Below, one piece after another: positions 1 through 22,200 of a DNA stretch of 22,200 nucleotides (position 1 is its first letter; every line of letters begins with the position of its first letter). Source of the stretch: Candidatus Hodarchaeota archaeon (GTDB lineage Archaea; Asgardarchaeota; Heimdallarchaeia; Hodarchaeales; Hodarchaeaceae). A program made the position numbers and the translations under genes. The notes below the pieces were generated by a model. It saw only the letters and a list, made by a program, of their open reading frames with translations. It searched no databases and was not told where the DNA came from. Location: positions 1-22,200 of the forward strand of contig JAHQWW010000061.1 of the NCBI GenBank assembly GCA_029856365.1. The letters run 5' to 3'.

Positions 1-180
1 AAAACCCCCATACCAGTAAAAGATATAGTGAAAGAACTGCCATATTCAGATCGCACAGTACAATATGGGTTGAGGCAGTTACAAAAGCACAATTTGGTAA
101 TGAAGAGACCCAACTTGGAAGATCTGAGAGAAAGTCTTTATTTATTAGCTCCGTTTGCATACTACGTCTTTATTAAATAG
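1..180 (+). CDS. Winged helix-turn-helix transcription regulator (MarR/ArsR-like small archaeal wHTH), 5'-partial at window edge
   Basis: Not in the ORF track. Manual translation of frame +1 gives KTPIPVKDIVKELPYSDRTVQYGLRQLQKHNLVMKRPNLEDLRESLYLLAPFAYYVFIK*, with TAG at 178-180. It has an HTH recognition helix (S.RTVQYGL..L) and a wing with the D.R...Y motif. Confidence 0.8.
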   Translation, partial: KTPIPVKDIVKELPYSDRTVQYGLRQLQKHNLVMKRPNLEDLRESLYLLAPFAYYVFIK

Positions 181-263
181 AATCAGATAAGTTAGTCCTC
201 TTATTAGGGTCAAAACTGGTAGTTCTCAATATGGCTCACTACAGACCCATTAAAACAGCTTAA

Positions 264-761
264 AAACGTTTCTGGGGAAATAGAAAAGAATATTTAAGTG
301 TCATTCGTCAAAATTTTCCAGATTTATTACCTCTTTATCAAGATCTTTATGGAAATAATAACAAGTATGGAAGTCCTAATTCTCGTAGTAAAAAGATGTT
401 GAATGTTTGCAAAATCGTTCATGAATTATGCAAACAAAATAACATTCCAGACCGAATACCTCGATATATTCCTCCTGGGGTTTATAAAAAGAATTATCTC
501 GTCAGTACAGTCCTTCATAACCTTGCTTACTATTATCAGTGGGTGAGTGAAAAATCTTAGAAATATGTATCTCCATTCACAAAAGCTGCTGAAAAAATTG
601 AGTCCTTATCATTTGATATCTCTCAAATGAAAAAGAATGAGTTAGAAACTCACTTTCCATTTCCCGAAGAAGTTATTAATGTTATTTCAGAAGTCTTAGA
701 TACAGGAAGATCAACTGTTCTTTTAGAATATCAGAATCCCAAGATGATCTTGATATCTTAA
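264..761 (+). pseudogene. 5'-truncated remnant of a radical SAM (SplB/Rv2578c-like) protein: C-terminal region plus a PolX-N-terminal-like helix-hairpin-helix domain, with an internal TAG
   Basis: Not in the ORF track. Frame +3 is open from 264 to TAA 759-761 except for TAG 558-560: ..GNRKEYLSVIRQNFPDLLPLYQDLYGNNNKYGSP..VHELCKQNNIPDRIPRY..NYLVSTVLHNLAYYYQWVSEKS*KYVSPFTKAAEKIESLSFDISQM..VINVISEVLDTGRSTVLLEY. There is no N-terminal half and no CxxxCxxC motif. The family assignment is by motif recall (FP.L...Y..LY; F.KAA..IE.L..DI...I.E.L.TG). Confidence 0.65.
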
Positions 762-1047
762 GTATGTAAGATTGATATTTGTGAACTAGAGAATTTTGAT
801 GCAGTTTTTCGCAAAAATCCACTCCAAGAGGTTCTAATTACCAAAAAAGTCGATAAAAACCAATTATGATGAAAAGCCAAAAAAACTAAGAGGGAATAAA
901 AAATCCTTTTCTTTGAGTTTTGTCAGTTTATAAAAAAAAACCTGTCATTTTCGAAAAAAAATACAGGAGATTTTAATAGAATTCTTATTTTTCCCCTTTT
1001 AACGAACAAATTTTGACTTACTGATTATATAATCTCGAGGCGATTGA

Positions 1048-2472
1048 ATGAAGAACTATGATCTTATTGTTATTGGAACAGGTTCTGCAATGAATCTCGT
1101 GAGTCCTATCCTTCAACAAAATCCATCCATGAAAATTGCAGTTATAGAAAAAGATGACCCGGGTGGAATTTGTTTAACCCGAGGATGTATTCCTACAAAG
1201 ATTTTATTGTATCCAGCAGAACTCATTCGTGAAATTGAACACGCCAAACAACTGGGAATCGATGTTGAAATTGATAAGGTTAAATTTCCTGAAATAATGG
1301 CCCGAATGCGATCTTTGATCGATGAGGATATTGAAAACATCAGGGAAGGCTTATCGCATTCAGAAAATATTGACTTTTATCCAACTGTGGCCAAATTTGT
1401 AGCTCCTTATAAACTCAAAGTAGGGAATAAGATAATTACATCAAAAATGATTTTTCTTTGTATTGGATCAAAACCAGTTATCCCAGCTATTGTTGGATTA
1501 GAGGAAATCAGATATCAAACCAGTGATAGTATTTTACATATTGGTAATCTTCCTAAAAGCTTGATAATCATTGGAGGGGGGTATATTGCAGCTGAATATG
1601 GTCATTTTTTCTCTGCTATGGGTTCAAAAGTGACTATTATTGGAAGAAATCCACAATTTCTCCCCCAAGAAGAACCTGAAGTTTCAGCGGTCGCTAAGAG
1701 AGAGCTGGGGAGACATATGAATATTCTCACGGATCATGAAGCTATCAAAGCAAGAATAAATGGAAATTCCAAAGAGATTACAGCGAGAAATCGAATCAAT
1801 GGCGAACTGGCAAGTTTTATTGCTGAAGAAGTTCTTATAGCCACGGGAAGAGGTTCTAATAGCGACATCTTACATCCAGAGAAAGCGAGGATAGAAATCG
1901 ATGACAATGGTTGGATAAAGGTAAATGAGTATTTAGAAACCTCTCAATCGAATATCTGGGCTTTTGGGGATGCCAATGGAAACCACCTCTTTAAACATGT
2001 GGGAAATTATGAGTCAATGGTGGTTTATTATAATGCTATACTAAAAAATAAGGTAGAAGTCGATTATCACGCCATTCCCAGTGCTGTTTTTACTTATCCT
2101 GAAATTGCTAGGGTAGGATTACACGAAAAGGAGGCCATTACTGAATATGGAGAAGATAACATAATCATTGGTTATCAAAAGTATGAAGATACAGCTAAGG
2201 GGATGGCTATGGATGTTAAGGATTATTTTGTTAAGGTTATACTTGATAACAATAGAAGAATCTTAGGAGCACACATTATCGGACCCCAAGCAAGTATTTT
2301 GATCCAAGAAATCATAAATTTAATGTATACGCCAGATCGAAGTAGTCTTCCAATCAGTAGAAGCATGCATATTCATCCCGCTCTTAGTGAAGTTGTCGAA
2401 CGAGCTATTGGCAGATTAATGCGGCCAAAAGACTATCATGCCTTTCTAGAGGTGATGACTCATTATCATTAA
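1048..2472 (+). CDS. Class-I pyridine nucleotide-disulfide oxidoreductase (dihydrolipoamide dehydrogenase / mycothione-reductase-like)
   Basis: FAD-binding YDLIVIGTGSA, redox-active disulfide GGICLTRGCIPTK, second Rossmann fold GGGYIAAE, ATGR, IWAFGD, and C-terminal catalytic HPALSE. Confidence 0.92.
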   Translation: MKNYDLIVIGTGSAMNLVSPILQQNPSMKIAVIEKDDPGGICLTRGCIPTKILLYPAELIREIEHAKQLGIDVEIDKVKFPEIMARMRSLIDEDIENIREGLSHSENIDFYPTVAKFVAPYKLKVGNKIITSKMIFLCIGSKPVIPAIVGLEEIRYQTSDSILHIGNLPKSLIIIGGGYIAAEYGHFFSAMGSKVTIIGRNPQFLPQEEPEVSAVAKRELGRHMNILTDHEAIKARINGNSKEITARNRINGELASFIAEEVLIATGRGSNSDILHPEKARIEIDDNGWIKVNEYLETSQSNIWAFGDANGNHLFKHVGNYESMVVYYNAILKNKVEVDYHAIPSAVFTYPEIARVGLHEKEAITEYGEDNIIIGYQKYEDTAKGMAMDVKDYFVKVILDNNRRILGAHIIGPQASILIQEIINLMYTPDRSSLPISRSMHIHPALSEVVERAIGRLMRPKDYHAFLEVMTHYH

Positions 2473-2777
2473 CATGGTTGAATGTAAAAGTTTATTGTGA
2501 AAAAGAAGAAACGCTTTGAATGATGATTCATGGCATTTTTGAGGTGTATTAATCTCTTATCATGAGTACTACTGAATCTTGTCTGAAATATTGGGCACGT
2601 ACATGATTGTGAAGGGAGAGTAACTGTAATTGATGATTGATATGCATTACAATTTCTCTTATAATACCGCATAAGTTTAAAAAACTGGTTGTGTATTAGT
2701 AATATTAATCGCAGAATGAACAAATATATTCAAAACTGAAATTTAAGAATAGTATGAATTTGAGAAAGGTGTGATTT

Positions 2778-3275
2778 ATGGGGTTTCTCAAGAAAATTTT
2801 CGGTAAGTCTAAAACAAAACAGGTGCGAGGAGAATCTGAACTTTCATTACAGAAAGGATTAGACTCACGAGGAAATCTAGCAGATCTAGGACGCCCTGCC
2901 GTCATAGGACGAAAAACTATAAGTCTAAAGGGTCAGGTACGATTACTTGAAGAAAAGCTGAACACACCAGAAACAAGAAGTACTCCCCCTAAACACATTG
3001 AAGTGATACGAAAATTAGCTAATAATTATCTTGAGCTAGGTGAGGAAGAATTTGAGTATTATGTAAAGGCAGAGAATCTTTATAAGCAGTTTAATGTATT
3101 ATATCCATTGCACATGGAAAAAATTGACTGGGTAGTATGGATCGAAGCGAGTGTTAAAGCCAAATTGATCCGGGAAGCTAGAAGATTACTTAAAGAAGCA
3201 CGGATGTTGTTCCCTGGGGATGAACAATTGGATAAGATTGAAACAGATATCTTACACATTTCTGGGGCTTCCTGA
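2778..3275 (+). CDS. Hypothetical protein with N-terminal amphipathic helix and C-terminal TPR-like helical repeats
   Basis: 165 aa with an SD-like GGTGTGA upstream. Begins MGFLKKIFGKSK. LANNYLELG...KAENLYKQF and EARRLLKEARMLFPGD match the TPR pattern. Confidence 0.7.
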   Translation: MGFLKKIFGKSKTKQVRGESELSLQKGLDSRGNLADLGRPAVIGRKTISLKGQVRLLEEKLNTPETRSTPPKHIEVIRKLANNYLELGEEEFEYYVKAENLYKQFNVLYPLHMEKIDWVVWIEASVKAKLIREARRLLKEARMLFPGDEQLDKIETDILHISGAS

Positions 3276-3307
3276 CACCAAAAAATAACCTAATGCTTTA
3301 TTTGTGC

Positions 3308-4498
3308 TTAAGCAGAGAAGTTAGTTTCTTTTATGGGTTCTTTGAATAATAAAACACCAAGTAAAATAGCGAAAAAGCCTACACAGGCTCCAAAAAGTAA
3401 GTTTGGCCTTATTACACCATTAATTGAAGCTAAAAAACCCCCAGAGAGCGTCCCCGTAGCTAATCCAAAGTATTGGAAAGAACTATAAAAGCCCATAGCT
3501 TGGCCTCGTCTAGATTCGGGGCTATTCTCAGATATAAAGACGGGGATTAAGACAAAAAATATGGCATAAATTGGAACGCAATAAATTGTGAGAATAAATA
3601 CTGTGTTATTAATAAGGTAAGTTAAAAGTGGAATAAAAGCATAAAGACCCAATGCTAAGAGGACAAGAGGTTTCTTCCTGTAAATATTCATTATTTTCCC
3701 GACAAAATAAGTTGCAAAGACACCAAGGAGAGTTGCAATACTATTTACTATAGCCACCAAATTGACGTTTTCTTTTAATTCATTTTCGATAAAAATCGCA
3801 AAGTAACTTATAAAAACGCTATTAGAAATCTGTGATAGCATAAAAAGTGTCAAGACTAGAAGAATAGGCCTAATTGTTGGATTAATAGCGTTATTTGGTT
3901 TTGAAATAATAGTAGTTATCTTAGATAGAGAATAAGGGGTATTTAAAGAGTCTTTTTTAAGCTCTTTAAGTTTAAAGGCAATCAGAAGAGCAAGAAAAGC
4001 CGTGAAGGCTGCAACTAAGAACATATTACGGTAGGTTTCCCTGGAATTAATGAATAGAGAAGCAGCAATGCTTCCTATGAGGAAACCAGCACTAGCCATC
4101 ATACCCAATCTTCCAAATTTTTCAGCTCGTTCTTCAACGCTATAAAAAGAAACCAGTCTGTTAAATGCTGGGATAAAAGCAGAAAATATTAGATTGAAAC
4201 CTATGTATGCAAGAAAAAAGAGAAGAACATTCTCATGGATGATATAGTAACACAAAAATGATATCGAAAGAAAAACGAGAGAAGTGAGAACAAGATTTTT
4301 TGAACCAACAATATCGCTTAGACGACCGAAGATACCTGTTGAAAATATTAAGAAGATATAAGGGATAGCTATGATTAATCCTGATCCTATAAAGTCTCCT
4401 CCTGAAAGTTGGAAAAAATACCAAGATACAAATGGGGATGTAATTGCAATAGGGAAGTGAAAGAGCGCATAAAGTAATTCTTCTGTGCTGAAAGGCAT
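3308..4498 (-). CDS. Major facilitator superfamily transporter
   Basis: 396 aa with about 12 hydrophobic segments. MFS motif A GRLSDIVGSK is present, with the second-half motifs GKIMNIYRKK and PESRRGQAMG. Confidence 0.93.
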   Translation of the reverse strand: MPFSTEELLYALFHFPIAITSPFVSWYFFQLSGGDFIGSGLIIAIPYIFLIFSTGIFGRLSDIVGSKNLVLTSLVFLSISFLCYYIIHENVLLFFLAYIGFNLIFSAFIPAFNRLVSFYSVEERAEKFGRLGMMASAGFLIGSIAASLFINSRETYRNMFLVAAFTAFLALLIAFKLKELKKDSLNTPYSLSKITTIISKPNNAINPTIRPILLVLTLFMLSQISNSVFISYFAIFIENELKENVNLVAIVNSIATLLGVFATYFVGKIMNIYRKKPLVLLALGLYAFIPLLTYLINNTVFILTIYCVPIYAIFFVLIPVFISENSPESRRGQAMGFYSSFQYFGLATGTLSGGFLASINGVIRPNLLFGACVGFFAILLGVLLFKEPIKETNFSA

Positions 4499-4754
4499 TC
4501 ATTAAACTCCACAAAGACTCAATAGACTGGTAAATACGTTAAAATGACCATTATTAGGAGGGTTTTTGCTATAATGGATAAAAAAATTTTGGTTTAGATA
4601 GATTTCGTTGGAATGCAATTGAATACTAAATGAATATAGAAAAGATATGCTTTCCATACTCTAGGATTTTCCGATATCCAAAGTTTTAATTTTAATATAA
4701 AATTCACTTGACTTGAACAATCAAAAGAATAGATCAAATAAAGGGAAAAAAATA

Positions 4755-5084
4755 ATGGTATTTTGTGAAACTTGTGGACAGGAAAATAATACTCAATCTA
4801 AATTTTGTCGCTTCTGTGGAGCTGCATTAGGAGCATCACAAGAGTCGGGGTATCAAACAACAATTCCTAACCGATCAGAGTCAATCGGATTTGGAAACAG
4901 GGGTACTGGTGAACACCTTGTAATACGTTGTTCTTTGTGTGGTGGACAGGACTTCGCCAAAGACACTGGACGCCTAGATAGTAAATGGGGCTTTACTTCG
5001 TTTAAAGTTATTATGTGTACTTGTAAAAAGTGTGGGCATATCGAATTATTTAACAAAGGACGCAGTATTTTTGACTTTGACTAA
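4755..5084 (+). CDS. Double zinc-ribbon protein (N-terminal CxxC-x10-CxxC ribbon; C-terminal DUF2082-like ribbon)
   Basis: CETC...CRFC and CSLC...CKKCGHIELF. The ATG at 4755 (MVFCETC) is preferred over the track's TTG at 4713 because the extension is low-complexity A-rich sequence. Confidence 0.85.
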   Translation: MVFCETCGQENNTQSKFCRFCGAALGASQESGYQTTIPNRSESIGFGNRGTGEHLVIRCSLCGGQDFAKDTGRLDSKWGFTSFKVIMCTCKKCGHIELFNKGRSIFDFD

Positions 5085-5119
5085 TGTTATTAGTTCCAAA
5101 TTTCCTTCACAGCATTTTC

Positions 5120-6088
5120 TTACTTCCAAACTTTGTTGAATACTCGTTGAAAGTTACCACCCATTATCTTAGCAATGTCTTGCCTACTAAATCCTTCTTT
5201 TTCTAACAGGGGAGGAATATTCTTCATTTTACTGGCATTTTCCAGTCCCTTAGGTGTGATTACAATTCCATCAAAGTCTGATCCCAAGCCCACATATTCT
5301 ACGCCTATAAGTTCAGCAATGTACACTATATGTTGAATAACATCATTGATGGAAGCATGCTTTGCATTCTTATTAGTCAAAAAAGCTGTACAAAAATTAA
5401 TCCCCACTACCCCATCTGCACTAGCAATCTGCATTAATTGATCATCTTTTAAATTTCGAATAACTTGACAGAGTTGATATGCATTCGAGTGTGATGCAAT
5501 AAAAGGTTTGGTTGCCATTTTAACAACATCAGAAAACCCTTTTTCATTCAAATGTGAGACATCTACCATCAAACCAAGTGTCTCCATTTGTTCGACGAGT
5601 TCTTTGCCGTGAATTGACAATCCCTCTCCTTCAATGTTTCTTTCGGGAAACATTACACCCTCACAAAAAAGATTTTTCCGACTCCAGCTTAAACCGATAT
5701 TCCTAACTCCTAATTCATGAAAGATAGGAAGTAGTTGATTTCTTTCAAGTGCTACTGTTCCTTCAAGGCTTAATATCATTCCAACATTGTCTTTTTTATT
5801 TTCTTTTATTCTTTTCATATCAGTTTGTGATTTAATAAGGATAAAACCTTCCTTTTCCATTCCCCTTGCCAGAGATATCATTTCTAACGTTATTTCAACC
5901 CCCAGTTTCTCAAATTTCGGGGGAATGAAAATAGCAAAGACTTGGATATTAACTCCGCCTCGATTAAGAAAGTCCTTGGTTACATGAAACTTCAATTTTT
6001 TACCACTACCAAGTGGTGGAATCATATTCTCAAAATATTTCCTCATTAAAGTGTCAGCATGACAATCAATGACTAAATCCTTTATCAA
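5120..6088 (-). CDS. Membrane (renal-type) dipeptidase, peptidase family M19
   Basis: Metal-binding and catalytic motifs IDCHADT, SLEG, VDVSH, ASHSN, RNLKDDQL, GLGSDFDG and IMGGNF.RV. Confidence 0.93.
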   Translation of the reverse strand: MIKDLVIDCHADTLMRKYFENMIPPLGSGKKLKFHVTKDFLNRGGVNIQVFAIFIPPKFEKLGVEITLEMISLARGMEKEGFILIKSQTDMKRIKENKKDNVGMILSLEGTVALERNQLLPIFHELGVRNIGLSWSRKNLFCEGVMFPERNIEGEGLSIHGKELVEQMETLGLMVDVSHLNEKGFSDVVKMATKPFIASHSNAYQLCQVIRNLKDDQLMQIASADGVVGINFCTAFLTNKNAKHASINDVIQHIVYIAELIGVEYVGLGSDFDGIVITPKGLENASKMKNIPPLLEKEGFSRQDIAKIMGGNFQRVFNKVWK

Positions 6089-6126
6089 TGTAGATCACTC
6101 AATATTTAAAGCTTATATTTTAATAA

Positions 6127-6921
6127 TTATAGATTAAAAAACTCATCTAATTTTTTTGATTGCGAGATAGATGATGGCCGTGAAATCGTAGGGAATACAT
6201 CCTGCCATGGGACTAAACATGACTCTAGATTGAAATTCTTTAAATAAGTTTTGACCTTTTTTGGTAAACTTGTAGCTATTAAGATCCCTCTTACTTTTTG
6301 ACCTTTTTTCTGGAAGAAATCAACATATCTTCGAAGTTGATGAGCGTCTGCTGGAGTTGCCGATGATTTTTTTACTTCAATGACTACAAAGGTACCTGAT
6401 GCATCCAGTGCCCAAATATCGATGAATCCAAAGTCTATTTCTTTTTCTGATTCAATAATTTGCAAATCTTGTTCTATAATATCTGGGTTATTCACAAGAT
6501 ATTCAACGAAATCCTTTTCATGACCAATTATTGAGGCAGTTTCGTCAGACTGACCTTCATATGAAAGTGCCAGATAAACTTCCGAGAAAGTAATAAAGAA
6601 GCTTTCATCAGTCTTAGGACGATAGGTCTCCATTTGAAAACATTCATCAACAATTCTGAATGAAACCTTCCCTGCTCCTGCTAATTGCCATTGAACTGGT
6701 TTAACACCAGAAGAACCATGTAATAAGATAGATAAATCTTTTTTGATTATGAGAACCCTATCGCCATCAGGGAATCGTGATTTAATCCTTCCATCGAAGA
6801 ATGCTGAACAATTCCCAAGGAGAAGAATCATATTTTTTTCAAGGTGATCATTTAACTGGTCTTGGAGAATAGGGAGATTAGGAGAAAGTTGGGTTATATT
6901 GTCGTTCAATATTATTCCCAA
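6127..6921 (-). CDS. nucS: Mismatch-specific endonuclease NucS/EndoMS
   Basis: N-terminal FDGRIKS..DGDRVLIIKKD.S.LLH....KPVQWQ, PD-(D/E)XK core EKE....FIDIWALD..G..VVIEVK...QLRRYV, and C-terminal PIP-like QSKKLDEFF. Confidence 0.93.
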   Translation of the reverse strand: MGIILNDNITQLSPNLPILQDQLNDHLEKNMILLLGNCSAFFDGRIKSRFPDGDRVLIIKKDLSILLHGSSGVKPVQWQLAGAGKVSFRIVDECFQMETYRPKTDESFFITFSEVYLALSYEGQSDETASIIGHEKDFVEYLVNNPDIIEQDLQIIESEKEIDFGFIDIWALDASGTFVVIEVKKSSATPADAHQLRRYVDFFQKKGQKVRGILIATSLPKKVKTYLKNFNLESCLVPWQDVFPTISRPSSISQSKKLDEFFNL

Positions 6922-7240
6922 TCACGATATGTTTGGATATTCTATTACTTTAAGAGTCTTATTAGAGAAATAAAGATGGTTGAATAAAAACTCAATACAC
7001 CTATTATATTAATGAGTCTTATTTAATTTATGGAAAATTATTGCAAATGTATTTTACAAGTAGTAAGATTACCAAATCATTTTAATAATGAAAGATTTTC
7101 TCTGGTGAAATTTAAGTAATACATTGTACACAAAGATAAATCAAGTGTGAAGACAAACATTTGATACGGATAAGAGTAGAATTTAATATTGGCTAGTTCA
7201 AACGAGGAGGAGCAGTGAACACTGTTGAAAAGACTACTTG

Positions 7241-7284
7241 AAATAAAAAGGAACATCCAAAAGACATCGGTATTCTTGGATGTT
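7241..7284 (-). terminator. Putative terminator of the large surface-protein operon
   Basis: Perfect 9-bp inverted repeat AACATCCAA (7252-7260) / TTGGATGTT (7276-7284), 20 nt after the 7305 stop. On the minus strand it is followed by CCTTTTTATTT. Confidence 0.5.
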
Positions 7285-7304
7285 TATCAGAAACTTTTCA
7301 GTGA

Positions 7305-10300
7305 TTATTTCCGCCTTTGCTTATTCTTCTTTCTTCTTATCTTCCTAAGATTAACAATAGCAATAACAGCTAATCCAACAAGGATCAAATTGAAACCAGG
7401 TGTTCGAAGAGGGGCTTGAGACTCTATTCCTTCTTCTAAGACTAAATTAATGGCAACTTCATCAGTTACAATGTTACCAGAGGTGTCTTTGACTTCTAAG
7501 TAGAGCGTATGGTTTCCAGCAACCCAACCAACAAGTTGTAATACAATATCTGATCCATCCCAATCAAATTTTCCTAGTGGTTCATTATTTCGCTTGAATT
7601 CATAGGAAGCTGGGTGCAAATCATAAGCTGACCAAGTTACTTTAGCATGTAGATCTCCAACTACAAATCTACAATCCGAAATGTGTGTTAATGTCGGTGC
7701 TGTGATATCAACTATTGATACCTGCGAAGTACAGGTGTGAGATAACTCGAATTGATCATAGACTATTAAGACAAAGGTATGAACACCTAATGTTAGACTG
7801 TCTAAAGAAACAGAGAGATTAGTGGCAGTTAAGGTACCTGAAGAATGAATTGAACCATCCATATAAATTGAGTAATTATTTGGGTTGGCTTCAAGTATAA
7901 ACCACCTCAAGAAATGACCTGTAGTCCCCTCTGAAATGACTAGATCATCTGGCTGAATAATGAGAGGTGGAGTAAAATCGGTGACTTTAACGATGACTGA
8001 TAGTTCACCGACATTTCCAGATTCGTCTTCAACGACCAAATTGTACTCGTAAACACCTGTTGATAATCCAAGTAAGCTGACGAATACATATGGATTTCCT
8101 GAAAGTAATGGCACATTCTCGATAAGTGTTCCATTACTATATAATTGGTATTGAGAGGGATGAAGCTCGCTTACATAGAATTCGAACCAGTTTGGAGAAT
8201 AAAGTGGTTCGTATTGAGTTCTACCGACAGACATTATCAGTGGTTTAATTATATCTAACATCGTAACTTCAATAGAGGAATACAGTGTGTTTCCTGTAGC
8301 GTCACGGAAGTATGCGTCATAAGTATAAACACCAGGAGTAAGACCTGCAAATGAAAGACTAAACGTTGCATTACCTTTAACCCAAGTTCCAGTGGCATTT
8401 GATATTCCATTTATTAAGATTTCATATGTTCCCGGTCGTGAATCGAGATCCATTATTGACCAGTATGGTAACTCTAATTTAGTGTAGTTGTGTTCAAAAA
8501 TAGTGATCTGTGTTTCTGGTGCTACTAAAAGGACGGGACTATCTAGATCCACAAGAACAAAAGTCCAATGATGACTAAAAAGGTTTCCTGCAAGATCGTA
8601 AAAGTTGAAATAAAGCTCATTAGAACCAACAGAAATTGTGTGTGTCAGTGTGTCAATATCAATAAATACAGGATCATTACTTTGCCACTCACCGGTAGAG
8701 AGAAGAGTGGTGTTATCGAGTTTCAATTCAAAATAAGCAGGATTTGTATCATTAACTGTTGCTGAAAATGTGTTACCGTAACCTAATAATAAGGATGAAC
8801 TTGGAAAGACTTGCATATTGGGATCGGAATTATCAGTGGGAGTTATGGTGATGATAACAGTGCTGGTAGCAGTATTATTGCTCATATCTTGAAGAACCAT
8901 GGTAAAAATCCATGTTCCCTCGGATAACGTACCAGGAGCAATGATATGTTTCATAGTCCAATTACGTGGATCGTCTAAACTATATTTGAAACAAAAATTA
9001 TCCAAATAGGTCAGAGTCAAAGGTATCCCATTGCGATAAAGGGTCATTGTATATAAATAGTCTTCAAAGCATTCCCAATATATTTCAATATTATTCTGGT
9101 AATTTAAGGGAAAAACTTCTTTTCCTGGTAGATAAGTAATAATGGGATTAGCTGTATCTTGGGGTACAATCTCAAGCAAAATTTGATCTTCTGCAACATT
9201 ATTACTAAGGTCAGTGAAATCTATCGTTATATTATGCACACCAACTTCTAAGGGATTCGTTCCAGTAACCGGAACATTAACCACTGTTTCGGTTGTCCAA
9301 GATCCAGTATCAAATTCTATACCATTAATGTAAACAGTATAACTATTTGGATATTCATCTACAGCTCGCCAAGTGAAATTATGTGTTATTGGTGACTCTG
9401 GATAAATATATCGGTCTAGAAGATATTTGGGTTCATGGAAATAAATACCTGGGGCAACCCTATCAGGCTCGAGAATAGCAATACTAACCTCACAGGCAGA
9501 GAATACTAAATTAGCACCACTTTTTACCGAAGTTACAATGATTCCAAAATTATAAGTATCTGGGGTAATGATATCAGGATCAGAGATTCTAAGTGTAATA
9601 ATGACATCCTGCGGTTCCATTGGACTGACATTTTCAATGATTGATGGATATGTTAGATAATCATCCCATCCTACAGTATCAATGATAAAACTATCATTCA
9701 CATTTCCTGTGTTGTTGAAGCTGAAAGTGAAATTAGTCTCCCAATTAGCGAAAACTGTGGTAGTTTCGGGAGTTATGGATGCCTCAACACCGTAAGCTTC
9801 TGAAAAATTAAGAATTAGAGTTTTTTGTTTATCAAAATAGGGTGTACGTGAACTATTGGCTGATAATTCAAATTCATACAATCCTGGATCAGGGAAAATA
9901 TCAGAGCGATCAAAAACAAAAGAAAATGCACCGAAGAAGTGGTCATCAGGTTCTGAACCATAAGGATTTACAATAAACTCTTCTGACCACGTATAGTTGG
10001 CTATTCCTGTGTTTAATCGTGCAGTAACATTAATAATGTCATTAACATTTCCTAAATTCTGACCTGAAAACCCAATGGCTACATGGTCACCCTGATTAAC
10101 CATCATTCCATCATAAAGTTGTGGAGCAAACTCAAGATCAACGTCATATGTTTCTGGAACGGTTAATACTGCTGTTTGAGTAATGGAGGGGTCAGGTAGT
10201 TCATAGTGAACACTCTGCAGAGATGTAGCATTTATAGTAAACGACCAGTCCCCTGGAGGTGCATCAGTTAATTCAGGTCCATAGATGATTAATGTTGCTT

Positions 10301-12050
10301 TAGTTTGACCGGCAACTCCAAATGGATTAGGATTAGGAGCAAAAAGTGATGAAATACCTCCCGGTTCACCACCATATTCAACAGTGAACTCACCGGGGTC
10401 AACTTGAGTTGATCCTGAAAGTTTATAAAGTGCAGGATCCAAATCAAATTCATAACGGAACCCCCCTGGTAATCCCAAGACCTCTAGTTCTATAGTATCA
10501 GACTGATCAGGTTTTAAATTGGAATTGGTAAGATCAATCTCGAATTTTTGGTATGGACCAAAAGGTGAAGGGGTAAGGTCTTGAACTTTTGTAATTGACA
10601 TGTCGAAGTCATATATGGCTGAATAATCTTCTGTGACACTGATACTACTACTATACCATTTCATTGTAACGATCGGGAATGGGCACTCAATGGGAATTTC
10701 AGGTAGATCCCATTTTTTAGTTCCTAGGAAGAAAAGAAGCCCACCAAACTTGAGTTCTAAATATGGATAAAAAGTTATTTTACTCAACCAGTAAGTAAGT
10801 CCAGTTATTGCAAAATCGATACTTGGTGTTATTAAATGACTCAAAATCGTAAAAGAGGTTGATTTAGTCTGCCCTGCTGCATTCCAACTAATTAAACGAG
10901 ATTTCCAGAGATCAGGTGATATTATCATCAATCCTGATACGGATTCACCTGTTAGTACAGTTTCTCCGAGGCTTACAGAAAATGTGATAAGGTCTCCGAA
11001 AAGGCCGCCTAGCTTAGCAAGTGTCACTTTTGGTGTATCAAAAGATATCTTGTCGCCTCCAAGAGGAGTTGTAAATGATTTTGTCTTTGAAAAACCTGGA
11101 GTCCTGCGATAATTATCTGTACAATCCCAATACCAGCCCTTACGTTCACAACAATAGCTTATCCCAAACAAACCAAAACAACGTTTAGTGCATCTACTGG
11201 AATATCTCCAACGATGTCTTTTATACCCATAATCTGCTTGACAAGTTAATTCATACTCATTAAAATCTTCTATATTTACCGGATTTACTTTACACGAAAA
11301 TTCATATTCATGTCCTTCGAAAATCCTCTTAGGATGTTTAATTACCAAGTCTACAGGAAATTTAAGCGTAACTTTGAAATTAAATTTAAACCAAGCCTCA
11401 ACTTTCCATACTTTTACACCAAAAATCTTTTGCGTATGCTTAATACTTTTGTCAATATTGACACCAGGAAGATCAATTCCAAAATTAACTCTGTATGTAG
11501 TTGTTGTGTATTCAGGGACAAAATCTTCTGGCATTTCAGTCTTGGGTAACACTGGAACAGAAATATTTTCGAATAACGAATCATTAAAGCCTAAAACTGT
11601 CATAACAGGTCGTTGAGAAAAAACAGTTTTTTCTATATAATCGCCATTATGGTAATTTGTTTTTAGTACTAATTTAGCTTTATCAGGAGTTTGTTCCTTT
11701 GTTACTTCCCAGCCTTCAATTATTTCTTGAGAGAATGATGAATACTCTGGTGAAGCTATCCAGCTTTCATAGAGATTTTTTTCTAGTGTCCTTGCTATAC
11801 CAGAAAATTCTTCGGGTGATAGTGGCATTGACACTTCTGACGGAAGAATCTGTTGGTTTAGATCATTTTTGATACTTTCTTGCATATGATGCATCATTTC
11901 TTCTGATTCTTTAGTGAATTCTTGATTACGGGTTTGGAGTAATCGTGATTGGGAATCAGCATTTATTATGGTAACACTAGAATAGCCAATAAGTAAGATC
12001 AAAATTATTGAAATTATTTTGATTCTATATTCTTTTAGTGTAATACTCAT
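7305..12050 (-). CDS. Giant secreted surface protein (1581 aa): unknown head, 3 COG1470/CARDB-like Ig domains, 7 Ig-like stalk repeats, PGF-CTERM-type sorting signal
   Basis: Signal peptide (IISIILILLIGYSSVTIINA), N.GNVND-type domains, and seven D..xP...W...D..P..Y...G.....D..GN repeats. The C-terminus is TPGF-NLILVGLAVIAIVNL-RKIRRKKNKQRRK. The start overlaps the upstream stop (ATGA 12050-12047) with GGAGG upstream. Confidence 0.88.
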   Translation of the reverse strand: MSITLKEYRIKIISIILILLIGYSSVTIINADSQSRLLQTRNQEFTKESEEMMHHMQESIKNDLNQQILPSEVSMPLSPEEFSGIARTLEKNLYESWIASPEYSSFSQEIIEGWEVTKEQTPDKAKLVLKTNYHNGDYIEKTVFSQRPVMTVLGFNDSLFENISVPVLPKTEMPEDFVPEYTTTTYRVNFGIDLPGVNIDKSIKHTQKIFGVKVWKVEAWFKFNFKVTLKFPVDLVIKHPKRIFEGHEYEFSCKVNPVNIEDFNEYELTCQADYGYKRHRWRYSSRCTKRCFGLFGISYCCERKGWYWDCTDNYRRTPGFSKTKSFTTPLGGDKISFDTPKVTLAKLGGLFGDLITFSVSLGETVLTGESVSGLMIISPDLWKSRLISWNAAGQTKSTSFTILSHLITPSIDFAITGLTYWLSKITFYPYLELKFGGLLFFLGTKKWDLPEIPIECPFPIVTMKWYSSSISVTEDYSAIYDFDMSITKVQDLTPSPFGPYQKFEIDLTNSNLKPDQSDTIELEVLGLPGGFRYEFDLDPALYKLSGSTQVDPGEFTVEYGGEPGGISSLFAPNPNPFGVAGQTKATLIIYGPELTDAPPGDWSFTINATSLQSVHYELPDPSITQTAVLTVPETYDVDLEFAPQLYDGMMVNQGDHVAIGFSGQNLGNVNDIINVTARLNTGIANYTWSEEFIVNPYGSEPDDHFFGAFSFVFDRSDIFPDPGLYEFELSANSSRTPYFDKQKTLILNFSEAYGVEASITPETTTVFANWETNFTFSFNNTGNVNDSFIIDTVGWDDYLTYPSIIENVSPMEPQDVIITLRISDPDIITPDTYNFGIIVTSVKSGANLVFSACEVSIAILEPDRVAPGIYFHEPKYLLDRYIYPESPITHNFTWRAVDEYPNSYTVYINGIEFDTGSWTTETVVNVPVTGTNPLEVGVHNITIDFTDLSNNVAEDQILLEIVPQDTANPIITYLPGKEVFPLNYQNNIEIYWECFEDYLYTMTLYRNGIPLTLTYLDNFCFKYSLDDPRNWTMKHIIAPGTLSEGTWIFTMVLQDMSNNTATSTVIITITPTDNSDPNMQVFPSSSLLLGYGNTFSATVNDTNPAYFELKLDNTTLLSTGEWQSNDPVFIDIDTLTHTISVGSNELYFNFYDLAGNLFSHHWTFVLVDLDSPVLLVAPETQITIFEHNYTKLELPYWSIMDLDSRPGTYEILINGISNATGTWVKGNATFSLSFAGLTPGVYTYDAYFRDATGNTLYSSIEVTMLDIIKPLIMSVGRTQYEPLYSPNWFEFYVSELHPSQYQLYSNGTLIENVPLLSGNPYVFVSLLGLSTGVYEYNLVVEDESGNVGELSVIVKVTDFTPPLIIQPDDLVISEGTTGHFLRWFILEANPNNYSIYMDGSIHSSGTLTATNLSVSLDSLTLGVHTFVLIVYDQFELSHTCTSQVSIVDITAPTLTHISDCRFVVGDLHAKVTWSAYDLHPASYEFKRNNEPLGKFDWDGSDIVLQLVGWVAGNHTLYLEVKDTSGNIVTDEVAINLVLEEGIESQAPLRTPGFNLILVGLAVIAIVNLRKIRRKKNKQRRK

Positions 12051-15000
12051 CTCTTAAACCTCCTTTTAAATGCAAAAAATGCTCTAAACACAATTAGCAC
12101 AAGTGCGGTCATTCCTAGTGTTATATAATCAAATCCAGGTGCACTTTCAGCTTTTACCACGGTGATTTTGACATCATCCATTGCAAAATTCCCAGAAACA
12201 TCATAGACTATACAGCGAAGGTAGTATTCACCTACTTCTAATGAATCCCATTCGTAGACGATATCATCACCATCCCAAGATCCAGCGTCAAGGATGCTAC
12301 CATCCATAAGGTTAACTATCTGATAGCTAGCTGGTGCAGCGTCTGACGCAACCCATGTCACTTCAACAGCCCCTTCTTGTACATTAAGATCTGCTAAAGG
12401 AGTTATTTCTGGAGGAGTAAGGTCTCCACTAACTGTTACACCGACTAGCATAGTTGCATTGTTATCATAGATGTCCCAAGCAAAAAATTTGATTGTATAT
12501 GAGCCAATTGCTAATCCATCAACTGAAACATTGACACCAATATTGGGGGTAGACCAAAGATGTTCAGAGAGAAGTACAGGCCCAATAAATATTTGATAAC
12601 CTTCGGGATGCTTATCAAATAAATAGAAAACAAGAGTGTTTCCCGTACTACCATAAACAATATCAAGATCATCATGATGCGAGATTTCAGGTGGTGTGAG
12701 GTCATAAATACTTCCAGGTAGGATTTTAACAATAGCATTACTTGAAACACTGTTACCTGCTTCATCCCAAACTATAAGTGTGAATTCCCAAGTACCGAGA
12801 GGGAGAGAGGCGAAGGAATACTGAATTAGACCAGATGACCAATAACCTTGTGAATAGACAACTGTACCATTTCTATAAATAACACACACAGTAGGATGTT
12901 CATCAAAAACTTCCCATGTGATTGTACCACGCATATTTTCAGTAAAAACTAGATCTGCGGGATGATTGATCGTTGGGGGAGTTGTATCGGGCACTGGTGG
13001 TATGACAATAACTAGGACGGTATCAAAAACGAAAGTACCCGAGAGATCCCATAGAGTTAGATTATATAGATATGTACCAATTGGTAATCCATCGACGTTA
13101 AAGGATATGTTTTCTCCATGCCAAGGAGCATACTTTTGGATATCGCCATCCTTCGAGATTTGATAAGCATAGGGATGGGCATCAGAACAAGACCAATTCA
13201 ATGCATTACCTTCTGATCCAACTTCATAGATAAGTGATCCAGGAGAAATGACATTTGGAGCATCGATATCAGGAACAAAAGGTAAAACAGTTACAAAGAC
13301 AATATCAAATGCTTTATTACCCGCTTCATCTTCAAGTGTGCAGTTAAATAGGTATGTTCCCTCAGAAAGTCCGCCTAAAGATATTTGGATATCATTTCCT
13401 ATCCACATTTGACTATAAATCAATGTACCATCTCGGGTAACAGTCGCCCACCAGGGGGCTCGATCATCAGATGCTTCCCATGTGATCGAATAACCGATTC
13501 TCCCTTCTTCAAATGTTTTATTTTCAGGAGAGGAAATAATCGGAGGCGTAATGTCAGGAGCACCTGGTAGAACAGTAACCCATACTTCATCAGAAGCAGT
13601 TGCACCCCCTACATTACTACAAACCAAAGTAAAATTATAAATACCCTCTTCAAGTCCATCGAGTGGGAGGATAACAGAATCTGTCCAATTACCAGTTTTA
13701 AAAACAGTATTATTCCGATAAACAGTGTAATTGGCTGGATTGGGGTCTGAAACGGACCACAAGATAGAATATCCAGGTTCACCAAAGTTAATAGCAAAAT
13801 CACCAGGACCAGTTATGGTTGGAACTGATATAACAGATTGGAACGGAACAATACTAGAGGAATACCAAATACCTTTGATGTCAGCACAGAAAACTTGGAT
13901 ATCATGAATACCATTGTCAGTCATAGGAATAACAGTATTTCCAGGAGCTGTAATAATAGGACCATTATTAACGGAATATCCTTCCCAGCTGACTGGAGTG
14001 GGGAAAGAATAATTAAGCAGTAAACCTTCATTAAGATTTTCTCCTACCTCATATCCAGACTCAAAGGAGAAACCAAATGCATCAAACCAGGTCCCATAAT
14101 TGGGATGACAACCTGACCAATGGGTTCCTGTTGAGAAAAAGTAGAAATGCGTGGGGGTGTTCTGGAATGTATAGGCGTAACCACTACCGTAAAGGACACC
14201 ATCAAACACAATTTGATAACCTCCTTGGTAAATGTCAAAATCAATTTGCACATGGTGCCAGGTGTTTGTTGTAACAACGTTATCACCTACAATGACTCTA
14301 TCAACCCATCGGTTGGCATAAAGATCCATATTCTCAACACCAAATTCAATAAAACCACCTTCACCTGTTATGGCAAATTTTGTAGCATCTAAAGCGGCAG
14401 CAGTGTCTTTATAGAACCAGAATTCAACTATCCCTGCTGTGACATTGGAAGTGAAATACTTATGAAGAGCTGCTCGTGTACCACCACCAGCTTTTCGCAT
14501 CTGAGCAACATTTTTATGACCATCAAGTTCTGCTTCTACTCTAATAAACCCACTACCATCAGGATAAGTGTATGCCCAACCTGTTGGTATTTCACCTAAT
14601 TTAGTATCTTCAAAACCATAAGGACCCGCATAATAGCCGTCCATGGGCGCAAAATATGTAATACTTTCAGGAGACAATATTGTGGGGATGGGATCAATGA
14701 ATGCTTTTGGCTCCGTGGTATTGCATTTACGGACAAAAACCCAATCAACTTCAATAGAAGTTTTATCTGTACCATCATATTGATAATCATGATAAGATCG
14801 GGAGTGTAATGCTCTTCCTATCTGTCCAAATGTTCCAATTGACCGCATTTCTGCTCCCCAGCCTGAACCAGGACCAGAGTAACCTGCGTGTGTCAAAATT
14901 CTCACTTCATATGACCCATCTGGTATTGCTGTACTATTAGTATGTGTAAGAATCGCGGATTCATTGTCATATTGAACTAGCGAATCAGAGAGCCAACGAA

Positions 15001-16684
15001 TCTCACCATTAAACCACGTTCGTTGAGGGACGACTAAGTCCTCTAGAATACCAAGTGATGAACTTTTGGTGTAAACTTTATCACCACGGCTCATTCTCCC
15101 TAATGATAAACCATTCGGTGCACTCTCACCGAAAGCTTGGCGTGGCCAAACAACCTCAAAATCACTGAATCCTAAAGAGGAACCAGCATTGAAAGTATTA
15201 GGAGTATCAGTATACACGGTAACAGTACTACCTGCTACTGTTAATGTACTATACGTATCAGTACGATTCCACCATTTAGTTGCATTAATACTAGTCCCCA
15301 AGAAATCATCAAAAAATTGGAAAGTTGCCTCGCCATTGCTCTCTGAAAGCGCGGTTGAATCACCATAATACATATTGAAGCTGGTTGTTCCAGCAGTTGG
15401 AACCTTTACCCAAATAGTAGAAGTTCCTGTAGAATTCCAAGATTGAATCCAATAGCTCATGGAATTATAATTATCATCAACAAAGCGAATATCACGCCCA
15501 CCTGGATTAGTCTTTGTATAATCAAAGGTGCTAGGATTCAGCTGAACCTTAACTTGGTAATCTACCTCTGGAGTAGCTGGATCTAGGTTTACAATGCTTT
15601 TAAAAATATTATCAACGGTTACAACTGGTTCAAGAGGACTATAAGTACGAACAAGAAGCCAATCACATTGTAATTGATTATAATCATCAGCTGGATAACG
15701 ATTCCAACTGAAAAATCTAAAAGCCCTATCACCTTGTCCCCACGGTATTACTGAAGTAGCCATTGCCCCATAATGATCGCCAGCTGGGTAATCGACCATT
15801 CTAGCTGTTAATTGCACAGTAAGAGGACCGCTGGGTATATTTTGGCTCTTTATCATGGAAGTAGTCCCATTGTGAAATTCAACCAAGTGACTATCAAACC
15901 ACCGGATTTCTCCAAGGAACCAACTTTCATAAGGAACAGCATTAAACGTCCTTGTGTCGTAACCATAAAGCGTACCAATAGTTTGATTGTAGGTACTACA
16001 TTGATCATTATTGAATAAAACTGATTTAGTTGATGTTGTTCCGTAACCCACACCATGATTAATGACGATGTCAGAAAAGCCAATAGAAACACCATGACTG
16101 TGATATTGGGTGGCAGAAGTGGATGTTAATGTTACAATACCCCCAGTAACAGATACAGTGGAATATGCATCTCCTTCACTAATCCATTTACTCGTATTGA
16201 TACTATTTCCAGAGAAATCATCAAAGAATAGGAATGTAGTATCTCCATTACTTTCAGAGACAGCTGCAGGATTACCATAGTACAAATGGAGGGTTGATGT
16301 CCCAGCAGCAGGTACTTTTACCCACAGGATTGAATCTCCACCAGTATTCCAGACTTCTACCCAATAACTTAATTTATGATCTAATGAATCATAAAAGCGA
16401 AGATCACTTCCATCAGCATTTGCTTTGGCAAAATTGAAATTATACGGATTGAGGACAACCTTCACTTGATAATCAGCTACTGGAGTAACAGGATTAATAG
16501 TCAAAATACTTTCATAAATCCATCCAACAGGGATGTCTTGAACTCTATAAGTTGGACTGGAAAAATTTTGGATTCCTTTCTCGTTTATGTTGTATCTAAA
16601 ACAATTTGGTAAAAAGAAAACTAATAGAATACCAATAACAAAAAATAGAATTTGAATCTGATTTTTATCGAATTTCACTCTCAT
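12047..16684 (-). CDS. Giant secreted surface protein (1545 aa): two DUF2341-led units, ConA/LamG-like domain inserted in an Ig-like domain, 6 Ig-like stalk repeats, PGF-CTERM-type sorting signal
   Basis: The DUF2341 motif DYQVKV.L....F......G.D.RF.D.....SYW...W.......WVKVP....YYG...A.SESNG..TF.FFDDF occurs twice. GIVEFWFY...WHHVQIDFD is lectin-like. There are six D.TPP.I..P repeats. The C-terminus is APGF-DYITLGMTALVLIVF-RAFFAFKRRFKR. Confidence 0.9.
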   Translation of the reverse strand: MRVKFDKNQIQILFFVIGILLVFFLPNCFRYNINEKGIQNFSSPTYRVQDIPVGWIYESILTINPVTPVADYQVKVVLNPYNFNFAKANADGSDLRFYDSLDHKLSYWVEVWNTGGDSILWVKVPAAGTSTLHLYYGNPAAVSESNGDTTFLFFDDFSGNSINTSKWISEGDAYSTVSVTGGIVTLTSTSATQYHSHGVSIGFSDIVINHGVGYGTTSTKSVLFNNDQCSTYNQTIGTLYGYDTRTFNAVPYESWFLGEIRWFDSHLVEFHNGTTSMIKSQNIPSGPLTVQLTARMVDYPAGDHYGAMATSVIPWGQGDRAFRFFSWNRYPADDYNQLQCDWLLVRTYSPLEPVVTVDNIFKSIVNLDPATPEVDYQVKVQLNPSTFDYTKTNPGGRDIRFVDDNYNSMSYWIQSWNSTGTSTIWVKVPTAGTTSFNMYYGDSTALSESNGEATFQFFDDFLGTSINATKWWNRTDTYSTLTVAGSTVTVYTDTPNTFNAGSSLGFSDFEVVWPRQAFGESAPNGLSLGRMSRGDKVYTKSSSLGILEDLVVPQRTWFNGEIRWLSDSLVQYDNESAILTHTNSTAIPDGSYEVRILTHAGYSGPGSGWGAEMRSIGTFGQIGRALHSRSYHDYQYDGTDKTSIEVDWVFVRKCNTTEPKAFIDPIPTILSPESITYFAPMDGYYAGPYGFEDTKLGEIPTGWAYTYPDGSGFIRVEAELDGHKNVAQMRKAGGGTRAALHKYFTSNVTAGIVEFWFYKDTAAALDATKFAITGEGGFIEFGVENMDLYANRWVDRVIVGDNVVTTNTWHHVQIDFDIYQGGYQIVFDGVLYGSGYAYTFQNTPTHFYFFSTGTHWSGCHPNYGTWFDAFGFSFESGYEVGENLNEGLLLNYSFPTPVSWEGYSVNNGPIITAPGNTVIPMTDNGIHDIQVFCADIKGIWYSSSIVPFQSVISVPTITGPGDFAINFGEPGYSILWSVSDPNPANYTVYRNNTVFKTGNWTDSVILPLDGLEEGIYNFTLVCSNVGGATASDEVWVTVLPGAPDITPPIISSPENKTFEEGRIGYSITWEASDDRAPWWATVTRDGTLIYSQMWIGNDIQISLGGLSEGTYLFNCTLEDEAGNKAFDIVFVTVLPFVPDIDAPNVISPGSLIYEVGSEGNALNWSCSDAHPYAYQISKDGDIQKYAPWHGENISFNVDGLPIGTYLYNLTLWDLSGTFVFDTVLVIVIPPVPDTTPPTINHPADLVFTENMRGTITWEVFDEHPTVCVIYRNGTVVYSQGYWSSGLIQYSFASLPLGTWEFTLIVWDEAGNSVSSNAIVKILPGSIYDLTPPEISHHDDLDIVYGSTGNTLVFYLFDKHPEGYQIFIGPVLLSEHLWSTPNIGVNVSVDGLAIGSYTIKFFAWDIYDNNATMLVGVTVSGDLTPPEITPLADLNVQEGAVEVTWVASDAAPASYQIVNLMDGSILDAGSWDGDDIVYEWDSLEVGEYYLRCIVYDVSGNFAMDDVKITVVKAESAPGFDYITLGMTALVLIVFRAFFAFKRRFKR
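14695..16516 (-). repeat. Intragenic tandem duplication: two ~304-codon DUF2341-led units (~15605-16516 and ~14695-15604)
   Basis: Colinear protein similarity: YESILTINPVTPVADYQVKV / FKSIVNLDPATPEVDYQVKV; FFDDFSGNSINTSKW / FFDDFLGTSINATKW; WFLGEIRWFDS / WFNGEIRWLSD; DWLLVRTYSPLEP / DWVFVRKCNTTEP. Confidence 0.88.
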
Positions 16685-17011
16685 TTTTCATTCAATCCTT
16701 AAAAACAATCTTCAAATTTTCTCCTCTACCACGAATAAACGCCAATTAATTGTTGATTAACAGCGCTAGGGAAATTTAAACCTTCATTCGGATGATATTT
16801 CCGATTAAATAAAGAATTTCAAGGAATAATCGAATAACAACGAGAGGGTATTTTCTAATCTTAATCTGGCTTATTATGATTTAAAACTTAATAACATTAT
16901 CATAGAGAATTTAGGCCAAAAATATAGTGGGAGATGAAAAGGTAGTTGGAGCGAGTAGATTCATTTTACTCCCTAAAATCCTGGTTTAATTTAAGACAGA
17001 ATGAATCTCAT

Positions 17012-17086
17012 CTATTTTTTATTATCAAATTTTATCAATTGAAGGATATAATTAAGTGAGAACCTTGTTGGGACGGCTTGTACAGA
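17012..17086 (-). pseudogene. Orphan duplicate of the last 24 codons plus stop of the DUF116 gene (matches 20974-21048)
   Basis: The minus strand reads SVQAVPTRFSLNYILQLIKFDNKK*, versus STQAVPTRFPLNYVLQLLQLDIKK* in the intact gene. By hand count, 58/75 nt and 17/24 aa are identical, ungapped, with the same TAG stop. Confidence 0.92.
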
Positions 17087-17300
17087 CCTTTGAGACAAAT
17101 AGCGTGAGCCTAGACCTCGGGTTTCTTCACATGCTGGAGTTTTCTGGCGAAATGAAGTCTTTAGCAATTCTAATGCAGGACTGTTTCACCAAATAGATCT
17201 CTTCTTTGGAGTAATCCGTGAGTATCATTTCTGGATTCATGATCTGCTGACACAATATTCCGAAAGAAGAAAATTAAGATAATGCTAAAGGTTATATTCT

Positions 17301-17326
17301 AAAAAAAAAGAGGGGGAGGAATCCCT
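17301..17326 (-). terminator. Putative terminator after the 1176-aa gene
   Basis: On the minus strand, AGGG-ATTCCTC-CCCT is followed by C and a T9 run (A9 at 17301-17309) right after the TAG stop. Oligo-T tracts are typical archaeal terminators. Confidence 0.55.
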
Positions 17327-17328
17327 TG

Positions 17329-20300
17329 CTATCTTCTTTTATCTTTTTTACGTTTGATAAGAGCAGCAACCAAGTACATACTAGACAGACTGAAAATAAG
17401 AATTTTAAATTCGAACCCAGGAATGCCACCGATAGCTGGAGCATCACCCGTATCTTCTACATTATCTACTTGCAATGCAATACGGATATACAGATGATTT
17501 GCAACTGTATCATTATCTTGCACATCGATTTCACAGAGATAATAATCATCAGCAGTATCAGTGCTATCCCATGTGTGTTCAAAGATTAGCCACCCTGAAT
17601 CTATTCCGGTATAACCCATTGTCGTATCTTCTATTATACTCCCTAAATCGGGTTCTCCAGTACTTGGATCAAAGTCCTCAATGATATAAACAGTAAAACC
17701 AACTGAAGTTATTTGGAGATCATCTTTAGCTGCGATCTTGAAGTTGATATCGCCTGTAACAGGATCATATTCGTTTAAATTACCTGCATCAACATAATCA
17801 CTGAGGTTCTCTGGGAGATCAGAACGATAGTGGTTCCATTCTGGGGGATTACTTACTGTTGGTCCTTCCTGGCCGCCAACAACGATAAACCCAATCTTTT
17901 CTTGAATAGTGTGTTGATTCTCATCAATGTCAATAACAGTTATGTTGAGAATTCTATACCCATTAACCTCATTTTTTAGATCATGCATTCTCTCGTAATA
18001 ACCATTTTCTGGATTATAGGTCATAAAATACATTGGGCCTTGATCAATCTGCATTTTGACGGATTGAATCCCTAGATCATCATTTACTTGGACTTGGAAT
18101 GTTTGGAAACCTTCTAATGTTTTACCTTCTGTATCTGGGAAAATAATATTTACAGTCGGAGGGTATCCAGGTCTAATGTTATCTACCTGAAGATAGAAAC
18201 CATAAATTACTTTGTGACCATCCATATCCCAAACAGTTATTGTGAAGGGATGAACACTATTCTCAGTTTCACCTAATGTATTCCATTCAAACTCGTAGAT
18301 ATCATCACCATCTGTGTCATTTAATAGAAAAGCTGTGAAATCCCTAGTCAGAACCACTGCAAAGATTCCCACATCATCGGTTACTTTTACCTGAATAGTA
18401 TGGGTTCCATAAACAGATTCATTCTCTGCGCTCAGTAGATCAATGATAGGAGCATCCGTGGCAGCTTCATCATAGTTGTTCACTAGTAAATTATGGATAG
18501 CAAAGTTTACCCAATTACCATCATTATCTTCACTGTATGCTACAAGTGTCCATTCTCCATCTGCGAAACCATCCGTTGTATTCCATGTGATGTTATAGTC
18601 TATAGTTGGGTAATATTCCCAACAGACTGTAACATTGATTTCTCGTTCAAACTGTGCTACTCGAGCTGGTAAGTCAGCAAAATATGCCTTTACTGTTGTT
18701 TCTCCAATTCCTGAGGAGCCAAAACGTTGTTCCCAATGCGTTCCATTCCAATAATAGAATGGCCACCAGAACTTATGGACACCATGTGAATTATCGTCCC
18801 ATATTCTTACATGTAAGTGATTGTCCAGCCCTGTGAAACTGATATCCTGTTCTCGGATATTGTTGTCTCCCCAGTATTCTTCTCCTGAAGTGAAATTCTG
18901 GTAATAAAACTCTCCGCCTGGTGCTTGGGTGTCTAATTCGTTTCCAAGGTATGTATAGTCGAATAATAACCCGAAATCATTAAATACCGATCCATTGGCT
19001 TCTCCATTTTCATTAACGAACTCGAGGGATGCTGCATCAGTGTATATTTCCAAATTGTGATTTATATATCTTATATCCCACCAAGGGTCTTCCCAGGTAT
19101 TGATATGCCAACCCCAGCCATTATTTTCACGAGGATAGATAGTATAGTCATCATAAGGGACAACAATTGGGAACTGAGAAACAGAATAATTACTGCAATA
19201 GGGGAGTGATGACCAACTCCATTCCGTTAGTAAGTTGATATCTTCATTTACATAGGGCCCTGAATAAGTCTTTATTGGGTTAATAACCTCCTCAGCGAGT
19301 GGATTCCACCAAAAGTTTATCTCATCTATCCATTGATCTACTTCAGGATGGAAATAAGAAAATTGTTTATATTCCACTGTTGTCATATCCTGGTTCTCAA
19401 AGACTGGACTACTTGGTATTATATCACTATTGCTTAGAAGGGCCTGACTCATTGTGGAAGTGAAATCATTGCAATGGAACCGATAGGTGTTTCCTTCATA
19501 ATGGAGGCGATTCCAGTCCCAACTATTGTGGTCAGTATGGTTATCTACGAAATCGATACCCAAGAAAATTTCAATATCCGTGGCTAGGTCGTTTGCAGCA
19601 CTGTAATGATCATCGTAATCATTATAAACGATAGCCAGCTCAAAACTGTTCCATAAATCTTCTCTGTTCGGTTGGAATGTCATTTCTACAATTATGATAT
19701 TGGAATCCCAATTGGATGTTACTGTTGGAGACTCAAAGTCAATAATTCTTGAGTAATCTCCTCGTAGATAGATGTCTTTATACAAATAGCCATAGTGATT
19801 GACTACTAGTGATGCTTCCATCCTTGTTTGTAGGTAGTGAGGGATAAAGTCATAGTCAAAGCTAACTGACAAATCGGTATAGATCCCACTAAGAATTTCA
19901 AAATCAACATCCCAATAATGATGGGTAACCCAAGGTTCTGGAGGAGGATGATAGTTATAATAGATATAACAAGCGCTGGTATTAGAAGAAGGGCTAGATG
20001 AGAATGGTGTGACATCAGGAAGAGCAAAATTGATCCATAGACGATCTTGGTAACTGTTTTTCTGGATTTTCTCTGTGTGAATCAATTCATTCATAGTTAG
20101 TGTGTGAGATCCACTGTAACTGCCTGTAATGTCATAAATTTCATAATGAAACTCGAAACCAAAGGCAAATCTAATCTCTGGGTTATCACTACCACCTGAT
20201 GGCCACGCCCAAGCGGTAATATAGCTTGCTTCAGTCACATTAATGGTTTCAGCTAATCCTCCAATATTTCGGGGAATGACTTCATCATTGACATATTCGG

Positions 20301-20859
20301 TAAACCAAGGCCATACAATGTGAGATTGATAACGAACTGCAGTAAGGTCGGTCCACTTATCTCCTCTCCAATCTTCCCATGCCCATGTTCCTTCGTACTC
20401 ATAGCTGATCCTTAAACCTTTACTCATGTATTCAACGATTAAATCAGCGTATTCTCTAGCGAGCTCCGCATTATTGGTTCTAAAGTGGATTTCTATTCCA
20501 GTATTCTGATCTCCTGGATTATCTGTTGGCCAGAACCACCAGTTAGCATGATCAAATATATCATAAACATCTTTATAGCCTGCTATGAAAAGATTCAGGT
20601 TTTGTTCCCCAAATCCTAGATCTTTAGAATGAATCTCTGCTCGGGCGTTCATCCACCCTTCGTGACCAACCCAAACCCAAGCTGATTCATAAATATCAGA
20701 ATATAAGTCAACAGAGAGATTAGGAGTGATGAGTGTTTTTTTAATAGATACTGAAGTAGTACTTTGTGTTATCTGCAGTGTAGTTGATATTAAGAACAAT
20801 GAAAGGAGGAGAAGACAAAGTGCTGAAATTGTTATTTTATTTAGTTTTATTCTATTCAT
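17329..20859 (-). CDS. Large secreted acidic, Trp-rich surface protein (1176 aa): duplicated unknown N-terminal domain, ~4 Ig-like domains, PGF-CTERM-type sorting signal
   Basis: Signal peptide ITISALCLLLLSLFLIST and Ig-like repeats (P.I......G...I.V...DD.GI..V....Y...W.T....N.......D.D). The C-terminus is IPGF-EFKILIFSLSSMYLVAALI-KRKKDKRR. GGAG lies upstream of the ATG. Confidence 0.87.
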   Translation of the reverse strand: MNRIKLNKITISALCLLLLSLFLISTTLQITQSTTSVSIKKTLITPNLSVDLYSDIYESAWVWVGHEGWMNARAEIHSKDLGFGEQNLNLFIAGYKDVYDIFDHANWWFWPTDNPGDQNTGIEIHFRTNNAELAREYADLIVEYMSKGLRISYEYEGTWAWEDWRGDKWTDLTAVRYQSHIVWPWFTEYVNDEVIPRNIGGLAETINVTEASYITAWAWPSGGSDNPEIRFAFGFEFHYEIYDITGSYSGSHTLTMNELIHTEKIQKNSYQDRLWINFALPDVTPFSSSPSSNTSACYIYYNYHPPPEPWVTHHYWDVDFEILSGIYTDLSVSFDYDFIPHYLQTRMEASLVVNHYGYLYKDIYLRGDYSRIIDFESPTVTSNWDSNIIIVEMTFQPNREDLWNSFELAIVYNDYDDHYSAANDLATDIEIFLGIDFVDNHTDHNSWDWNRLHYEGNTYRFHCNDFTSTMSQALLSNSDIIPSSPVFENQDMTTVEYKQFSYFHPEVDQWIDEINFWWNPLAEEVINPIKTYSGPYVNEDINLLTEWSWSSLPYCSNYSVSQFPIVVPYDDYTIYPRENNGWGWHINTWEDPWWDIRYINHNLEIYTDAASLEFVNENGEANGSVFNDFGLLFDYTYLGNELDTQAPGGEFYYQNFTSGEEYWGDNNIREQDISFTGLDNHLHVRIWDDNSHGVHKFWWPFYYWNGTHWEQRFGSSGIGETTVKAYFADLPARVAQFEREINVTVCWEYYPTIDYNITWNTTDGFADGEWTLVAYSEDNDGNWVNFAIHNLLVNNYDEAATDAPIIDLLSAENESVYGTHTIQVKVTDDVGIFAVVLTRDFTAFLLNDTDGDDIYEFEWNTLGETENSVHPFTITVWDMDGHKVIYGFYLQVDNIRPGYPPTVNIIFPDTEGKTLEGFQTFQVQVNDDLGIQSVKMQIDQGPMYFMTYNPENGYYERMHDLKNEVNGYRILNITVIDIDENQHTIQEKIGFIVVGGQEGPTVSNPPEWNHYRSDLPENLSDYVDAGNLNEYDPVTGDINFKIAAKDDLQITSVGFTVYIIEDFDPSTGEPDLGSIIEDTTMGYTGIDSGWLIFEHTWDSTDTADDYYLCEIDVQDNDTVANHLYIRIALQVDNVEDTGDAPAIGGIPGFEFKILIFSLSSMYLVAALIKRKKDKRR

Positions 20860-20973
20860 TTTTGAATTTACTCCAATACTTTATAGTTATTGTCATAGAG
20901 TAGTAGAGCTATGTATATTGATAAAGTAAACCATTTCAAATAAATCATTCCAAGCTTCCAATATGAGTGTATT

Positions 20974-21696
20974 CTATTTTTTAATATCAAGTTGTAATAA
21001 TTGAAGAACATAGTTTAAGGGGAATCTTGTTGGGACTGCTTGGGTAGAACCATGCCATTTAGCGCAGCCAGAAAAGAATAAGGGAACTGCTTGGGTTGGG
21101 ATCCCCATCTCCATGATGTATGTCCGACCCATTGCAAGCTCAGGTAGACATGCTACTGCAATAAGCCCAAAATGACCAAACTTCTTATGTAGGTTTCGAA
21201 AAACTCGTAAAAAATTGGGTTCTTTAAAGCGATTACCCATGGTGATAAAAACCTCAAAATTATATTGTCTTCCTAGTTCAGAAAGTTTCCATCCAGAATT
21301 GTTGGAGGTATTGCATCCGATGATGCGATGCCAACCAATTTTTGTGCGTTTCACTTTAAGTAAGTCAAAATTTGGACCAGTCAAACATCTTGGCAAAACA
21401 ACTACCTTTGTAGAAGTTGCTTCAAATGCTGATTTCATTATCTGGTTAGAATATTCAATGAGAAGCATGTAAAGCGCATACTCATTTTTTTGAGTATGAA
21501 TTATGGGATTAAGATAATTGATATCCAATTGCCGATTTGAAACAGCATTCATATATGATTCAAAACCTTGCAAAAAACCATCTAATAAAGGGACAACTGC
21601 TGAATCAAAAACTTGTTGCGCTTGATGGACTACCGTCAAATATTCTGTTAGGTCATTTGATCCACTTTTTTCACTTATTTTGTAAGGCAAAGGCAT
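20974..21696 (-). CDS. DUF116 domain protein
   Basis: KVVVLPRCL, LSELG..Y.FEVFI..G, GLIAVACLPELAMG and AVPL...GC match the DUF116 Cys pattern. The start is placed at the second ATG (MPLPY, 21696); the track's 21711 start is also possible. Confidence 0.78.
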   Translation of the reverse strand: MPLPYKISEKSGSNDLTEYLTVVHQAQQVFDSAVVPLLDGFLQGFESYMNAVSNRQLDINYLNPIIHTQKNEYALYMLLIEYSNQIMKSAFEATSTKVVVLPRCLTGPNFDLLKVKRTKIGWHRIIGCNTSNNSGWKLSELGRQYNFEVFITMGNRFKEPNFLRVFRNLHKKFGHFGLIAVACLPELAMGRTYIMEMGIPTQAVPLFFSGCAKWHGSTQAVPTRFPLNYVLQLLQLDIKK

Positions 21697-21846
21697 TAAA
21701 TACCAACACATCTCCTAGAAAGACCTGTGAAACTATTCTATCTTCCGCGTATTAAACCTTTTAATAAAGGGGGAAAGAATATAATCCCAAGCAGAGACTA
21801 TTAAAAATCACCTTGATTTTCAAAAGAAATTTGGAGTAAAAGACAT

Positions 21847-22200
21847 ATGTATTGTGATAATTGTGGTAATCGAGTAGAAGATGATGCAGCGTTTTGTCCT
21901 AAATGTGGACAACAGTTACTACCTCAAAAAGCACCTGTTGATGTTCCTCCTCCATCTAGGACCCCATATTATGCTCGAAAAAGAGAGGAAGATTTTCTTT
22001 GTTTTGGCGAAAAACGTGAAGAAAATCCCTGGATTGGTGGAATAATTTTCATTTGCATTGGGCTTTTTTTAGCTGTAATACTTTTTGATCTTGATGAATT
22101 GCTCGTAATAGGTGATATTGCTATTTTTCGGATCGAATATTTACTTGTATTTGGTTTCTTTATCATTGGATTGATTATGATAATTCAAGCCATCAGAAAC
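21847..22200 (+). CDS. Zinc-ribbon domain membrane protein, 3'-partial at window edge
   Basis: Not in the ORF track. ATG at 21847 follows GGAG: MYCDNCGNRVEDDAAFCPKCGQQL, a Pro-rich linker, then two hydrophobic helices (WIGGIIFICIGLFLAVILF; YLLVFGFFIIGLIMIIQAI). The frame is open to the window end. Confidence 0.88.
   Translation, partial: MYCDNCGNRVEDDAAFCPKCGQQLLPQKAPVDVPPPSRTPYYARKREEDFLCFGEKREENPWIGGIIFICIGLFLAVILFDLDELLVIGDIAIFRIEYLLVFGFFIIGLIMIIQAIRN

Follow-up and report, generated by a model that had tools for sequence, protein, structure and literature searches.

Prophage e14 and phage 21 enter the icd gene of Escherichia coli by integrase-driven site-specific recombination, bringing phage genes with them and leaving a displaced icd 3′ end as a pseudogene. 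In flexible genomic islands, genes for surface structures lie between conserved flanks, and the additive islands are usually located at tRNA genes and carry integrases. Experiments with engineered plasmids in E. coli showed that linear DNA homologous to its target on one side only is for the most part nibbled and recircularized before a single crossover integrates it, producing anchor duplications of 109–950 bp (Amarir-Bouhram et al., 2011; PMC3240628). At Rhs and T6SS effector–immunity loci, C-terminal displacement occurs and orphan arrays are built by succession; homology-facilitated illegitimate recombination (HFIR) has been proposed as the mechanism, with no integrase (Kirchberger et al., 2017; PMC5361080; Jackson et al., 2009, cited therein). 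Finally, the aloposons of Heimdallarchaeum consist of tandem genes for proteins of 3,000–6,000 aa that integrate at tRNA genes and are accompanied by four upstream genes, including one for a ParA/MinD-like ATPase (Wu et al., 2022; PMC8813620).

The window analysed here (the whole stretch of 22,200 nt, an entire contig, C69) belongs to the MAG of a Heimdall-group Asgard archaeon, hereafter G000 (84% complete, 4.24-Mb assembly). In this window a DUF116 gene is followed by an insert and then by a diverged copy of its own 3′ end. The same succession is seen at icd, where the displaced copy associated with e14 differs largely at silent sites; the DUF116 insert, however, has neither an integrase nor element genes. 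The locus shares with flexible islands its conserved flanks, a content that varies between congeners, surface and defence-like cargo and exchange between species, but unlike the additive islands it lies behind a protein gene and lacks an integrase. As at the Rhs and T6SS loci, a new cassette behind a conserved anchor displaces the old 3′ end and older cargo downstream. There, the displaced ends are variable toxin domains with immunity genes, whereas here the tail is a conserved, housekeeping-type end, the cargo is a separate surface gene and only one tail has been displaced. Like the Campbell-type products in E. coli (PMC3240628), the locus shows an insert flanked by a direct duplication of the anchor-gene end, a regenerated anchor, no dedicated recombinase and a duplication whose length would depend on the amount of anchor left in the circle; it differs in that the duplication measures about 90 nt and is ancient (24% divergence), and in that the circle is one we infer. 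The scar is real but ordinary, and its class has already been described in bacteria.

The sequence-only reading had found no recombinase in the window, and the Pfam search of ten large ORFs, together with inspection of the small ORFs of the first kilobase, likewise revealed no recombinase domain. A search for tRNAs, riboswitches and other RNA genes in the window gave no tRNA and no Rfam match. Aloposons recall this region in that tandem, very large genes shift position between related Heimdall-group genomes, but identity with them was rejected: the proteins here have 1,176–1,581 aa, and there is no tRNA in the window and no ParA-like domain. An integron-like cassette array, which would call for an IntI-type integrase with attI and for attC-type imperfect inverted repeats at the cassette ends, was rejected as well, given the lack of an integrase, of an Rfam match and of any recurring repeat besides the tail pair.

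The displaced DUF116 tail and its insert

The locus comprises the following features, listed in the direction of the minus strand.

20974–21711, minus strand: intact DUF116, the anchor gene, 245 aa (Pfam PF01976, E=1.5e-9)
20961–21050, minus strand: active (left) repeat copy, with the last 25 DUF116 codons, the stop and ~12 nt beyond (sequence comparison)
17250–20973, minus strand: S1176 transcription unit (CDS 17329–20859), encoding a 1176-aa surface protein (Pfam and DNA homology)
17077–17246, minus strand: filler, a frameshifted, stop-containing 170-nt fragment of an unrelated 287-aa multicopy family, truncated at both ends
16999–17088, minus strand: displaced (right) repeat copy, an orphan DUF116 tail and pseudogene fragment (coding-like 17015–17088, stop 17012–17014, ~12 nt beyond)
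7192–16982, minus strand: S block, the overlapping giant surface-protein genes S1545 (12047–16684) and S1581 (7305–12050) (DNA match to G007)
6960–7191, no strand: AT-rich spacer of 232 nt (23% GC) between the S block and the nucS upstream region (comparison)
6112–6959, minus strand: nucS block (CDS 6127–6921) with the ancestral upstream spacer (Pfam NucS_N and NucS_C)

The minus-strand order DUF116 > S1176 > tail > S1545 > S1581 > nucS had been read correctly from the sequence, as had the repeat itself: positions 17012–17086 are an ungapped direct copy of 20974–21048 (register offset 3962) with 58 of 75 nt and 17 of 24 aa identical and the same TAG stop, and five codons indeed differ purely synonymously. 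This pair is the top repeat family of the window (D1, 80 nt at 78% in the repeat search). Similarity starts at about 17088/21050 and extends ~11–12 nt beyond the stop, where 9 of the first 15 bases are identical; the longest exact run between the two tails is 11 nt. In a blastn search of the whole 4.24-Mb assembly the tail pair scored E=1.9e-11, the next match having E=0.03, and its Smith–Waterman score of 44 stands far above those of 30 shuffled queries, which averaged 13.3 and peaked at 16. A DUF116 paralogue elsewhere that matches the tail better would have offered another source, as the earlier reading had pointed out. None was found in the 84%-complete MAG by protein search or blastn, the protein search recovering solely the intact DUF116 and the tail fragment, and this source was rejected.

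The frame of the displaced tail has no DUF116 similarity upstream of 17088; its stop-to-stop stretch covers only 57 codons and contains no ATG. The segment 16999–17088 is best read as a non-functional leftover of a DUF116 3′ end, without present function. A tandem duplication of tail plus surface gene was rejected, S1176 and S1545 not being significantly similar (best BLASTP E=0.18).

The 3.9-kb insert bracketed by these direct, in-frame repeats consists of the S1176 unit and the filler; S1176 is its sole intact gene, and it contains no integrase or mobile-element gene. The S1176 protein has an N-terminal signal-like segment, a Big_7 domain and a PGF-type C-terminal anchor. Its unit includes a conserved upstream motif (20917–20941) and a T9 run (17292–17300), and DNA homology to G009, G017 and G014 spans window positions 20942–17301, with weaker similarity extending towards the DUF116 stop and to ~17250. 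S1176 is single-copy in G000. Its orthologues in G009, G014 and G017 occupy a different, conserved, non-DUF116 locus, separated from DUF116 by 2.2 Mb in G009, whose genome is closed, and in none of the genomes searched does S1176 adjoin DUF116; a donor with DUF116 next to S1176 is therefore hypothetical. The dS of S1176 to G009 is 0.83, compared with 1.2–2.6 in five of six flanking genes (0.58 in a short ZnR gene), a difference that may be an effect of gene class. Of the genes that neighbour this locus, G000 has a 502-aa gene in which contig C112 ends and a 93-aa gene on contig C60 that precedes unrelated housekeeping genes. Attempts to rebuild the empty ancestral S1176 site failed, as C112 ends there and synteny is broken, so that relocation within the genome and import are indistinguishable.

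The filler corresponds to residues ~198–254 of the 287-aa family, matches G000 contig C143 (116–274) at the DNA level and hits the G007 family protein (L067:904–1767) in two frames by tblastn (E=5e-8 and 5e-6). The family, which has no Pfam or NCBIfam match, is represented, with 1–5 matches each, in 17 of the genus's 21 other genomes. Filler and tail meet at ~17077–17090, where they share no more than 5 nt of microhomology; patchworks of this sort are typical of illegitimate joining. A chimeric assembly is unlikely, since the at most 11 identical bases common to the junctions are too few for a k-mer mis-join. In the metagenome and genome collections searched for nearer relatives or strains, the DUF116 loci recovered were 57–74% identical.

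DUF116 has orthologues in 12 congeners (55–83% at the amino acid level) and a dN/dS of 0.13 relative to G007, the closest relative. Four changes are private to the active tail, all at synonymous third positions; 13 are private to the displaced tail (codon positions 7:2:4), and two further sites differ in all three sequences. Measured against a majority ancestor, the displaced tail carries six synonymous and nine non-synonymous changes. The changes in this tail do not fit the whole-gene omega of 0.126 (P=0.014), are consistent with neutrality (P=0.11) and agree just marginally with the local omega of 0.23 (P=0.15). The two tails may have diverged as functional orthologues, as had been proposed, but these changes fit relaxed constraint at least equally well. 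The active DUF116 3′ end is nearest to G007 in every segment, and not nearer to G009 or G012, a placement as would be expected for vertical descent. In an ML tree of the tails, weak because only 75 nt are usable, the active tail and G007 form a group (UFBoot 76), just outside which the displaced tail is placed. At codon 20 (AAA) the displaced tail has the state of all outgroups, and with G015, G009 and G012 as roots the informative sites are in conflict. If real, the outside position of the displaced tail would favour a foreign or older origin of one of the tails over a recent copy made within the genome.

The DUF116–nucS–M19 neighbourhood and the S block

The baseline order, DUF116 followed after ~30 nt by nucS and then M19, is found in L059, and DUF116 also adjoins nucS in G019 and in G007, which has neither S1176 nor the tail between them. 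Other relatives carry a gene for a histidine-kinase-like ATPase (G009), an AAA_15/DUF3696 gene plus partners (G012 and G015), a Roadblock-like gene with two signal-peptide/TM-anchored proteins (G021) or the S block (G007). With six different contents and a gene order that is not invariant, the interval is a variable slot, as had been suggested. It is not specific for cell-surface genes, for kinase-like and defence-like genes occur there too. The fuller idea of an accreting, swappable surface-gene slot stands as far as variable content and exchange between species are concerned; a tail copy is present in none of the 12 related loci, so tail-marked accretion is seen here only in G000. The neighbourhood qualifies as a flexible genomic island or insertion hot spot, with conserved flanks, accessory content that differs between congeners and a signal of horizontal exchange.

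The S block (9.8 kb, including ~300 nt of upstream sequence) is 90.7% identical in DNA to L025:3706–13535 of G007, where it lies between nucS and M19; it is therefore on opposite sides of nucS in the two genomes. A third copy resides in an unrelated context (G003:C67). The S block moves as a unit. For its two genes, comparison of G000 with G007 gives dS values of 0.25 and 0.10 (0.57–0.83 for the flanks), and divergence at four-fold sites is 0.127 against 0.389 (Fisher p=1.3e-35); the block was exchanged between the species recently, far later than their split. The nucS block matches L025:2853–3703 at 85% DNA identity, synonymous divergence also being low in nucS codons 1–200, and its upstream spacer adjoins the DUF116 stop codon in G007, G019 and L059. 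A circular permutation of nucS plus S block was rejected: the ancestral junctions survive, DUF116–nucS in G007 and nucS–M19 in G000, so two separate insertions of the S block are the simpler account. No duplicated nucS ends were detected at the S-block insertion in G007. The 232-nt spacer that precedes nucS contains no third tail of greater age, and nothing homologous to it occurs elsewhere in G000 or in the related loci retrieved. Carriage of S1176 or S1581 by a virus or mobile element was rejected, neither gene having a match in the viral contigs searched.

Orphan gene ends elsewhere in the genome

Across G000, ORF 3′ ends recur as direct non-coding copies 10 times and 5′ ends twice, and none is inverted; frame and stop position are kept in nine of the 10 3′-end copies, the DUF116 tail included. 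Local repeats in general number 203 direct versus three inverted. Seven further candidate cases were recognized, four of which were compared with relatives. The inserts behind corA and OTCase are absent from the matching sites of G007 and G009. No integrase was present in the inserts examined at these other loci, and GC content does not distinguish the inserts. In all five cases that could be polarised, DUF116 again included, the displaced copy is the more diverged one. The radical-SAM gene of the OTCase insert is single-copy in the MAG, and the genes of the corA insert are only ~70% identical to their own second copies in G000.

Origin of the displaced tail

With little more than even confidence, we favour an origin of the orphan tail as a fixed scar of insertion and duplication without an integrase, the tail being the right-hand mark of one event. 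An intact upstream anchor gene, a direct repeat of its 3′ end, relatives free of the insert and a microhomology junction were all found. The event would have taken place in the line leading to G000 once it had separated from G007, when incoming DNA, a complete S1176 unit joined to a 170-nt scrap of the 287-aa family, entered at the very end of DUF116. The outcome would be a whole DUF116, the insert, a repeat of the gene's final 77 nt with a few more bases, and then the older S1545–S1581 block. By the most likely route, fragmented DNA from the same population or a close relative was probably end-joined into a circle that happened to hold a short DUF116 3′-end fragment, and this circle may have entered by a single homologous (Campbell-type) crossover in that fragment, using the host recombination machinery alone and no recombinase. 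The position at the 3′ end would follow because such events survive only where the target gene remains whole. Afterwards the displaced copy would have drifted unconstrained, the active copy changing only synonymously. Against this scenario, neither a circle nor a donor nor a strain with the empty site has been observed, and a single crossover would have had 77–90 nt of homology to use, which is short; the ML tree (UFBoot 76) leaves the displaced copy outside the active tail plus G007, codon 20 (AAA) is common to it and all outgroups, and a template switch during replication gives the same end structure.

Import from a strain or sister species with DUF116 followed by S1176, through DUF116-anchored HFIR or a single crossover, would make the two tails selected orthologues and the locus a stacking slot; we regard it as possible, though somewhat unlikely. 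Such an import would account for the absence of indels and the preserved frame and stop in tails that differ by 24%, for the outside position of the displaced tail in the ML tree (UFBoot 76) and for the outgroup state retained at its codon 20. It would also agree with the inter-species transfer evident at the adjacent S block, with the varying content of the neighbourhood across the genus and with the analogous C-terminal displacement arrays at T6SS and Rhs loci (PMC5361080). However, S1176 is beside DUF116 in no genome searched (2.2 Mb away in G009, in a shared other context in G014 and G017), the active 3′ end has diverged from G007 to the extent usual between species, without being nearer to G009 or G012, and tail copies occur at the locus in 0 of 12 relatives. 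The changes in the displaced tail are moreover mostly non-synonymous (nine of 15), the local omega of 0.23 fits marginally (P=0.15), and the tree of 75 nt is weak. Template switching in situ (MMBIR/FoSTeS-like), in which a fork collapsing near the DUF116 terminator copies S1176, then part of a 287-aa-family gene, and returns ~90 nt upstream, seems improbable to us, even though the insert pieces come from at least two other loci and meet at a microhomology junction, templated insertions are flanked by local duplication and the local repeats of G000 are overwhelmingly direct (203 versus three inverted). Copy-and-paste predicts two copies unless one was lost, but S1176 and the radical-SAM gene of the OTCase case are single-copy, and the ~70% identity of the corA insert genes to their second copies suggests foreign DNA; we know of no documentation of such template switching in archaea.

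Alternatively, another complete DUF116 gene, a paralogue or xenologue, might formerly have stood in front of the S block and been mostly deleted, leaving the tail, the adjacent 287-aa-family gene having suffered the same fate. Two abutting gene fragments do resemble a deletion graveyard, and the congener G018 has two DUF116 genes with ~67% DNA identity, although the second may be contamination. At least three separate deletions would be required, one of them sparing exactly the 3′ end and stop, and the 3′-end-only pattern recurs at several G000 genes, for which a one-step insertion and duplication is simpler; we therefore hold this origin to be very improbable. Scarcely credible is either a decayed site-specific integrative element, with the tails as attL and attR and the integrase lost or acting in trans, or a tail that functions as the S1545 promoter or a small ORF. 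The former would reproduce the layout of e14 or phage 21 in icd, but the insert has no integrase or mobile-element gene, the longest exact core is 11 nt (although decay is possible) and many different target genes show the pattern in G000. For the latter it can be said that the DUF116 end (…GATATTAAAAAATAG) is TATA-like and lies ~30–50 nt upstream of nucS in baseline genomes, so that it could act as a promoter; S1545, however, starts 328 nt downstream and has its own ~300-nt upstream region, common to G007 where the tail is absent, and the tail frame lacks an ATG.

An extension beyond this single insertion and duplication, which we consider clearly doubtful, is that orphan tails are units of a recombinase-free cassette system common in the Hodarchaeales lineage, with gene tails as portable attachment sites. 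If so, a cassette that has picked up a copy of an anchor gene's 3′ end could be looped out as a circle by host homologous recombination between tails and re-insert behind the same gene in a different cell or species. Such a system would cover the many 3′-end tails of G000 (10, against two at 5′ ends and none inverted) with their retention of frame and stop, the stacking of surface genes behind DUF116 and the recent exchange of the 9.8-kb block between species.

Even as a dead remnant, the tail dates and orders events at a site of cell-surface remodelling in an Asgard archaeon: S1176 would have been added in the G000 lineage, and S1545–S1581 passed between species long after these had split. 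The several integrase-free, tail-marked inserts offer testable examples of gene gain in the Heimdall group without recognizable mobile-element machinery, which is of relevance to the closest archaeal relatives of eukaryotes and their large, gene-rich genomes. The duplications at these inserts measure ~60–180 nt in most cases, a length that, speculatively, is on the scale of archaeal Okazaki fragments.

The displaced DUF116 gene end

The window spans contig C69 in full (22.2 kb), and the source MAG (G000) comprises 4.24 Mb and is 84% complete; its genus lies within the Heimdall group, and CP070695.1, 'Candidatus Heimdallarchaeota archaeon bin6', is a congener. On the minus strand the gene order is DUF116 > S1176 > S1545 > S1581 > nucS > M19 dipeptidase, where S1176, S1545 and S1581 are surface-protein genes named by length in amino acids, the latter two being giant genes that form the S block.

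DUF116: 20974-21711, minus strand
S1176: 17329-20859, minus strand
287-aa-family fragment: 17077-17246, minus strand, broken internal piece of one member
S1545: 12047-16684, minus strand
S1581: 7305-12050, minus strand
nucS: 6127-6921, minus strand

The direct repeat claimed in the sequence-only reading is real. In register, 17012-17086 (the displaced tail) and 20974-21048 (the active DUF116 3' end) agree at 58/75 nt and 17/24 residues, with a common TAG and no gaps; five codons differ only synonymously, and no exact run exceeds 11 nt. Similarity starts at ~17088/21050 and ends ~12 nt beyond the stop. The pair is the top-scoring repeat of the window, reaches E=1.9e-11 in blastn over the whole MAG (runner-up E 0.03), and has a Smith-Waterman score of 44 against a maximum of 16 with shuffled queries.

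The displaced tail, whose frame is open for 57 codons with no ATG, is a pseudogene fragment adjoining another pseudogene fragment, and has no evident present function. Its neighbour (17246-17077) separates the tail from the S1176 terminator and is a piece (residues ~198-254), with a frameshift and stops, of a 287-aa protein family. That family is matched elsewhere in G000 (C143:1-389), in the closest relative G007 (L067:904-1767) and across the genus, with one to five matches each in 17 of its 21 other genomes; it has no match in Pfam or NCBIfam. At the junction of the two fragments (~17077-17090) at most 5 nt are in common.

The active gene may itself start at its second Met (codon 6) in G000, where the N-terminus reads MCWYLMPLPY, because several DUF116 5' ends among the G009, G012 and G015 loci (L026, L027, L028) carry in-frame stops a few codons ahead of the conserved LMPFPY.

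The DUF116-nucS interval and its inserts

In G007 (DUF116 83% identical in amino acids) the order is ZnR < DUF116 > nucS > S1545 > S1581 > M19, and DNA alignment with its locus L025 shows both S1176 and the displaced tail to be absent.

Matching segments of the window and the G007 locus (L025), with DNA identity
ZnR to DUF116 stop: window 22199-20974; L025 1641-2854; 83.6%
S block: window 16982-7192; L025 3706-13535; 90.7%
nucS block: window 6959-6112; L025 2853-3703; 85%
M19 onward: window 6105-2614; L025 13596-17047; 79.9%

The nucS upstream spacer directly adjoins the DUF116 stop in G007, G019 and the metagenome contig L059, the last having the plain order DUF116, 30 nt, nucS, M19. In G000 this spacer starts at 6959, and therefore 20973-6960 (14 kb) is all inserted DNA. 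The interval holds a gene for a histidine-kinase-like ATPase in G009, an AAA_15/DUF3696 gene with partners in G012 and G015, and a Roadblock-like gene in G021, where nucS is followed by two signal-peptide/TM-anchored proteins of 824 and 847 aa. None of the 12 related loci has a second DUF116 tail downstream. The proposal of a swappable slot for surface genes thus holds as far as a variable hot spot across species is concerned, but the cargo also includes kinase-like and AAA_15/DUF3696 genes. In G012 (L027:2872-5571) and G015 (L028:2770-4447) the AAA_15/AAA_21/DUF3696 ATPase gene, fragmentary in G015, lies beside the gene of a conserved protein of 338-344 aa that matches nothing in Pfam; the two may form a defence-type pair.

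The insert holds a complete S1176 transcription unit, as judged from DNA homology to G009, G017 and G014 (orthologues 71-77% identical in amino acids) over window 20942-17301. This span opens at a conserved upstream motif, ATTTGAAATGGTTTACTTTATCAAT (20917-20941), and closes at a T9 run immediately past the S1176 stop. Fainter similarity extends almost to the DUF116 stop and to ~17250. Located 58-82 nt ahead of the S1176 start on the minus strand, the 25-nt motif is nearly invariant upstream of the orthologues in four species while the surrounding intergenic DNA has diverged, and probably serves as a promoter or regulator site. S1176 of the closed G009 genome lies 2.2 Mb away from DUF116, in the order 100-aa gene > S1176 > 267-aa gene, the upstream part of this context being common to G014 and the downstream part to G017.

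Exchange of the S block between species

The S block, 9.8 kb of surface genes, has demonstrably been exchanged between species, and recently. This gives solid backing to the earlier suggestion of such exchange, for the S block and not for the tail.

Synonymous divergence (dS) between G000 and G007
Seven flanking genes: 0.57-0.83
nucS: 0.47
S1545: 0.25
S1581: 0.10

Differences at four-fold-degenerate sites number 160/1261 for the S block versus 227/584 for the flanks (Fisher p=1.3e-35), and synonymous divergence is lowered across the entire block. The 298 non-coding nt upstream of S1545 are 78% identical between G000 and G007, in line with the dS of S1545. With dN/dS at 0.27-0.43, dN is not lowered, and the low dS therefore reflects recency rather than codon bias. 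The S block is on one side of nucS in G000 and on the other in G007, and each genome keeps one ancestral junction; the simplest account is therefore two independent insertions, in G000 and G007. G003 (L090, C67:8104-17465) has a third copy, 70-73% identical in amino acids, in an unrelated context.

The block (7192-16982) behaves like a mobile unit without a mobility gene. Between it and the nucS upstream region lies a 232-nt spacer (6960-7191; 23% GC) with no homologue in the G000 genome or the fetched related loci, and the other end of the G007 block carries an unrelated 60-nt filler (L025:13536-13595). The proportion of synonymous codon differences between G000 and G007 is 0.16-0.21 over nucS codons 1-200 and 0.46 over its last 60, and 0.19 over DUF116 codons 1-100 and 0.39-0.47 over the rest, which suggests mosaic recombination tracts.

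Recurring gene ends and a proposed route of insertion

The G000 genome offers evidence for a recurrence of tail-marked, integrase-free insertions. Comparing the MAG with itself (repeats within one contig, 50-400 nt long, ≤97% identity, 0.3-40 kb apart) gave 203 direct versus 3 inverted pairs, while between-contig matches were balanced by orientation (523 versus 566). Ten direct pairs combine a copy that crosses an ORF stop with a copy in non-coding DNA, only two do so for an ORF start, and no inverted pair is of either kind. Including DUF116, frame and stop position are kept in 9/10 3'-end pairs (74-92% identity), and the displaced copy lies downstream of the gene in 8/10. Most displaced copies fall outside any sizeable ORF, and in all five cases polarised by relatives, private changes are more numerous in the displaced copy than in its active counterpart. 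Neither G007 nor G009 has, at the corresponding site, the 8.9-kb block found behind corA or the radical-SAM gene found behind OTCase; the radical-SAM gene lies elsewhere in both, like S1176 in G009. Seven further displaced, in-frame, same-stop 3' ends (corA, OTCase, ICMT-like, flavin-reductase-like and others) bracket 0.8-9-kb stretches; the inserts examined hold ordinary genes, with no integrase found.

Further displaced 3'-end pairs in G000
C122: 7695-7778/16646-16729
C94: 12744-12805/10346-10407
C173: 1853-2000/8015-8164
C186: 590-685/2167-2262
C41: 8776-8952/2050-2227
C23: 425-779/8236-8590
C142: 19273-19426/20258-20411

The locus reads as an intact gene, an insert pieced together from other loci, and a duplicated gene end. 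We favour recombinase-free insertion-duplication, in which a circular molecule with a short anchor piece would enter by a single homologous crossover and leave this layout; we propose that selection explains the 3'-end position, since an insertion would persist only if the gene stayed whole. The earlier idea that the tails diverged as functional orthologues is unproven. Polarised with G007 as third taxon, the active tail has 4 private changes, every one a synonymous third position, while G007 has 7 and the displaced tail 13 (7:2:4 by codon position); at two more sites all three sequences differ. Scoring against the majority ancestor gives the displaced tail 6 synonymous and 9 non-synonymous changes; the whole-gene omega of 0.126 is rejected (P=0.014), and neither neutrality (P=0.11) nor the local omega of ~0.23 between true orthologues (P=0.15) is. 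At such divergence the lack of indels or stops across 75 nt carries no information. A copy that arose within the G000 lineage and has drifted freely since explains the tail at least as well. If that drift was neutral, the tail branch measures about 0.2 substitutions per site, which places it after the G000-G007 split (~0.35 per lineage) and before the S-block exchange.

Import from a sister lineage with a DUF116|S1176 arrangement is a possible but less probable origin. The maximum-likelihood tree places the displaced tail just outside active plus G007, weakly (UFBoot 76, 75 nt only), and outgroup sites for rooting conflict with one another; the active 3' end is nearest to G007 in all gene segments, with no pull towards G009 or G012. 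Template switching during replication appears improbable, and decay of a second DUF116 copy still more so. The 84%-complete MAG yielded no second DUF116 gene, and upstream of 17088 there is no DUF116 similarity. Tandem duplication of tail plus gene is ruled out, S1176 and S1545 having no detectable relation. A site-specific element is unlikely. An assembly artefact is unlikely too, because the junctions have at most 11 identical bases in common.

The locus shows the features that define an insertion-duplication scar lying in a flexible genomic island, and lacks those of integrase-driven elements, integrons and, by the criteria of PMC8813620, aloposons. The demonstrated inter-species exchange of the surface block and the evidence for recurrence of such insertions in this Asgard genome are the most useful by-products. 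When linear DNA has homology on one side only, E. coli mostly nibbles it, recircularises it and integrates it by a single crossover, giving duplications of 109-950 bp; true homology-facilitated illegitimate recombination is the rarer route (PMC3240628). The same logic has been proposed for T6SS and Rhs displacement arrays (PMC5361080).
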